From the NCBI GenBank assembly GCA_963666425.2, contig OY762825.2, positions 320,001 to 384,000 on the forward strand: a stretch of DNA of 64,000 nt, written 5' to 3'. The DNA is from Bacillota bacterium (GTDB lineage Bacteria; Bacillota; JAAYKD01). This document shows, in pieces, positions 1-64,000 of this stretch (the first letter of the stretch is position 1; each line of letters opens with the position of its first letter). A program made the translations under genes and the position numbers. The notes beneath the pieces were generated by a model. The model saw only the letters and a list, made by a program, of their open reading frames with translations. It ran no database searches and was not told the origin of the DNA.

Positions 1-30
1 GGACAAAACGATTAAACACATTGGGCAGAT

Positions 31-164
31 GTAGGGAACGGTCTTGACCGTTCCGCAACGTATCGCATTTATTAGCTTGATATGTTTATGAGTGCGCGGT
101 ATTGGAACGAAACTACAAACAACGAGAGACAAGGTTATGCGGAATGGTCAAGACCATTCCCTAT
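31..164. repeat. Inverted pair of REP-like palindromes (REPIN-like)
   Basis: GTAG-GGAACGGTC-TT-GACCGTTCC-GC at 31-56; inverted copy GC-GGAATGGTC-AA-GACCATTCC-CTAT at 139-164. Confidence 0.75.
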
Positions 165-240
165 AATTTTTGGGTTGGTCAGAATTTAGACTTTCATGGT
201 CTATTATATGTTTTTCAAAAAAGGTAATCATACAAGCATT

Positions 241-424
241 TCATGATATTACAACCACAAAACCGCAGGCATCCTGCAGCGAAGCCTCACCCTTTGCGGT
301 GGAGCTAGCGAAATTGATGCCCAGCGGTTTTGTCATGGTATTCCAACCAAAAAACCACAGGCATCCTGCAGCGAAACCTCACCCTTTGCGGTGGAGCTAG
401 CGAAATTGATGCCCAGCGGTTTTA
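241..424. repeat. Two tandem ~92-bp direct repeat units, each an imperfect hairpin
   Basis: Units 241-332 and 333-424 are near-identical; each is bounded by AAAACC(G/A)CAGGCATC ... GATGCCCAGCGGTTTT. Confidence 0.9.
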
Positions 425-455
425 TCATCAATGGTTCATCTAAACAATGAGTGAA

Positions 456-481
456 GCGGAATGGTCAAGACCAGTCCCTAA
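456..481 (-). repeat. Third REP-like copy, just downstream of the MATE gene stop
   Basis: GCGGAATGGTCAAGACCAGTCCCTAA, same family as 31-56 and 139-164. Confidence 0.7.
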
Positions 482-486
482 ATTTC

Positions 487-1899
487 TTAGACGCGGACAT
501 GCTTCCACTTATTGGATTTGAAACGGTATTGAATCACAAGCGAACGTGCTGTTTGATCGACTGCCATGGCTATCCAGGCGCCAAGTAAACCCATATGCAT
601 ATACTGCACTAAAACAAGTGCCAAACCAAGACGGAAAAACCAAACACCAATAATGGTAGAGTACAGCGGCCATTTTGTATCGCCTGCTCCGCGTAAAGCG
701 CCAGCCAACACGAATTGGATCGACTGCAGCGGCTGCACCAAAGCGATCAACTTCAAAGCAACCGAAGCACTGGCGATGACAGAAGCATCATCGGTATACA
801 GCAAAGCCACTTTATCACCTGCGAAGAACAGCAGAAATGCAACTCCCAAGGAAACCAACATCGACATATTGCCGGTAGCTTTGGCAAATTTCTCTGCCAT
901 ATCCGGTTTTTTTGCGCCCAAACAGCGACCGACTAATGAAGTGGCAGACATACCAAAACCCTGACCGGTCGTAAACGATAAACTGGTAATATTGATCGCC
1001 ACCTGATGAGCAGCGAAGACAATCGTGCCCAAACCGGAAACCGTACGGGTGAAGAAAATCATTCCGATCCGCATCACAAATTGTTCGGCAGCGGCAGGCA
1101 TACCAACTTTCGCCACACGCTTAATCAAATCCCAATTAAAATGATATCCGCCTTTAAAAGAAACGGTTATCCGCTTACCCGGCACCAACACGAGGGAAAG
1201 AGCCATGATACAGCCCACCAAGCGGGAAAAAGCGGTCGCTACTGCCGCGCCGGAAACACCCATTCTGGGGAAAAACCAGATGCCGTTGATCAGAAGAAAA
1301 TTAAAGACAACGTTAATCAGATTGACTGCTGTGTTATTGATCATCGGCGCTTTGGTATCACCGGCGCCGCGGATCATGGAATTGACGCACATTTGGATTG
1401 TATTAAAAACCATGCTGACGGAGACAATCTGAAAATATTTTACGGCGTAAACCATGGTGTCTGCTTCCGCCCCCATAAACAGCAGAACAGGTTTCGCGAT
1501 GAAAAACATCACGGCGCCAACGAGCAGACCTAATAATGTGACAATGACCAAAGATTGACGGGCGGTTTCGTTCGCATTTTTCAAATCGTGGGCACCGATA
1601 AAACGAGCAACCACGGCCGTCGTGCCAACGTTGATCGCCATGAAAATCGCCATGGCAAACATCATCGGCTGATTTGTTAAGCCAACCGCTGTAATTGCGG
1701 CAGGCCCGATCCGGCTGACCTGGATCATATCGGCCATACCAACCAGTGCCATCAGTACTTGCTCCGCGACGGCAGGTCCTGCTAGTTTGAGGACGATTTT
1801 ATCCGCTTCCGCAGAAGTAAGCTCATCCTTTAACAAGAAACTCTGATCGTACTTATCTTTCACCGGAACCGATTCCTTTTTCCCTACTTCCTCACTCAT
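487..1899 (-). CDS. MATE family efflux transporter
   Basis: ~12 TM segments; duplicated RGAGDTK motifs; AAHQVA; start moved to MSEEV because GGGAG lies upstream. Confidence 0.9.
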   Translation of the reverse strand: MSEEVGKKESVPVKDKYDQSFLLKDELTSAEADKIVLKLAGPAVAEQVLMALVGMADMIQVSRIGPAAITAVGLTNQPMMFAMAIFMAINVGTTAVVARFIGAHDLKNANETARQSLVIVTLLGLLVGAVMFFIAKPVLLFMGAEADTMVYAVKYFQIVSVSMVFNTIQMCVNSMIRGAGDTKAPMINNTAVNLINVVFNFLLINGIWFFPRMGVSGAAVATAFSRLVGCIMALSLVLVPGKRITVSFKGGYHFNWDLIKRVAKVGMPAAAEQFVMRIGMIFFTRTVSGLGTIVFAAHQVAINITSLSFTTGQGFGMSATSLVGRCLGAKKPDMAEKFAKATGNMSMLVSLGVAFLLFFAGDKVALLYTDDASVIASASVALKLIALVQPLQSIQFVLAGALRGAGDTKWPLYSTIIGVWFFRLGLALVLVQYMHMGLLGAWIAMAVDQTARSLVIQYRFKSNKWKHVRV

Positions 1900-2035
1900 A
1901 CAAAGACTCCCATTCTTATTAGAAATATTATAAGCTAACATTTCTATACTCGTAACAATTTTCCTTCTTGAAAAATCTGAAACTTTTCTTGCTTTTCTGT
2001 TCCATCATAAAGATTTTTGAGAAACTTCACTAAAT

Positions 2036-2068
2036 AAAAGAACCGCTTGAACTTTTTTGTTCAAGCGG
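2036..2068 (-). terminator. Intrinsic terminator after the DUF1177 gene
   Basis: Stem CCGCTTGAAC/GTTCAAGCGG with T-rich tail on the minus strand. Confidence 0.7.
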
Positions 2069-2083
2069 CTGTTTTTATCTGCT

Positions 2084-3028
2084 TTATTTGCGGAGCGGAT
2101 TGATCGCCCGTAAATGCGACATCGAACCATAACCGTTGATCAGAGCTGCATATTCTGTCTGATTATAGAAGGAACACTTGTTCTCCCCGTAGTATTTGGC
2201 AACCTCAATGCAGAAACGTGCGGTTTCTTCGATATCAATTTCATGAGAAGCTCCGGTAGCACAGCCTGGCACGGCAGTTTCCGTCGTGATGGCTACTCCA
2301 ACCAAAGCGGCATCGGTCACAATGGACGGCTGCAGGATGCTGTTGACATGATAGATATCATTCCCATACGGCGTGATATCCTGCATGGTGACTGGCAGCA
2401 CCTTGGCTTGCTTGCCGGTAGTCCATTCCATAATCGAAAGCAAATCTTCACTGATGCGCAGAATCCAGCCATCCTTGATCGTTGGCGTAATAGCAAAACC
2501 ACGGGCATTTAAAACTCGATTGCCTTTGGTTGTATCAACCGATAAAATGGCATCGACGGAAGTATCCACTTCATACTTGTTCATGACCGCAATATCCACA
2601 GGAGAGCCCATAAATGGTACCGGATCGTGCGGTGAAGTGGGCGAAAAAGGAGCAATATGCGTGGAGACAATCACATCGCCGGATATCGTGTCGCCATTTC
2701 TCTGCATATCAACCAGTTTCAAGGCGACCGCCATGGCTGTAATCGCACCGTCTCCATCAGAAACCAAACCGATACGTTCCGGTCTGGCTCCAACCCCGCC
2801 TAATCGTCCAATAATACCTAAAGTTGGGGCTGTCCCTCCGCTTAATTTACCATTCTTCCCTTTAATCAAGACATGGATGAAATCCGTGCTGCCTTTATCC
2901 CCAATCACAGTCAGCCAATGACACTGCTCCGCCGGTAATCCTCTGGCAATCAATAACTCTTTTACTTTTTCGCCGCTGGCAAACGAACTATCCAGCAGTT
3001 CATGTATTTCCATTACTTGCTTCAGCAT
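2084..3028 (-). CDS. DUF1177 family protein
   Basis: Motifs GIIGRLGGVGARP, LVSDGDGA, PHDPVPFMGSP, DTTKGNR, VPGCATGASH. Confidence 0.8.
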   Translation of the reverse strand: MLKQVMEIHELLDSSFASGEKVKELLIARGLPAEQCHWLTVIGDKGSTDFIHVLIKGKNGKLSGGTAPTLGIIGRLGGVGARPERIGLVSDGDGAITAMAVALKLVDMQRNGDTISGDVIVSTHIAPFSPTSPHDPVPFMGSPVDIAVMNKYEVDTSVDAILSVDTTKGNRVLNARGFAITPTIKDGWILRISEDLLSIMEWTTGKQAKVLPVTMQDITPYGNDIYHVNSILQPSIVTDAALVGVAITTETAVPGCATGASHEIDIEETARFCIEVAKYYGENKCSFYNQTEYAALINGYGSMSHLRAINPLRK

Positions 3029-3107
3029 CCCATCGATCTCCTTTTTTGTTAATCGTGCTGTTATTTCTCTGAATTATGGGTGATTTCCTGCAGTTCAACA
3101 ACCGATT

Positions 3108-3740
3108 TTACTCGGCTGTAGTCTGATAATGCGTCTTTTTCAAAAAGGACAGCCGATGCACAGGACTGTAACCATATTGCTCTAAAGCGCTGTAGTGCGC
3201 GGCGGTCGGATAACCTTTATGCTGCGCAAAACCATACTGCGGATATTTCTGATCCAATTCCAACATGATGCGGTCGCGTGTAACTTTGGCGATAATCGAG
3301 GCAGCTGCAATGGAGCGTACATAAGCATCCCCTGCGATGATGCCCATTTGATTTTCATTCCAGAAGGCAAGCACCCAAGCATCAATCAAAAGAAAATCCG
3401 GTTTGGGCTGCAGTGTTTCCACCGCTCGCTGCATAGCTAAATAATCGGCTTGGCGAATATTCAGCCGATCAATTTCCGCTGCCGTTGCCTGACCGACACT
3501 GTAACTGACTTCTGCGGTCAATTGAGCAAACAAAGCTTCCCGCTTCGCTGCAGTCAGTTTTTTGGAATCTTCCAAGCCAGCCAATTGATAAGCGGGTGGT
3601 AAGATGACAGCAGCCGCTACGACCGGACCCGCCAAGGGACCGCAGCCGGCCTCATCAATACCGGCGATGGCTGAAAATCCTTTTTGAGCGAGGCTTTCTT
3701 CCCATGGCAGCCAAATTTTTGGCGTTTTCACTTTCACCAT
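3108..3740 (-). CDS. rnhB: Ribonuclease HII
   Basis: GIDEAGxGPLAGPVV, DSKKL, AAASIIAKVTRD, HKGYPT; follows rbgA. Confidence 0.95.
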   Translation of the reverse strand: MVKVKTPKIWLPWEESLAQKGFSAIAGIDEAGCGPLAGPVVAAAVILPPAYQLAGLEDSKKLTAAKREALFAQLTAEVSYSVGQATAAEIDRLNIRQADYLAMQRAVETLQPKPDFLLIDAWVLAFWNENQMGIIAGDAYVRSIAAASIIAKVTRDRIMLELDQKYPQYGFAQHKGYPTAAHYSALEQYGYSPVHRLSFLKKTHYQTTAE

Positions 3741-3742
3741 CG

Positions 3743-4615
3743 CTATTCCCCTGTTTTTTGACTGACAGGAGGCAATTCAAGTGAGATACGTCCAATTTTC
3801 CCAGAACGAAAATCGTCCAGAAGCATCTGTGCGGTGCGGTTGAGGTCAACCAGATTACCCGCGACCAGACAACCTTTATTGCGCCCGATTTGTTCCAACA
3901 AAAGCTCTCCATCCTTGATCAACGGCTCCGTCAAACGATATCGTTCTGTCAGTAATTTGGGATAAGCTGTGGCCAACCAGGCAGCCAAGAAGCGGCCGAC
4001 TTCTTCCAGATTGTATACTTCGTCCGAGATTGCGCCGGTCGCTGCTAATTTCATGCCAACCGTATGATCGTTGATTTTTGGCATCAGAATACCCGGCATA
4101 TCCAAAAGATCCAGATCGCCGCGAATACGGACCCACTGGATTTGCCGCGTCAGGCCGGGACGGTTGGCTGCTGCGGCCTTTCTGATTCCGATTAATTGAT
4201 TGATTAAAGAAGATTTCCCCACATTAGGAATACCAACCATCATCAAACGGGCTGCTCTGGGTTTTCTGCCTTTGTTAACCCATTTTTGTAACGCTTCTGC
4301 CGCCAAAGGTTGAACAGCCGCAGGCAGACGATTGAGATTTTCGCCTGTTGTGCTGGAAAGAGCAATCGGGATTTCCCCCTGCTCTGTAAACCATTGCAGC
4401 CAGCGTTTGGTCTGGATCGGGTCGGCTAAATCAGATTTATTCAGCAAAATTACCCGCGGCTTTCGCTCGGTCAGCGTTTTTATGTCCGGATTGCGGCTGG
4501 CTAAAGGTAATCTGGCATCCACCAATTCCATGATTACATCCACCAAACCAAGATTTTCTTCTACTAAGCGTTTCCCCTTGACCATATGTCCCGGGTACCA
4601 TTGAATTGTCGCCAT
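3743..4615 (-). CDS. rbgA: Ribosome biogenesis GTPase YlqF/RbgA
   Basis: IQWYPGHM N-terminus, DARLP, NKSD, GIPNVGKS; start at MATIQW. Confidence 0.95.
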   Translation of the reverse strand: MATIQWYPGHMVKGKRLVEENLGLVDVIMELVDARLPLASRNPDIKTLTERKPRVILLNKSDLADPIQTKRWLQWFTEQGEIPIALSSTTGENLNRLPAAVQPLAAEALQKWVNKGRKPRAARLMMVGIPNVGKSSLINQLIGIRKAAAANRPGLTRQIQWVRIRGDLDLLDMPGILMPKINDHTVGMKLAATGAISDEVYNLEEVGRFLAAWLATAYPKLLTERYRLTEPLIKDGELLLEQIGRNKGCLVAGNLVDLNRTAQMLLDDFRSGKIGRISLELPPVSQKTGE

Positions 4616-4638
4616 TTGCCTCACCTGTTTTCCCAAAA

Positions 4639-5154
4639 CTACTGGATGATTCTGATCTGCCGCAACGGCCAATAAACTGCGATTACTTTACCGCGAATGT
4701 TTTCTCTGGGGATGGTACCCATCACCGAATCTCTGCTGTCCAAACTAACGGCACGGTTATCACCCATCACAAAATAATGATCTTCCGGAATGATCAGCGC
4801 TGCCATTGTCTGCTCAGAAGAAATGGAACCCAGATAAGTTTCCTGCAATAGAACGCCATTGATCGTAACCTGACCGCCAACGATTGAAATTTCTTCATTG
4901 GGTAACCCGATCACACGTTTGACAAAATAACGTCGGGGATCGGCAGGCAGCTTAAAAACAATAATGTCTCCTCTTGCGACTTCACCTACTTTTAAGCTGA
5001 TGATACGTTCACCGCTTTCCAAGGTCGGTCTCATCGTGGAGCCATCTGCTCGCAAGAATTCAGCTACATAAATCCGAAAAAGCAAAGCCGCGGCTGCCGC
5101 AATCAACAAGGCAACAATCCACTCGATGATTTCTTTTCGTCTTTTCTGTTCCAT
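4639..5154 (-). CDS. lepB: Signal peptidase I (atypical Thr at the nucleophile position)
   Basis: N-terminal TM segment, GSTMRPTL, RGDIIVF, VKRVIGLP, GDNRAVSLDSR; lies between rplS and rbgA. Confidence 0.88.
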   Translation of the reverse strand: MEQKRRKEIIEWIVALLIAAAAALLFRIYVAEFLRADGSTMRPTLESGERIISLKVGEVARGDIIVFKLPADPRRYFVKRVIGLPNEEISIVGGQVTINGVLLQETYLGSISSEQTMAALIIPEDHYFVMGDNRAVSLDSRDSVMGTIPRENIRGKVIAVYWPLRQIRIIQ

Positions 5155-5267
5155 ATTACGTCCTCTGAATAAAAAAACCGCTTCATTCGATTCGCCTTGT
5201 TCGATCTTCTTGTTCAGCACAAGTACCATCGAGGATAAGGAGTTAATCTATGAAGCAGTTTTTGTGA

Positions 5268-5615
5268 TTAGCGAATTTCCTTCACGCGAGTAGCGGCTTT
5301 ACCAACCAATTTACGCAGATAATACAGGCGTGCACGACGGACAAGACCACGCTTCAATACCTCTATCTTTGCGACTCTGGGTGACTGCACCGGAAAGGTT
5401 CTCTCTACCCCGACGCCGTAAGAGATTTTACGCACTGTAAAACTCTCTCTGAGACCGTCACCGGAACGAACAATTACCAATCCTTCAAAAATCTGGATAC
5501 GCTCTTTTTCGCCTTCTACGACCTTAGCATGCACACGCACTGTATCTCCAACTTTAAAAGCCGGTAAATCAGAACGCATCATTCCTTTTTCAAGTTCCAC
5601 GATAGTGGGATGCAT
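5268..5615 (-). CDS. rplS: 50S ribosomal protein L19
   Basis: [37 protein letters not shown]. Confidence 0.99.
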
Positions 5616-5638
5616 AATGTAATTCCCCTTTCATCTTA

Positions 5639-5674
5639 AGTGTTCATACGCATCTTGAATGCCAGCGGAGCACT
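5639..5674 (-). ncRNA. Ribosomal protein L19 leader RNA
   Basis: AGTGCTC-CGCTG-GCAT(tcaag)ATGC-GTAT-GAACACT directly upstream of the rplS RBS; matches the L19_leader pattern as I recall it. Confidence 0.7.
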
Positions 5675-5696
5675 CGTATATAACATACGAATTATA

Positions 5697-6485
5697 TCAT
5701 AGATCTTCTTTGTTCACAAGTGGTGCAATCGAGAGGTTTTTGTATAATAAATCATTTTCCGCAAGAATTTCAGCGAGAAGAATTCTATCCTCCCGATTCA
5801 GCCGTGCTTTTACCAACAGATCGGGACGAACCTTCCAGGTTTTCAAAAGCGACTGTTTCCTGCGCCAAGCGGCGATTTTCTGATGATTACCCTGCAACAA
5901 AATCTCCGGAACCGCGAAACCTTCAAACACAGCTGGGCGGGTATACTGCGGATATTCCAATAAACCATCACTGAAGCTCTCGTCATCACTCGATTCATCG
6001 TGTCCCAGAACACCGGGCAGCAAACGAATTAAACCATCGGTTAAAACCATGGCAGGCAATTCACCACCGGTTAAAACATAATCTCCGATCGATATTTCCT
6101 CATCTGCCAGTTGATTAATGATTCTTTGATCAATTCCCTCATAATGACCACAAAGCAGTGTAATTTGCGGTTTTTGCGCTAATCTCTTCAAATCCGTCTG
6201 CTGCAGCTGTTTGCCGGATGGGCTGAGATAAATCAGATAGGGCGGCTGCGCTAACGTGCTGCGCAGTGCTTGCCAGGCTGCAAAGACCGGATCCGGCTGC
6301 ATCAGCATACCGACACCACCGCCAAAGGGATATTCATCCACTTTATGATGTTTTTCCAATGAATAAACACGCAGTTGGTGCAGCACGATTTCTACAAAAC
6401 CCTTTTTTTGTGCGCGTTCGAGGATGCTGGTATGCAGGGGGCCTTCAAACATTTCGGGGAATAAGGTCAGGATGTCGATACGCAT
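5697..6485 (-). CDS. trmD: tRNA (guanine-N1)-methyltransferase
   Basis: DILTLFPEMF, CGHYEGIDQR, SIGDYVLTGGE, LEYPQYTRP. Confidence 0.99.
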   Translation of the reverse strand: MRIDILTLFPEMFEGPLHTSILERAQKKGFVEIVLHQLRVYSLEKHHKVDEYPFGGGVGMLMQPDPVFAAWQALRSTLAQPPYLIYLSPSGKQLQQTDLKRLAQKPQITLLCGHYEGIDQRIINQLADEEISIGDYVLTGGELPAMVLTDGLIRLLPGVLGHDESSDDESFSDGLLEYPQYTRPAVFEGFAVPEILLQGNHQKIAAWRRKQSLLKTWKVRPDLLVKARLNREDRILLAEILAENDLLYKNLSIAPLVNKEDL

Positions 6486-6494
6486 CGCTTACAC

Positions 6495-7046
6495 CTACAA
6501 CAAGCCAGCCAGCAGCTTGACGGTGATGCGCTTGTTTTGCAGATCGGTGGCAAGAATTACCTCATCGATCGCCGGCAGCAACAGTTCGGTCTGTTCTTCG
6601 GTCGCAAGAGCGCGCCCTTCGTCACTCAGTTCCACAACATAAACATCGTTGGAACCGGGAGACAGCACATCTTTGACTTTTCCTAAATAAAGACCGTCAT
6701 CCTGATAAACATCCATACCAAGGATCTGATAAATATAATATCTGCCCTCCGGCAGCGGCATCAATTCATTTTCCGCAATGGTCAGCACCGCTTGCAGCCA
6801 GGGCGTTGTTTCGCTCACGTCTTGAAATTCCGCTACTTTCAGAATAATAAAACCTTTATGCATACGTGCTGCCAGCGGATGCAGCCAGATCTCTTTGCCA
6901 TTGGCAGCCTGGGCCAGCATTTGTTTGGTTTGGTCAAAGCGTTCCGGAAAATCCGTCAGTGGGAATACTTTGATCTCCCCTTTTAAACCATGCGTTCCGG
7001 TGATTTTACCAATTTGAAAGCGTTTTTCTTCTGACATTAAGTGCAC
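6495..7046 (-). CDS. rimM: Ribosome maturation factor RimM
   Basis: IGKITGTHGLKGEIKV, PRC-barrel GSNDVYVV; gene context. The start may be 7037. Confidence 0.95.
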   Translation of the reverse strand: MHLMSEEKRFQIGKITGTHGLKGEIKVFPLTDFPERFDQTKQMLAQAANGKEIWLHPLAARMHKGFIILKVAEFQDVSETTPWLQAVLTIAENELMPLPEGRYYIYQILGMDVYQDDGLYLGKVKDVLSPGSNDVYVVELSDEGRALATEEQTELLLPAIDEVILATDLQNKRITVKLLAGLL

Positions 7047-7450
7047 CCCTTTCCCTGGCGAATTTCTACGATGACCCCATCTTTTAAGATGATTTCCTGG
7101 CTGGTTAGATCATGCCAGAGGTCGCCGACTGTCACTTCAAGACTGGCCTCGTTTTGTGAATGCAGCACTTCGCTGCCGAGCGCCAATTGAAAGCTTTCCT
7201 TCTTGCGTTCCAGCATTCTTTGCTGCGCGTCCAGTCGCTTTTGTTTTTCCAGTTCCAACTGCTGCAACTGCGCTGCGATTGGAGCTTTCGGATTTTTCGT
7301 TTGCTCTAAGGTCAACAGCTTTTGCTGATAGGAAATTTGATCGAGTTCGGTCAGCAAACGTCTGATCTGAGCATCGATCTCCACACGTAAGCTGGTTAAG
7401 AAAGGTTCGGTAACAATCACCTTGACGGTGACGGGATAATGAATTCGCAT
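7037..7450 (-). CDS. ylqD: YlqD family protein
   Basis: VTVKVIVTE N-terminus, coiled coil, EIILKDGVIVEIR C-terminus; lies between the KH gene and rimM. Confidence 0.85.
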   Translation of the reverse strand: MRIHYPVTVKVIVTEPFLTSLRVEIDAQIRRLLTELDQISYQQKLLTLEQTKNPKAPIAAQLQQLELEKQKRLDAQQRMLERKKESFQLALGSEVLHSQNEASLEVTVGDLWHDLTSQEIILKDGVIVEIRQGKGCT

Positions 7451-7558
7451 GGGTTTGCCTCCCTTTCTGCCGGTGTAAACCTAAAAAAATGGCAAATAGG
7501 GAACTGTTCGGCAGGCGCATGGCCGGCTTCTGCAGTTCCCTAACGATCGATTTCAGTG

Positions 7559-7807
7559 CTATTCCGCCGTCACCTTGTCAATAATATCCAGATTGACACG
7601 TTTTTGTTCTTTGCCGGCAGCTGCCTTTAAAACAGTCCGCATCGCTTTGGCAATTTTTCCTTGACGGCCGATGATTTTACCCATGTCTTCCGGTGCCACC
7701 GAAAGCTCATAGCTAATATCTGTTTCCGTCTCGGTTTCATTAATCACGATTTGTTCGGGCTGATCAACCAACGCTCTTGCCATTACTTCTACTAAAGCTT
7801 TCATCAT
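7559..7807 (-). CDS. khpA: KH-domain RNA-binding protein (KhpA/YlqC)
   Basis: DMGKIIGRQG KH motif; follows rpsP. Confidence 0.92.
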   Translation of the reverse strand: MMKALVEVMARALVDQPEQIVINETETETDISYELSVAPEDMGKIIGRQGKIAKAMRTVLKAAAGKEQKRVNLDIIDKVTAE

Positions 7808-7828
7808 TTTTCTCCTATCACGAATCGC

Positions 7829-8071
7829 TTAGAGAAGACCGGCTTTTTGAAAAAGAATGCGAACCCGGTCAGAAAGCTGAACTCCTGTCGCCAACCAAGC
7901 TTTTGCTCTTTCATCTTGAATTTTCAGCGTAGCGGGTTGGGTTGTCGGATCGTAATAACCAATCTCCTCAATGAATTTACCATCGCGCGGTGCATGTGTA
8001 TCAGCAACAACCATACGATAGAACGGTGCTTTTTTAGCCCCTAAACGACGTAAACGAATTTTTGTAGCCAC
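7829..8071 (-). CDS. rpsP: 30S ribosomal protein S16
   Basis: [31 protein letters not shown]. Confidence 0.99.
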
Positions 8072-8129
8072 TTAAAACACCTCCTTTCCTGAATTTGTTC
8101 TATGAAACCGCTCCCGAGGTTGGCAGAAA

Positions 8130-9482
8130 TTAAAATTTAATTCTACTAAACGGGTTCAGCGAATTCCCCTTGCCTTGGTTTGTCTTCTGCATTTTACCGC
8201 TCGACCTGGTCATCTGCTGCATCATCTTCTTAGTCTCTTCAAAATCTTTCAGCATCCGGTTGACATCCTGCACCCTGGTACCGCTGCCGGCGGCGATGCG
8301 CTTCCTGCGGCTGGCATTGAGCAGTTCCGGTTTACGACGCTCTTCCATCGTCATCGATTGAATGATCGCTTCCATATTTTTCAAACCAGACTGATCCAGA
8401 TCCTCTTCTTTGATATCGGGCATACCCGGAATCATTTTCATCAGTTGGCTTAAAGGTCCCATCTTTTTGATTTGCTGCATATTTTTCAGGAAATCATCCA
8501 GATCGAGTTCATTCTTGCGCAGTTTCGCTTCCAGCGATTTTGCCTGCTCCAAATCGACGTTTTCCTGTGCCTTTTCAATCAATGTCATCACATCACCCAT
8601 ACCGAGGATGCGAGAGGCCAAACGGTCAGGATAAAATGGTTCCAATGTATCCATTTTCTCCCCGGAGCTAATAAATTTAATCGGTTTACCGGTGACCGTC
8701 TTGATGGATAATGCCGCACCGCCGCGGGTGTCACCGTCCATCTTGGTTAGAATCACCCCGTCGATGCCAATCTGATCGCTGAAGCTGCTGGCGACATTCA
8801 CCGCGTCCTGCCCGGTCATCGCATCGACTAAAAGCAGAATTTCATGCGGATGCACGCTGGCTTTGATGCGTTTCAGTTCATCCATCATGTTTTCATCTAC
8901 ATGCAGGCGGCCGGCTGTATCGAGCAGCACCGTGTCGCGTCCTTGGGAAAGTGCCACGGCAATACCAAGTTTAGCGATTTCTACCGGGTCACCCTGGCCT
9001 TGATCATAAACTGGAATACCGAGTTGTTTGCCTACCACGTGCAGCTGCTCGATGGCAGCCGGGCGATAAACGTCACAGGCTACGAGCAGTGGCTTCTTCC
9101 CCTGCTTGCGCAGGTAATTGGCGAGCTTGCCGGCAGCAGTCGTTTTACCGGCTCCCTGCAGACCCACCAGCATGATGATTGTGGGGATTTTGGAGGAAAC
9201 AGTCAGTTTCGACTGCGTTCCGCCGATCATATCTACCAGTTCGTCATAAACAATTTTTACCACTTGCTGCCCGGGTGTTAAAGACTCCAGGATTTCAGCT
9301 CCCATGGCCTTTTCCTTGATGCGGCCAACAAAATCACGGACCACTTTGAAATTGACATCGGCCTCCAGTAAGGCAACCCGCACTTCGCGCATGGCTTCAT
9401 TAATATCAGCCTCGTTCAGCCTGCCTTTGCCACGCAGACGTTTTAAGGTGTTTTGCAATTTTTCCGATAAGTTTTCAAACAA
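8130..9482 (-). CDS. ffh: Signal recognition particle protein Ffh
   Basis: GLQGAGKTT, DTAGR, TKMDGDTRGGAALS, M domain SRRKRIAAGSG. Confidence 0.99.
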   Translation of the reverse strand: MFENLSEKLQNTLKRLRGKGRLNEADINEAMREVRVALLEADVNFKVVRDFVGRIKEKAMGAEILESLTPGQQVVKIVYDELVDMIGGTQSKLTVSSKIPTIIMLVGLQGAGKTTAAGKLANYLRKQGKKPLLVACDVYRPAAIEQLHVVGKQLGIPVYDQGQGDPVEIAKLGIAVALSQGRDTVLLDTAGRLHVDENMMDELKRIKASVHPHEILLLVDAMTGQDAVNVASSFSDQIGIDGVILTKMDGDTRGGAALSIKTVTGKPIKFISSGEKMDTLEPFYPDRLASRILGMGDVMTLIEKAQENVDLEQAKSLEAKLRKNELDLDDFLKNMQQIKKMGPLSQLMKMIPGMPDIKEEDLDQSGLKNMEAIIQSMTMEERRKPELLNASRRKRIAAGSGTRVQDVNRMLKDFEETKKMMQQMTRSSGKMQKTNQGKGNSLNPFSRIKF

Positions 9483-9498
9483 AGCGCCAGGCCCCCTT

Positions 9499-9861
9499 CT
9501 ATAACAAGCGGATCTTTTCTATCAAACAGCGCAGAGCGGCTGTTTCCTCTTCATTCAATTTAACAGCAACTTGCTCTAAAATCAGCTGAAATTCCTTCGC
9601 GATGGTCTCGGCAGCTTGATTGCGCTGTAACAGATGCAGTACCGCTTCATGCTGTTCCAGATGTGCGACCAAACGCTGCACCTGATCGTGCACTGCCTGG
9701 CGGGAGACGGCAAACGCTGCCGCCACTTCAGCCAACGTGTAATCATCGGAATAGTACATACTGAGCATCTCCTGCTGCCTGTCTGTAAAAAGCTCAGCAT
9801 AGCAATCAATCAGCTGATTGATCGTTTCAGTTTGCTGCAGTTTGTCCTCCATAACATTCAC
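9499..9861 (-). CDS. ylxM: YlxM family HTH protein
   Basis: YYSDDYTLAEVA...VSRQAVHD HTH motif; directly upstream of ffh. Confidence 0.9.
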   Translation of the reverse strand: MNVMEDKLQQTETINQLIDCYAELFTDRQQEMLSMYYSDDYTLAEVAAAFAVSRQAVHDQVQRLVAHLEQHEAVLHLLQRNQAAETIAKEFQLILEQVAVKLNEEETAALRCLIEKIRLL

Positions 9862-9894
9862 CCGTTGCTTTTTTAGTCAACTTATTTCTTTGAC

Positions 9895-9923
9895 ATCATA
9901 GCATGCTGGAATGAGCTTGTCAA
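9895..9923 (-). promoter_or_regulatory. SigA-type promoter of the ylxM-ffh operon
   Basis: TTGACA-17 nt-TATGAT with extended TG. Confidence 0.75.
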
Positions 9924-9961
9924 GTATTTTTGTTGACAACACTATTTTTTATAAATAATGC

Positions 9962-9990
9962 TTGCCAAAGCTTGCCAATTGTGCTATATT
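9962..9990 (+). promoter_or_regulatory. SigA-type promoter of the thrS leader
   Basis: TTGCCA-17 nt-TATATT with extended TG. Confidence 0.65.
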
Positions 9991-10020
9991 ATTAAAAATC
10001 TTGATGAGGGAGATTTTCCT

Positions 10021-10080
10021 ATGATGAATTTCATTCAGTCTGCCAATACAACCACTACCCGAAAGGGCTTGCTTTTGTAG
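10021..10080 (+). CDS. Thr-rich leader peptide MMNFIQSANTTTTRKGLLL
   Basis: SD GAGGGAG at 10006-10012; ACA ACC ACT ACC at 10048-10059; TAG at 10078-10080; upstream of the attenuator and thrS. Confidence 0.8.
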   Translation: MMNFIQSANTTTTRKGLLL

Positions 10081-10147
10081 TTTGTTGCCACTGCAACCAA
10101 CGACAGAGGCTAAGTCCTCTTCGTCGTGTGGTTGCGAGGATAAAAGT

Positions 10148-10196
10148 AAACACCTTGCAAACACAAGTATTTTGTGTTGGCAGGGTGTTTTTTATT
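10148..10196 (+). terminator. Attenuator terminator upstream of thrS
   Basis: ~19-bp stem AAACACCTTGCAAACACAA/TTGTGTTGGCAGGGTGTTT followed by TTTATT. Confidence 0.85.
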
Positions 10197-10329
10197 GGAA
10201 AGGAGGTGTTTGTCCCGATGCTGAAAGGAATTTGTCTGGTAAGCCTGCTGGAATCAGATTCCCAGGGACAATTGACCGTCAACTTCTTAAAAATTCCGAT
10301 CGAAAAAAATTTAAGGAGAGACGAAAAAA

Positions 10330-11874
10330 ATGAACGAAAAAATGAATTTAGCCCATCTCTTGTCTGATGTGGTGCAAGAACTCTTCCCGGAAGCAGTCGA
10401 TTCTGTTTACAAGGAAACAGATGAAGGGTTTTACTGCGATTACGATCTGGCAAGACCATTGAATCCGCAGCGTTTCGCTGCGATCATAGGCGGCATGAAA
10501 GGAAAAAATCCTTCCGCTGTTTATGAGCTTTCACATTTTTCCGGTGTCTATCTGGATGACGATGCAGCTAAAAAAATGTTGCAGCGGATTTATGTACTGG
10601 CATTCCACAGCCAAGTAGAATTAAACAATTACAAAGCTTTGGCAGCCGAAGCCGCGTTGCATGATCACAAGCTGCTGGGGCAGCAATTAAAGCTGTTTTC
10701 CAGTTGTGATGAAGTCGGACAAGGTTTGATCCTGTGGCACCCAAATGGCGCTATGCTGCGTCATATGCTGGAGAAATTTGGGCAGGAAGCGCATCTGCTC
10801 AATGACTATCAATGGGTGTATTCACCACACATCGGGAAAGCATCACTTTGGCAAACCTCCGGCCATCTGGATTTTTATCAGGATGCAATGTATCATCCCA
10901 TTCAAATCGATCAGGAAGCTTATTACCTAAAGCCAATGAATTGCCCCTTTCACATTTGCATTTACAACAGCGAGCTGCGCTCTTACCGCGAATTGCCCAT
11001 GCGGTTGGCAGAGTATGGCACCGTTTATCGCTACGAGTTATCCGGTACATTAAGCGGACTATCCCGTGTGCGTGGCTTTACTCAGGACGATGCTCACATC
11101 ATCTGCACAAAAGAACAGATCCAAGAAGAAGTTACCCGCGCCTTAAAATTCTCACTTTATATCCTGCGCAGCTTCGGTTTCGAGCAGTTCACGGCCTATA
11201 TCGCCACAAAACCGGTCAACAAGTCCATCGGAGCCATCGCAGACTGGGAGCAAGCCATTGCGGTTTTGCAGAATTCGGTGCTTGCCTGTGGCTTAAGCTA
11301 CCAAATTGACGAAGGTGGCGGTGCCTTTTACGGGCCGAAGATCGACCTGAAGCTGAAAGATTCGCTCAACCGGGAATGGCAATGCAGCACGATCCAGTTT
11401 GATTTTAATTTACCCAGCCGCTTTGCGATGTCATATATCGCGGCGGATGGAGAAAAACATCAGCCGCTGATGGTGCACAGAGCCTTATATGGCAGTTTTG
11501 AACGATTTATCTCCCTATTGATCGAGCATTACAAAGGTGAATTCCCCTTCTGGTTATCCCCTCTGCAATTCGGTCTGCTTTCTGTGCGGGAGACGCATAC
11601 GGCTGCCTGTCGGGCGCTGGCTGTGGTATTGAAAAAAAAGGGATTTCGGGTAGCAATCAATGCGGAAGACAGCAATCTGCGCAGCAAAATCAAAGCGTTT
11701 GAATTGAAAAAAACGCCCTATATGCTGATCATCGGCGATAAAGAGGCAGCGAATGGCACTTTCTCCGTTCGCAGCCGTCGGAATGGTGATTTAGGCGAAA
11801 TGACGGTGGAACGCTTGTGTGAGTATCTAAAAGATGAAATCGCTCAAGGGATCCCCCAGTATATCTTTGAATAA
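10330..11874 (+). CDS. thrS: Threonine--tRNA ligase, short form with degenerate editing domain
   Basis: KPMNCPFH, YRYELSG, RVRGFTQDDAH, GAFYGPKID, HRALYGSFERF and anticodon domain; only 514 aa. Confidence 0.95.
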   Translation: MNEKMNLAHLLSDVVQELFPEAVDSVYKETDEGFYCDYDLARPLNPQRFAAIIGGMKGKNPSAVYELSHFSGVYLDDDAAKKMLQRIYVLAFHSQVELNNYKALAAEAALHDHKLLGQQLKLFSSCDEVGQGLILWHPNGAMLRHMLEKFGQEAHLLNDYQWVYSPHIGKASLWQTSGHLDFYQDAMYHPIQIDQEAYYLKPMNCPFHICIYNSELRSYRELPMRLAEYGTVYRYELSGTLSGLSRVRGFTQDDAHIICTKEQIQEEVTRALKFSLYILRSFGFEQFTAYIATKPVNKSIGAIADWEQAIAVLQNSVLACGLSYQIDEGGGAFYGPKIDLKLKDSLNREWQCSTIQFDFNLPSRFAMSYIAADGEKHQPLMVHRALYGSFERFISLLIEHYKGEFPFWLSPLQFGLLSVRETHTAACRALAVVLKKKGFRVAINAEDSNLRSKIKAFELKKTPYMLIIGDKEAANGTFSVRSRRNGDLGEMTVERLCEYLKDEIAQGIPQYIFE

Positions 11875-11948
11875 GCTGCTTTGAAAAATTCAGAGATCAA
11901 TCCCATTTTTAGCGAAGCAGAACCTTGCCAAGAATGGGATTGCTCTTT

Positions 11949-13745
11949 CTATTCTTGCACAAGCAAGTCCACAAATTCAAACTTGTTGCAGTCAACCAAA
12001 CCTCGGTCAGTCAAGCGCAGTTCCGGAATGCAGGGCAGGGAAACCATCGCCATCGTCATAAACGGTGAGGCCAAAGCACAGCCGATCTCTTTCCAGGCCG
12101 CATCCAAGGCTGCCACTTGCTTTGACATTGCTGCTGCCGACAGGTCATTCATTAAACCGGCGATGGGCAGAGATACTAAACCGAGCACCTTACCGTCCGC
12201 TGCTACAACCATACCGCCGCTGCTTTGGATCAGCGTGTTGGCAGCCAGCGCCATATCTTGATCATTGGTGCCGATCACCAGCAAATTGTGCGCATCATGC
12301 GCTACCGTGGAAGCCATAGCGCCTTTTTGAATTTGAAACCCCTGCACAAAGCCATAACCGACCTTGCCGGTGGCATGATGGCGCTCAAAAACAGCTGCTT
12401 TGAGCAGATCACGCCGGCAGTCTGCTTCTAACAATCCGTTTTGGGTCTGTATGGTTACTTCTTTCCCGGTTGTGCCGATTTGGGCGGCATGTACTTCGAT
12501 GACGCGTACCTTGGCCTGCAGCAGATCGCACGGGATGCCAAAAGAGGTTGCCGTGATTTGCTGCTTGATATGCATGGAATGAGTCGCCGCAGCAGGATAG
12601 GTATAATTCTTTCTGTCTTGCAGCATCACACCGTTTTCAGCGACAAGCATCCCATCGATGATTACCCGGAAAACGTCAATTTTCTGCAAATCATGGAAAA
12701 ACACCAAGTCCGCTGCTTTGCTGGGGGCAATTGACCCGATTTCCGTATCCATGTGAAAGCATTGCGCGCAATTAATCGTAACCATTTGAATTGCCGTCAG
12801 CGGATCCACTCCTTCTTCGATGGCGCGGCGCAGCAAGCGGTCGACGTGTCCCTCTGTCACCAGCGTATGCGGATGCGCATCATCCGTAACCAGGATTGCC
12901 ATTCTGCTGTCCACTTGATGCTCTGTAATGGCTTTGATCGTCGCTTTCAAATCCTGCCAGGCAGAACCCTCGCGGATCATGGCATACATACCCAGCCGCA
13001 TTTTAGCTAACGCTTCTTCTGCCCGGGTGGACTCATGACAACAGCGGATACCGGCAGCGACAAAAGCGTTTAAGCCTTTACCGGTCTCCGGCATCGCATA
13101 ATGGCCGGTAGCGATTTTGCCCGCCCGGTATGTTTCTGCCAGTTCGGCATGCGGTTCTGCGGCGGCGGCGAGAATACCGGGAGAATTCATCATTTCGCCT
13201 AGACCAACAACGCCCTGCCAAGTCATGCTCTCTTTGATATCCTGCGCATCAATAGCTGCGCCGGTATCTTCAAAACCCGGTACGGAAGGGACACAGGATG
13301 GCATGGTCGTCATGGTTTTTAAAGGTGTGTTTTTGGCATCTTCCATCATATATCGCACGCCCTCGGCACCCAAGACATTGCAGATTTCATGCGGATCCAT
13401 ATAGATGCCGGTGGTACCATGAGGAACCACCGCTTTGGCAAATTCTCCGACGCTGAGCATGGAAGATTCTACGTGAATATGGCCATCGAGAAAGCCGGGA
13501 GCGACATAACAGCCAGCCGCGTCGATAATTTTAGTATCGGTGCCAATACAATGACGGGCGTCGCCGACCAGGGCAATCCGGCCGCCCGCGATGGCAATGT
13601 CGGTCTGCGGCAGAATTTCCGCGGTATGCACATTGATCAGCTTGGCATTGCGAATGACTAAGTCGGCTGCTTGATTGCCCATTGCTACTGCAGACAGCAG
13701 TCTGGTCAGTTGATCAAGCGGTTGGGTGGCAAAACAGTTAAACAT
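11949..13745 (-). CDS. ade: Adenine deaminase
   Basis: DGHIHVESSML, DPHEI, GLGEMMN, IREGSA, TDD, STVAHDAHN. Confidence 0.9.
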   Translation of the reverse strand: MFNCFATQPLDQLTRLLSAVAMGNQAADLVIRNAKLINVHTAEILPQTDIAIAGGRIALVGDARHCIGTDTKIIDAAGCYVAPGFLDGHIHVESSMLSVGEFAKAVVPHGTTGIYMDPHEICNVLGAEGVRYMMEDAKNTPLKTMTTMPSCVPSVPGFEDTGAAIDAQDIKESMTWQGVVGLGEMMNSPGILAAAAEPHAELAETYRAGKIATGHYAMPETGKGLNAFVAAGIRCCHESTRAEEALAKMRLGMYAMIREGSAWQDLKATIKAITEHQVDSRMAILVTDDAHPHTLVTEGHVDRLLRRAIEEGVDPLTAIQMVTINCAQCFHMDTEIGSIAPSKAADLVFFHDLQKIDVFRVIIDGMLVAENGVMLQDRKNYTYPAAATHSMHIKQQITATSFGIPCDLLQAKVRVIEVHAAQIGTTGKEVTIQTQNGLLEADCRRDLLKAAVFERHHATGKVGYGFVQGFQIQKGAMASTVAHDAHNLLVIGTNDQDMALAANTLIQSSGGMVVAADGKVLGLVSLPIAGLMNDLSAAAMSKQVAALDAAWKEIGCALASPFMTMAMVSLPCIPELRLTDRGLVDCNKFEFVDLLVQE

Positions 13746-13859
13746 GAAGAGAACCTGCCTTTGTTTTTTATTTCATTTTTACACTTTTTTCGGCGGAGAA
13801 GCTAAATCTCTCTCCTGCCTCAAAGCGATGGTTCTAAACCGCATCCTCAGCAGCTTCGT

Positions 13860-15185
13860 TTAGCGGCTGCTGATCCAGGCAGCGAGATCATCGATGACTG
13901 TCTGGTCAAGATGAGCGGCGATATTATAATCGCTGACATCTTTCGCACCCGTGGTTGGCATAAAGAGATGATTCAGACCCGGATAGACTTTGAATTGCAC
14001 ATTGGTGTGCCCCGCAAGGCATTCCTGCCAGGCTGCAAAATCCGTTTCGACTTTAACTTGAAAATCGGCATCTCCCTGCAGGATCAGCATCGGGATCTGC
14101 AGATCGGCAGCCAGTTTCGGCGTATCGATGGCGTTCAAACTCAGCCAATAAGAAGCCGGTTGTCCGGCTACGGTCGTGGCAATGTCTGCTTGGGTTAGCG
14201 CTTTGATTTTTGCTGTTTGGGCTTGGTTTTGCGTCAGCAGATCCGCTTTTTCTGCATCGCTGTATTCCGTAGAGGCTGCTAAGGCGTCAATTGTCTGATC
14301 CAACATCACATCTTCCAATTTGCGTGGTGTACCGGCCAGGCTCACGATACCATTCACTTGGGGGTTCTTGCTGGCAATATATGGTACCAGCATACCACCC
14401 ATGCTGTGACCGATGATGTAAAGATCTGAATCCGGCAGCTTTGTTTCGGCCAATTGAATCGCAGCCGCCACATCGTCGGTGATTTCCTGCTGCACAGTCA
14501 GATTGGTGAGAGCCGCCGCGTCGGCAGGCGGATATTGATAAAAACGTTTATTGTAGCGAATGGAAGCAATGCCCTTCTCTGCTAAACCGTGGGCGAGATC
14601 GCGGAATGGTTTGTTGCCGCCGATGCTTTCGTTCAAATCCGATTGACCGGACCCCTGCACGAGGATGACCACCGCCGGTTGCTCAACACCCAACGGCAGC
14701 GTGAATATACCGTCAATCGGTTGATTTCCATCTGCGTTAATTTGAATCTTGCTTTCTGCAAAGCTGCTGTTGGACACCAAGGGCATATCAATGGTGTAAT
14801 AATTCATCCAAAGACCGGCGATTTTGTAATCAGCTTCAAAAGTGAATTTAATCTGCAAACCGCTTGCTTCGTATTGCAGAATCACCAGGACGACGGCATA
14901 ATCGCTGCTGTAACTGACTGAGGTTTGATAGACAGACTGATAAGCGCCAATCGATCCAACCACCGAAGTCCAGGAGGCTGCCAAAGCTTCCTGCGATAAG
15001 CTTTTGGCAACCGTAGCGTTAAACGCTTTCACCACCGGAGCGAAATCTTGCTTTACCATGCTGCCGGCATAACTTTGGCCGAGTTCTAAGAGTTTCGTTT
15101 CATCATAGACCGGCGGTTTACTGCCGCAGCCCGTCAAAGACAAACTAAGAGCTAGCACCAATAAGAGTAGAACTGGTTTTTTCAT
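13860..15185 (-). CDS. Lipoprotein alpha/beta hydrolase with N-terminal DUF3887-like domain
   Basis: Lipobox LTGC; GHSMG nucleophile elbow; QGDADFQV; YPGLNHLF. Confidence 0.8.
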   Translation of the reverse strand: MKKPVLLLLVLALSLSLTGCGSKPPVYDETKLLELGQSYAGSMVKQDFAPVVKAFNATVAKSLSQEALAASWTSVVGSIGAYQSVYQTSVSYSSDYAVVLVILQYEASGLQIKFTFEADYKIAGLWMNYYTIDMPLVSNSSFAESKIQINADGNQPIDGIFTLPLGVEQPAVVILVQGSGQSDLNESIGGNKPFRDLAHGLAEKGIASIRYNKRFYQYPPADAAALTNLTVQQEITDDVAAAIQLAETKLPDSDLYIIGHSMGGMLVPYIASKNPQVNGIVSLAGTPRKLEDVMLDQTIDALAASTEYSDAEKADLLTQNQAQTAKIKALTQADIATTVAGQPASYWLSLNAIDTPKLAADLQIPMLILQGDADFQVKVETDFAAWQECLAGHTNVQFKVYPGLNHLFMPTTGAKDVSDYNIAAHLDQTVIDDLAAWISSR

Positions 15186-15294
15186 GGATTTTCTCCTTTC
15201 ATTTGGACATATTTATCATCATTCTTGAGCAACAAAGGACAGTCGGCTTGCTGTTACGCTGCAAACTTTGCCTTGCAGAGCAAATCATCTGTTT

Positions 15295-16014
15295 TTATAA
15301 AAAATAGTTGCGGCCGATTTTATTTAATTGCTTCCTGCGTTCCGCATAGTCAGGTAAGATTTCAGCAACCACTCGCCAAAACTGTGGAGAATGATTCATC
15401 ACTCTGAGATGAGCCAGTTCATGTACCACCACATACTCGGTTAATTGCGGCGGTAAGAGCAGCAGTTTCCAATTAAAGTTTAGGTTGCCTTTACTGCTGC
15501 AACTGCCCCAACGAGTCTTTTGCGCTTTAATCGTAATCTTTTGATAACTGACCTGCAGAATGGAGGCGTAAAATGCCGCAGTTTGGCTGAATTCGCGCAA
15601 AGCAATTTGCCGCAGCTGTTTTTCGGCTTCGTGATGTACCTGCTCCGGCTCGCTTGATTTAACATGTAAAATCATTATACCTGCATCGGTCAGCTGCTGC
15701 AGTTCACTGAGAGCGACCTCCGGAGCAATAATAAGCAGCTTTTTACCCAAACAGAAATAACTTTGATTGCAGCGTAATTGAAATTGCGGTTTTGCTTCCA
15801 ACGTTCGCTGCACAGCAATCTGCCGTTTTTGCACAATCCAGTCTTTCTTACTCTCGACAAAACGGATAATTTGTGCGTCTTTCGCTTGCTTTGGCGCTCG
15901 AATCAACACTTCGGCATTTGGTTTTATCTCGATCGCCAATGTTTTTCTGGCACTGTAAAGCAGCCTGCATTCCAGCGTTTGCTGCGGCAGCTGCAGCAGA
16001 TAATTGCTTTTCAT
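15295..16014 (-). CDS. M48/YgjP (DUF45) family zinc metalloprotein
   Basis: KTRWGSCS, YVVVHELAH, NHSPQFW. Confidence 0.9.
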   Translation of the reverse strand: MKSNYLLQLPQQTLECRLLYSARKTLAIEIKPNAEVLIRAPKQAKDAQIIRFVESKKDWIVQKRQIAVQRTLEAKPQFQLRCNQSYFCLGKKLLIIAPEVALSELQQLTDAGIMILHVKSSEPEQVHHEAEKQLRQIALREFSQTAAFYASILQVSYQKITIKAQKTRWGSCSSKGNLNFNWKLLLLPPQLTEYVVVHELAHLRVMNHSPQFWRVVAEILPDYAERRKQLNKIGRNYFL

Positions 16015-17609
16015 CGTGGTATCCTCAAAGCAGTTTCAATTTGCTGCCGCAGAGGCTGCAAGCGCAGGGCGACAGGAGCAGCCAATTCTCCATCGGCAAT
16101 CAGCAGATCCAATTCCTGCAGCGTCACCCATTTTACCTGCTCTGTCTCCCCTGGCTGCAGAATGATTTCCTGCAATGAGATATCTTTTCGCACCAGAAAG
16201 CTATCCATAAAACAACTTTCTTCTTTGTGGCTGCCTAAAAAGTGTAATTCTTCCGGCTGAACTCGGATGCCTGTTTCTTCCTGCAGTTCCCGCCTGGCAG
16301 CTTGCCGCGCATTTTCCCCACTGCGTGCCGCTCCGGCAGTATTTTCCCAAAAACCGCCATATTCTTTCTTCTGCAGACTGCGCAGCGTTAGCAATATTTG
16401 TCCTTGGTTGTTAATGGTCCATATTTCTACCACCTGATGATAAACCCCTGCGGGCAGCGGCAAACCACGGAATTGTTTCTTGTGCAGGGAACCGCGTTGT
16501 TCATCCAAGAGGTCAAAAATCTCCAAATCATCCAATGTCCAGATGGTATAAAGCAGCGCACATTTTTCACCGGCAGCCTGCTTTTGATAGTATGCCGTCA
16601 GTATGCTGCCATCCTGACGCTCGACCGATGAGGGGTAACCCAAGTCGCCATCCGGCGCTCCGGTAAACAGAATATATTCTTTCAGCCAGGTTTCACCGTC
16701 ATCGCAGCTGAGCATGGCACGTTCTCCATAAGGTTCCTCACGATGACCGTAAACACAGACGAGCACCCCGCTGGAATGGCGCAGAAGATGCGGCGGTGCA
16801 CCGGCTGTGTCCAAACAAATCGGCAAACTCCAGGTTTTGCCGCCGTCGTAAGAATCGGTCTGAAAAAGAGTGAAGGAACCATATTGTTTTTCATCGGCAG
16901 CCGTGTCGCTCTCCTGATAACGCAGCATGCCGATAATTTTCCCGCTCGGTAATTCCAAAGCGTGCGGTTCAAAGAAATGATCCCAACTGGCAGCCTGCGG
17001 CAGCTCAGGTCCTCCCAAACAAGACCAAGTCTCACCGCTGTCGGTACTTTCATAAGCCAAAATCCGCTTGCCGGCTGGACTGTTGATCCCTTTGCCCAGA
17101 TAGAGAATACTGCCATCCTGTTTTAAAATCGGACCGTGCGGTGCAGTGACCGCTACTTGTATTTTTTCACTCCAGGTCAAACCGCCATCCTTGCTCAGGC
17201 GCAAAAAGGAACCCCAGTCGTCTTTTCGGCTGCTAATCAGCGCAGTATAGTCTTGAATCAGATCATATTCGGCTGAAGAAAGGCGGCTGCGCAGTCGTTG
17301 ATCGTAAGCTTCTATGTAATGATAAGAATTGCTGAACCAACTCAGCAGCAACCTGCCTTTGCCAAGATTCAGCAGACCCGCATCGCGGTCATCCATATAA
17401 GTATCGTTGACTAAGATAGGCCGGCTCCAGGTGAGACCTTCATCTTTACTGATAAAGAGTAAGGTTTTACCAAAGGGGCAAATATGATAAAGCCGGTGAC
17501 CGGAACAAACTAAAGCCAAAGTAGCGGCATCCAGTCTCGCCAGCGTTCCCCAGCCATAATAACCGAAAACATCCTGAGTGGAATTGACAATCACACCATG
17601 CTGCAGCAT
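16011..17609 (-). CDS. BNR/Asp-box sialidase-like beta-propeller fused to a C-terminal NUDIX hydrolase
   Basis: Five SxDxGxTW Asp boxes; Nudix box GAARSGENARQAARRELQEETGI; start at MLQHG after GAGGTG. Confidence 0.8.
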   Translation of the reverse strand: MLQHGVIVNSTQDVFGYYGWGTLARLDAATLALVCSGHRLYHICPFGKTLLFISKDEGLTWSRPILVNDTYMDDRDAGLLNLGKGRLLLSWFSNSYHYIEAYDQRLRSRLSSAEYDLIQDYTALISSRKDDWGSFLRLSKDGGLTWSEKIQVAVTAPHGPILKQDGSILYLGKGINSPAGKRILAYESTDSGETWSCLGGPELPQAASWDHFFEPHALELPSGKIIGMLRYQESDTAADEKQYGSFTLFQTDSYDGGKTWSLPICLDTAGAPPHLLRHSSGVLVCVYGHREEPYGERAMLSCDDGETWLKEYILFTGAPDGDLGYPSSVERQDGSILTAYYQKQAAGEKCALLYTIWTLDDLEIFDLLDEQRGSLHKKQFRGLPLPAGVYHQVVEIWTINNQGQILLTLRSLQKKEYGGFWENTAGAARSGENARQAARRELQEETGIRVQPEELHFLGSHKEESCFMDSFLVRKDISLQEIILQPGETEQVKWVTLQELDLLIADGELAAPVALRLQPLRQQIETALRIPR

Positions 17610-17670
17610 AAAACACCTCATTAAAAGAACCACTAGGCTCTTCTTTCATTGAAACCAAACAAGAATTTAC

Positions 17671-17710
17671 AAGGGACTATTCTCCAAAGCGAAGAATAGT
17701 CCCTTTTTTT
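17671..17710. terminator. Terminator-like hairpin
   Basis: 13-bp stem AAGGGACTATTCT/AGAATAGTCCCTT; the T-run is on the + side. Confidence 0.6.
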
Positions 17711-17761
17711 AGAATTGAATTTCGGGAAGCGACGGAAGGCGCGGTCAAGACCCGCTGCAAG

Positions 17762-17794
17762 TCTGTGCCAACACCCCCGTCCCCTTGGCACATT
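17762..17794. repeat. 33-bp palindromic repeat, copy 1
   Basis: TCTGTGCCAACACCCCCGTCCCCTTGGCACATT; recurs at 28969-29001. Confidence 0.85.
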
Positions 17795-20700
17795 AGATGA
17801 GATTTGATTTTTGCAACAGTTGCTGCGCAATCACTGCTACTTCTGCACGGGTAATGAAGTCCCGCGGTGCCAGTTCTGTACTGCTTCTGCCGGAGACGAT
17901 TCCTGTACTGAGACAGGCTGCCACATCCGCTTTGGCATAACCTGCAATGTCTTCGCTGTCGCGGAAACGAACAAAAAGGGTATTGACATCGTCCTGTGTC
18001 AGAATCGGATACAGTTTGGTCAACTTCATCGCAGAGCCAATCATGGTCATCGCCTGTTCGCGGCTGATTTTGTCCTGCGGTCCAAATTGGCCGTTGCTAT
18101 AACCGGCAACAATGCCATAGTTACTGGCGGTTTCAATATATCCGCTATACCAGACGCCTACTGCAACATCACTGAATCGGCTGCTGCCGATCGTCTCCTG
18201 TAAACCCAATGCCCGCACCAAAATGGCAGCAAATTCAGCTCGGCTGATCGAACGCTCCGGCTCATACTGCGTGGTGCTGACACCGCTGACAATCAATCGG
18301 GATCCCAGGTCGTTGATGGCTGCGCTTGCCCAGTGGCTGAGCGTATCCGCAAACTCCATCGGATGATAAATTACGGCATAGGTACTGTTGGTCAGACTAT
18401 TGATCTTCGCATAATATTTTCCTTCGATGACAACGATCGTGGTTGGCACGTGGCTGAAGCTGCCATCCGAATTCAGTACAATTCCCGTGGTGACTCTGGC
18501 GGGGTCGATGCCTTCCGGTATGGCGATCGTTCTCTCCACATAACCGTTGAATTTGGCAACCTCCACAGTTTTCTCACCGCTGGTGCAGGTGATTGCAAAA
18601 TCAACCGGTTCTACCACGATTTGATATTGATTTCGGCTGGCAGTGTCCCGCACGATTCTCGCTGTATCATTGGAGGAGGAAGAGATGGTAATGTTGACCT
18701 GAATGTCTTTTAATTCAATTTGCGTTCCAAATTGCTGCGATACATCGAGGATACTAATCTGATTTGCCGGCAATGTATAGGTGATATTTTCTGTCCTAAT
18801 CTGCAGGACGGCTTCTTTCTCTTCCATGGCTTTCACTGTTTGCCCATTCAGGTTGCTGACGAAGATATCCGAAGTATTCGCAAAAGGTATGGTAACAATG
18901 GCATGATTGCCTTCTTGCGCTAATAGTCCCTCCAGACGGGTGTCGTCTACTAAGATCGTCTCGACGGTTTTCTCCTCTACGGTTGTGATCGCTGAATTTC
19001 CGGCATCCTGTTTGACACCATTCACTTCAATTATCACCGGTGAAGGTGGTATTACTGCATCTTCCATATCGGTCGTAATCGATTCTGGTGTAAAGACTGC
19101 CATATTACCCGCTTCGTCTTTGACCAGAACATTGAGGTAATAGGTTGTATGGCTTCTCAAATTACTGACGGTCACTTCCGACAGATTCGCAGTCCAATCC
19201 GTGGCGACACTACCGCTGCGCATTGCTTCTGTCACAGTTGCAATCGTATCCTGTAAGCAATAGATTACCCGATATTGTAAAGTTCCTTGTGCACTGCAGC
19301 TGTCAGTGGCCGCAGTCCAAGTTAAAGCAGCGGAATTGACTGCAATCTCCCCCGTTGTAAGTGTTCCGCCGGCTCCTGTCTGCGGTGCGGTTTGGTCATG
19401 CAGCGTCAGGATACCGCTGGATGCGCTGAAGGCAACCGCATTTCCGGCAATATCCAACAGGGCCTGAGCATTGCTCGGTTTGATCTGAATGGTTTCCAGA
19501 CCGGCTGGAATCCCATTCAGTGTAATAAATACTCGTAAAACCGTTTCTTCGCCGCTAAGGTCACTGGCGCTGGCTTCCAACAAAGAATCCGCTTTTTTAA
19601 CAGAGCTGATCGCCGCCGTGAGCGCGGAGCCGTTATTTTGTGCGAAAACAAGATTCAATTCAGCAGGACTCACCAGCCTGGTTAACGTGACCGGACCAAA
19701 GATCCCTTCGGAGAAAGTCAGGTCAACAAAGGAATTGTCTGTGCTTAAAACAGCAGCCGTGATCGATGGCAAAATGGTGTCAATGAAAATCCCATCGGTA
19801 GCTGCGCTGTTGTTCAGGGTTAAAATCGCATCATTACCTGCTAAATCCTTGATACTGGCACCGTTTAAGGTAATCGAAGCTGTTAACGCAAGGCCATCGG
19901 CATCATTTTCTCCTGACGCAACAGTATAAACAAATCTTAAAGCAGACGAACCGCTGCCAGAGAGATAAGCTGTATCGGCCATACTATTACCAACAATCAC
20001 TCCCAGGATTGGGTTGCTGCCATTTGGAACAAAGATGGGTTCTGAAAAATCTACGATGAATTCCAACTCATCAGCCGCGATATAGTATCCATTTGCCGGT
20101 ACGCTGACACTGGTAATGTAGGGTGCTATCGCATCCAACAAGATTGCCGCCGTGCTGCTGACGTTGTGCAGACGAAGATAGGCCGGATTACCAACCGTAT
20201 CGTGAATGGATGAGCCAATGATTGTGATCTCCGGAGCCAACAGAATACCATCGCTGTCAGAATCACCGGCAGAGACCGTATAACGGAACAACAGCGTATT
20301 CGTGTTGCTGCCATTGACGTAATTTGCCTCTACTGTTCTGGAGTCAAGGGTCACTGTTAAAAATGGCTGTTCTCCTGAAATAAGGATGAAATCACCGACA
20401 TGAACGGTCTCGGAGAACTGCACATAAAAGTCCAGGTTCTCCCCTGTTTTGTAGGTCTTATTCGGGGGCAGTGTCACAGCAGTTACGACCGGTGCGATAC
20501 CGTCGATCAGGATCCCATCTGTGTTGCCTGCATTTTGTAGGGAAAGATTGGCCGGATTTCCTGCTGCATCTTTCAGGCTTGCACCTGATGTTGTCAGAGC
20601 AGCGGCCAAGCGGATCCCGTCCGAGTCAAAATCCCCTTCAGCAACCGTATAACGGAAGACAAGAGATTCCGTTCCGCTGCCATTAACATATTCTGCGTTA

Positions 20701-23700
20701 ACGGGTGCAGCAGTAATGGTCAAGCCTAATAACAATGAGGAATTCAAAGAATCCAACAAGGATTCCAATTCAACCGGTTCCGAAAACACAACCGTGAATT
20801 CAAGCAAGTCGCTAATTCCATAACTGCCATTCAGAGGTAGGATCAGACTGACAATATTCGGTGCAATGCCATCAATCAGAACACCGGTTGAAACTGGAAT
20901 ATTGCTGATTGCATTCACGGCATCATTACCTGCCAGATCTTTGATACTGCAGCCGTTCACTGAAAAATCGGAGTCAATGTCGATCCCGTCATCGTCGAAA
21001 TCTCCGGAAGCAACCAGATAGGCAAAATTCAAAGCCGTGGAATTGCTGCCAGTCGTGAATTCAGCCCGGACTACTTGATTACCGATCGTCAATGTCAAAT
21101 AGGGTTTCATGCTGAGACCCTGCGTTAAGTCTTCCACTTTGACAGTTTCTGAGAAATTGACAGTAAACGTCAAGACTGATCCTGCTTTATAATTGCTATT
21201 GACCGGTATCACGAGTGAAGTGACAAACGGCAGAACACCATCCACCCTGACTGCCGTGGTAGATGCCGCTTGATTGATCGTCAAGTTTGCGTGATTTCCC
21301 GCCGCGTCATATAGAAGATAAGTTCCGTTTATGATTGCGCTGGCCAGCACAATTCCATCGGTATCGAGATCACCCTCGCAAATCGTGTAGCCAAACAACA
21401 AGGCATTGCTGCCACTGCCGCTGAGATACTGCGCTTTCTGCTCCGCAGATCCGATTGTCAGGCTCAGGTATGGTTTTGTTTCCGATACTTGCAGCAGATC
21501 TTCCACAGTGATTGTTTCCGTGAAAGTAACCGTAAAGATTAGTGTCTCACCAATACAGTAAGTGTCGTCAAGCGGCACGCTGAGCGAAAGAACGGCAGGC
21601 GCGACTGCATCGACAGTCACGAAACTCGTACTGGTCATACCATGCAGGGTCAGCTCAGCCGGATTGCCGGCAAGATCACTGATCCCACTGCCTGCCGCTG
21701 CGATTGCTGCCGCATAGGCTATACCGTCTGTATCCAGATCATTTTCCTCAATGGTATATCGGAAAAGCAAGCTTGAGGAGCCGCTGCCGCTCGCATAATT
21801 GGCCTCCGCTTGTCTGCCGCCAATCGTCAAAAGCATATAGGGGGTGTTTGCTTCGATTTTGACCAGTTCTGAGAAGCGAACCATAAAGTCGAGTGTCTGA
21901 CCGGCTGTATAAACGCCATCGGCAGGAACAGACACACTGCTAACCGTTGGTGTGATGGCGTCTACCAAAACAGCTGTTGTGCTGCCGATATGATTCAGCG
22001 TCAGCGAGGCTGGATTGCCGGCCATATCCTGGATGGTTGTACTGATTGTAGAGATTGCATTCGCGAGCTGAATCCCATCGGTATCCTGCTCACCCGCAGC
22101 CACGGTATATCGGAAAGTTAAATTCTCTGTATTAATACCATCCAGGAAGCTTGCCAGCACCGGAGTGCTGCCAATGGTTAAACCAAGATACGCTGTACGA
22201 GTTACATACGGCAATTCTATTAAACTGATCGGTTCCGAGAAATGAACTGTAAAGATCAGGCTTTCACCGGTAATATAAGTATCTGGATCTGGCACGCTGA
22301 CGCCGATGATCACAGGGATGACTGCATCGACTTTGATGCCGACAGTTGGAGCAATTGCATTCAGCGTAAGGCTTGCAGCATTTCCTGCTGCATCTTTGAG
22401 ATTCTCGCCGACAGAGCGCAGTGCAGCTGCCAAAGCAATGCCATCTGTATCCAGCTGACCCGCTGTAACGGTATAATTAAACTGTAAAGCAGTCGTTCCG
22501 CTGCCGGAGAGATAAGCTGCATCGACTGTGCTTTCACCGACAGTGACGTTTAATACAAGGCTGCTTTCATTCGGCAGCAAGACAGGTTCCGAAAAATTGA
22601 CGGTAAAGCGCAGAGATTGCCCGATGATATAAATGCCATCGGCCGGAACATGAACAGACACGACCACTGGTTTGACTGCATCAACAAAAACTCCCGAAGT
22701 AGATGCAATTCCGGTCAGAGCAAGCTCGGCATCATTTCCGGCAGCGTCTTTCAGCGCAGAGCCAAGATTGAGCGCAAGCAAACCGACTGTGATACCGTCG
22801 GTATCCATCTGATTCTCCTGCACAATAGATGCAAAATTCAAAACAGTAGTTCCGCTGCCGGATGTATAGTCTGCGTTGACAGAACTGCCGCCGATGATCA
22901 GCTCCAACTTGAGACCGCTTGCTTCTGACAGCCAAACGATTTTAGAAAACTGGATGCTGAAATTCAAACTTTCACCGGCAAGATAGGTATCTGCGGCCGG
23001 CACACTGACACTCGTTACCTGCGGCAGAACTGCATCGACCAGAACAGCGGCTGTGTCACCCACTGAACTTAACGTCAAATCCGCTTCATTTGTCGCTAAA
23101 TCGCAAATCTTACTGCTTACAGCATCAATCGGTGAAAGGACGGTAATGCCGTCACTGTCAAAATCGTTCCTGACAATCGTATAAGAAAATACAAGAGCAT
23201 TCGTATTGCTGCCGCTGCGATATTCCGCCTCTACGGTATTACTGCCTATCCTGAGTGGAAGATAGGCTTGACTGACGCTTCCGCCCAACAGACTGGTCAC
23301 AGCGACCGGTTCCGAAAAATGAACGGTAAAGAGCAGCGTTTCTGCCAGCTTGTAAGTTTTGGCAGCAGGAACGGTAACCTGAGTTATTACTGGCCGCACC
23401 GCGTCCACCAGGACGGAGGCAGTAGATTCAAGCGGCAGATTCGGATTGATTGTATTACCGGCAGCATCAAAAAAATCATAGGTTAGTTTATTTAATGCGC
23501 CGGCAACGACGATTCCATCCGGATCCAGGTCGTTTTCTGCAATGGTATAACGGAATAAAAGCGCACTGCTGCCGCTGCCGCTGAGATAATCGGCTTTCAC
23601 TGTCGAACTTTCGAGAGTGAGTTCGAGGTAAGGATTACCCCCTAAATTCGGGGATGGATTATTCAGGAAGACGTCTTCCGAGCAGTTGAGGATGAAATCG

Positions 23701-26700
23701 AGTTGGCTGCCGATGCTATAAACTCCTGCAACGGGTAAACTGAGCGAGCTGACGGTTGGCACAATCGCATCCACATAAATCAGGTTCGTGTTAATGACTT
23801 CGTTCAGCACCCGGCTGGCTTCATTGCCGGCAGCATCGAAGAGACTTTCTCCCGTACCGCTGATCAGTGTGCCCAAGCCAATACTGTCCGTGTCCGTATC
23901 ACCAGACAAAACGGTATAACGGAATAAGATCGCATTGCTGCCGCTGCCGCTGAGATAGTTGGCATGAACAATGGATTGACCGATCGTTAGGATTAGGTGC
24001 AGCGGATCGGAGTCCGGTCGGGTTTCTGTTAGGGTGACATTTTCAGAAAAATACACCGTAAAATCCAGCGTTTCTCCCATCCGATAGGTATCTGCAGCAG
24101 GCACAGTCACACTGGTGATGGACGCTGCCACTGCATCGACGGTCACCAAACTCGTATTGCCCATGCCGTGCAGGGTCAGCTCAGCCGGATTGCCGGCAAG
24201 GTCTGTCAGCCAGCTTCCCGCCGTTGCAATCAGCGGTTCACAGCTGATCCCATCCATGTCGAGATCATTCTGCAGCACAGTATAACGGAAAAGCAGGTTT
24301 GGAGAACCGCTGCCGCTGCTATAATTTACTTGTACTTGCCTGCCGCCAATCGTCAGCAGTAAATAGGGATTATTCGTGCTAACCGATTCCGAAAACACCA
24401 CCGTAAAGTCGAGTGTTTGACCGGTTGTATAAACACCATTGGCAGGAACAGCTACACTGCTAACCGTTGGGATTATGGCGTCTACTAAAACAGCTGTCGT
24501 ACTACCAACGTTATTCAGTGTCAGCAACGCTTGATTGTTAGCAGCGTCCTGAATTGCAGCGCCCGCCAAGTGAATGGCAGTCGCTAGTTCTACGCCGTTA
24601 TCATCTGCATCATCGGCTGCAATGGTGTAAGTGAAAGTAAGGTTTTCCGAACCGCTGCCACTAAGGTAAGATACTTGCACGGTTGTAGAACCGATTGATA
24701 GGCTGAGATAAGCCTGACTGTCTTGATCTGCCAAAACAAGATTGACAGCTTCCGAGAAGTTCACGATAAAGGAAAGCCTGTTGCCAATAATGTAAGTATC
24801 CGGACTCGGTACCGTGACACTGTTGACCACAGGAGCGACTGCATCCACTTGGACCCCGGCAGTGGAGGCGATTGAATTCAGCGTCAGCAGCGCAGCATTG
24901 CCTGCGGAATCCGTGATATTTTCACCGATTGAGGAAAGGGAGGTAATAACAATCCCATCCGTGTCAAGCTGACCTTCTAAGACGGTATATATGAACTGCA
25001 AAGAAGACGTCGCGCTGCCGGAGGAATAGGCTGCATTCACCATGCTGCCGCCAATGTTGATTTCTAAAGCGGAGTTACTTCCATTCACCACCGCAACATT
25101 CTCAGAAAAATTCACGTTGAAAGAAAGGGTTGCTCCGGTACGGTAAGTCGCTGCAGCCGGTACGTTAACGGAAAGAACAGTCGGTGCTTGCTGATCGACG
25201 GTATAGATTTCTCCCGAGGTAAATGCAGCAGCTGCAATCGCATTGCCTGCGCTGTCACAGATACCGGTGCCGCCCGCATTCAGATCCAGACGCAAACTGC
25301 CGCTGCCGGACACGGAAGAAAGCGTGACATCATAAATCGCTCCGCTTACGGAAGATACAGAGATGATGCTGGCGCTGACTGTTCCACTCGTGACAAGTGC
25401 GAAATCGTTGGTATCCACACCGGTAACAATCTTACTGAAGGTCACACGGTAAACCAGATTGGAAGCATTGGTCAATGACCCTAGAGGCTGTTTGCGCAGG
25501 ATGGAAGCAACTGCAGGTGCTGTGTCATCATTAATGATTACTGTTATTACCTGCTGATCGCCGGACTCAATACCGTTTAATATTGCAGAGATATCGATCA
25601 GAATCGTCTCGTTCTCTTCCACCAAGCCGTCATCGGTTGAGGTAATCGTAAACCCGCCTTCTGTCATGCCGGCAGAAATAACAAGAGATGCTGCTGCGGT
25701 ATAATCGGTATCACGTGTTGCTGTTCCGCTGTAGCTGAATGAAACAGTGGTATCTTGGCTGTAGGCGGCAGACAGCGCCGCAGTGACGGTTGCCGTACCG
25801 CTGCTTTCCATTATTAACGAATTTTTGATGGATAATGTCACTGTCGGTATGGTAGGATTCCATTGAGCATAGAGCGTTGCATTACCGAAAACAAGATAAT
25901 CAGAACCTACAATATAATTTGTTCCCGAACCGTTGCTGAGCGTATTCCAGCCGCCAAATTCCGCGCCTGATTTTGCCAACTCACCGGAATTACCGGCAAC
26001 AGCAATCGTCAATCCGGATGGATAAAATCCAGTATCGATCGGAGCCGAACCGGTGGTGTTCAGATTACCGTCGTAAGTGATCCGATATAAGTTTGTGATG
26101 ACCGGAGGCGTGAAAGCAAGGATGGGGAAACCAAAATTCTTTAGACTGAGATCAGCGTTCCAGGTTGTGCTGCCGTGATTCAGTGTGGTCAAGAATGTAT
26201 TGCTCTGTAATTCAGCAACGGTTTGCGGGATGGAATCCCCAGTTAATTTTCCTGCCTGACTGGAACCGACTCCTTTTGCTGCTAAAACTGTTGCATTACG
26301 AACGTGCGCTGCTTGGCTATTATGATAGCTTCGGACGATCGTGCCACCATCGCTGTAACCAATCAGACCACCTAAGTATTCCGCTACGCTGCAGGTCACA
26401 TTACCTGTAGCATAACAAGCTGTGATGGTTGTAGAAGGTACACCTGCGCCATCAATGCCAAGGTATCCGATCAAACCGCCGGCAGAAGGATATTCTCCTC
26501 CGTTTGCGATTACACTGCTTGTTGAATAACAATCCGTGATCGTGCCGCTAATCTGCGCCATGCCGAGCAATCCACCTGCGCTTGCATCTGTACCACCTTT
26601 GATACTGCCGGACGAAGAACAATTGTTGATCGTACTATAGGCAAAGGAACCCGCTATACCGCCGACATAGGTATAGTTATCCGCACTGGAAATATAACCC

Positions 26701-28673
26701 GTCGTAAAACAATTGGAAATATGGCTTGTGATCCCGATATAACCGCTGACTGCTCCTGCCAAACCACCAACCGAAGCGCTATTATAACCGGAATAAATTG
26801 AAACATTCGCTAAACCAAGATTCTGGAGAGTGCCACCATAAATATAACCAAATAAACCAGCATTACCAAATGTTGTGTTAGGACTCGTGGATGTGCCAAT
26901 TGCTAAGTTAGTGATCATGTGATTGTTGCCATCAAAAACGCCATCAAAAAAAATCAGATTGCTGTTACTTGTGGCTATGGGTATCCATTGAATTTGCGCC
27001 AGATCAAGATTCGCCATTAATTTATACTGACAGCTGCGATAGGTCGCATTTGAATTGTTCAACAAATCAGAAAGATAAGCCAGCTGTTCCGCATTGCCAA
27101 TCAAATAGGGAGAAGCCACAGAACCATCGCCAGCGGCGAAGGTTGCTGCCTTCGATCCATCCCAAGTATCAGTAGCTGCATATACCGTTGCAGTAAAACT
27201 CTTAGTCGCAGTAGTGGAACCATCGCTGACCAGAATGGCAAAAGTATCACTGCCGCAATAACCTGCTGCCGGTGTATAAGAAATCATACCGCCTGGCGAA
27301 ATGTCCGCCGAACCGGTAGCTGCGGTTGCTGCAAAAAAGGATAAGCTGCCATGCGCAGGAGCGGATTGCTGTGACCAAGTCAAGCTTTGGCTCGCGTCGG
27401 TATCGCTGGCATGCAAATAGGGTTTGAGATCGAACGCCGATTCGCTGGCAAAGACGGTCACCGTTTTCACGGCGCTGCTATAGGTAGGTGTCGTATTCGA
27501 AATGTAGCCGACACCGATCCCAGTCAACATCGGGTATCCCTGATTGACATTGCCGCTGTCTTTCTGCCAGACATTTGAGCCGGTATTGGTGTTTAAAAGC
27601 TGATAAAAAGCATCACTCTGCATTTCAGTGCTGCTCTTTGCGAATGGTGCACTCGAACTGTTGTTCGTACCCACTCCAACGGCAATGACAGTGCTATTCC
27701 AGTAGCTTGTATTGGTTACTCCGGAAACCATAAAACCAACAAATCCGCCTACTTTGGTGGCTAACCCAGCAGCAGCGCTGACATTGCCGGTTGCGTAACA
27801 ATTAGTTATGATGGCATTTGTCTTGCCAACACTGCCCCAATAGCCGATCAAACCGCCAGCCATAGCGGATCCTGTACAGTTCACCGTACCCAACGCATAA
27901 CAATTAGTCACAGCAGCAGCAGTGTCATTGTTATTGCGCCCAATCAAACCGCCGGCTTGAGTGTATAGTGTTGTTGATGTGAGATCAACTGCAGTGCTGC
28001 CGGCACCAGTGATATCGACAACAGTATAAGATGAGGTTACTGTTGCAGGGTTAACATGCCCAATCAATCCACCGATATAGCTGTTGTCTGCCAAACTGCT
28101 GATCGTTCCGGTCGCGTAACAATTGCTGACTGTTCCGTTTATATACCCAACTAGACAGCCAATTCTGCTGCCAACAGTTGAATAATTCACATAAATAGCT
28201 GCATTCACTACACCTATATTGCGGATAGACGCGGTGTTCTGCGTAAAGCCAGTATAACCGAACAAGCCGTTGAATTTCAGTGTGGTTACATAAGAAGACG
28301 AAGTCCCGATCGCAAGATTACTTACTTTATGATTCTGACCGTCAAAATTGCCGTAAAAATCCTTTGTCGCTGTTCCAATCGGAGTCCATTGCAAGTGATT
28401 CAGATCAATATCGGCGGTAAGCTGATAATATGCATTCTGATAAGCTGCATTCCCACCACTGACTAAGGTAGCCAAATACGCCAACTGCTCTCCGGTGGCA
28501 ATTTGATAAGGCTCGCCCACTGTTCCCGTTCCACCGGAAAATGAAGCGGCGACGCTGCCATCCCATACATCCGTTGCAGCTGATACTGTAGGTAATAAAT
28601 TGGCATTTAAACCCCAGAAAAGAAAAACAGATAAAAGTAAGATCAGAACTTTGCTGGATAAATGGTTTCTCAT
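17793..28673 (-). CDS. Giant SLH-anchored surface protein / putative adhesin (~3,626 aa)
   Basis: Signal peptide; two GLUG-type regions (WDGS..F.GG.G....PY.I); Listeria-Bacteroides repeat; Calx-beta-like domain; 15 tandem ~120-aa Ig-like repeats; FN3-like domain; three SLH motifs (ISRAE, ISREQ, ITRAE). Confidence 0.9.
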   Translation of the reverse strand: MRNHLSSKVLILLLSVFLFWGLNANLLPTVSAATDVWDGSVAASFSGGTGTVGEPYQIATGEQLAYLATLVSGGNAAYQNAYYQLTADIDLNHLQWTPIGTATKDFYGNFDGQNHKVSNLAIGTSSSYVTTLKFNGLFGYTGFTQNTASIRNIGVVNAAIYVNYSTVGSRIGCLVGYINGTVSNCYATGTISSLADNSYIGGLIGHVNPATVTSSYTVVDITGAGSTAVDLTSTTLYTQAGGLIGRNNNDTAAAVTNCYALGTVNCTGSAMAGGLIGYWGSVGKTNAIITNCYATGNVSAAAGLATKVGGFVGFMVSGVTNTSYWNSTVIAVGVGTNNSSSAPFAKSSTEMQSDAFYQLLNTNTGSNVWQKDSGNVNQGYPMLTGIGVGYISNTTPTYSSAVKTVTVFASESAFDLKPYLHASDTDASQSLTWSQQSAPAHGSLSFFAATAATGSADISPGGMISYTPAAGYCGSDTFAILVSDGSTTATKSFTATVYAATDTWDGSKAATFAAGDGSVASPYLIGNAEQLAYLSDLLNNSNATYRSCQYKLMANLDLAQIQWIPIATSNSNLIFFDGVFDGNNHMITNLAIGTSTSPNTTFGNAGLFGYIYGGTLQNLGLANVSIYSGYNSASVGGLAGAVSGYIGITSHISNCFTTGYISSADNYTYVGGIAGSFAYSTINNCSSSGSIKGGTDASAGGLLGMAQISGTITDCYSTSSVIANGGEYPSAGGLIGYLGIDGAGVPSTTITACYATGNVTCSVAEYLGGLIGYSDGGTIVRSYHNSQAAHVRNATVLAAKGVGSSQAGKLTGDSIPQTVAELQSNTFLTTLNHGSTTWNADLSLKNFGFPILAFTPPVITNLYRITYDGNLNTTGSAPIDTGFYPSGLTIAVAGNSGELAKSGAEFGGWNTLSNGSGTNYIVGSDYLVFGNATLYAQWNPTIPTVTLSIKNSLIMESSGTATVTAALSAAYSQDTTVSFSYSGTATRDTDYTAAASLVISAGMTEGGFTITSTDDGLVEENETILIDISAILNGIESGDQQVITVIINDDTAPAVASILRKQPLGSLTNASNLVYRVTFSKIVTGVDTNDFALVTSGTVSASIISVSSVSGAIYDVTLSSVSGSGSLRLDLNAGGTGICDSAGNAIAAAAFTSGEIYTVDQQAPTVLSVNVPAAATYRTGATLSFNVNFSENVAVVNGSNSALEINIGGSMVNAAYSSGSATSSLQFIYTVLEGQLDTDGIVITSLSSIGENITDSAGNAALLTLNSIASTAGVQVDAVAPVVNSVTVPSPDTYIIGNRLSFIVNFSEAVNLVLADQDSQAYLSLSIGSTTVQVSYLSGSGSENLTFTYTIAADDADDNGVELATAIHLAGAAIQDAANNQALLTLNNVGSTTAVLVDAIIPTVSSVAVPANGVYTTGQTLDFTVVFSESVSTNNPYLLLTIGGRQVQVNYSSGSGSPNLLFRYTVLQNDLDMDGISCEPLIATAGSWLTDLAGNPAELTLHGMGNTSLVTVDAVAASITSVTVPAADTYRMGETLDFTVYFSENVTLTETRPDSDPLHLILTIGQSIVHANYLSGSGSNAILFRYTVLSGDTDTDSIGLGTLISGTGESLFDAAGNEASRVLNEVINTNLIYVDAIVPTVSSLSLPVAGVYSIGSQLDFILNCSEDVFLNNPSPNLGGNPYLELTLESSTVKADYLSGSGSSALLFRYTIAENDLDPDGIVVAGALNKLTYDFFDAAGNTINPNLPLESTASVLVDAVRPVITQVTVPAAKTYKLAETLLFTVHFSEPVAVTSLLGGSVSQAYLPLRIGSNTVEAEYRSGSNTNALVFSYTIVRNDFDSDGITVLSPIDAVSSKICDLATNEADLTLSSVGDTAAVLVDAVLPQVTSVSVPAADTYLAGESLNFSIQFSKIVWLSEASGLKLELIIGGSSVNADYTSGSGTTVLNFASIVQENQMDTDGITVGLLALNLGSALKDAAGNDAELALTGIASTSGVFVDAVKPVVVSVHVPADGIYIIGQSLRFTVNFSEPVLLPNESSLVLNVTVGESTVDAAYLSGSGTTALQFNYTVTAGQLDTDGIALAAALRSVGENLKDAAGNAASLTLNAIAPTVGIKVDAVIPVIIGVSVPDPDTYITGESLIFTVHFSEPISLIELPYVTRTAYLGLTIGSTPVLASFLDGINTENLTFRYTVAAGEQDTDGIQLANAISTISTTIQDMAGNPASLTLNHIGSTTAVLVDAITPTVSSVSVPADGVYTAGQTLDFMVRFSELVKIEANTPYMLLTIGGRQAEANYASGSGSSSLLFRYTIEENDLDTDGIAYAAAIAAAGSGISDLAGNPAELTLHGMTSTSFVTVDAVAPAVLSLSVPLDDTYCIGETLIFTVTFTETITVEDLLQVSETKPYLSLTIGSAEQKAQYLSGSGSNALLFGYTICEGDLDTDGIVLASAIINGTYLLYDAAGNHANLTINQAASTTAVRVDGVLPFVTSLVIPVNSNYKAGSVLTFTVNFSETVKVEDLTQGLSMKPYLTLTIGNQVVRAEFTTGSNSTALNFAYLVASGDFDDDGIDIDSDFSVNGCSIKDLAGNDAVNAISNIPVSTGVLIDGIAPNIVSLILPLNGSYGISDLLEFTVVFSEPVELESLLDSLNSSLLLGLTITAAPVNAEYVNGSGTESLVFRYTVAEGDFDSDGIRLAAALTTSGASLKDAAGNPANLSLQNAGNTDGILIDGIAPVVTAVTLPPNKTYKTGENLDFYVQFSETVHVGDFILISGEQPFLTVTLDSRTVEANYVNGSNTNTLLFRYTVSAGDSDSDGILLAPEITIIGSSIHDTVGNPAYLRLHNVSSTAAILLDAIAPYITSVSVPANGYYIAADELEFIVDFSEPIFVPNGSNPILGVIVGNSMADTAYLSGSGSSALRFVYTVASGENDADGLALTASITLNGASIKDLAGNDAILTLNNSAATDGIFIDTILPSITAAVLSTDNSFVDLTFSEGIFGPVTLTRLVSPAELNLVFAQNNGSALTAAISSVKKADSLLEASASDLSGEETVLRVFITLNGIPAGLETIQIKPSNAQALLDIAGNAVAFSASSGILTLHDQTAPQTGAGGTLTTGEIAVNSAALTWTAATDSCSAQGTLQYRVIYCLQDTIATVTEAMRSGSVATDWTANLSEVTVSNLRSHTTYYLNVLVKDEAGNMAVFTPESITTDMEDAVIPPSPVIIEVNGVKQDAGNSAITTVEEKTVETILVDDTRLEGLLAQEGNHAIVTIPFANTSDIFVSNLNGQTVKAMEEKEAVLQIRTENITYTLPANQISILDVSQQFGTQIELKDIQVNITISSSSNDTARIVRDTASRNQYQIVVEPVDFAITCTSGEKTVEVAKFNGYVERTIAIPEGIDPARVTTGIVLNSDGSFSHVPTTIVVIEGKYYAKINSLTNSTYAVIYHPMEFADTLSHWASAAINDLGSRLIVSGVSTTQYEPERSISRAEFAAILVRALGLQETIGSSRFSDVAVGVWYSGYIETASNYGIVAGYSNGQFGPQDKISREQAMTMIGSAMKLTKLYPILTQDDVNTLFVRFRDSEDIAGYAKADVAACLSTGIVSGRSSTELAPRDFITRAEVAVIAQQLLQKSNLI
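19782..25196 (-). repeat. 15 tandem ~120-aa Ig-like coding repeats
   Basis: Unit D.(V/I).P.V.SV.VP...Y..G..L.F.V.FSE.V ... Y.SGSG...L.F.YT....D.D.DGI ... D.AGN.A. Confidence 0.9.
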
Positions 28674-28857
28674 ATTGCTTCGCTCCTTATTCTTCAATTG
28701 CTTTAAACTCCAAGGGCAGATTCTTCAGCTGATCATATTTAATTCAAAACAACAAGAACAATTAACCCTAAAATCTCAACTAGCTTTATTCTTAATTCTA
28801 CGAATACAGAAATAATCCTTGTTAAAAAATCTAAATACAAAAATATATTTCAAATAA

Positions 28858-28906
28858 AAAAGCATAATTCTTATACGCAAACAGCGTGTTTAAGAATTAT
28901 GCTTTT
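28858..28906 (-). terminator. Terminator after the GNAT gene
   Basis: 16-bp stem AAAAGCATAATTCTTA/TAAGAATTATGCTTTT. Confidence 0.7.
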
Positions 28907-28955
28907 AGCTACAATGCAAGAAGTATCCGTCCTCATATTTGCCAGATGATGCAGG

Positions 28956-29471
28956 TCACGACAAAAGATCTGTGCCAACACCCCCGTCCCCCTGGCTCAT
29001 TTCAAGCAATTTCTCCCCTGCCACACGATAAACGGTCCAATCCTGCATCTTTTCCGCTCCCATGGCCAAATAAAACTCAATACTGGGCAGATTCGTATCC
29101 AGGCACCACCATTCCAAACGTCCACAGCCTCTTGCTACAGCAAGAGCTGCTAATTTTTTTAAAAAAGCTTTGCCGTAGCCTTTGCCGCGAAAAGCAGGCC
29201 GGACATAGAGATCTTCCAGATAGATACCTGCTCTGCCCAAAAAAGTGGAGAAATTATGAAAGAATAGGGCAAAACCGATGGGTTGATCCTCTATTTCGCC
29301 GATCATAACTTCAGCTTTTTGTTTTTCAAATAACCATTCCTGCAGTAATTCTTCTGTGGCAATGACTTCACTGAGCAGACCTTCATAATCGGCTAACTCT
29401 TTGATCAGGCTCAAGATCAAAGGGATATCCTTGGGGTTCGCAGTCCGAAACATTAAGACAGGCTGATTCAT
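28956..29471 (-). CDS. GNAT N-acetyltransferase (spermidine/spermine acetyltransferase-like)
   Basis: LIKELADYE, NFSTFLGRAGIYLEDLYV, RGKGYG, RLEWWCLD. Confidence 0.9.
   Translation of the reverse strand: MNQPVLMFRTANPKDIPLILSLIKELADYEGLLSEVIATEELLQEWLFEKQKAEVMIGEIEDQPIGFALFFHNFSTFLGRAGIYLEDLYVRPAFRGKGYGKAFLKKLAALAVARGCGRLEWWCLDTNLPSIEFYLAMGAEKMQDWTVYRVAGEKLLEMSQGDGGVGTDLLS
28969..29001. repeat. 33-bp palindromic repeat, copy 2, inside the GNAT 3' end
   Basis: TCTGTGCCAACACCCCCGTCCCCCTGGCTCATT; 31/33 identical to copy 1. Confidence 0.85.
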
Positions 29472-29536
29472 TTCAATCACTCCTCTGTTATTAAAAAAAC
29501 GATAGCACAGCATGACAGCAGGGCTATCGTTTCAAG

Positions 29537-29740
29537 TTATTTCTTCACCAGGATGGACAGTATGGCAGCTACGGTGAAAAGTGCAAAGGAAGCAGCGATA
29601 TAACCGGGCTGATTATTCACACCGCCCAGGTAAGCAAAAGCGAAACCAGGCCAAAACAAAACAAATGCGATCCGCAAAAACAAGACACGGTATCTTTTCC
29701 GCCAACTGACGGGAAGGGATTTCTTCTCTTTCTCAGTCAT
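29537..29740 (-). CDS. Small two-TM membrane protein
   Basis: SD AAGGAG before MTEKEK; two hydrophobic helices; follows the lactate permease gene. Confidence 0.65.
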   Translation of the reverse strand: MTEKEKKSLPVSWRKRYRVLFLRIAFVLFWPGFAFAYLGGVNNQPGYIAASFALFTVAAILSILVKK

Positions 29741-29760
29741 GATTTTTCTCCTTTTTGTCG

Positions 29761-31350
29761 CTATATGTAGAAAATATTGGATAGAATCAAGACGAAGATG
29801 CCAACGATCAGCGTATTGATCAGACAATATTTCATCGTTACATTCATAATTTCATTCTCTTTGCCATTCATGCCAACATTGGCAGCTCCGGTCATGATGG
29901 TGGAGGGTGACATCGAGACGCCCAGTGAACCGCCGACGGATTGCGCTGCTGCCATGAGGACTGCGCTCTTGCCAAGCACCAGTGCGGTTTCTTTTTGCAG
30001 GACACCAAACATGACATTGGAATTGGTATTGCTGCCGGTAATGAAGGAACCCAGGACACCGATAAAAGGTGCCATCACCGGATAAAGCACACCGAAAACC
30101 GTTGCCACTCCGCGGGCAATCATATTGGTCATGCCGGAATCACTCATAATCAAGGCCATCATGACCATCGTGGCGATTCCCACACCGGAAGGGACGTTTT
30201 TTTCCACGGTTTTTTTCAGAGAAATCTTCATGATGTTGGGGTTTGCCCCGGTTTTCAGGACATAAATGACATAACCGAGCAAGGCTGAGAAGAGTAAAAT
30301 CGGTGCCGGGTGGGAGAAAAACTGAATTTTGGAATATTTACTGGTTGCAGTTACAACATAACCCAGGGCTGTCTGCACTTCCGGATAATTCAAGCCCCAA
30401 TTATAAGCAGACAAGGCGGTTTTGATCGGCTTGAGCTGCGAAAGAACGGAGATCAGGATCAAAGCGTAATACGGTGAGAAGGCAACGGTAAAACTCATTT
30501 TTTGTTTTTCTGCGTCTTCGTTTGTTTTGGCCTTGATGGTATGCTTTTTTCCGAGGTAGGCCCAGATCATCATTACAACACAGCCTGCTAACCCTGCCAT
30601 CAGCGTCGCCAGCTGCGGTGTGCCGATATAGACAGTCAGCCAGAGTGTAAAGGACATCACAGCACCGGTGCTCAAAATTTGCGGCACACTCTTTTTCACA
30701 GCAAACCAGCCGCCGAAAATATGCGCCACACAGAAACCGGTAGCGAAAATCGCTGCACTGAAGATAATCGCCATCCAGGGACCAATTACTTCACCCGGAA
30801 TATTCGTCACCAGTTGTATTGAATTATAAGAAGAAGCCATGGAACCGAAAGAAATCGACCAGGAATGACCGACCAGACAAGCAGCGACTGCCACCAATGG
30901 TGAAAAGCCCATGACGACCATGATCGGCGCAACGACAGCCACCGGGATACCGAATCCAGCCAAACCTTGCAGCACAGGCGCAAAACACCAGGCTAATAAA
31001 AGGCACTGCAAACGCTGATCATCGGAAATGCCGGCGATTTTTTTACCGATCACTTTGATGGCACCGGCTCCGTCGGCAATGTTATACATAAAAACGGCTC
31101 CCCAGATGATCAGCAGGACATATAAAGAAAGACTCATTCCCTTGCTGTTGGCCAAGGCCATCAAGCGGAAATCCGTGCCAAAAAAGAAATAAGCATCTGC
31201 TACGGCAACCAGCCAGGAAATGGCGCCTACTTTGGCTGCTTCCCATTGAAAAACTAAAATCCCTGTTACCAAAACCAAGACCGGCAAAATGGCCAGGAAC
31301 CAATTTGCCAGTGTCAAAGGCATGTTCACGATCGCTTCAATCCCTTTCAC
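29761..31350 (-). CDS. L-lactate permease family transporter
   Basis: GLAGFGIPVAV, GSFITGSNTNSNVMFG, AAAQSVGG; polytopic membrane protein; start uncertain. Confidence 0.85.
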   Translation of the reverse strand: MKGIEAIVNMPLTLANWFLAILPVLVLVTGILVFQWEAAKVGAISWLVAVADAYFFFGTDFRLMALANSKGMSLSLYVLLIIWGAVFMYNIADGAGAIKVIGKKIAGISDDQRLQCLLLAWCFAPVLQGLAGFGIPVAVVAPIMVVMGFSPLVAVAACLVGHSWSISFGSMASSYNSIQLVTNIPGEVIGPWMAIIFSAAIFATGFCVAHIFGGWFAVKKSVPQILSTGAVMSFTLWLTVYIGTPQLATLMAGLAGCVVMMIWAYLGKKHTIKAKTNEDAEKQKMSFTVAFSPYYALILISVLSQLKPIKTALSAYNWGLNYPEVQTALGYVVTATSKYSKIQFFSHPAPILLFSALLGYVIYVLKTGANPNIMKISLKKTVEKNVPSGVGIATMVMMALIMSDSGMTNMIARGVATVFGVLYPVMAPFIGVLGSFITGSNTNSNVMFGVLQKETALVLGKSAVLMAAAQSVGGSLGVSMSPSTIMTGAANVGMNGKENEIMNVTMKYCLINTLIVGIFVLILSNIFYI

Positions 31351-31449
31351 TGTATTTCAACTGCTCCATTATAATAGGAATCGCCCTGTTATGCAAGCTT
31401 TTCGCCTTCCGAAGAAAGGCTTTCTTACGTGATAACAGGGCGTTTTTCG

Positions 31450-31875
31450 TTATTTTAAGTATTCTGTTTTGGGATAATCCGCATGACACAAAAGACAAAG
31501 CGGTCGATGAGCAGAAACAATACTGCCACATTGCGGACAGGTCCACCGTTTTATCTGTTGCTCCAAAAAAACTGTCAGACCATTAGTTTTGATGTTCTGT
31601 AAATTTTCCAGCATGCTCATATGATACTTGCCACGGTAGCGTTTATCCAGAGCCTTCAGACGAAGGCAAGGAAATTTGTCGCATTCGTAGCAAAAACCGG
31701 AAGTGTTATGCTGAATGGTCGGACAATTCTTAATCACACAGCGACGGCAGCTGATTGCATCGGGTAAGTCTTTTGATCTGCATCCGGGGCAGGGCTTTTT
31801 AGCTCTTTTGTATGCGAGACACAGCCGACAGTTCATCCCGCAGGCGGCAATCTGCTCCGGTTTCATTTCATTCAT
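31450..31875 (-). CDS. DUF3795 family Cys-rich protein
   Basis: ACGMNCRLC, CPGC, FCYECDKFPC, C-terminal CPQCG. Confidence 0.8.
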   Translation of the reverse strand: MNEMKPEQIAACGMNCRLCLAYKRAKKPCPGCRSKDLPDAISCRRCVIKNCPTIQHNTSGFCYECDKFPCLRLKALDKRYRGKYHMSMLENLQNIKTNGLTVFLEQQIKRWTCPQCGSIVSAHRPLCLLCHADYPKTEYLK

Positions 31876-32040
31876 CGATCGACACTTCCTTTGTTGATAT
31901 GCGAGGGAGTCAAACCTTTTCTCTTCGACTAATTTTGAAAAACAGCTGTCGAGCCGTTCATAATCAAGTCTGTTCAGGTTTTACTGCCAAATCAGCCAAA
32001 TAAAGATTCGTGTAGCGGCTTAAGCGATTAACCTCAAATT

Positions 32041-32838
32041 TCATCTTTCTCTCATATTTTTAATCGTCAAATAGATTTCAACCAGCACAAATACGGCAAT
32101 ACAGCCCAGTGTTACCGAAATAACCATCGGGTAACGGCTTGCAAAGCCGGTTTCACCGGTATGCTTCAGCCAAATGCCAAGATAAGCCCAAATCATCACC
32201 AAACCATAAGCAAAATCTTGATGCGACAGCATGGTGAAAACGCCAATCAATGTGCCGACCACGAGCATAATTGCTGTCCAAACCGCATCTGTCAGGCCAA
32301 AACCATTCCAGCCCTTGCTGACCAGCAGCGTCGTCGCATTGGCAATGGTTGCCACGGTAATCCAACCAAAATAAACACTGAACGGTAATTGCACGAAAAA
32401 TCGCTCTTTCGGGCTCAGCTCTCTTTGCTGAACTATGCGGTTGATGGCAATCAGGCAGACCAAAATAACCACCATCAGGACCATCGCCAGTGTGATTCGA
32501 TGATAATGCCAAGTGAAAATCCAAACGGCATTCGCCAGTGATGACAAAGAAAAAATAAAGCCGATTTTACCTAAGAACTTCGCTTGTTCCCCACTTAAAT
32601 TATCCTGCAGAAAGCCGAGTTGATAGAGTGTATAGGCTGCCAATAAAAGATAAATCACACCCCAAATAGCAAAGGTAATCGCAGCCGGAGCAAAAAGATT
32701 CGGATAAGCATTGGAAACATCACCGGTTGTCTGGCCGTTGAATTTCATGATATTTGCTAACACATTGATCACGATCATCAATAGAAATGTCGTGCTGACC
32801 AAGATACGAATGTAGCCTTTCACTTTATGTTCTTTCAT
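32041..32838 (-). CDS. TspO/MBR-related (tryptophan-rich sensory) membrane protein
   Basis: NLFAPAAITFAIWGVIY, PFSVYFGWITVATIAN. Confidence 0.7.
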   Translation of the reverse strand: MKEHKVKGYIRILVSTTFLLMIVINVLANIMKFNGQTTGDVSNAYPNLFAPAAITFAIWGVIYLLLAAYTLYQLGFLQDNLSGEQAKFLGKIGFIFSLSSLANAVWIFTWHYHRITLAMVLMVVILVCLIAINRIVQQRELSPKERFFVQLPFSVYFGWITVATIANATTLLVSKGWNGFGLTDAVWTAIMLVVGTLIGVFTMLSHQDFAYGLVMIWAYLGIWLKHTGETGFASRYPMVISVTLGCIAVFVLVEIYLTIKNMRER

Positions 32839-33074
32839 CTCTCATCGCTCCTCTGCTTTTGTGCCTGTAAGCTTGTCTTCTTCCTGATCCCATTCTTTTT
32901 ATTAAAAATGCTTGGGTTACATATCCTATTCTCTTCCAATGCCTGTTTTCCTTCCATATTTTTCAGAAAAACTACAAACCTCTACATTGTCCTGTTAAAG
33001 GTAAGCAGCGAGCATCACTTTCTGCCGCTTTGACCGCCGACCATAAAACCATAGAAAACCAATGATAACGAGCG

Positions 33075-33108
33075 AAAACAGACCTCCGCACCGAGGTGGG
33101 AGGTCTGT
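33075..33108 (-). terminator. Intrinsic terminator
   Basis: Stem ACAGACCTCC/GGAGGTCTGT with T-run on the minus strand. Confidence 0.65.
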
Positions 33109-33143
33109 CGAGAAAATCATCCAATCTGCCGAGAACGACGCTG

Positions 33144-34991
33144 CTAAGGTTTTTCCGATATGTAGATCGTGCCGATTTCCAACCAATAAGTCATTGTATC
33201 CGTAGTGAGATCCAGATTGATATTGATCGAGCGGAAGACCAGCAGGATGTTTAATTCCGGTGTTTCCAAGGCAAAACACATGTCCGCTATGGGAGGAAAC
33301 ACTGTATCAGCTTGACTCGGCGGATAAGCAGCCAGTAAGCGATCCAGGTATGCGTTCAGTTTATCTTCCAGAATTAAATTGTCATTCAACTTAATGTTGA
33401 AAATCGGCATGCCGGTTTTGGGTTCGAGACTCCATTGGATTAGGTAATTACCCCGATTCCCAGTGAAAACAGCTGTCGTACTGTCTTTGCCGCCTGACTG
33501 CATCAAAATCGCCCAACGATAGGTACTGACATCCAAAGCTTCATTTGACATTGCCAGCGACGTACTAAGATAAGAGGTTGGCGGAGAAGCAGGGACCCCG
33601 CTGACAAAGGCAGGTTCAAAGCCAAACTTCTTTTTAAAAACGCTGCTGTCGCTGAGATTCGCTGCAAACCATACCGGCAGTTTATCACTATTGGCATAAA
33701 CAAGGAAATTAACCGCATCAGTAATTGCTTGGCGTACTTTCACTTCCGGTAGACTGACGGCCGCCACTAATTCCCCGTTTTGTAATAAATCCTCCTGTAG
33801 CAAAAGTTTTTCCAAACGGCTGACTTGCATACTAACCGGTAAGTCAAGATAACCTACCATCGGCAGGACGGAAAATACAGCGAGAGCGCAAAGCAGTAGG
33901 GCAATGAAATTGTGCGAAATTTCCTTTTTCCAGAGCAGTAAGACAGCAGCGACAACTGAAAAAATCCAGATGACGGCGAAGCTATATTCTGCTAATTTTA
34001 AACCGCTTTCATTCAAACGCAGGACCAAGGCCCAGAGTTCAAAAATCAAAATGATCAGAGCAGCAAGCGGATAGAATTTACGGTAAAATTTCGCTATGGC
34101 GGACTGCTGTCGAGTCACCATAATATGCAGCCAAATACCGAATACGGCATAACTGGTGGCAATCCCGGAAAGCATAAGAAAAGAAGGCCACTCTCTGGTA
34201 AAAATGATCTGCCCGATCCAGGCAAACAACACCGCAGTCAAAGCCAGTACGATCGGGATCATAATACCCCCGAAGAGCACTTCGATGAAACGAGGTTGTT
34301 TTTCTGCGATAGCCAGATGTTCATCCTGCTGACCTTTGCGGAAGTCCGGGAAATAACCGGTGAAAATGGTAAAGGTCAAAAATCCTGCCAGCGTCAGAAT
34401 ATACTGATAAACTTTACCGCTCATTTCCTGATACAAAAGCGCCTGAAAAGCGCGGACGACACCGGAAGCACCGGCCAGAATCACAAGACCATATAATAAA
34501 GCAATAAAGAAAGCTTTTTCCGCCATGAAAAAAGAGCGGTCAAAACCGGATTTTTCCGACGGCAAGCCAGTTACGATGATAAAACCAACGAGACTGAGCA
34601 AGATTCCTACTGAGACACGGGCGGCAGCCAGTGCTGTGACCGTGCCATAGCGTGTGCCGGCAACTTCCGCGCCAAAAAAATAAAGGATGAGAAAGGTAAA
34701 CAGTGTGACGGCAGCGCCGGCCAAATTTGCAATCAGGAATGCTTTTCCGGTATTGAAACGGCTTTGCGCCGTGGTGATCGCCGCCAAACTGAAAACAGCA
34801 CCGAATGCCAACGCCCAGTGCAGGCAATTAAACAGCAAGTTATACGCTTCCTGCGCAGGCCAGTCCAGTTGAATGCGGATCATGGTAACCAAGGCAAATC
34901 CCAGTGCGGCCGTATTGGCAGCCGGGAACGTTTTGAAAGCTCTCAGGGCGTTGCGGAAGACTTGACTGACTGATTTTATGAAAGTATTCAT
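33144..34991 (-). CDS. DUF4153-like membrane protein
   Basis: ~12 TM segments followed by a soluble domain starting QVSRLEKLL. Confidence 0.65.
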   Translation of the reverse strand: MNTFIKSVSQVFRNALRAFKTFPAANTAALGFALVTMIRIQLDWPAQEAYNLLFNCLHWALAFGAVFSLAAITTAQSRFNTGKAFLIANLAGAAVTLFTFLILYFFGAEVAGTRYGTVTALAAARVSVGILLSLVGFIIVTGLPSEKSGFDRSFFMAEKAFFIALLYGLVILAGASGVVRAFQALLYQEMSGKVYQYILTLAGFLTFTIFTGYFPDFRKGQQDEHLAIAEKQPRFIEVLFGGIMIPIVLALTAVLFAWIGQIIFTREWPSFLMLSGIATSYAVFGIWLHIMVTRQQSAIAKFYRKFYPLAALIILIFELWALVLRLNESGLKLAEYSFAVIWIFSVVAAVLLLWKKEISHNFIALLLCALAVFSVLPMVGYLDLPVSMQVSRLEKLLLQEDLLQNGELVAAVSLPEVKVRQAITDAVNFLVYANSDKLPVWFAANLSDSSVFKKKFGFEPAFVSGVPASPPTSYLSTSLAMSNEALDVSTYRWAILMQSGGKDSTTAVFTGNRGNYLIQWSLEPKTGMPIFNIKLNDNLILEDKLNAYLDRLLAAYPPSQADTVFPPIADMCFALETPELNILLVFRSININLDLTTDTMTYWLEIGTIYISEKP

Positions 34992-35093
34992 CGCTTACCT
35001 CCTTTTAAGATTTGAATTCCTAGAAAATTGATGATTTTAAGACTTCTTGACGTGCTTCTTAATTTGATGATCGGCAGAGAATCAGCAATCGGT

Positions 35094-35459
35094 TTAGCGT
35101 GTTCCTGCTGCCCGCAGCATCAGATTATATTCTACGATGTCACAAATTAAAATTTTGTCCAACTCTTTGCTGTTCGGAATTTGGATGGCACCTTTTGAGG
35201 TTTTATACTCTGCCAGACGGTCGGCAAACTGAATAATCGCTTCCGCTCCGGGATAAAGGCCAATATGTTTTTTTTGTGCGGCGAAATGAATAATATTGCC
35301 GAGATAATAAAATGTTGGCATGCGCCAACTCATTTTTTCAGTTAAAAGTGGGGAGCAGCTGGCAATGATTTGCCGCAAAGCCTGCAGTTTTGGTTGGATG
35401 CCCTCCGGACAGCTGCCGATGTATTCGTCAATCGTGTTTGGTTGTGTTTGTGACGGCAT
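35094..35459 (-). CDS. DUF1801/YdhG iron-chaperone-like protein
   Basis: TIDEYI, EKMSWRMPTF, HFAAQKKHIGLYP, SKGAIQ. Confidence 0.85.
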   Translation of the reverse strand: MPSQTQPNTIDEYIGSCPEGIQPKLQALRQIIASCSPLLTEKMSWRMPTFYYLGNIIHFAAQKKHIGLYPGAEAIIQFADRLAEYKTSKGAIQIPNSKELDKILICDIVEYNLMLRAAGTR

Positions 35460-35539
35460 GGTTCGTCTCCTTTTCGTATACCTAACGGGAAAAGCGCTCA
35501 GCTTCTGTATTGGTGAAAGAGTATGCGCTTGCTCTGACG

Positions 35540-35929
35540 CTACCTCTGATTGAATGCATTTTCGATTGCTTTCAAATAAGCTTTTGAAGTGACCGTTGCA
35601 CCTGCAATGGCATCGAATTGGATTTTTTGCTCATCTATCACTTTAGCAAAAACAGCTTCTGTGACAGCGGCACTTGCAAAAGTAACATCTTTCACTACTT
35701 CGATTTTTGTGATTTTATGGTCTTTGACTGTAATATTGAGTTGATTAGAGAATCTGCCGGCATCATATTTGCCGTTATAAACACCATCCTGCACAGCGGA
35801 TAAGTCAATACCATTAATCACCAGATTGCTGCCTTCCTTTAAGCCCTGTGCCATCACCATACTCATCACAATAGAAAAAAGCACAAATACTGCCACGATC
35901 ACAAGTAAAATTTTCAAGAATTTCTTCAT
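35540..35929 (-). CDS. Extracytoplasmic FMN-binding domain protein
   Basis: N-terminal TM segment, DGVYNG, DAIAGATVTSKA flavinylation-type motif. Confidence 0.85.
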   Translation of the reverse strand: MKKFLKILLVIVAVFVLFSIVMSMVMAQGLKEGSNLVINGIDLSAVQDGVYNGKYDAGRFSNQLNITVKDHKITKIEVVKDVTFASAAVTEAVFAKVIDEQKIQFDAIAGATVTSKAYLKAIENAFNQR

Positions 35930-36219
35930 TTTGTTTCTTTTTTCCTCTTTCCTTTCTACCTATTGTTTTTATCGAAATAAGCAATCGGATTCGATTCGGA
36001 AAATATCTCCTTACTAATTAATTCTGCATTTCTTCTGAAAATCCTCCCAAGTGAAGACTTTACTTTACTATTAACAGATGAAATGGAAAGTTCTTTGGCA
36101 GATATCAGAGCAATTCTCTTGACTTCAAGCTAAAAAAAGCTATAATCAACCTAAATCGCAGCGCTTTCTGAGCTGTTTCTGAGTTGGACACAAATCTGAT
36201 TTTTCAAAGGAGATCATTG

Positions 36220-36867
36220 ATGAAAAATTACCCCGTTCGTCTGCTGCGCCTGGCTTTTGGTTTATTTCTTTACGCGCTCGGTATCGTAGTTACTATGAAG
36301 GGCAACATTGGTTATGCGCCTTGGGATGCTTTTCACGCTGGAATCGCCAAAACAACCGGCATCAGCATCGGCACCGCTTCGATTTTAGTAGGTATACTGG
36401 TCGGCGTTCTATCTGCTCTGCTGGGAGAGAAATTAGGACTAGGTACGCTCTGTAATATGGTATTAATCGGTTTTATGATGGATCTCTTGCTGGATTGGAA
36501 CCTGATACCGCTGGCCGCCAGCTTCTTCCCCGGACTTTTAATGATGATCACCGGTTTATTTATCATTGCTTTAGCTACCTATTTTTATATCGGTTCCGGA
36601 TTTGGCGCCGGTCCCAGAGACAGTTTGATGGTTGCGCTGACACGAAAAACCCATCTGCCGGTTGGGATTTGCCGAGCCTGCATCGAATTGCTTGTCATTT
36701 TGATTGGGTGGCAATTGGGCGGCATGATCGGAATCGGCACGGTCATTTCCGCTCTCGCTGCCGGGTTTTGCGTCCAAATCACCTTCCATCTGCTCCGATT
36801 TGATGTCGTATCAGTAAAACATGAAACCCTTACGCATACTTTTGCTGCACTGTTTGGCGGCAAGTAA
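36220..36867 (+). CDS. YczE/YyaS/YitT family membrane protein
   Basis: GYAPWD, GLGT, GAGPRDSLM, GIGT. Confidence 0.85.
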   Translation: MKNYPVRLLRLAFGLFLYALGIVVTMKGNIGYAPWDAFHAGIAKTTGISIGTASILVGILVGVLSALLGEKLGLGTLCNMVLIGFMMDLLLDWNLIPLAASFFPGLLMMITGLFIIALATYFYIGSGFGAGPRDSLMVALTRKTHLPVGICRACIELLVILIGWQLGGMIGIGTVISALAAGFCVQITFHLLRFDVVSVKHETLTHTFAALFGGK

Positions 36868-37002
36868 AAATTAACCGAACAAGCACTCGCTCGAATGAGG
36901 AATTCGAAAAAATAAGACTGGCTGTCTTGCCGATATGAATCCATCGGTCAGACAGCCAGTTGTGTTTTTTGGCGATAATTCCAAGCGTCCACCGGATTTC
37001 TC

Positions 37003-37959
37003 CTACGGCAGCTTCGTTAAAACTCGTTCCAGGAAATCCAATTTCTTTTTGCCGTATTGTTCTCTGGCAATCCAGGAGGCGCTGCCATGCCCGGCAGCAT
37101 CCACTGCCCAGAATTCTTTTGGCGCACTGCAGTTGCCATAAAGCTTCTGCGCCAGGACCATCGGTACGAAATTATCCGCGCTGCCATGGATAAAAAAGGT
37201 GGGTGTCTTCGATTTTGCCACTTGTTCAAACGGAGTATCCTGCGTGAACGAATAATGGCAAAGTAGCTGACACCATTTTTCCAGCAGCCAAAGATGCATT
37301 ACCTTGATGTAACCTTGTTTGAATTTCAGCATTTCCGGTAATAATTCCTGAACCGAAGGATAGGCACTATCACTGATTATGGCTTTCACTTCTGTTGGGA
37401 AATCGGCATCCCCGCTTAAGGCAAGCGCAGTGGCAGCTCCCATGGAAAGTCCGTCCAAGACAAAGACATTTTTACTGGGGTCTTTGCTCAAGAGAAAACG
37501 GATCCAGCTGAGAATGTCTTTTCTATCGACACAGCCCATGCCGATGTATTTACCTTGGCTTTGACCATGAGAACGCAGATCCGGCAGGAAAACCGAATAA
37601 CCGCTGCGATAGTAAGTCAAAGCATCCTTCATCATTGCCTGTGCTTCATCTCGCCAACCGTGCAGCAGGATAATTGTCACCGGTTTGGAGGCAGCGAGGT
37701 AATAGCCATGCAATTGAAAACCATCGTTCCTAATCTCCAATTCTTCCGGTTTCTCCTGCATAAAATCATTGATGCCATCTACATAATATTGCGCTATCGC
37801 TTTCGCTTGTTCCGACGTTTTTTCCAAGCTGATATGTTTATGCGGATTGAGAAAGACGGAAGCAAAAATCCGAGATGAAAAATAGATCATTAAAAAAGTC
37901 GCTGCCACTAAAATAAAGATAAAAAAATACCACAACATAGAATAGTCCTCCTCGATCAT
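37003..37959 (-). CDS. Membrane-anchored alpha/beta hydrolase
   Basis: LLHGW, DLRSHGQS, GLSMG, IHGSADNFVP, AGH. Confidence 0.88.
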   Translation of the reverse strand: MIEEDYSMLWYFFIFILVAATFLMIYFSSRIFASVFLNPHKHISLEKTSEQAKAIAQYYVDGINDFMQEKPEELEIRNDGFQLHGYYLAASKPVTIILLHGWRDEAQAMMKDALTYYRSGYSVFLPDLRSHGQSQGKYIGMGCVDRKDILSWIRFLLSKDPSKNVFVLDGLSMGAATALALSGDADFPTEVKAIISDSAYPSVQELLPEMLKFKQGYIKVMHLWLLEKWCQLLCHYSFTQDTPFEQVAKSKTPTFFIHGSADNFVPMVLAQKLYGNCSAPKEFWAVDAAGHGSASWIAREQYGKKKLDFLERVLTKLP

Positions 37960-38021
37960 ATGGCTTTTCTTAAAAAATGAGCTCGCTTGAATTTCAAAAC
38001 TGCGGCCACCCTGTTCACTCT

Positions 38022-38708
38022 TTACTTATCTTTATATTCTGCATTGATATGCGATGCATCGCAGAATGGGCTGATGCTCGATTCACCGCAGCGGCATAAG
38101 GCGACCCGATTGCGCACTTCGTATGGCACTCCATTTGCTGATTCGATTGGGATGCGGCCTACGACCGCAATAGGACCGCTGACTTTCTTCTGCGGATCCT
38201 GCAAAATAAAAATGGCAGGAGCGTACTCTTTTTCGATTTGATTGCCCTCCTTGTCAAATGCTACCAATCTGCCGGATGGGCATTCAGAAGCGGCAATCAT
38301 CGCTTCTTTTTTCAAAGCGGGATCGTCGGAATTAGCGATCAATTCCCAGACACTGCCCGTATTACGGTGACAAAACCGCGCAAAGGCACAGCGTCCGTCG
38401 TCCAACAAGTCCAGTTCCGGACCTTGCTGTACATCTACCAAACGGTCCAGGTAATTTGCTTTGGAAGCTGTTTCTTCGCCATCAAAATGCGTATGCAGAT
38501 GGGATCCGTCACAAAAAGGAGGCGTCTTGGTCTTGCCGCAGCGACACAAGGCATAACTTTCAGCCTGAGGCAGCGGCTGGCCTTCTTTCAGTTCATACTG
38601 CCTGCCATTAGGGGTAATGATCTTTTCCGAGATTGCTACGTTGCCTGTAACCTGATAGGGACCGTTTCTGACAATCACAATTTTCGCTTGGTTCGCCATA
38701 ATGACCAC
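38022..38708 (-). CDS. CDGSH iron-sulfur domain protein
   Basis: LCRCG...PFCDGSH and LCRCG...PFCDASH flanking CAFARFC...CPSG. Confidence 0.9.
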   Translation of the reverse strand: MVIMANQAKIVIVRNGPYQVTGNVAISEKIITPNGRQYELKEGQPLPQAESYALCRCGKTKTPPFCDGSHLHTHFDGEETASKANYLDRLVDVQQGPELDLLDDGRCAFARFCHRNTGSVWELIANSDDPALKKEAMIAASECPSGRLVAFDKEGNQIEKEYAPAIFILQDPQKKVSGPIAVVGRIPIESANGVPYEVRNRVALCRCGESSISPFCDASHINAEYKDK

Positions 38709-38733
38709 CTTCTCTATTCTAATTTAAAAATTC

Positions 38734-39675
38734 TCAGCGGAATAAGTACTGTTTATTGATCTCGGCGCTTGCTGAATTTTTCGCAGCTGCAATAAACTGT
38801 TGTTGGGAAGCAGACGCTGCCGCTGCAAAATCTTCGTCATCCGCAAAAAAGAACATGTCATTTTGCAGATAATCGTAAAAGAAAAAATAAAGTTTTGCAT
38901 CGACAGACGGCTGTATCGCCGCTTTCAGCGCTGCATCACCAACGGTGCAAATGGGACCAATCGGCAAGCCACTGATCTGATAGGTATTGTAAGCACTGAT
39001 CACCCCAAGATCATCGTTGGTTAAATAGAAGCGCTGGAAGCCAAGCGCATACTCGACGGTAACACAGCTTTGCAGCTGAGCCGCATCCGCCAGACGATTT
39101 TGCATCACCGCGGCCACTTCTGCTTGATACCGACCTGCCAGACATTCAGCCTCCACAATGGAAGCGAGAATCAGCTGTTCACTAGGAGTAAGGCGATTCA
39201 AAACAGGTTGGTCTACCTGCAATCTTTGCATTCGCGCTTCTGAAGCAGTGATCCATTGCGTGATCAACTGCTGCAATAAGCTGCCGCTCGTCACTTCATA
39301 TTCACCCGGCAGGATCATCCCTTCCATGCGGCGAAAATCGTTCAATTCCGGATTGATCAGATCGGAATCGGCGCCGGTCAGCGTTATTTTGATCTCTTCC
39401 GGTGTTAAGGAGAAAACCTGACTGAGCTGCGGAATGATATCCCTCGTCAGCAGATCTCCGGCTTTGATCCGAATGGTTCCGAGCAGAGCATCCTGCGGTT
39501 GGACAGTGAGAGGTTCACGACTTCGTTGAGGCAGTTGACAGCTGCAAAGCGAAAGCAGCAACCCGCATAACAGCAGCAGCAAGATCAATCTGCCTCCGGG
39601 TCGGAGCTCCAGTTGATGATCCTCTTGCTTGTCTTGCCTTCTGCATGTTTTGCTTTTTTCTCTCAACATTCTCAT
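38734..39675 (-). CDS. Endolytic transglycosylase MltG/YceG family
   Basis: EGMILPGEY, LASIVEAE, NRL, YNTY..GLPIGPI; start uncertain. Confidence 0.75.
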   Translation of the reverse strand: MRMLREKSKTCRRQDKQEDHQLELRPGGRLILLLLLCGLLLSLCSCQLPQRSREPLTVQPQDALLGTIRIKAGDLLTRDIIPQLSQVFSLTPEEIKITLTGADSDLINPELNDFRRMEGMILPGEYEVTSGSLLQQLITQWITASEARMQRLQVDQPVLNRLTPSEQLILASIVEAECLAGRYQAEVAAVMQNRLADAAQLQSCVTVEYALGFQRFYLTNDDLGVISAYNTYQISGLPIGPICTVGDAALKAAIQPSVDAKLYFFFYDYLQNDMFFFADDEDFAAAASASQQQFIAAAKNSASAEINKQYLFR

Positions 39676-39993
39676 CTCATTCCGGTTGCTTTTGAATAAT
39701 AGATTGTTTGTTTAATTCCATTGAGAGACTTTGCTTCCCTTTATTCTTGCAGATGATTTTTTCTGTCGTCATGCAAAATAAATCATATACGGTTTTGTTT
39801 TGAGCTCGCAATATCAGAAAATGAAGTGGAGCCGGATCTTGGTCTAGATGAAACAAAGCAATCCCAAAAGCGAGAAACTACTATTTCTGCGCTCCACCGT
39901 CCTCTGCAAATTATGCAAATTCCAGACCGGGTCAGTTTTTCTGCGATAAATGAAATATTTCTCGGGAAAAACTCAAAATTGGGAAATTTTGCA

Positions 39994-40022
39994 TTGAATT
40001 TTCCGGAAAATCATCTTATAAT
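39994..40022 (+). promoter_or_regulatory. SigA-type promoter of the nucleobase permease, with an internal palindrome
   Basis: TTGAAT-17 nt-TATAAT; ATTTTCCGGAAAAT at 39998-40011. Confidence 0.7.
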
Positions 40023-40077
40023 AAACAGGTTTAGTTCGGAGTAACTAAAAAAACCAAACACAGATAGGAGTAAGAAA

Positions 40078-41484
40078 ATGAGACAAAAACCAGTAGTCCT
40101 CGGTTACTTACCTGATGAGCGGCCAACCCCACTGAAACTGATGCTGTATGCGTTGCAGCAGGTAATCGTGATGTTTCCGGCTACCATCGCAGTCGCATTG
40201 ATCACAGGCTTCCAAGTTTCCACCACGATCTTTGCCAGCGGCCTGGCCACACTCTGCTTTATTATGATTACCGGCAGAAAAATCCCTCTTTATTACGGCT
40301 CCAGTTTTGCTTATCTTACCGCAATTGCCAGTATGGTCGCTTCCGAGGGCAGTGCAGCGCAGATCGCCTCGTTTCAGGCAACCGGAATTCTTCCGGCAGA
40401 ACTGATTTCCTATGCTCAGTTTGGTATCATCCTTTCCGGTTTGGTTTCTATCGCTGCCGGTTTTTTGGTTCGGTTTTCCGGACGCGATGCTGTTGAAAAA
40501 GTCTTGCCTCCTTGCGTGACCGGATCTGTCGCCATGATCATCGGTTTGACCCTTGCCGGTAACGCGCTGGCCGATGCCGCTCCCAAGGCTGCTGCTGTCG
40601 GTGCTGCCGGAACCAGTTGGGTCTGGGTTGTCTCTCTCGTAACGCTCTTATCTACCATTTTATTCTCCAGATATCTCAAAGGTTTTTTGTCTCAATTGCC
40701 TCTCCTGCTTGGAGCCTTGGTCGGCTGTGCGACCGCTGCTCTCCTTGTAGCTGTCGGCGGTGCCGATCTCAACTTATTCCGTGTCATGCCAGCAGCTGCA
40801 CTCAATAGCTCTCTCTGGTCCTGGGGACCGCTGGCGGTGCCTGCCTTCACTTTACCTAAAGTTTCTCTGGCCGCAGTCATCGCAATCATGCCGATTGCCA
40901 TTGCAACAATTCCGGAATCGACCGCACATATCTATCAGCTCGATATTTATGTCAATAATCTTGCCGCAAAAAAAGGAAAAAGCAGATATAATATTGCCGA
41001 TTTACTCGACCGCAATTTAATTGGCGATGGTCTCTGCGACATGGTTTCCGGTCTCGTCGGCGGTCCGGCTGGTACGAATTATGGTGAAAATATCAGTACG
41101 ATGGCGATCACCAATGTTTTCTCTATTCCCGTACTGATTGCCGCTGCTGTGATCGCTATGGTTATTTCCTTCTTTACCCCCTTGATGCAAGCGATCTACG
41201 GTATTCCGTTGGCAGTCATTGGCGGCTTGGAAATTTACCTTTTTGGCGCCATTGCAGCGCAAGGAATTGCCATCATGATCGACAAAAAAGTCGACATGTT
41301 CGACTCCAAAAACATTGCCGTCATTGCTTCCATCATGGTCATTGGCGTAGGTGGACAGTATGCCTTCGGTGGTAACATTGCTTTCTTCGGTATGAACATC
41401 CCCTGCATTGCCGGAGCAGCAATTTTTGGTATTCTGCTCAACTTATTGCTCAGCTTCGGTAAAAAAGAAGATACCGTGCAGTAG
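40078..41484 (+). CDS. Uracil-xanthine permease (NCS2 family)
   Basis: YYGSSFAY, PPCVTG, GDG, TNYGENI signature. Confidence 0.9.
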   Translation: MRQKPVVLGYLPDERPTPLKLMLYALQQVIVMFPATIAVALITGFQVSTTIFASGLATLCFIMITGRKIPLYYGSSFAYLTAIASMVASEGSAAQIASFQATGILPAELISYAQFGIILSGLVSIAAGFLVRFSGRDAVEKVLPPCVTGSVAMIIGLTLAGNALADAAPKAAAVGAAGTSWVWVVSLVTLLSTILFSRYLKGFLSQLPLLLGALVGCATAALLVAVGGADLNLFRVMPAAALNSSLWSWGPLAVPAFTLPKVSLAAVIAIMPIAIATIPESTAHIYQLDIYVNNLAAKKGKSRYNIADLLDRNLIGDGLCDMVSGLVGGPAGTNYGENISTMAITNVFSIPVLIAAAVIAMVISFFTPLMQAIYGIPLAVIGGLEIYLFGAIAAQGIAIMIDKKVDMFDSKNIAVIASIMVIGVGGQYAFGGNIAFFGMNIPCIAGAAIFGILLNLLLSFGKKEDTVQ

Positions 41485-41503
41485 AAAAAGCTTCTGCAAT
41501 ACA

Positions 41504-41582
41504 AAATCCGTTCCTTCCTGCCAAAACATCTTTGCATTTCGCAATTGGTGTTTTATAGCCGGAGGGAACGGATTTATTTTTT
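41504..41582 (+). terminator. Long hairpin terminator between convergent genes
   Basis: AAATCCGTTCCTTCC/GGAGGGAACGGATTT plus inner pairing, followed by a T-run. Confidence 0.7.
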
Positions 41583-41689
41583 CTGCAATTCACGATAAAC
41601 AGAGAAGAGCTCCCCTGCTGTCCTTTTAAAAAAAAGCAATTACGCTATAAAAAACACAGCGCTGGAATTCTGCCAACCAGCCGTTTTTT

Positions 41690-42328
41690 CTAGACCGAGA
41701 AAAATTTCTTCACTGCTTGCGGTAATTGCGACAGCTGAGCAATACTTGCTTGTTCACTGTCCAACCGGCCATAACCGTAAGCAGCATGAATAAAGGGAAT
41801 TGCCGCTAAACGAGCCGCTGAAAGATCCCCTTCTGTATCACCGACATAGACAGCACGATCAAGTTGATTTCTGGCCATGATCAGCTTGATATTCTCCCCC
41901 TTGGGCAAGCCGGTTCGTCCGGGACACTCATGATCGGTAAAATACTCCGCCAACTTATGAAATTCCAAAAAAGACTCAATATAACCGTCCTGACAATTAC
42001 TGACAATAAAAAGCAGATAGTCTTTTTTTAAATGGGCGAGCGTCTCTGCCAGCTGAGGATAGAGCACTCCGCCATGTTCACGCAAATAAAGCTGTTCTTC
42101 CACGGCACATTCATTCATGATTGCTACGCTTTGCACGAGCGGTAGTTCCGGCAGCATCCTCTGCGCAATATCCGCAATGGTTTTACCCATATAACTCTGC
42201 ATATCCGCTATGGTAATCTGACGATTCGTCTCAGGATGCCGTTGCAGCACTCGGTTCCAAGCCGGTACTACTTGATGGGAAGCATCCCATAAGGTACCAT
42301 CCAAATCGAAAATAATCGCGTTTTTCAT
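41690..42328 (-). CDS. HAD family hydrolase
   Basis: FDLDGTLWD, VSN, K, YVGDTEGD. Confidence 0.92.
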   Translation of the reverse strand: MKNAIIFDLDGTLWDASHQVVPAWNRVLQRHPETNRQITIADMQSYMGKTIADIAQRMLPELPLVQSVAIMNECAVEEQLYLREHGGVLYPQLAETLAHLKKDYLLFIVSNCQDGYIESFLEFHKLAEYFTDHECPGRTGLPKGENIKLIMARNQLDRAVYVGDTEGDLSAARLAAIPFIHAAYGYGRLDSEQASIAQLSQLPQAVKKFFSV

Positions 42329-42424
42329 TCCTACCTCATCTCATCCCGTTCGTATTCCAGTCAATCAAAAGGTTGATAATCTAATAAATTCCTTCTGGTG
42401 AGTGGCTTTTCCTGCTATCAGCTC

Positions 42425-42462
42425 AAAATCCCTCCACTGATGGCTCAGCAGAGGGATTTTTT
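42425..42462. terminator. Terminator hairpin
   Basis: AAAATCCCTC/GAGGGATTTT. Confidence 0.65.
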
Positions 42463-42486
42463 AAACCGCAGCAACAGAACAAATGT

Positions 42487-44004
42487 TTAGACTTGTTTGA
42501 CAAAAAGAAAACTGGCAGCAGTCGTATCTCTGCTGCTTTGATAGGTGAAAGCAATGATACGCCCCTCCTGATCCCGGTTGAATTTCAAGTAAACATCGGA
42601 ACGGCAGGCATTGGGTAGACATAGAAACAGATCTTGCTCAAGCGATAAATAAGTCAAATCCGAAGCGGTATCGTGCTGATTGAGATTGCTGACAACGAGA
42701 TTATTCTGCATCGGCTCGACCTGATAGGCTGTCTCAAGCGCAGGGCAGCGATAAGTCCCGCGATACTCGAGCCACGGCTGCATGAATCTATCTTCTTTGA
42801 CGTCCGCTAACCAGGCTGCATCTGATGCCTTTTCTGCGCTGTGTTGACTGCTGCTGCCAGGGACGGTAGAGTCAAACCCGACCATGCGCGATTGATTTTC
42901 CGGTTTTTCACTGTTTTGACCGAGCAGCAAGCGCAAAACACGCTCCAAGAGATTATTGTTTTTAAAACCAATATCCATTTCATAAACAAAGTCGCTGTGA
43001 TTGCCCAAGGTGATCACAGATGTTTTCAGCTCCGGTATTTGAATATAATATGCGCTGTAGCCTCCGGCAGACCCACCATGATGGATGATTTTCCGGCCGG
43101 CAAATTCTCCTATGAAGAGTCCGCAGCCATAACCGGTAAGAGCTCCGTTGTTTAGTTTTCCGGATGATGTCAGAAAATCAACCAGGCTCTGTGAACCTTT
43201 TCCTAAAATATTATGGTAAAAATTCTGATCCCAACGCAAGAAATCTTCTACAGTCGTCCAAATCTGACCCGCACCGCCCACTTCAACAACTTCTTCATTT
43301 AAAGAATAAAAATCGTTGCGGCTGCAATACGGCTTGCGGTGGTCATTGGCATGCATCCGACTGTAATTGCTATAACCGGCTGCTTTGTTTTTGATGATTT
43401 TCGTGTGATCATCGCGAATCAAAGTATGGCTCATCCCCAGTGGCTGAAAAATCTGTTCATCAGCAAATTGACTCAAAGACAGATTGGTCAGCTTTTCCAC
43501 CAATTGCCCAAGTAAAAAATAGCCGCTGTTGCCATAACTCCAGCGTTCACCGCTTTTAAACAAGCGCCAATCACAAGCAGTAAGATAACGCCAGAATTCT
43601 GCGCGGCTGATTGCTTCATCTTCATGGATTCCGCAAACCGCACTGGCGGTCTCATAAACATCCGGCAAACCGTTGGTCATCTGCAGCAAGTTTAGAATCG
43701 TAATCGGATCACCTCTGTCATTGACCTGAGGAAAATAGGTTCTGATGTCTTGCTCTGCCGTTAGCTTTCCTTCTTCAATCAATAATGCGATACAAGCAGC
43801 TGTGAATTGCTTGGCAAGGGAACAACCATGGAAAACCGTCTGAGGCCCAATCGGGATCTGATGCTCCAAATTCGCCAAGCCATATCCCTTACAAAAGATC
43901 AAATCCTGGTTCTTCACAATACCAAGCAGAAAGCCGGGGTCATTATTCCTGTTGTATTTCTGACAAATCAACTCGATCTGTGCTAAGTCTTGTTTTACCG
44001 ACAC
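42487..44004 (-). CDS. Serine hydrolase, beta-lactamase-related family (no signal peptide)
   Basis: SxxK (SLAK), YxN (YGN), HGG motifs. Confidence 0.88.
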   Translation of the reverse strand: MSVKQDLAQIELICQKYNRNNDPGFLLGIVKNQDLIFCKGYGLANLEHQIPIGPQTVFHGCSLAKQFTAACIALLIEEGKLTAEQDIRTYFPQVNDRGDPITILNLLQMTNGLPDVYETASAVCGIHEDEAISRAEFWRYLTACDWRLFKSGERWSYGNSGYFLLGQLVEKLTNLSLSQFADEQIFQPLGMSHTLIRDDHTKIIKNKAAGYSNYSRMHANDHRKPYCSRNDFYSLNEEVVEVGGAGQIWTTVEDFLRWDQNFYHNILGKGSQSLVDFLTSSGKLNNGALTGYGCGLFIGEFAGRKIIHHGGSAGGYSAYYIQIPELKTSVITLGNHSDFVYEMDIGFKNNNLLERVLRLLLGQNSEKPENQSRMVGFDSTVPGSSSQHSAEKASDAAWLADVKEDRFMQPWLEYRGTYRCPALETAYQVEPMQNNLVVSNLNQHDTASDLTYLSLEQDLFLCLPNACRSDVYLKFNRDQEGRIIAFTYQSSRDTTAASFLFVKQV

Positions 44005-44132
44005 TCTGTTTCATCCTACTTTCTTGCTAAATTTACGGAAGACAACACACCTATGTTTTCCAAACAAAATCAACTATAAAACAAAATCCACCGCAAAACA
44101 AGGTAGAGTTTGATTATAGAGATAAAATACAC

Positions 44133-44164
44133 AAAAGCAGCCGCTCTCATGATTCGGCTGCTTT
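44133..44164 (-). terminator. Terminator after the CD3324-family gene
   Basis: AAAGCAGCCG/CGGCTGCTTT. Confidence 0.65.
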
Positions 44165-44169
44165 GCGAT

Positions 44170-44436
44170 TTATACTTTACGATAAAGAATGCTCTTGATC
44201 GCATCATAGGATAAATGGTATTCACTAATTAACTCGTCGATACTGGCTCCATTTTGTTTTCTCTCTCTAATTTGACTGTTACGCTCCAGTATGCGATTTT
44301 TACAATTGGTAGAAGCACCCCAATTCTTCCTACGGGCTTGATTTTGTGGGATGTAGATGATGCTGCCGCTGACATATTGTTGAATTTGCTGCAGCAGATT
44401 CTCCGGTAAAATATCGTTTGCATTAATATATTGCAT
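44170..44436 (-). CDS. CD3324 family protein (Mor-like HTH)
   Basis: MQYINANDILPENLLQQIQQYV.G..IYIP, WG, RN..I, LSYDAIKSI. Confidence 0.82.
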   Translation of the reverse strand: MQYINANDILPENLLQQIQQYVSGSIIYIPQNQARRKNWGASTNCKNRILERNSQIRERKQNGASIDELISEYHLSYDAIKSILYRKV

Positions 44437-44538
44437 TTAAATCCTGCCTCTTTTCTTGTCTTGATCAGAAAGCAGGGTTATCAAAATGAAGTCAATCAGC
44501 GATTCTTGATTTTAGCTCTATGCAACCAATCGCTGCAT

Positions 44539-44583
44539 TTATTTGCCTAACCCCGCATAGAGCAGCATGCCGATTTTTAACAC
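44539..44583 (-). CDS. Putative leader peptide MLKIGMLLYAGLGK
   Basis: SD GGAGGTGA at 44588-44595, GTG start, TAA stop; embedded in alternative hairpins. Confidence 0.55.
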   Translation of the reverse strand: MLKIGMLLYAGLGK

Positions 44584-44696
44584 GTTGTCACCTCCAAAAG
44601 CCAATGTGAACTTATTTTCCTACTGAACTCTGCTTCTAATTCGTGAGCTCTGCCGGGAAAGCCTGCTGAATTTTCGATCATCTGACGCAAAATATA

Positions 44697-44737
44697 AAAA
44701 AACCGCTCGCAGCTTTTTAAAAGGCGAGCGGTTTTTT
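44697..44737. terminator. Bidirectional terminator
   Basis: AAAAAACCGCTCGC/GCGAGCGGTTTTTT. Confidence 0.8.
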
Positions 44738-44753
44738 AACGCGGTAAGAAAAA

Positions 44754-45266
44754 TTAGATTTGTCCGGTCGCCTTCAAAGCGATTTGGGCAATGATGGCGG
44801 AAGCCATATAGGTTCCGATAAAGGTAAATAATGCGGTAACCACAATCGCCACACCTTGTTTTCTGAAGGCGGGCAGATCTTTACCGATGGAAATACCGGC
44901 ATAAGACAGAATCGGTGTGCAAAGCGGCAGCAGACCGATTTTGTTGAATTCAGTGGACATCCAGGTAGCGATCGGAGAAAGGCCAGGAATACCAACTAAA
45001 ATAGCGATCATGGAAATAAACAGAATACTTGGAAGATCGGCCTTCGGCCATTTTTTCTCGACCCAGTCGGTGATGATTAAGCCAACCACACAAATGGCTA
45101 CCATCAATAACAATGCCGGCCAAACATCCCAAGGCATATAAATTTTTACTTTATCAGGGGTAAGTGATCTGGTTTTGGTCACCCAAGTATTGATTGTATT
45201 ACCGATGGAAGCAAACAAAATTGAAAAAAACAAAACTTTTAAGCGTGTTGCCCATTTTTCTGACAT
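44754..45266 (-). CDS. Membrane protein, small partner of the DUF3100 transporter
   Basis: ~5 TM segments; LCTPILSYAGISIGKD, TFIGTYMASA. Confidence 0.7.
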   Translation of the reverse strand: MSEKWATRLKVLFFSILFASIGNTINTWVTKTRSLTPDKVKIYMPWDVWPALLLMVAICVVGLIITDWVEKKWPKADLPSILFISMIAILVGIPGLSPIATWMSTEFNKIGLLPLCTPILSYAGISIGKDLPAFRKQGVAIVVTALFTFIGTYMASAIIAQIALKATGQI

Positions 45267-45283
45267 GGTTTTCCCTCCTTACT

Positions 45284-46159
45284 CTATTTTACTTTATGAG
45301 TTGGTGCCAATTCAGCTTCAGTGATACCGGGGTTTCTGATCTTTTTCAATTTCCGATAGAACCAATTCGTGAAGGGGATGGCTACGAATAAGTTAATATA
45401 TAAGCCATCAATACCGGTCAAGATTTGGCTGCCGGCAGCATAAGCCTGCATTTGAGCAACCACTTCCGGAACGGTAAGCATTTTACCGGCCACATTGGTC
45501 ATTAAGCTCGGATCTACCGAGAATTTATCAATCAAAGGAGCCAATGCTGCGGTCATCATGGAAGCGGAACCGGTGCCGCAAGCCATAGCCAAAGCGAAAG
45601 GATGGAAAAGTCCGCTGGCCAGAGCAGCAGAAGACATTAAACTATTGAAAATTGTACCAAGCAGAGTGCCGGTAACATAACCGCCCATAACGCCGCGACC
45701 TTCCGCAGAGTCCAGACCATATAAATCACCGACAACAGCAAGAGAACCTTCACGGGAAATTGAGAAGGTAACACCAACTGCCTCACGGCCCATATTGAAC
45801 AGGAAAATTGCAACCGGCATCGAGAAGAGGATCGGGCCTAAGTTGCCGATTTCCTGCAGCAATAAAGCCGGTCCGGCTTTGATAACTTGCTGTAAGTTCG
45901 GGCCGATAGTAGAACCGACTTTGCAGGTTAACAAAGTAACGCTGATACCAATGTAAGGAGAAGCGGTCTTCATCATATCCATATCAATGACTTTAATGAT
46001 GGATAGAATCGCACCGATCACCAAAGCATAGAGCATCGGGAACAAAGTAAAACTTAAGATACCTTGAACAAATTTAAAGTTTCCGATCAGCTCTGATGCA
46101 ATAACGAGCAGGAGACAAAATAAATGGACTTTCCAGTCTTTTAAATTGAAGCCTTTCAT
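45284..46159 (-). CDS. DUF3100 family membrane protein
   Basis: GPALLLQEIGNLG, REAVGVTFSISRE, SAEGRGV, ALAMACGTGSASM. Confidence 0.8.
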   Translation of the reverse strand: MKGFNLKDWKVHLFCLLLVIASELIGNFKFVQGILSFTLFPMLYALVIGAILSIIKVIDMDMMKTASPYIGISVTLLTCKVGSTIGPNLQQVIKAGPALLLQEIGNLGPILFSMPVAIFLFNMGREAVGVTFSISREGSLAVVGDLYGLDSAEGRGVMGGYVTGTLLGTIFNSLMSSAALASGLFHPFALAMACGTGSASMMTAALAPLIDKFSVDPSLMTNVAGKMLTVPEVVAQMQAYAAGSQILTGIDGLYINLFVAIPFTNWFYRKLKKIRNPGITEAELAPTHKVK

Positions 46160-46244
46160 AAACAGTATTCCCTCCTAATTCCAAATTTGTGTGGGTTTCC
46201 AGGGAGTTACCCCTTTAGGTTGATAAAACGCAATGATTGATGGT

Positions 46245-47555
46245 TTAGAGGTGACCCCAGTCTCTGAGATACTCTGCCTTGGTCATTGGGGCTTTGAAGT
46301 TGTTTTTAATTTCTAAACCAATCTTAGCGCCATCGGCCAGCAGATCAATCGCTGTGCAGACAAGTGCCTTTGCGGAAGTAATATAGGCTGTTTCTTTGTC
46401 GATCAGCATAAATTCTCTGGTATGTGCTCCGCCTTCAGAGCCGCCCATATAGGTATGGATCGTCGGCATCAAATAGGAAACATCGCCGGCATCGGTGGAA
46501 CCGCCGCCATGCGCACCCTGTCTTTGAACTGCTTTTTCACCGACTAATGTTTTAAGGTTTTCATACATCACATCAGTTAATTGCTCGTCAAAATTCATCG
46601 GCAGATAACCGGGAAGTTCTGTAATAATCGTTTTGGCGCCGACTGCGTCACCGCCGGCCTTAAAGGCACGGTTAACTTTCGCACTGGCATCCAGGATTGC
46701 TGTTACATTGCTGCCGCGGACATAAGTTTCCAGTCTGACATCAGCAGGAACCACATTGACCAAATCGCCGCCTTTGGTGATGATTGGGTGAACGCGGATA
46801 TGATCCTCATCTTTGAATGTTTCACGCTGTGCATGGACTGCCATCAAACCGATATTGGCAGCATTTAAAGCGTTGATACCATTATGAGGTGCTCCGCCGG
46901 CATGTGCTTCTTTACCAATGTATTGAATCAATTTGCCGGTAAAACCATTGGCTTCATTTCTAACAACAGCTTTGGTTCCATCCGTGTAGCTGGAGGTATG
47001 CTGCATCACCATGATGTCAATATCGTCCATCACGCCAAGTTTGATAAATTCTTGCTTGCCGCCCAGGAAGCTGATTTTACCTTCATTCCGTAAACCGGCT
47101 CTGTAACCGATTTCAACATATTCTTCTGCCGGAACTGCCATTAAGACGATGTCACCAGACAGTTCTTCCATAATGCCAGTACCTTTCAAAGCATATGCAA
47201 CGCCGGTTAAACCCGCGATCATACAATTATGGCCACAGGCATGAGCTGCTCCTGTTTCAGCGCAGACAAAAGGATGATCCTGTACAATCACAGCATCAAG
47301 TTCACCCATAATAGCAACTTTCATCTTTGATTCTTTGCCTTTACGAGGAGCAATAATGCCGGTAATCCCTACGCCATCCTGATAAGTGTAGCCGAGTTGA
47401 TCGAATACTTTCTTTACTTTCGCGGCAGTTTTGAATTCTTTGTACCCTAGTTCCGGTTCTTTCAGAATGGAATCACCGATCGCCATGATTTTATCGCGGT
47501 TTTTGTCGATTGCATCACAAGCAATTTTCTTGAGTTCCTCTTTGGTGTGTTTCAT
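46245..47555 (-). CDS. M20 family amidohydrolase
   Basis: PELGYKEF, GELDA, HACGH, PAEE, GSTD. Confidence 0.9.
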   Translation of the reverse strand: MKHTKEELKKIACDAIDKNRDKIMAIGDSILKEPELGYKEFKTAAKVKKVFDQLGYTYQDGVGITGIIAPRKGKESKMKVAIMGELDAVIVQDHPFVCAETGAAHACGHNCMIAGLTGVAYALKGTGIMEELSGDIVLMAVPAEEYVEIGYRAGLRNEGKISFLGGKQEFIKLGVMDDIDIMVMQHTSSYTDGTKAVVRNEANGFTGKLIQYIGKEAHAGGAPHNGINALNAANIGLMAVHAQRETFKDEDHIRVHPIITKGGDLVNVVPADVRLETYVRGSNVTAILDASAKVNRAFKAGGDAVGAKTIITELPGYLPMNFDEQLTDVMYENLKTLVGEKAVQRQGAHGGGSTDAGDVSYLMPTIHTYMGGSEGGAHTREFMLIDKETAYITSAKALVCTAIDLLADGAKIGLEIKNNFKAPMTKAEYLRDWGHL

Positions 47556-47781
47556 CCGTAGCCCTCCATTTCAGCGCACGACTTACGTGCTTGCTTTCAC
47601 CTCTGCATCGTGAAGTTCACTAAAACACCGAAAATTCTGCTGCTGTGCCATGCAGATTCCCAGAGCATCATTTCAAAACACTGACGCTGATGTGAATATG
47701 CATTGAACTTAAGTGAACACGCAAATTCTATGGTTGTGTCCGCCGAGAGTATCTTCAGCCGATGCAAATGCAGATGGTTCG

Positions 47782-47841
47782 TTATACTAGGGACCCGTTT
47801 TTCCGGAAGCCAGTGAGCCAGTACTTTTCATGTGTACGCAT
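47782..47841 (-). CDS. Putative uORF/small protein MRTHEKYWLTGFRKNGSLV
   Basis: Strong SD AGGAAAGGAGGGGG directly before ATG; lies inside a long leader. Confidence 0.4.
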   Translation of the reverse strand: MRTHEKYWLTGFRKNGSLV

Positions 47842-48228
47842 GCCCCCTCCTTTCCTGATACACATGGATCTTTTCCCTTCCTTTACTAGACAGGAAGCAG
47901 TCTCTGACGAACTTTAAGTTTGTATGAAAACGATTGGCGGACTGCCGATAAGATAGGCTGCAACAGTTTGCACAAAGTTAACTGTTTAAAACAGGCGGCA
48001 CGGGAAAAGAACGGAAGGCAAATCGTGGACTATTTTGCATAAACATTCATATCAATGTATATTTACGTGTTTATTCCTTGCCCTTTACTCTCGCAATGCA
48101 AACCCAACAGTAACCGCAGCACCTGACTTTGACCGGTATCCTTTTGTGAATAAATAATGAAGATAAAACTGGTTGATTCGTCATGGACAGGAATTACTTC
48201 GCCTTCCGGAATCTCAAATCCTTTTCAT

Positions 48229-48257
48229 ACAATAGACTATTTTATCAAATTTGTCAA
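48229..48257 (-). promoter_or_regulatory. Candidate SigA promoter ~680 nt upstream of the amidohydrolase
   Basis: TTGACA-17 nt-TATTGT. Confidence 0.55.
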
Positions 48258-48609
48258 CAATTAATTACGTCAAAAAATGATTTCCCTATAAAATACCAAA
48301 GTAATAATAATTCATTTCTAACATAACTGTCACTATCTGTCTTTCTCTGTGGAAAATGTTAATGTAAGAACGAAAAACATTATTATAGATTCAACCTGTT
48401 CTTAAAGAAATATTGTATAAAAACTTAACCTGTTGTTCATAAAAAATTCAATTTATCCTGAAAATAAGTTTACTTTTCGCATGTTTCATCATATTCTATC
48501 CTGCTTCAATCTAGAACGAATCCCAGCATATTTACTGTAATCACAGTATAATTATAAGAAATTATTCGAAAGTAATTAGGAGAGTGCCTTATTATGGAAA
48601 CAGGGTAAA

Positions 48610-48816
48610 TCAGGAAAACGAATCTGTCAGGATTTTCGCTACCCTGCCGACAATGCCGCTGACCAATCTGACCTTGATTCCGTGCGGATGCGTAGGTGAA
48701 TTGGTTAGAATATCTTTGACAATACCTTCGGTTAATTTCCCGCTTGCTTGATGCTGCTTTTGTACAACCATAACAGCAAGACCCGGCTTAATATGATTAC
48801 GAATTCTTGCATCCAT
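48610..48816 (-). CDS. YwbE family protein
   Basis: IKPGL.V.VVQK, LTEGIVKDILTNSPTHPHGIKVRL..G.VGRV. Confidence 0.9.
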   Translation of the reverse strand: MDARIRNHIKPGLAVMVVQKQHQASGKLTEGIVKDILTNSPTHPHGIKVRLVSGIVGRVAKILTDSFS

Positions 48817-48840
48817 CTTACTTCCTCTTTCCAATCCTGA

Positions 48841-49590
48841 TTAAGATTCCTTTGCATAGGAAATTTGCTCCAGATAGAGTCCTTCCGGTGGAGCCATTTC
48901 ACCGGTGAGGATACGCTCATCGGAAAGCAGGATCAGGGGAATCTCTTCCGCTTTTTTTTCACCCAAACCAATTTCAATTAAAGTGCCGACGATTTTGCGA
49001 ACCATGTTATAGAGAAAGCCATCGCCGCAAATGCGAATCTCAACCATTCCCTGTTTTTGTTCGATTTCCAGCGAATGAATGGTGCGAATTTTGTCTTTTT
49101 TATTTGATTTTGCATTGGAATAAACCGTGAAATCATGCTGCCCAAGAAAATACTGGCTTGCATTTTTCATTTGCAGCAGATCTAATTTTTGTTCCACCTG
49201 CATGCTGTAATATCGCATAAAAGGATTACTGTAACTTTCATTCCAGATTTTATAAAGATAGGTCTTGCTTTTGGCATTGTAGCGCGCATGAAAGCGCTCG
49301 GATACTTCTTCTACGGCACAAATGCTGATCGCCTTGGGCAGACAGTGATTCAAAAAGTGCTTGATTTCCTGGCAATTAAGGTTATCCGCTATTTTAAAAT
49401 TCGCCGTCTGGGCAAGCGCATGAACGCCGGCATCGGTTCGGCTGGCGCCAACAATTTCAATGGGGTAACCAAGCATAGCAGACAGTGCCTTCTCAATGAT
49501 ACCTTGAATGGTATTCTCCGTATTACCCAAACGCTGCCATCCTCTAAAATGTTCCCCATCATATGCAATGGTCAATTTATAATTGTGCAT
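48841..49590 (-). CDS. truA: tRNA pseudouridine(38-40) synthase
   Basis: AYDG..F.GWQ, ASRTDAGVHA, FHARY, GFLYNMVR. Confidence 0.95.
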   Translation of the reverse strand: MHNYKLTIAYDGEHFRGWQRLGNTENTIQGIIEKALSAMLGYPIEIVGASRTDAGVHALAQTANFKIADNLNCQEIKHFLNHCLPKAISICAVEEVSERFHARYNAKSKTYLYKIWNESYSNPFMRYYSMQVEQKLDLLQMKNASQYFLGQHDFTVYSNAKSNKKDKIRTIHSLEIEQKQGMVEIRICGDGFLYNMVRKIVGTLIEIGLGEKKAEEIPLILLSDERILTGEMAPPEGLYLEQISYAKES

Positions 49591-49973
49591 CGGATTTCCT
49601 TTCTTATGATCAAAACTGGATTGAAGCGCTTTTAAGAATCAGTCCTCTGCCGGTTGACTTCATACACTGTCTGCTCTGCTTTATCGCGATCCCAGCAAAA
49701 TATTCCTTGTCTGACCACCAGACGCTGCTTTGTTTTTCTCTTCTCTGGTCTCTTTTTTTTCATCTTACCCTGAAAACAGATCACTGTCAAGCAGACTGCC
49801 AGCTGCAGCGCATGCACTCGTTGAAAACACTGCCATCTCAATTCAAAAAAAAAGCCCCTCTCATATATCTGAAAGAAGCTTTTTACTATAAACCACCCTA
49901 TTACCGATCGGGATAGATGCTGTTACCGCCAAGCGCTCCTTACAGCGAAGCGTGAAAAGATATCAAAAGAAAT

Positions 49974-51173
49974 TCACTGTAAGAGCGTGACATAAACCGC
50001 GGTTAAAATCGCTGTGGTAATCACACCGCAAATGTTTGCTCCTAACGCATAATCTAAGACAAATGCCATTTTGTTCTCTTTGCTGACTTCTTTCTGAGCC
50101 ACTTTAGCTGTGGAGGGAACACAAGATACGCCTGCAATGCCGATCACGGGATTGAAGTTTCTATTTTTAATGAAATAGATAAAGTAACCGCCTAAAATAC
50201 CGCCGATACCCGAAAGTGTCAAAGCAATAATACCAAGGACCAGTAATTTAAGCACAACCGGATTGAGCAGCGTGCTGGCATCACAAAGCACTCCCAGCAT
50301 CAAACCCAGGAAGAAGGTAGCAAAATACAAGAAACCGTTTTCGATCAATTCAATATATTTCGTTATGCCGGATTCTTTGATGGCAATTCCCAAGAAGAAA
50401 CTTAAAAACAAAGGCGCCGCTACCGGAAACAGTAAGCAAAGCACGGAGTTGGCAATGACTGCAAAAATCAATTTCTCCGAGGATGTGATATTGCGTTTCA
50501 CTTTCTCTGCTTTGATCGCTTTCCCTCTCAGTTCTTTCGGAACGAGCAGGCGGATCAGATAGGGGTAACCGCCATAGGTCAAGCTCAGGTATAAGTATGC
50601 GACAATTGTAATCGGCACGAAATACTCCGGCGCTAACTTCAGGGAAGCGAACAAGACCATCGGTCCATCGGCACCACCGATGATCGAGACGGCTGCCGCT
50701 GCTCCATTGCTCAGTCCCATCAGTTTCGCAATCGGATAAGTCGCTACCGTGCCGAGTTCAGCAAATAAAGCAATCGTCATACTGGTAAAAGGGTTGGCCA
50801 GAACAAAGCCAATATCACACATAATGCCGATGCCCATAAAGACCAGGCAGGCAATCAGGCCATTGCTGAAAGTAAATGTATAAATCGGCTGCAAAAAATC
50901 AATCTGCAGATATTTCATCAGGTCATTGGTGGAAGTCAGCATGGGATTGATGATCAGGTTGCCGATTTGGTTGTTTTCCATAAATAAGACTCCGGCATTG
51001 ATGGTTGACATACCGAGTCCCATTGGAATCATAATCAGTGGCTCCAATGTTCCTTTTTTACCGAGATAGACTAATAAAAAGCCAATAAAAATCAGAGCGA
51101 TACGGGCAATGACGATTTTAGGTTCCTGCGAGAACATTGTCCCGATGCCCTGAAAAAGGTTGATAAAATTCAT
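49974..51173 (-). CDS. Na+-translocating decarboxylase beta subunit (OadB family)
   Basis: IIGGADGP, IVAYLYLSL, NPVIGIAGVSCVP. Confidence 0.9.
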   Translation of the reverse strand: MNFINLFQGIGTMFSQEPKIVIARIALIFIGFLLVYLGKKGTLEPLIMIPMGLGMSTINAGVLFMENNQIGNLIINPMLTSTNDLMKYLQIDFLQPIYTFTFSNGLIACLVFMGIGIMCDIGFVLANPFTSMTIALFAELGTVATYPIAKLMGLSNGAAAAVSIIGGADGPMVLFASLKLAPEYFVPITIVAYLYLSLTYGGYPYLIRLLVPKELRGKAIKAEKVKRNITSSEKLIFAVIANSVLCLLFPVAAPLFLSFFLGIAIKESGITKYIELIENGFLYFATFFLGLMLGVLCDASTLLNPVVLKLLVLGIIALTLSGIGGILGGYFIYFIKNRNFNPVIGIAGVSCVPSTAKVAQKEVSKENKMAFVLDYALGANICGVITTAILTAVYVTLLQ

Positions 51174-51224
51174 GATCGCGCCATGCTTTCCAGCAGGATC
51201 AAAGATGCATAAGCATTCGGCTTG

Positions 51225-51359
51225 TTACATCTTCTTGCTGCTTTTTTGAGTGAATAGTCTGATTACCTCGAGTAACCCTTTTATCAAAAATGCAATCGCA
51301 TAGGAAATACCGATACCGGTTCCCATGACTTGCAAAGGAACAATAAAGTTCGCCGCCAT
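51225..51359 (-). CDS. Small single-TM protein, probable OadG/gamma-type subunit (44 aa; absent from the ORF track)
   Basis: SD GAGGAGG; MAANFIVPLQVMGTGIGISYAIAFLIKGLLEVIRLFTQKSSKKM; directly upstream of the beta subunit. Confidence 0.6.
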   Translation of the reverse strand: MAANFIVPLQVMGTGIGISYAIAFLIKGLLEVIRLFTQKSSKKM

Positions 51360-51768
51360 ATTTTTCGCTCCTCCTCTCGTTACAAATTTGTTTTTGTTTC
51401 ATTTCTCGTTTATAGTATCATTTTCTCCCTATAAACGTCAATTGTATGTTCCGAAGGGAAACCTTATATTCAAGTGATGCAAACTTCAGTTTCCTAATCA
51501 GAGAACAGTAATATGTAGCATAGACAAGTTTATTTGTGTGATTACATATATTAGTATAATACACTATAGACAAGGTTTCACTAAAATGTTTACGGCTTTT
51601 TAGATATTTTTATGTTAGTTAATCTTATAACAGGTTCATTAAAACAAATCCCATACGTGCCTCTGTATATGTACAAAAAAAGCATCGATGGGAAATCACT
51701 CCCACCGATGCCGAGTTCGGGCAATTTCAACCAAAAAACGAACCGCCGAATTGTCGGATTCGATTGGT

Positions 51769-52920
51769 TTATGGTTGGCGTCCAGCTGACTCAAACTCAG
51801 TCAACCAGGACAGCAAATCTTTCTTTTGCCAATAATAATCTGCTACTTTTTCATCCGTATAAGTAATTTCATATTCCTGATACTCCGCCGGCGCAGCTAA
51901 ATCCGCCGTAAACCAATTGCCGCTTTGCGGGGAACCAAAACAAACCAACATCTTATGATCCGTCACATCAAAAAGCTGTGAACGCAGTGTGCCAAACCAA
52001 TTGCTATAAGCATGGCAGCACAAACCCTCCGGCAGTTTGGCGGTCAGGAGCGCCTTCAAGTCTGCCTGACTGACTTTTTCATGTTCCTGCAGAAATTGCT
52101 GAACGGCATGCTCGCGCACGGCACTGAAATAGCGCGCCTCTGGATAGAGTTTTCTATGTTGCTCGCTGCGATAGTGATTGAATGCACCAAGGGATGCTTT
52201 TTCTCTGCGGATTGCTTTGGTTGAGCTGCCATTGCTATTGAGGATTTCGACCACAGCGCATTGTCCGCTGGGATCCGCAAAGAGCATCTGCATATTGGAG
52301 GCAATCGGCATCGGTTCAATCCATCGAATTGCTTCTTCGATATCGGCACAGTTGTCCAGAACGGATCGCAGCACAAGCCAAAAAGCCAATCCTGCCGCTT
52401 CTCCCACAGAGGAATGCACCACTTCTAAGGAGTTCATCGCCACGCAGAGTCCCTTTTCATTGATTCCGTCAAATCTGCCAACTTGAAATAAAGAAAATCC
52501 GGCATGTGCATAGTGATTGGGAACGCGGGTCACACTATAGACCAATTCATCCTCTGTATTGTATTCGTAACTACGGGCGAAATAAGTATGGCCATTGTCG
52601 CTCTTGCTCGGCAGTATGGCCAGCATCGAGCAACTGCTAGGTCTTGCCTGATAAGCAAAGCTGAGATGAATCAATTGATCCATTGCCACCCCAAGCCCAT
52701 CCGCCAGACCATGTAATTCTTCAGCGACACCTGGGCACCATTGCTCCATGACGGCAAGTCGCTCAGCCAACTGCTCTGTTGTCAGCTGTTTTGAGTCTTG
52801 CGGCAGGCTGGTGAGGAATTTTACCGTTTCTGGTTTTTGCAGCAGAATTTTTCCCCTTTGCAGGCCAATTTCATAATTTGTCCCTTCCTGAATGAATTTA
52901 GCAAATGTCAGTGTGTTCAT
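51769..52920 (-). CDS. C45 family Ntn-hydrolase (acyltransferase/amidase-like)
   Basis: EELHGLADG, SSCS nucleophile, ARSYEY, DGINEKGL, NH; start at MNTLTF. Confidence 0.8.
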   Translation of the reverse strand: MNTLTFAKFIQEGTNYEIGLQRGKILLQKPETVKFLTSLPQDSKQLTTEQLAERLAVMEQWCPGVAEELHGLADGLGVAMDQLIHLSFAYQARPSSCSMLAILPSKSDNGHTYFARSYEYNTEDELVYSVTRVPNHYAHAGFSLFQVGRFDGINEKGLCVAMNSLEVVHSSVGEAAGLAFWLVLRSVLDNCADIEEAIRWIEPMPIASNMQMLFADPSGQCAVVEILNSNGSSTKAIRREKASLGAFNHYRSEQHRKLYPEARYFSAVREHAVQQFLQEHEKVSQADLKALLTAKLPEGLCCHAYSNWFGTLRSQLFDVTDHKMLVCFGSPQSGNWFTADLAAPAEYQEYEITYTDEKVADYYWQKKDLLSWLTEFESAGRQP

Positions 52921-52955
52921 TTTACTTCTCCCTTCCGATTTTCGTTGCCTGTAGC

Positions 52956-53624
52956 CTACAGGCAAGGAGCAGCTCCATTCGTTTCTTTTCGTTGAATCCA
53001 ATAACGCAGCAGTGTATGCAGCTGCTGCGGATTAGTTTTGCGCGCATCCTGCAGGTAAATTTCTTTATGTCTTAGCTCTCTTTGCTGATAACCGTTGATT
53101 TTTAGAAATTCGCTTAAGACAGCAAAAGAAACCGGTTCCGTATCGAAGGGGCCGATGTGCAGAATTTGAGCAGCCAATCCTTCCTCTCTTTCAACCAGGT
53201 GAATCTCGCTATATAGAGAATTGGGTTCTTTTTTCTGAGCAATTCCCATGGCCGCTTGCGCCACTTCGTCCGTCACAAAATCAGGTTGACCTACCATGAG
53301 CGTATATTCAAATTGAGTTTTGTTTAATTGCTTTTGTTCGGCTTGTTCTTTGATGCCCGCCGCAGTCAGACCCCAGATTCCCTCCAGCGGATAAACACCA
53401 TAATCGAAATATCCTACCGGCATGATTCCTTTTTTCGGCAGAAAACGCACCGCATAGGACAAGCTCATCAAAGCACTGACCTTTTCGGAAAATTCTACAG
53501 TATTGGGATCCCCTCTGCCGCTGATCTCGAGAAATTTTCGGGGCAACAACGTGATGATCTGTGGTTTCACACCGCTGCCGTAGATTGCTTTTTCTTGTAT
53601 TCTCCAATCATATTTTGCTGCCAT
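52956..53624 (-). CDS. GyrI-like small-molecule-binding protein
   Basis: GRGDPN, YPLEGIW, EGLAAQILHIGPFDTE, HKEIYL. Confidence 0.88.
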   Translation of the reverse strand: MAAKYDWRIQEKAIYGSGVKPQIITLLPRKFLEISGRGDPNTVEFSEKVSALMSLSYAVRFLPKKGIMPVGYFDYGVYPLEGIWGLTAAGIKEQAEQKQLNKTQFEYTLMVGQPDFVTDEVAQAAMGIAQKKEPNSLYSEIHLVEREEGLAAQILHIGPFDTEPVSFAVLSEFLKINGYQQRELRHKEIYLQDARKTNPQQLHTLLRYWIQRKETNGAAPCL

Positions 53625-53665
53625 CTGCTTGCCTCTCTTCCCCCTTTGCTCTCAACAACCTATGC

Positions 53666-54700
53666 TTATTGCTTGGCGTCCTCCCAGAACAAAGCCAGCA
53701 GTGAACCATAGCCTTCTTCTGCCATTTTGTCTTTGGCAATGAAACGCAAGGCTGCACTGTTGATACAGTAACGCAAGCCTCCGGCTGCAGCGGGACCATC
53801 AAAAAACACATGTCCAAGATGAGCGTTGCCGCCTTTGCTGCGGACCTCGACTCGTTGCATGCCAAATTTATGATCGGTTAACTCCTGAATCCGTTCCTTG
53901 CTGATGGGTTTGGAAAAGCTTGGCCAACCACAGCCGGAAGCAAATTTATCGTCAGAAGAAAATAAGGGCTCGCCGGTGGTAATATCAACATAAATACCCT
54001 GGCGGAAATGATTATAGTATTCATTCTGAAAAGCCGGTTCGGTCGCCTGATTTTGGGTTACCTGATACTGCAGTTCTGTCAGCTGATTTTTTAGTTTTTC
54101 TTGCTCCGGTGGCTGGTATGACAGCAGCGGGTCCTCAGCTTTCTCTGCCTGGCTGAATTTCTCCTTGCGGATATGACAGTAACCACCAGGATTTTTGGTC
54201 AAATAGCCCTGATGGTATGTTTCTGCGGGACAATAATTTTGCAGGGGTTGCACTTCGATTGCTAACGGTTCAGTATAGCGTTTCTGCAATTCCTGCAGGG
54301 AGGTCAAAATGATTTCCCGATCCGCCGCATCGGTGTAATAAATGCCGCTGCGATATTGTATGCCAAAATCATTGCCTTGGCGATTTTTCGCCACCGGATC
54401 GATCACTTCATAGAAGAGCTGCAAGAGGAACTGCAAGCGAATTTTCTGCGGATCATAGGACACTTTTACCGTTTCAGCATGCCCGCTGCTCTGACACACT
54501 TCTGCATACGTAATCTGGTCGCCTGTGCCGTTGGCATAACCGGCTTCGGTTGCTAAGACTCCCTTTACCACCGAGAAGTATTTCTCGGTTCCCCAGAAAC
54601 AACCGCCTGCCAAGTAAATTTCTTTGCTCGTTACAACATGCCCCGACTCGCTCTCTTCTGCCTTCTTTGTTGCTTTTTGCTGATGTCTAAAAAAACCCAT
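53666..54700 (-). CDS. msrAB: Bifunctional methionine sulfoxide reductase MsrA/MsrB
   Basis: [35 protein letters not shown]. Confidence 0.95.
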
Positions 54701-54753
54701 CACATACCTGCCTTTCTGTTTACCCTGACTTTCTTGCACTTTCGAATCTCCGG

Positions 54754-55713
54754 TTAATTTCTCGACTTTCCTTCTTCTGCAGCCAACTCACACGCATAAA
54801 ATAGATTGGCTACCGCATCGTCATAATCACTAAGTCTTTCAGCTTTTTTGATTTTTTTAGCATATTTCTCCGAATCGGCAAACAAGTTGATCATGTAAAA
54901 CCAAATATCTTTCATTTTAAACAATACATTGCGATCAGCGCCAAGCGCGCTTTGGTAATCGATGTAAATGATCTCGTGAAACTCTTGCAGCAAACTCTTT
55001 TCGAGTTTCTTCCCGTCTTGAATCTCAGCCAGCAAACCCGGATTGGCAATCAGACCCCGACCAAGCATCACCTTTTCCACCTGGGGAAACTCCTGCTGAA
55101 ATTGCCTGTAAGCCTGCACTGAGCCAAGATCTCCATTATAACAAACCGGATTTTTGCTGAGCAGAAGCGCTTGCCTGAAGATCGCATAATTGGGTGTGTT
55201 TTGATAAAAATCCTGCCGAACCCTCGGGTGTATGATCAATTCCGTGATGGGGTATTTGTTGAAAATCTCGAGCAGCGCATAAAATTCTTCCGGTTGTGCC
55301 ATTCCCAACCTGGTTTTTACAGAGATGCGCAGTTCGGATTCTGAGAAAATTTCTTCTAAGAAAAGGTCCAATTCTTTTGGTTGAGCAAGAAAACCGGCGC
55401 CTCTCCCCTTCGCTACCACGGTACCGGAGGGACAGCCTAAATTCAGATTGACTTCCCGGTAGCCCAACTGCTGGAGCCGATTGGCCGTATGCAGAAAATC
55501 TTTGGCTCGATTGGTCAGCAATTGGGGAATTAAACGATAACCCTGGTTATGCTCCGGCAGCAGATCGTTGATCTCTCTCGTTCTCAGACTATCACTTTGA
55601 TTTGCAGAGACAAAGGGGGAAAAATAGCGATCGATACGATTAAAACAGTGTTGGTATGCATTGCGATAGATATAGCTCGTAATCCCCTCCATCGGGGCAA
55701 AATAAAACAGCAT
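54754..55713 (-). CDS. tRNA-dihydrouridine synthase family protein
   Basis: [33 protein letters not shown]. Confidence 0.92.
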
Positions 55714-55843
55714 AGCAGAGTATCTCCTTTCGGGGGTTCAGCAGGATCCTGATTGACTCTCTGCTTTCACTGTATAATATTACAGAAAATTTTGCCATCT
55801 GTCAACCAATTCAATGCAAATCTCAACTGTTTGCTTAGATGAC

Positions 55844-55883
55844 AAAAAGCTTCTATCCGAATGAATCGTTCGGATAGAAGCTT
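55844..55883 (-). terminator. Terminator after the TDT transporter gene
   Basis: 15-bp stem AAGCTTCTATCCGAA/TTCGGATAGAAGCTT. Confidence 0.75.
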
Positions 55884-55904
55884 AGCTTTCTAGAAAATTG
55901 CGTG

Positions 55905-56825
55905 TTATTTGACTTGCGGATGTGCAATTATGGCTAGGTAACGCATCAAGACATAGAAGACAATAGCAAGCGCGATCAGCTCTTCTGCTTTGACCAGTGT
56001 TGGTAAGAAAGCCAGCTTAATTCCTTGTTTGAGCAAAAAGCCATGACTCAATTTTAAGGAGAGAGCGGCAATCACCAAGGGAAAAGTAAAGGCAGAGTAA
56101 CTGGGATAAAACTTGAGGTGCAGCAAGCCAGGCAATTTGCTGAGCACAAAGAAATAGAAAACTTGGGAGAGCACAAGCAGAGCATAAAATAGCAACATGT
56201 TTTTCTGGTTAAAGCAATTAAGATAGCCGGCCAGACATAAAGCGCCCGGTGCAGCAAAAATCGCTAAAGTCGGCAAAGCCGGTTCCGGAATTCCCTTGAC
56301 CCAAAAGACTCTTTTACTCACAATAAAAAGCAAAACCAGGTAGCTTGCCAAAGCAAACCAGAAGGCGGCTATACCAACTGCTTGATTGAAGGCTTTGCCG
56401 GTGACCGCGGCCACAGCAATGCCAACATAAACAATAAACCAGCTGGGAAACACTTGCTTGATCTCTAATTTAACCACAAATTTCAGCGTAAAACGAATCA
56501 ACAGAACAAGGTGCAGACCAAGACCGATCAGCCACAGCAAAGCAGCGCCGCCGGCATGATACGGTTTTAAATAAGTCGCCAGCAGCATCAGACTCATGGA
56601 GTAGGTAGGAAATACAGATGCACCGATCGGTGTATTTAGTTCCTGCATCAATCCAGGAAAATCACTGATGAACTTTGCTGTGCTGAGGAGAAGCAAAATA
56701 CCGGCTAAGCTGCCGAGTAAATTCCGGTAATTGTCGCCATACGATTGTACGAGATTTCCCAAGGCAGCCAAAGACAGCATCACACCGACGATTGGCATCG
56801 GTATTTTTTTGAAAAAATCTTTCAT
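55905..56825 (-). CDS. TDT/SLAC1 family transporter
   Basis: ~10 TM segments; FPSWFIVYVG, FYPSYSAFTFP. Confidence 0.85.
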   Translation of the reverse strand: MKDFFKKIPMPIVGVMLSLAALGNLVQSYGDNYRNLLGSLAGILLLLSTAKFISDFPGLMQELNTPIGASVFPTYSMSLMLLATYLKPYHAGGAALLWLIGLGLHLVLLIRFTLKFVVKLEIKQVFPSWFIVYVGIAVAAVTGKAFNQAVGIAAFWFALASYLVLLFIVSKRVFWVKGIPEPALPTLAIFAAPGALCLAGYLNCFNQKNMLLFYALLVLSQVFYFFVLSKLPGLLHLKFYPSYSAFTFPLVIAALSLKLSHGFLLKQGIKLAFLPTLVKAEELIALAIVFYVLMRYLAIIAHPQVK

Positions 56826-56841
56826 TTCAATTCCGCCTTTA

Positions 56842-57312
56842 CTATTCAGCTTTCAAAACGCCATCTTCCAGCAAGGCTTTGGCAACCCATGCCGCCACAA
56901 CACCGGTGATTTTGATACAGTGATTCTTTCTTTCCTCGGATTTAAATTGATCACCGGACCACTCCCGGGTCAGCGCGCGGCAGCAAGTTGCCTGATATTC
57001 CTGAATAATAAAGTCATGCAAGGCTTTGGCTTTTTCAAACATTTTTGGGTTCATGGCTTCTCCGTGCACGCGGCCGTAAACAAGGCCCAGTGCCATTTCC
57101 CCGCCCGAGACTGCCCCGCACAAACACTGCGCTTTGCCTAAGCCGATGGGAAAGCCAGACGCCATTTTGACGATCGTATCGGGATAGGGTTTGCCAAGCG
57201 CATCATTGATGGTCTGCAGTACCGCTTCAGAACAGAAAAATTCACCCCGGCGGAAATAACCCTCCGCAGTCTCACGGATCTGATCCAGATATTTTTGTTC
57301 TTTCTCTGTCAT
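56842..57312 (-). CDS. C-GCAxxG-C-C family putative redox protein
   Basis: FCSEAV, CLCGAVSGG, ATCCR, HC. Confidence 0.88.
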   Translation of the reverse strand: MTEKEQKYLDQIRETAEGYFRRGEFFCSEAVLQTINDALGKPYPDTIVKMASGFPIGLGKAQCLCGAVSGGEMALGLVYGRVHGEAMNPKMFEKAKALHDFIIQEYQATCCRALTREWSGDQFKSEERKNHCIKITGVVAAWVAKALLEDGVLKAE

Positions 57313-57671
57313 GTTGAGTTCCTCTCCTTTTCAAAAACACTTTTAATTTTAGCAAGCCAAAGCAAGATTGTAAAAAAATCGATTCGTATTAGGCTGTCTT
57401 GCTTGTCGCGTGGGTTTTACCTTATGGATTATAAACCAGAACTTGGTTGGTGAATAATCAATTATTACTATTTCAAAGTGGCAATTTCATTAGCCATCTT
57501 TATGTTTGTTGGTTTCCGCTTGTATCAGAGAGAATCTGCTAAAACCATACCAGGTTTGTAAGTTATATTTTTCCTTTCTTTCAAAAAATGGCTGACAGTA
57601 TCCTTGATCAACCAGCGGTTTTTCAGCTGTAACAAACAATATTGGAGTAGAAGCAACCTACTCCTAAGCAG

Positions 57672-57712
57672 TAAAAACGATCCCCCCCTGTTTTTAGGTT
57701 GGATCGTTTTTA
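57672..57712. terminator. Terminator hairpin
   Basis: TAAAAACGATCC/GGATCGTTTTTA. Confidence 0.7.
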
Positions 57713-57736
57713 TGCAGCCAGTATTTCGAATAAAAA

Positions 57737-58474
57737 CTATGTCAAGACAGAAATCCGGTAAACTTCCAGCAATTTTCCCTTCACCGTAAATTCAACATGC
57801 ATCTGCGCAAATTCAAAGGCATAAATCCGCTGGGGATCTGATTGGTAAGAAGGACGCGGGTCGCTGGCCAGAATCGCAATCAGCGCCTGCCGATGTTGTT
57901 CGGGCACCAACTGCAGCAATTCATCGGCAAACTCCACCGTCAGTTGATCAGCTAAAACCAGATCAGAAAATCCGCCAAGTGCTTCGGGATGACTGTCCGT
58001 ATAGGCAAGATAAGGCTTAATGTCATAGATTGGCGTTTGATCGATTAAATCGGCTCCCAAAACATGCAAGATCGGACCAAGCTCACGATGCCATTCCACA
58101 CATTCCAACTTGACCGAGGAAAGGCCAAGCGCATTGGGACGGAAAGGAGAACGGGTAGCAAAAACACCGATGCGCTGGTTGCCGCCCAGACGAGGCGGCC
58201 GCACCGTGGCAGACCACTCCGAGCGCAGGCTTCGCGAAAATTGCCAAATTAACCAGAGATGCGAGAAATCAGCCAAGCCGCGGCAGGCATCCGGGTTACG
58301 GTATTCCGGCTCGAAAATAATCTCTGCTTTCAGCGTATCAATCAGCCCGCTCTGCCGCGGCACGCCAAACTTACCGGAAAAATCGGAACGAATGTGAGCG
58401 ATGATTTTCAAAGGCATTTGCACGATTTCACCTGCCTCCATGTGCATCGTCTCTTCTTTTTTATCTTTCGGCAT
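57737..58474 (-). CDS. trmO: tRNA m6t6A37 methyltransferase TrmO/TsaA
   Basis: KFGVPRQ, VRPPRLGGN, GVFATRSPFRPN, TPIYDIKPY, DPRPSY. Confidence 0.92.
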   Translation of the reverse strand: MPKDKKEETMHMEAGEIVQMPLKIIAHIRSDFSGKFGVPRQSGLIDTLKAEIIFEPEYRNPDACRGLADFSHLWLIWQFSRSLRSEWSATVRPPRLGGNQRIGVFATRSPFRPNALGLSSVKLECVEWHRELGPILHVLGADLIDQTPIYDIKPYLAYTDSHPEALGGFSDLVLADQLTVEFADELLQLVPEQHRQALIAILASDPRPSYQSDPQRIYAFEFAQMHVEFTVKGKLLEVYRISVLT

Positions 58475-58502
58475 GCTTCTCTCCCTACCTAGATTTACTT
58501 AG

Positions 58503-60269
58503 TTATGATGCTTCTGTTTCGATGATCAAGTTGGTAATGCAGTTATTTTTCACATCAATCAAGCCATAATCAGTCAAACCAAGCTCGGGAACGGTCGGCA
58601 GAGATAAAAAGGATAAAGTCATAAAGGGAGCTTTCATGGTGCAGCCCAAACGGACGACAGCCGCATTGAGCGCATTCATTCGCTGCATCACTTGCTTTGC
58701 CGGTAAAATGCTCATCAACCCTGCTAAAGGCAGAGCAAAGGAATCCAGCACTTTTCCTTCCGCTGCCGCCGCAAACCCGCCATGCAGGCGTACGACTTCC
58801 TGAACCGCGGTATAGATATCCGTTTCATTGCAGCCAACCGCCACAATATTATGATGATCATGTGAGACGGAAGCCGCCAATGCTCCTTGACTGAGCTGAA
58901 AACCCTGCACCAGCGCATTGGCCACCCGACCATTTTTACCATAGCGTTCTACCACAGCCAGTTGCAGCAGATCGCGCTGCAAATCGGCTTTGATCTCCCC
59001 TTCCACAACCTGCAGCCACTCTCTTTTTTCCAGATTAATGATCTGATCCGGAATCAGCGCAATCACACGGCAGAGAGCTCGACGCCCTTCGGTTTTAATT
59101 AGAAAACTCTCGGGTGATAGTTTTTCGGAAACATGAACGGTATCAAACAACGCAGCCGGGTAATTTTTCATGGTGCAAGAAACGGCAATCCCATTCTCCG
59201 CTACGACGCGGCCTGCTTTCAGCACCATAACCGGACGAATCTGCTTCAGATCATCGAGCAGCAGAATATCGGCATAGCGTCCCGGTGCTAAGGATCCGAT
59301 TTGATGATCTAAATGAAAATGCTTTGCCGCATTGATGGTAGCAATTTGAATCGCTTGGATCGGTTCCATACCCAAATCGATGGTCTTCTGTAAGTTATAG
59401 CTGATATGGCCTTCTCTTTCAATATCATTGACATGTTTGTCGTCGGTACAGAACATCAGATTCTCCGTCGGCAAGTGCTGCGCGATGACTCCTTGCATCA
59501 ATGCCTCGACATTTCGTTCGCTGCTGCCTTCCCGTACCAGCGCTGCCATCCCCAGCCGCAGGCGCTGCAGCAATTCTTCAAAGCGAACCGATTCGTGATC
59601 GTCCGCCAAATGGGCGGCGGCGTAAACATTCAGTTCCGCCTCCGTCAGACCGATCGCGTGTCCGTTACAAATTTTGCCTTGCGCCAATGCTGTCAGGATT
59701 TTTTGCAGATATTCTTCTTTACCGCCAAGCACTTTCGAAGGATCGAGTTCACCCAAACTGATGGTTTGTTCCAGTTTTAAGAGCTGTTCCACCTCTGCCA
59801 CACCAAGCACCGCGCCGGTGGTTTCTAATCCGGGCGCTGTCGGCACTCTGGAGGGAATTTCTAAGAAAATACGAAAGGGCAGCGCTTCCGCATCTTTCAC
59901 GAGAGCCAACAAACCTTCAATTCCCGCCACATTGGCAATCTCCATCGCGTCCACACAGAGTGTCGTACTACCCCAGGGAACAATCACCTCGGCGAGCGCT
60001 TCCGGCGTCAGCAGCGTTGTTTCCAAGTGAATATGCGCATCGATCAAACCGGGAATAGCGTATCTCGCTTGGCCATCGATGGTTTTTTTAGCTTTTTGTT
60101 CTATTGAAGGATGAATTGAAACGATTTTTCCCTGAAAAATCCCGATCGAGGCAGGGTAAATCTCCTTACTGAACACATTGACCAATTTAATATTCTTGAG
60201 CAGCAGATCCAGTTCTCTCTTCCCGGCGGCTGCTTCCAGTTCTGCTTTGAAAGCTGTTATTTCCAACAT
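58503..60269 (-). CDS. Adenine deaminase-family amidohydrolase (second, divergent paralogue)
   Basis: DAHIHLE, DDHE, REGSS, CTDD, SVSHDHHN; start at MLEITAF. Confidence 0.85.
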   Translation of the reverse strand: MLEITAFKAELEAAAGKRELDLLLKNIKLVNVFSKEIYPASIGIFQGKIVSIHPSIEQKAKKTIDGQARYAIPGLIDAHIHLETTLLTPEALAEVIVPWGSTTLCVDAMEIANVAGIEGLLALVKDAEALPFRIFLEIPSRVPTAPGLETTGAVLGVAEVEQLLKLEQTISLGELDPSKVLGGKEEYLQKILTALAQGKICNGHAIGLTEAELNVYAAAHLADDHESVRFEELLQRLRLGMAALVREGSSERNVEALMQGVIAQHLPTENLMFCTDDKHVNDIEREGHISYNLQKTIDLGMEPIQAIQIATINAAKHFHLDHQIGSLAPGRYADILLLDDLKQIRPVMVLKAGRVVAENGIAVSCTMKNYPAALFDTVHVSEKLSPESFLIKTEGRRALCRVIALIPDQIINLEKREWLQVVEGEIKADLQRDLLQLAVVERYGKNGRVANALVQGFQLSQGALAASVSHDHHNIVAVGCNETDIYTAVQEVVRLHGGFAAAAEGKVLDSFALPLAGLMSILPAKQVMQRMNALNAAVVRLGCTMKAPFMTLSFLSLPTVPELGLTDYGLIDVKNNCITNLIIETEAS

Positions 60270-60294
60270 ATTTTCCTTTCCAATACAAGCAAGT

Positions 60295-61269
60295 TTAGAG
60301 TACTCTGTTCCTGCCGCTGTTTTTGGCTTTGTAGAGTTGTTGATCTGCTTTGTCAATCAATGCGATAATTTCTTCCTGTGTATAAACAGCAATCCCTGCG
60401 CTGACGGTGATCTTGATGCCGTTTTCCATTTCCAGATTCTCAATCGTTCTGCGGATCCTTTCGGTCACTGTAAAGGCATTTTCCTTGCTTGTATTGGGAT
60501 AGATGACAAGGAATTCTTCACCGCCATACCTACCGACAGCATCAAGTCCCCGAAGAGAATCATGAATTGTTTTTGCGGTTTTTTCCAACACTAGATCACC
60601 AAAGGTATGACCCCAGGTATCATTGACGTTTTTAAACAAATCGATGTCGATCATAGCGATGGAAAGCGGATAATGCTGCAGAATCGCTTGATTGAGTCTG
60701 AGCTTCAGCTCATCCAGAATCGCTCTGCGGTTTAATATCCCTGTTAAGGCATCGATGGAAGATTGTTCGGTCAATAGCAAATTTCTTTCGGCTAATTGCA
60801 GTTCCTGCAGTTTTTTTTCGGTGATGTCAAAGACAATGCCGGCCAAAAATTCCGGTTTACCTTGCGCATCCCTTTGGGTAATTTTGCCGCGGTCATAAAA
60901 CCACTTCCAGGTTCCTGCCTTGGCTTGAATGCGATATTCAATCTCATAGACTGGACTCTCACCTTTTAAATGTGCTGACATCGCCTGCATGGTCTTTTGA
61001 TAATCGTCTGGATGCAATTTTTCAGTAAAAAAGCGAAAACTGATTTTCGTTGGCAGCTCAGTCATTTGATATCCCAGCGATTCCACTTTAAGCGGGTTAA
61101 AAACCACACTATCTGTCTTGATATTCCAATACCAGTGTCCTAAATTGCCGGTCCAACTAAATTCCAGTTTGGTTGCCTGGTGTTGTTCAGCCAACAGTTC
61201 TCGATTCAGCATCTTCATTTCATCTATCATCTCAACCAGCTGCTCTCTGCTATACATCGAATAATCCAA
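60295..61269 (-). CDS. PAS-domain diguanylate cyclase
   Basis: PAS_3-type HPDD...EYRI; DALTG, DIDLFK, RxxD I-site, GGEEF; TTG start after GAGGTG. Confidence 0.9.
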   Translation of the reverse strand: MDYSMYSREQLVEMIDEMKMLNRELLAEQHQATKLEFSWTGNLGHWYWNIKTDSVVFNPLKVESLGYQMTELPTKISFRFFTEKLHPDDYQKTMQAMSAHLKGESPVYEIEYRIQAKAGTWKWFYDRGKITQRDAQGKPEFLAGIVFDITEKKLQELQLAERNLLLTEQSSIDALTGILNRRAILDELKLRLNQAILQHYPLSIAMIDIDLFKNVNDTWGHTFGDLVLEKTAKTIHDSLRGLDAVGRYGGEEFLVIYPNTSKENAFTVTERIRRTIENLEMENGIKITVSAGIAVYTQEEIIALIDKADQQLYKAKNSGRNRVL

Positions 61270-61427
61270 TCTTGCCACCTCGCTTTTTGCTTGATGCCAT
61301 CGGGTTGGCGCCATAGCTGCTGATCTTCTTGGCGAACGCCTGCTTTTTGCATGCTGTTTAATTTGACAGACGGAAAGCGATTCCCTGCTTGACAGAGAAA
61401 ATTGCAAACGCTCGGGACTACCCCGTA

Positions 61428-61470
61428 CAAAAATAAGGAGAGTCACTCGTAGAGGACTCCCCTTTTTTAT
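61428..61470. terminator. Terminator after the PFOR gene
   Basis: AAGGAGAGTC...GACTCCCCTT with flanking A/T runs. Confidence 0.6.
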
Positions 61471-61483
61471 ACCAGGTTTCCGA

Positions 61484-64000
61484 CTATTTATACAAATCAA
61501 CCAGTTTCAGTAAATGTGCATAGCGGTCAGCTGCTGCTTTTTCGGATTTGGCAAACAGGTCGTCTGCGCGTGCCGGGAAAGCAAGTTTCAGACTGCTATA
61601 ACGGGTTTCGTTATTCAGGAAATTCTGATAAGTACCATCACCCGGCTTGGAAGTCAGAGTGAACGGGTTCTTACCTTCCGCTTTTAAGGCTGGATTGAAG
61701 GAGAATAAGTTCCAGTAACCCGCCTTGACTGCCGCTTTCATTTCATCCTGGCAGTGATTCATACCACCTTTGACTCCATGCAGTTCGCAGGGTGCATAAG
61801 CGATGATCAGCGAAGGTCCGTTATAAGCTTCCGCTTCTGCAATCACTTTTACCGCCTGCGCCGGGTTGGCGCCGATGGCGATTTGCGCCACATAAACATA
61901 ACCATAAGTCATAGCGATTTCAGAAAGACTCTTCTTGCTGATCTCTTTGCCGGCCGCGGCAAACTGACACACTTCACCGATATTGGAGGCCTTGGAAGCT
62001 TGACCACCGGTATTGGAATACATTTCGGTATCGAAAACCATCACATTGACATTTTCTCCGGAAGCCAGAACATGATCCAGGCCGCCGTAACCGATATCAT
62101 ATGCCCAACCATCGCCGCCCAGGATCCAAACGGATTTCTTGGCCAGATATTGTTTTTTATCCAGAATGGCTTTTGTGAAGGGACAACCGTTGGCGTCCGC
62201 TTTTTCCACTTCGACCAACAGTGCATCGGCAGCTGCTTTGTTTTCTTTGGTGCTCTCCTTGGTCTCAACAAATTTCGCATAAGCCGCTTGGAATTCCGGG
62301 CTGGACTTTGGCGAAGCCGCCATTTTTTCCAATTGCGCTATGGCTTGACCGCGCAGAGTTTTTTGGCCGAGATAGATACCCAAACCGTGTTCGGCATTGT
62401 CTTCAAACAAAGAGTTTGCCCAAGCCGGACCCATTTTCGAATCCTTGTTGATGGTATACGGGCTGGTGGCAGCCGGGCCGCCCCAGATGGAAGAACAACC
62501 GGTCGCATTGGAAATATACATATGCTCGCCGAAAAGCTGGGTTAAAATACGGGCATAAGAAGTTTCGGCACAACCGGCACAGCTGCCGGAGAATTCCAAC
62601 AGCGGTTGATTGAACTGAGAACCTTTGACCGTGGTATCGGCTGGCATCCCGGGTTTCTTGCTGACATTGCTGACCAGGTAATCAAAGACCGGCTGCATTT
62701 CGATTTGGCTTTCCTGCGGCACCATTTTGATCGCCTTGGCAGGACATACGGTAATGCATTCGCCGCAGCCCATGCAATCCAGCGGGGAAATACTCATGGT
62801 AAATTGATAGTCGCTGGCTTTCGGTTTGGTATCTGCCAATTTGATCTGAGCAGGTGCTGCTTTCACTTCCGCTGCATTCAGCATAAACGGACGAATGGTA
62901 GCATGTGAACAGACGAAAGCGCAGTTATTGCATTGAATGCAAACCTGTGGATCCCACTCGGGAATTGCCACAGCGATGCCGCGTTTTTCGTAAGCAGAGG
63001 CGCCCAGCTCGAATTGTCCGGTCTGATAATCCATGAAGGCAGAAACGGGCAGACTGTCGCCATCCATTAAACCGATGGGCTGTAAGAGATTCTTGACCAT
63101 CTTGACTGTTTCCGGACGGCCGGTCAATTCAGCTTTGACAGCATCCGCTTCCGGATTAGCCCAGGCAGCCGGTACTTCCACTTTATGCAAAGCGTCGAGA
63201 CCCGCATCGATCGCTTTGTAATTCATCTCAACAATCGCATCGCCTTTGCTGCCATAGGATTTCTTGGCGGCGGCTTTCATATATTCAATGGCCTTTTCAA
63301 TCGGCATGACATTGGCTAATTTGAAGAAAGCAGACTGCAGAATGGTATTGGTGCGTTTGCCCATACCGATTTCAATCGCTTTATCAATGGCATTGATCGT
63401 ATAGACCTGAATCTTGTTGCTCGCAATATATTTTTTGGCTTCGGCATTCAATTTGGTAGCCAGTTCCTCATCAGACCATTGGCAGTTGATCATAAAGACG
63501 CCGCCGGGTTTGACATCCTGAACCAGCTTATATCCCTGGATAACATAGGATGGATTATGGCAGGCGACGAAATCTGCCTGATTGATGTAATAAGGACTCT
63601 TGATCGGTTTATCACCAAAGCGCAGATGAGAAATGGTGATGCCGCCGGTCTTCTTGGAATCGTATTGGAAGTAAGCTTGGATGAATTTTTCGGTATGATC
63701 GCCAATGATCTTAGTGGAATTTTTATTGGCGCCAACCGTTCCATCCCCGCCCAAACCCCAGAATTTGCATTCTACCGTGCCAGGCGCGGAGGTAATCGGT
63801 GCCGGTTTGATTTCCGGTAAGCTTAAGTTGGTCACGTCGTCCACGATACCGATGGTAAACCGGGATTTGGGAGCCGCTTTTTCCAACTCTTTATAGACAG
63901 CGAAAACGGAAGATGGCGGCGTATCTTTGGAGCCGAGGCCATAACGTCCGCCGGTGATGACTATGTCATTTAAGGCAGCTTCACGCAGGGTGACGGCAAC
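61484..64000 (-). CDS. nifJ: Pyruvate:ferredoxin (flavodoxin) oxidoreductase, 5' part outside the window
   Basis: GLGGDGTVGANK, CIQCNNC and CMGCGEC ferredoxin motifs, GSCAGCAE, ATGCSSIWG, GGDGW TPP motif. Confidence 0.97.
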   Translation of the reverse strand, partial: VAVTLREAALNDIVITGGRYGLGSKDTPPSSVFAVYKELEKAAPKSRFTIGIVDDVTNLSLPEIKPAPITSAPGTVECKFWGLGGDGTVGANKNSTKIIGDHTEKFIQAYFQYDSKKTGGITISHLRFGDKPIKSPYYINQADFVACHNPSYVIQGYKLVQDVKPGGVFMINCQWSDEELATKLNAEAKKYIASNKIQVYTINAIDKAIEIGMGKRTNTILQSAFFKLANVMPIEKAIEYMKAAAKKSYGSKGDAIVEMNYKAIDAGLDALHKVEVPAAWANPEADAVKAELTGRPETVKMVKNLLQPIGLMDGDSLPVSAFMDYQTGQFELGASAYEKRGIAVAIPEWDPQVCIQCNNCAFVCSHATIRPFMLNAAEVKAAPAQIKLADTKPKASDYQFTMSISPLDCMGCGECITVCPAKAIKMVPQESQIEMQPVFDYLVSNVSKKPGMPADTTVKGSQFNQPLLEFSGSCAGCAETSYARILTQLFGEHMYISNATGCSSIWGGPAATSPYTINKDSKMGPAWANSLFEDNAEHGLGIYLGQKTLRGQAIAQLEKMAASPKSSPEFQAAYAKFVETKESTKENKAAADALLVEVEKADANGCPFTKAILDKKQYLAKKSVWILGGDGWAYDIGYGGLDHVLASGENVNVMVFDTEMYSNTGGQASKASNIGEVCQFAAAGKEISKKSLSEIAMTYGYVYVAQIAIGANPAQAVKVIAEAEAYNGPSLIIAYAPCELHGVKGGMNHCQDEMKAAVKAGYWNLFSFNPALKAEGKNPFTLTSKPGDGTYQNFLNNETRYSSLKLAFPARADDLFAKSEKAAADRYAHLLKLVDLYK

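Follow-up and report, generated by a model that had tools for sequence, protein, structure and literature searches.

In Escherichia coli, the short leader peptide thrL (Thr_leader, RF00506) is rich in Thr codons, contains Ile codons besides these, and is coupled to mutually exclusive antiterminator and terminator structures. Attenuation through the codons of an enzyme's own amino acid is also known for aminoacyl-tRNA synthetase genes, as in the pheM leader of E. coli pheST and in the Trp-codon leader of the indolmycin-resistant tryptophanyl-tRNA synthetase (TrpRS) of Streptomyces. In translational attenuation of the ermC type, a ribosome on a small open reading frame (ORF) unmasks the sequestered Shine-Dalgarno (SD) sequence of the downstream gene, while in Bacillota it is T-box riboswitches (RF00230) that are taken as the way in which synthetase genes sense tRNA charging. 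The His leaders found in bacilli before hisS paralogues and hisZ are presented, in the available portion of their description, as the first 'regular' leader peptides in Firmicutes (Naville & Gautheret 2010, PMC2965389); that portion names threonyl-tRNA synthetase (ThrRS) once, for E. coli, and thrS not at all. On the side of the enzyme, the Anabaena protein T2 is described as a second ThrRS that is inducible and proofreads poorly, next to an accurate housekeeping one; low zinc is what induces T2, which retains the motifs HxxxH and DxCRGPH (Rubio et al. 2015, PMC4787780).

The locus described here lies in a stretch of 64,000 nucleotides from a Bacillota bacterium (the window), and it very probably holds a ribosome-mediated transcription attenuator that is specific for threonine and acts on an accessory ThrRS gene whose product has no working editing domain. 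It is like thrL in its short, Thr-rich leader peptide, in its mutually exclusive antiterminator and terminator and, in one family member, in having a threonine-pathway gene (asd) as target, but it differs in showing no Rfam match at E<=10, in coming from Bacillota and not Proteobacteria, in standing mostly before a synthetase gene, in an extra decoy helix (seg2:seg3, see Table 1 for all segments) and in its regulatory codons, which are for Thr only and lie upstream of seg1, not inside it. Compared with the pheM and Streptomyces TrpRS leaders, the amino acid, the phylum and the RNA are different, and the gene is a second, editing-less copy. With the T-box it has in common the signal (charging of tRNA-Thr), the output (terminator readthrough), the gene family and even the genomes, but the leader is not a T-box member and would sense through the ribosome instead of binding the tRNA directly. 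The His leaders of bacilli, as far as their partly available description goes, are likewise leader-peptide attenuators before synthetase paralogues where T-boxes are usual; here, however, the amino acid is threonine and the sequences are unrelated. Like T2, the short ThrRS would be an inducible second enzyme that proofreads poorly, but it lacks DxCxGPH and the first His of HxxxH and stands behind a Thr leader.

The attenuator family is new by sequence, its mechanism being of a known kind, and a search of titles and abstracts that did not extend to subscription journals found no description of a Thr leader before thrS, such that this family of Thr leader-peptide switches in Bacillota appears undescribed. 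With it, Clostridia gain a family of leader-peptide attenuators that is well conserved and covaries, and whose genomes treat threonine in two ways: the accurate housekeeping thrS stands under a T-box, the proofreading-less one under a Thr leader that would work through the ribosome. This makes it a natural system for asking why two sensors of one signal are kept and when an error-prone synthetase is tolerated, and it is directly testable, since the holders include a named isolate, Herbinix hemicellulosilytica.

Table 1. Elements of the leader, the second layer and the regulated gene (positions within the window).
Feature	Position	Strand	Remarks
Promoter, sigma-70-type	9962..9990	+	TTGCCA 9962-9967, 17-nt spacer, TG-extended TATATT 9985-9990; 10/12 matches
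SD of leader ORF 1, GAGGGAG	10006..10012	+	read directly; 8 nt before the ATG at 10021
Leader peptide ORF 1, 19 codons, MMNFIQSANTTTTRKGLLL*	10021..10080	+	homologous ORFs in 24/24 leaders
Segment T, Thr codon run ACA ACC ACT ACC	10048..10059	+	possible partner of seg3, at the foot of the long hairpin
seg1, 5' strand of the 1:2 hairpin	10065..10088	+	contains the leader stop codon
seg2	10093..10117	+	partner of seg1, or (5' part, GCAACCAACGAC) of seg3
seg3 (GTCGTGTGGTTGCGAGG), pivot strand	10123..10139	+	complementary to T, seg2 and the terminator 5' arm
seg4, terminator 5' arm	10148..10164	+	10153-10164 pairs with seg3 as antiterminator
seg5, terminator 3' arm and T6 tract	10174..10193	+	from folds
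Second SD, AAAGGAGGTG	10199..10208	+	GAAAGGRGGTG conserved in 20/20 second elements
Helix P1	10205-10216 with 10265-10277	+	encloses the uORF2 start and an inner hairpin
uORF2, 49 codons (14-28 in most relatives)	10218..10367	+	in-frame Thr codon ACC 10275-10277
SD-sequestering hairpin	10283..10318	+	anti-SD CTTCTTAAA 10283-10291 with thrS SD TTTAAGGAG 10310-10318
Accessory short ThrRS, 514 aa	10330..11874	+	Pfam tRNA-synt_2b, HGTP_anticodon; TIGR00418

The promoter-like site, the SD and the 19-codon ORF with four consecutive Thr codons, all claimed in the initial annotation of this DNA, are present in the window. A short ORF that is translatable at the sequence level (SD and AUG) thus stands at the 5' end of the predicted transcript, which would start near 9997, and holds clustered codons for the very amino acid that the enzyme of this gene uses. 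The middle hairpin that had been reported at 10093-10135 is formed by seg2 and seg3, and the reported terminator also folds, at 10148-10193, with a stem of about 15 bp (-20.3 kcal/mol) and a following T6, so that an intrinsic terminator separates the leader ORF from the structural gene. A simple terminator scan using loop and stem rules did not list this terminator, which is present in the folds. Folding of the 351-nt leader gives z = -6.6, with 0/100 shuffles as good, and the leader exceeds chance since the whole of it, Thr codons included, recurs in 23 other loci. The stated absence of a T-box is likewise borne out, as an Rfam scan of 9850-10400 at E<=10 returned no family, neither T-box (RF00230) nor Thr_leader (RF00506). 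This negative result is meaningful because the same permissive scan finds the T-box in the leader of the second, full-length thrS of this genome (70.9 bits, E 1.6e-15), which the default scan missed, its score lying below the Rfam gathering score of 93.

The regulated gene encodes a protein that scores 541 bits against TIGR00418 (threonine--tRNA ligase; cut-off 384), over model positions 126-564 only, and that has an intact class II core and anticodon-binding domain together with a truncated editing domain. Its catalytic core aligns throughout with E. coli ThrRS, including the NCP, DDAHI and HRA motifs, which are presumably the zinc ligands. With the full-length ThrRS of this genome it shares 39% identity. 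Since this alignment begins at residue 76 of the full-length enzyme, the short ThrRS has no TGS domain; in the same alignment, a gap of about 60 residues removes the counterpart of the DLCVGPH editing motif and the first His of HxxxH is absent. The combination of a TGS domain with an editing domain carrying HxxxH and DxCRGPH is accordingly not found in this protein. Judged from these alignments, the short ThrRS is an accessory enzyme without a working editing domain. It is no threonine-free enzyme, since 15 of its 514 residues are Thr. The degeneration of the editing domain had been overlooked in the initial annotation, which had instead put the gene forward as a candidate resistance module. 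That proposal finds no support in the surroundings of the short thrS (ylxM/ffh, adenine deaminase, an esterase, a YgjP-like protein and a NUDIX/BNR protein), as there is no biosynthetic cluster among the neighbouring genes. A nearby ORF of 3634 aa was considered as a possible cluster context and rejected, being an SLH/GLUG surface protein and not an NRPS.

Homologues of the leader were sought from both the protein and the RNA side. The protein-based scan of species genomes yielded 13 loci, and all four with 61-64% protein identity share the leader (L009 and L010 from Bacillota MAGs, L011 from H. hemicellulosilytica, L013 from Oscillospiraceae). The nine more distant loci (37-55% identity) encode full-length enzymes, or TGS-less ones with the HxxxH motif, and inspection by eye of the 500 nt upstream of eight of these nine (L019 left out) found no such leader. 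Searches with two covariance models, R1 and R2, over relatives of leader-holding genomes (in sample sets that overlap, about 1,070 genomes altogether) raised the total to 24 leaders in 23 genomes. Strong matches were found in 7/151 genomes around each of G153, G152 and G282, in 2/151 around G154, in 2/151 around G347 (neither of them new) and in 3/150 of an even sample of the class of G153 (two of them new). Around the window's genome there was 1/151, namely that genome itself, and its 150 relatives gave no strong match to the covariance model. Weaker matches (27-41 bits) were discarded, as those inspected (L141, L159, L160, L181, L190-L192 and L196-L199) proved to be plain terminators or repeats; the remaining weak ones were not counted. 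A metagenome scan with a 16-nt pattern, which is too short to avoid chance matches, returned at least 118 stretches, nearly all of them chance; among the matches listed, only L054 has the leader, and its printed leader stretch equals that of L011 from Herbinix.

Among the genes that follow the 24 leaders, 21 are a short thrS (recognized by N-terminal similarity and ORF length), and one (behind L156) is the gene for aspartate-semialdehyde dehydrogenase (asd), which belongs to the threonine pathway. The two others are without a link to threonine: L188 precedes an NTP_transf_2 nucleotidyltransferase with weak likeness to streptomycin adenylyltransferase, and L189 a PD-(D/E)XK/DEAD_2 (helicase/nuclease-like) protein, 160 nt away. 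The nucleotidyltransferase could be held in favour of a leader of the erm/cat type that responds to antibiotics or to translation stress in general and not to threonine, and the layer downstream of the terminator (see below) does resemble erm-type SD unmasking, but the Thr run is the only peptide feature kept across all leaders and 21/24 regulated genes are thrS, with one asd in addition; this explanation is considered highly improbable. Full-length ThrRS is encoded in 5/5 other holder genomes tested, and a T-box lies upstream of the full-length thrS in 3/4 holder genomes scanned.

In the window genome's own family, 5/5 genomes have one ThrRS only, the full-length one, and the leader closest to that of the window (L225) is from the class sampled around Herbinix. 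This distribution suggests horizontal acquisition of the cassette. G+C content does not set the cassette apart.

All 24 leaders have 2-8 Thr codons in frame with an AUG, and 19 of the 22 tabulated leaders have Thr runs of 4-6. The shorter or weaker runs are those of L169 and L171 (runs of three, ATTTG) and L172 (T-A-T-T); L189 has seven Thr codons, several of which alternate with Asn and Ser, the peptide of L226 reads T-A-T-T-M-T, and L225, which belongs to the cassette most closely related to that of the window, has just T-A-T. The N-terminal parts of the peptides vary in sequence and length, and in every leader examined the stop codon falls inside seg1, 0-6 codons past the Thr run, at one of three places (UAGGGC, UUUGUAG or UUUGA). 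Upstream, -10 boxes of the TGGTATAAT type recur in the homologous leaders, about 35 nt 5' of the leader AUG.

These observations also bear on the possibility that the leader acts as a structured RNA with a ligand, a tRNA or a protein as its binding partner (e.g. ThrRS itself, cf. the E. coli thrS operator), with the small ORF being incidental. More specifically, the Thr strand is complementary to seg3, and pairing alone could favour ACC-like repeats. The 107 leader Thr codons (some counted ORFs being over-extended upstream) comprise 54 ACC, 36 ACT, 11 ACA and 6 ACG, and the 84% share of ACC or ACT would fit pairing with G in the G/U-rich seg3. Against this, the AUG is in frame with the ACN repeats in 24/24 leaders at varying distances, with the stop always following within the few codons given above, and most leaders have a purine-rich, SD-like stretch before the likely start (assessed by eye, unscored). 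In addition, an anticodon-like GGU, UGU or CGU is not retained in any of the hairpin loops, and no Rfam family is matched at E<=10. The structured-RNA explanation is thus regarded as improbable, and a translated leader peptide remains the preferred reading.

With regard to RNA structure, RNAalifold applied to 5 and to 11 sequences predicts the terminator downstream of one long hairpin, made of T and seg1 on one side and of seg2 and seg3 on the other. In a MAFFT alignment of 11 leaders, 95.0% of the cells of this consensus can pair and 14 pairs are changed on both sides, a value reached by 0/500 shuffles and compared with 36-51% in slid controls. With 21 sequences the figures are 92.3%, 20 pairs changed on both sides and 0/500 shuffles, but this alignment is model-fitted and leans towards the model (L189 was left out by the E-value cut), and the shuffle statistics overstate independence, as the sequences are related. 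At the level of single helices, T:seg3 pairs in 87-91% of cells, without covariation, since the strand is fixed by coding; the helices 2-4, which contain seg1, pair in 91-96% of cells with 9 pairs changed on both sides; and in the terminator helix 93.8% of cells pair, 11/13 pairs being changed on both sides (21 sequences). The reading of a Thr-codon leader with a terminator switch on a ThrRS gene is in this way strongly supported, as the comparison of homologous leaders that had been suggested as a check found Thr codons kept in 24/24, covarying helices and one copy before asd.

Two alternative helices would complete the switch. The decoy helix seg2:seg3 pairs in 93.8% of cells and shows 3 compensatory pairs, with 6/500 shuffles reaching the value, while for seg3:seg4 about 97% of cells pair within a core of 7 bp, and 80% over all 11 pairs. 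The outer part of seg3:seg4 is out of register in the alignment. Judging from the alignments, the conserved antiterminator is formed by 10123-10139 with 10153-10164 (seg3:seg4), unlike the pairings of the initial annotation. Of these, 10063-10078 with 10140-10156 does exist in the window (-11.1 kcal/mol), as does 10040-10051 with 10172-10183 (11 pairs, -17.0 kcal/mol), but across 11 leaders only 58.4% and 36.8% of the respective cells can pair, which is at the level of shuffled or slid controls. Antiterminator hairpins of seg3:seg4, by comparison, reach -10 to -16.6 kcal/mol in 11/11 leaders.

Duplex energies were compared with 200 shuffles of seg3 in 20 leaders, leaving out L189 and also L165, which is without seg3 altogether. 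The mean was -19.4 kcal/mol for seg2:seg3 (p<=0.05 in 18/20 leaders), -14.2 kcal/mol for seg3:seg4 (only 11/20) and -14.6 kcal/mol for T:seg3 (only 8/20). Other candidate antiterminators were rejected, as seg2:seg4, seg1:seg4 and T:seg4 beat 95% of shuffles in just 4/20, 1/20 and 3/20 leaders. One subfamily (L166, L187, L188, L189 and L226) has a different seg3 (GUCGUUGGU...) and a likewise different terminator arm (...ACCGACGAC or CAACGA); its seg3 and seg4 are still complementary, and its seg2 copies the terminator arm.

The effect of ribosome position was modelled with a mask from -15 to +12 around the A-site codon, the footprint size being assumed. Equilibrium folds of full-length leaders under such masks were abandoned, as the terminator wins nearly everywhere and the states are indistinguishable. 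Transcripts cut before the terminator 3' arm were therefore folded instead, with the ensemble free energy gained by pairing the terminator 5' arm as readout (20 leaders). Mean sequestration of this arm is -8.9 kcal/mol with the ribosome at the first Thr codon, -9.0 at the second and -6.4 at the last, against -3.9 at the stop codon and -4.5 without a ribosome. At the first Thr codon it exceeds the stop-codon value by more than 1 kcal/mol in 19/20 leaders and the ribosome-free value in 17/20. In silico, then, the antiterminator depends on ribosome position and excludes the terminator, and the earlier proposal that stalling allows readthrough agrees with the masked folds in those 19/20 leaders, where a ribosome at early Thr codons favours the antiterminator. 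Because the terminator is favoured at equilibrium in nearly all masked states, the switch must be kinetic, as in classical attenuators.

A consistent scheme can be drawn from these energies. In untranslated RNA, T and seg1 would pair with seg2 and seg3 in one long hairpin and the terminator would then form. A ribosome stalled at the first Thr codons would cover T and leave seg1 free to hold seg2; seg3, now partnerless, would pair with seg4, and the resulting antiterminator would permit readthrough. A ribosome reaching the stop codon would cover seg1, upon which seg2 would capture seg3 and the terminator would form. We infer the direction of the switch, and Thr-tRNA as its signal, from this scheme. 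The logic could in principle be inverse, with a stall on the later Thr codons covering seg1, so that seg2:seg3 and then the terminator form and shortage of threonine lowers expression. The drop in sequestration from the first to the last Thr codon points that way, as does the standing of seg2:seg3 as the best-supported alternative helix. Yet sequestration at the last Thr codon is still stronger than at the stop codon, and switching off ThrRS and asd when Thr-tRNA is scarce would be physiologically senseless; an inverse switch can hardly be credited, and readthrough upon stalling is the reading retained below.

Beyond the terminator lies a second conserved unit (10197-10330), with a second upstream ORF (uORF2) and a sequestered SD, that the initial annotation had overlooked. 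Its own SD, AAAGGAGGTG, which we take to resemble the complement of the 16S rRNA 3' end, corresponds to a GAAAGGRGGTG that directly follows the U tract in 20/22 tabulated leaders, as well as in L225 and L226; the second element is missing from L157 and L188. An AUG lies 19 nt past AAAGG in 17/20 second elements, and in L225 too. The SD of the structural gene is paired in 17/19 homologues (the exceptions are L156 and L158), and the anti-SD and SD strands covary (CCUCUUC/GAGGAGG, CUCUCC/GGAGAG, UUUCCUUU/AAAGGAGA), with the anti-SD strand beginning 2-8 nt past the ACC codon of uORF2.

On transcripts that read through the terminator, the very strong second SD would drive uORF2, whose ribosomes would enter the 5' strand of the SD-hiding hairpin. 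Since uORF2 runs into the anti-SD strand, translation of thrS is proposed to depend on translation of uORF2, and we infer that the role of uORF2 is to open the thrS SD. A ribosome pausing at the ACC would cover exactly the anti-SD. Here the likeness to ermC ends, as no drug is apparent and what is conserved is one in-frame Thr codon, 2-8 nt upstream of the anti-SD; conservation of the ACC can alternatively be explained by its pairing with the GGU of the SD. This second layer may be a new case of control stacked at the levels of transcription and translation. A more far-reaching reading, to be taken as tentative, is that of a mobile two-tier threonine sensor, in which a Thr attenuator (seg3 acting as pivot, with the Thr codons, seg2 or the terminator arm as partner, and seg2 as decoy) would be followed by a pause at the uORF2 ACC that uncovers the thrS SD, the whole cassette of promoter, two uORFs and gene moving between lineages. 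If this were true, the editing-less ThrRS would be transcribed, and then translated, only while Thr-tRNA is limiting, and a mischarging enzyme would be kept off at other times.

For the second element, RNAalifold gave no more than a mini-hairpin of 4 bp (SD:CUCC), and since MAFFT misplaces divergent members, helix P1 was tested per sequence. P1, which joins the stretch from SD to AUG with the codons ending in ACC, has about -15 kcal/mol and beats 95% of shuffles in 16/19 leaders, with 15 distinct strand pairs among the 19. Its inner strands are lineage-specific (GTCCC/GGGAC in the window, GCTCC/GGAGC in most). Mimicry of a tRNA anticodon, as at the E. coli thrS operator, was considered for the CUGGUAA in the inner hairpin of the window and rejected, this sequence not being kept by the relatives.

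The peptide of uORF2 reads MLKG...QLT... in the window and M-x-(K/N)-G-...-S-K-E-R-L-T-A-x-S-S-F in most leaders. The distance from its AUG to the ACC is 42 nt in 14 leaders and 57, 18, 39 or 72 nt elsewhere, always a multiple of 3, and the Leu codon that precedes the ACC varies (CUU, CUG, CUC, UUG), as would fit a constraint on coding. The frame of L189 meets an early stop, while in L166, L187 and L226, which are without that AUG, the frame leading to the ACC is open and in phase when followed by hand.

The short thrS and its leader (window 10330-11874 for the gene) occur, among the family genomes compared, only in the genome of the window, and neither was found in the other members (0 of 5, G001-G005), an absence which suggests that they were gained recently by horizontal transfer. 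The T-box of the full-length housekeeping thrS in the same genome reaches 70.9 bits and so falls short of the gathering score of 93 (Rfam 15); genuine T-boxes of this lineage thus escape scans run at the gathering threshold.

Beyond the terminator, window 10197-10330 holds a second conserved regulatory unit (see table), whose small ORF, uORF2, encodes in relatives a peptide of the form M-x-N/K-G...SKERLTA-SSF; in the window this ORF spans 49 codons and extends over the start of thrS.

One further genome, G265, has two copies of the leader. The copy at L156 is complete and is followed by a gene for aspartate-semialdehyde dehydrogenase. The copy at L165 lies upstream of a short thrS and has lost seg3 (the pivot strand that partners in the antiterminator), so that the terminator directly follows the 1:2 hairpin; this switch may operate in another way or even be non-functional. 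Two other members of the leader family, at L188 and L189, precede genes unrelated to threonine, where the leader may have been co-opted or orphaned.

Elsewhere in the window, the 3634-aa ORF is a giant S-layer-anchored surface protein, and the DUF1177 and MatE genes lie downstream of a row with rnhB and ribosome-biogenesis genes.

Features of the leader loci and of the window
Feature	Location	Strand	Remarks
T-box of full-length thrS	L001 (own genome) 929-1181		70.9 bits
NTP_transf_2 nucleotidyltransferase	L188 1501-2440		weak streptomycin-adenylyltransferase-like match
PD-(D/E)XK/DEAD_2 ORF	L189 1501-3156		helicase-nuclease-like
Second-unit SD	within window 10197-10330		near-perfect
uORF2	window 10218-10367		conserved peptide, in-frame ACC
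Helix P1	within window 10197-10330		around uORF2 start
Predicted hairpin	within window 10197-10330		sequesters thrS SD
3634-aa ORF	window 17793-28697	-	SLH, GLUG, Big_9, Listeria-Bacteroides repeat domains
DUF1177 protein	window 2084-3028	-	
MatE efflux protein	window 487-1941	-
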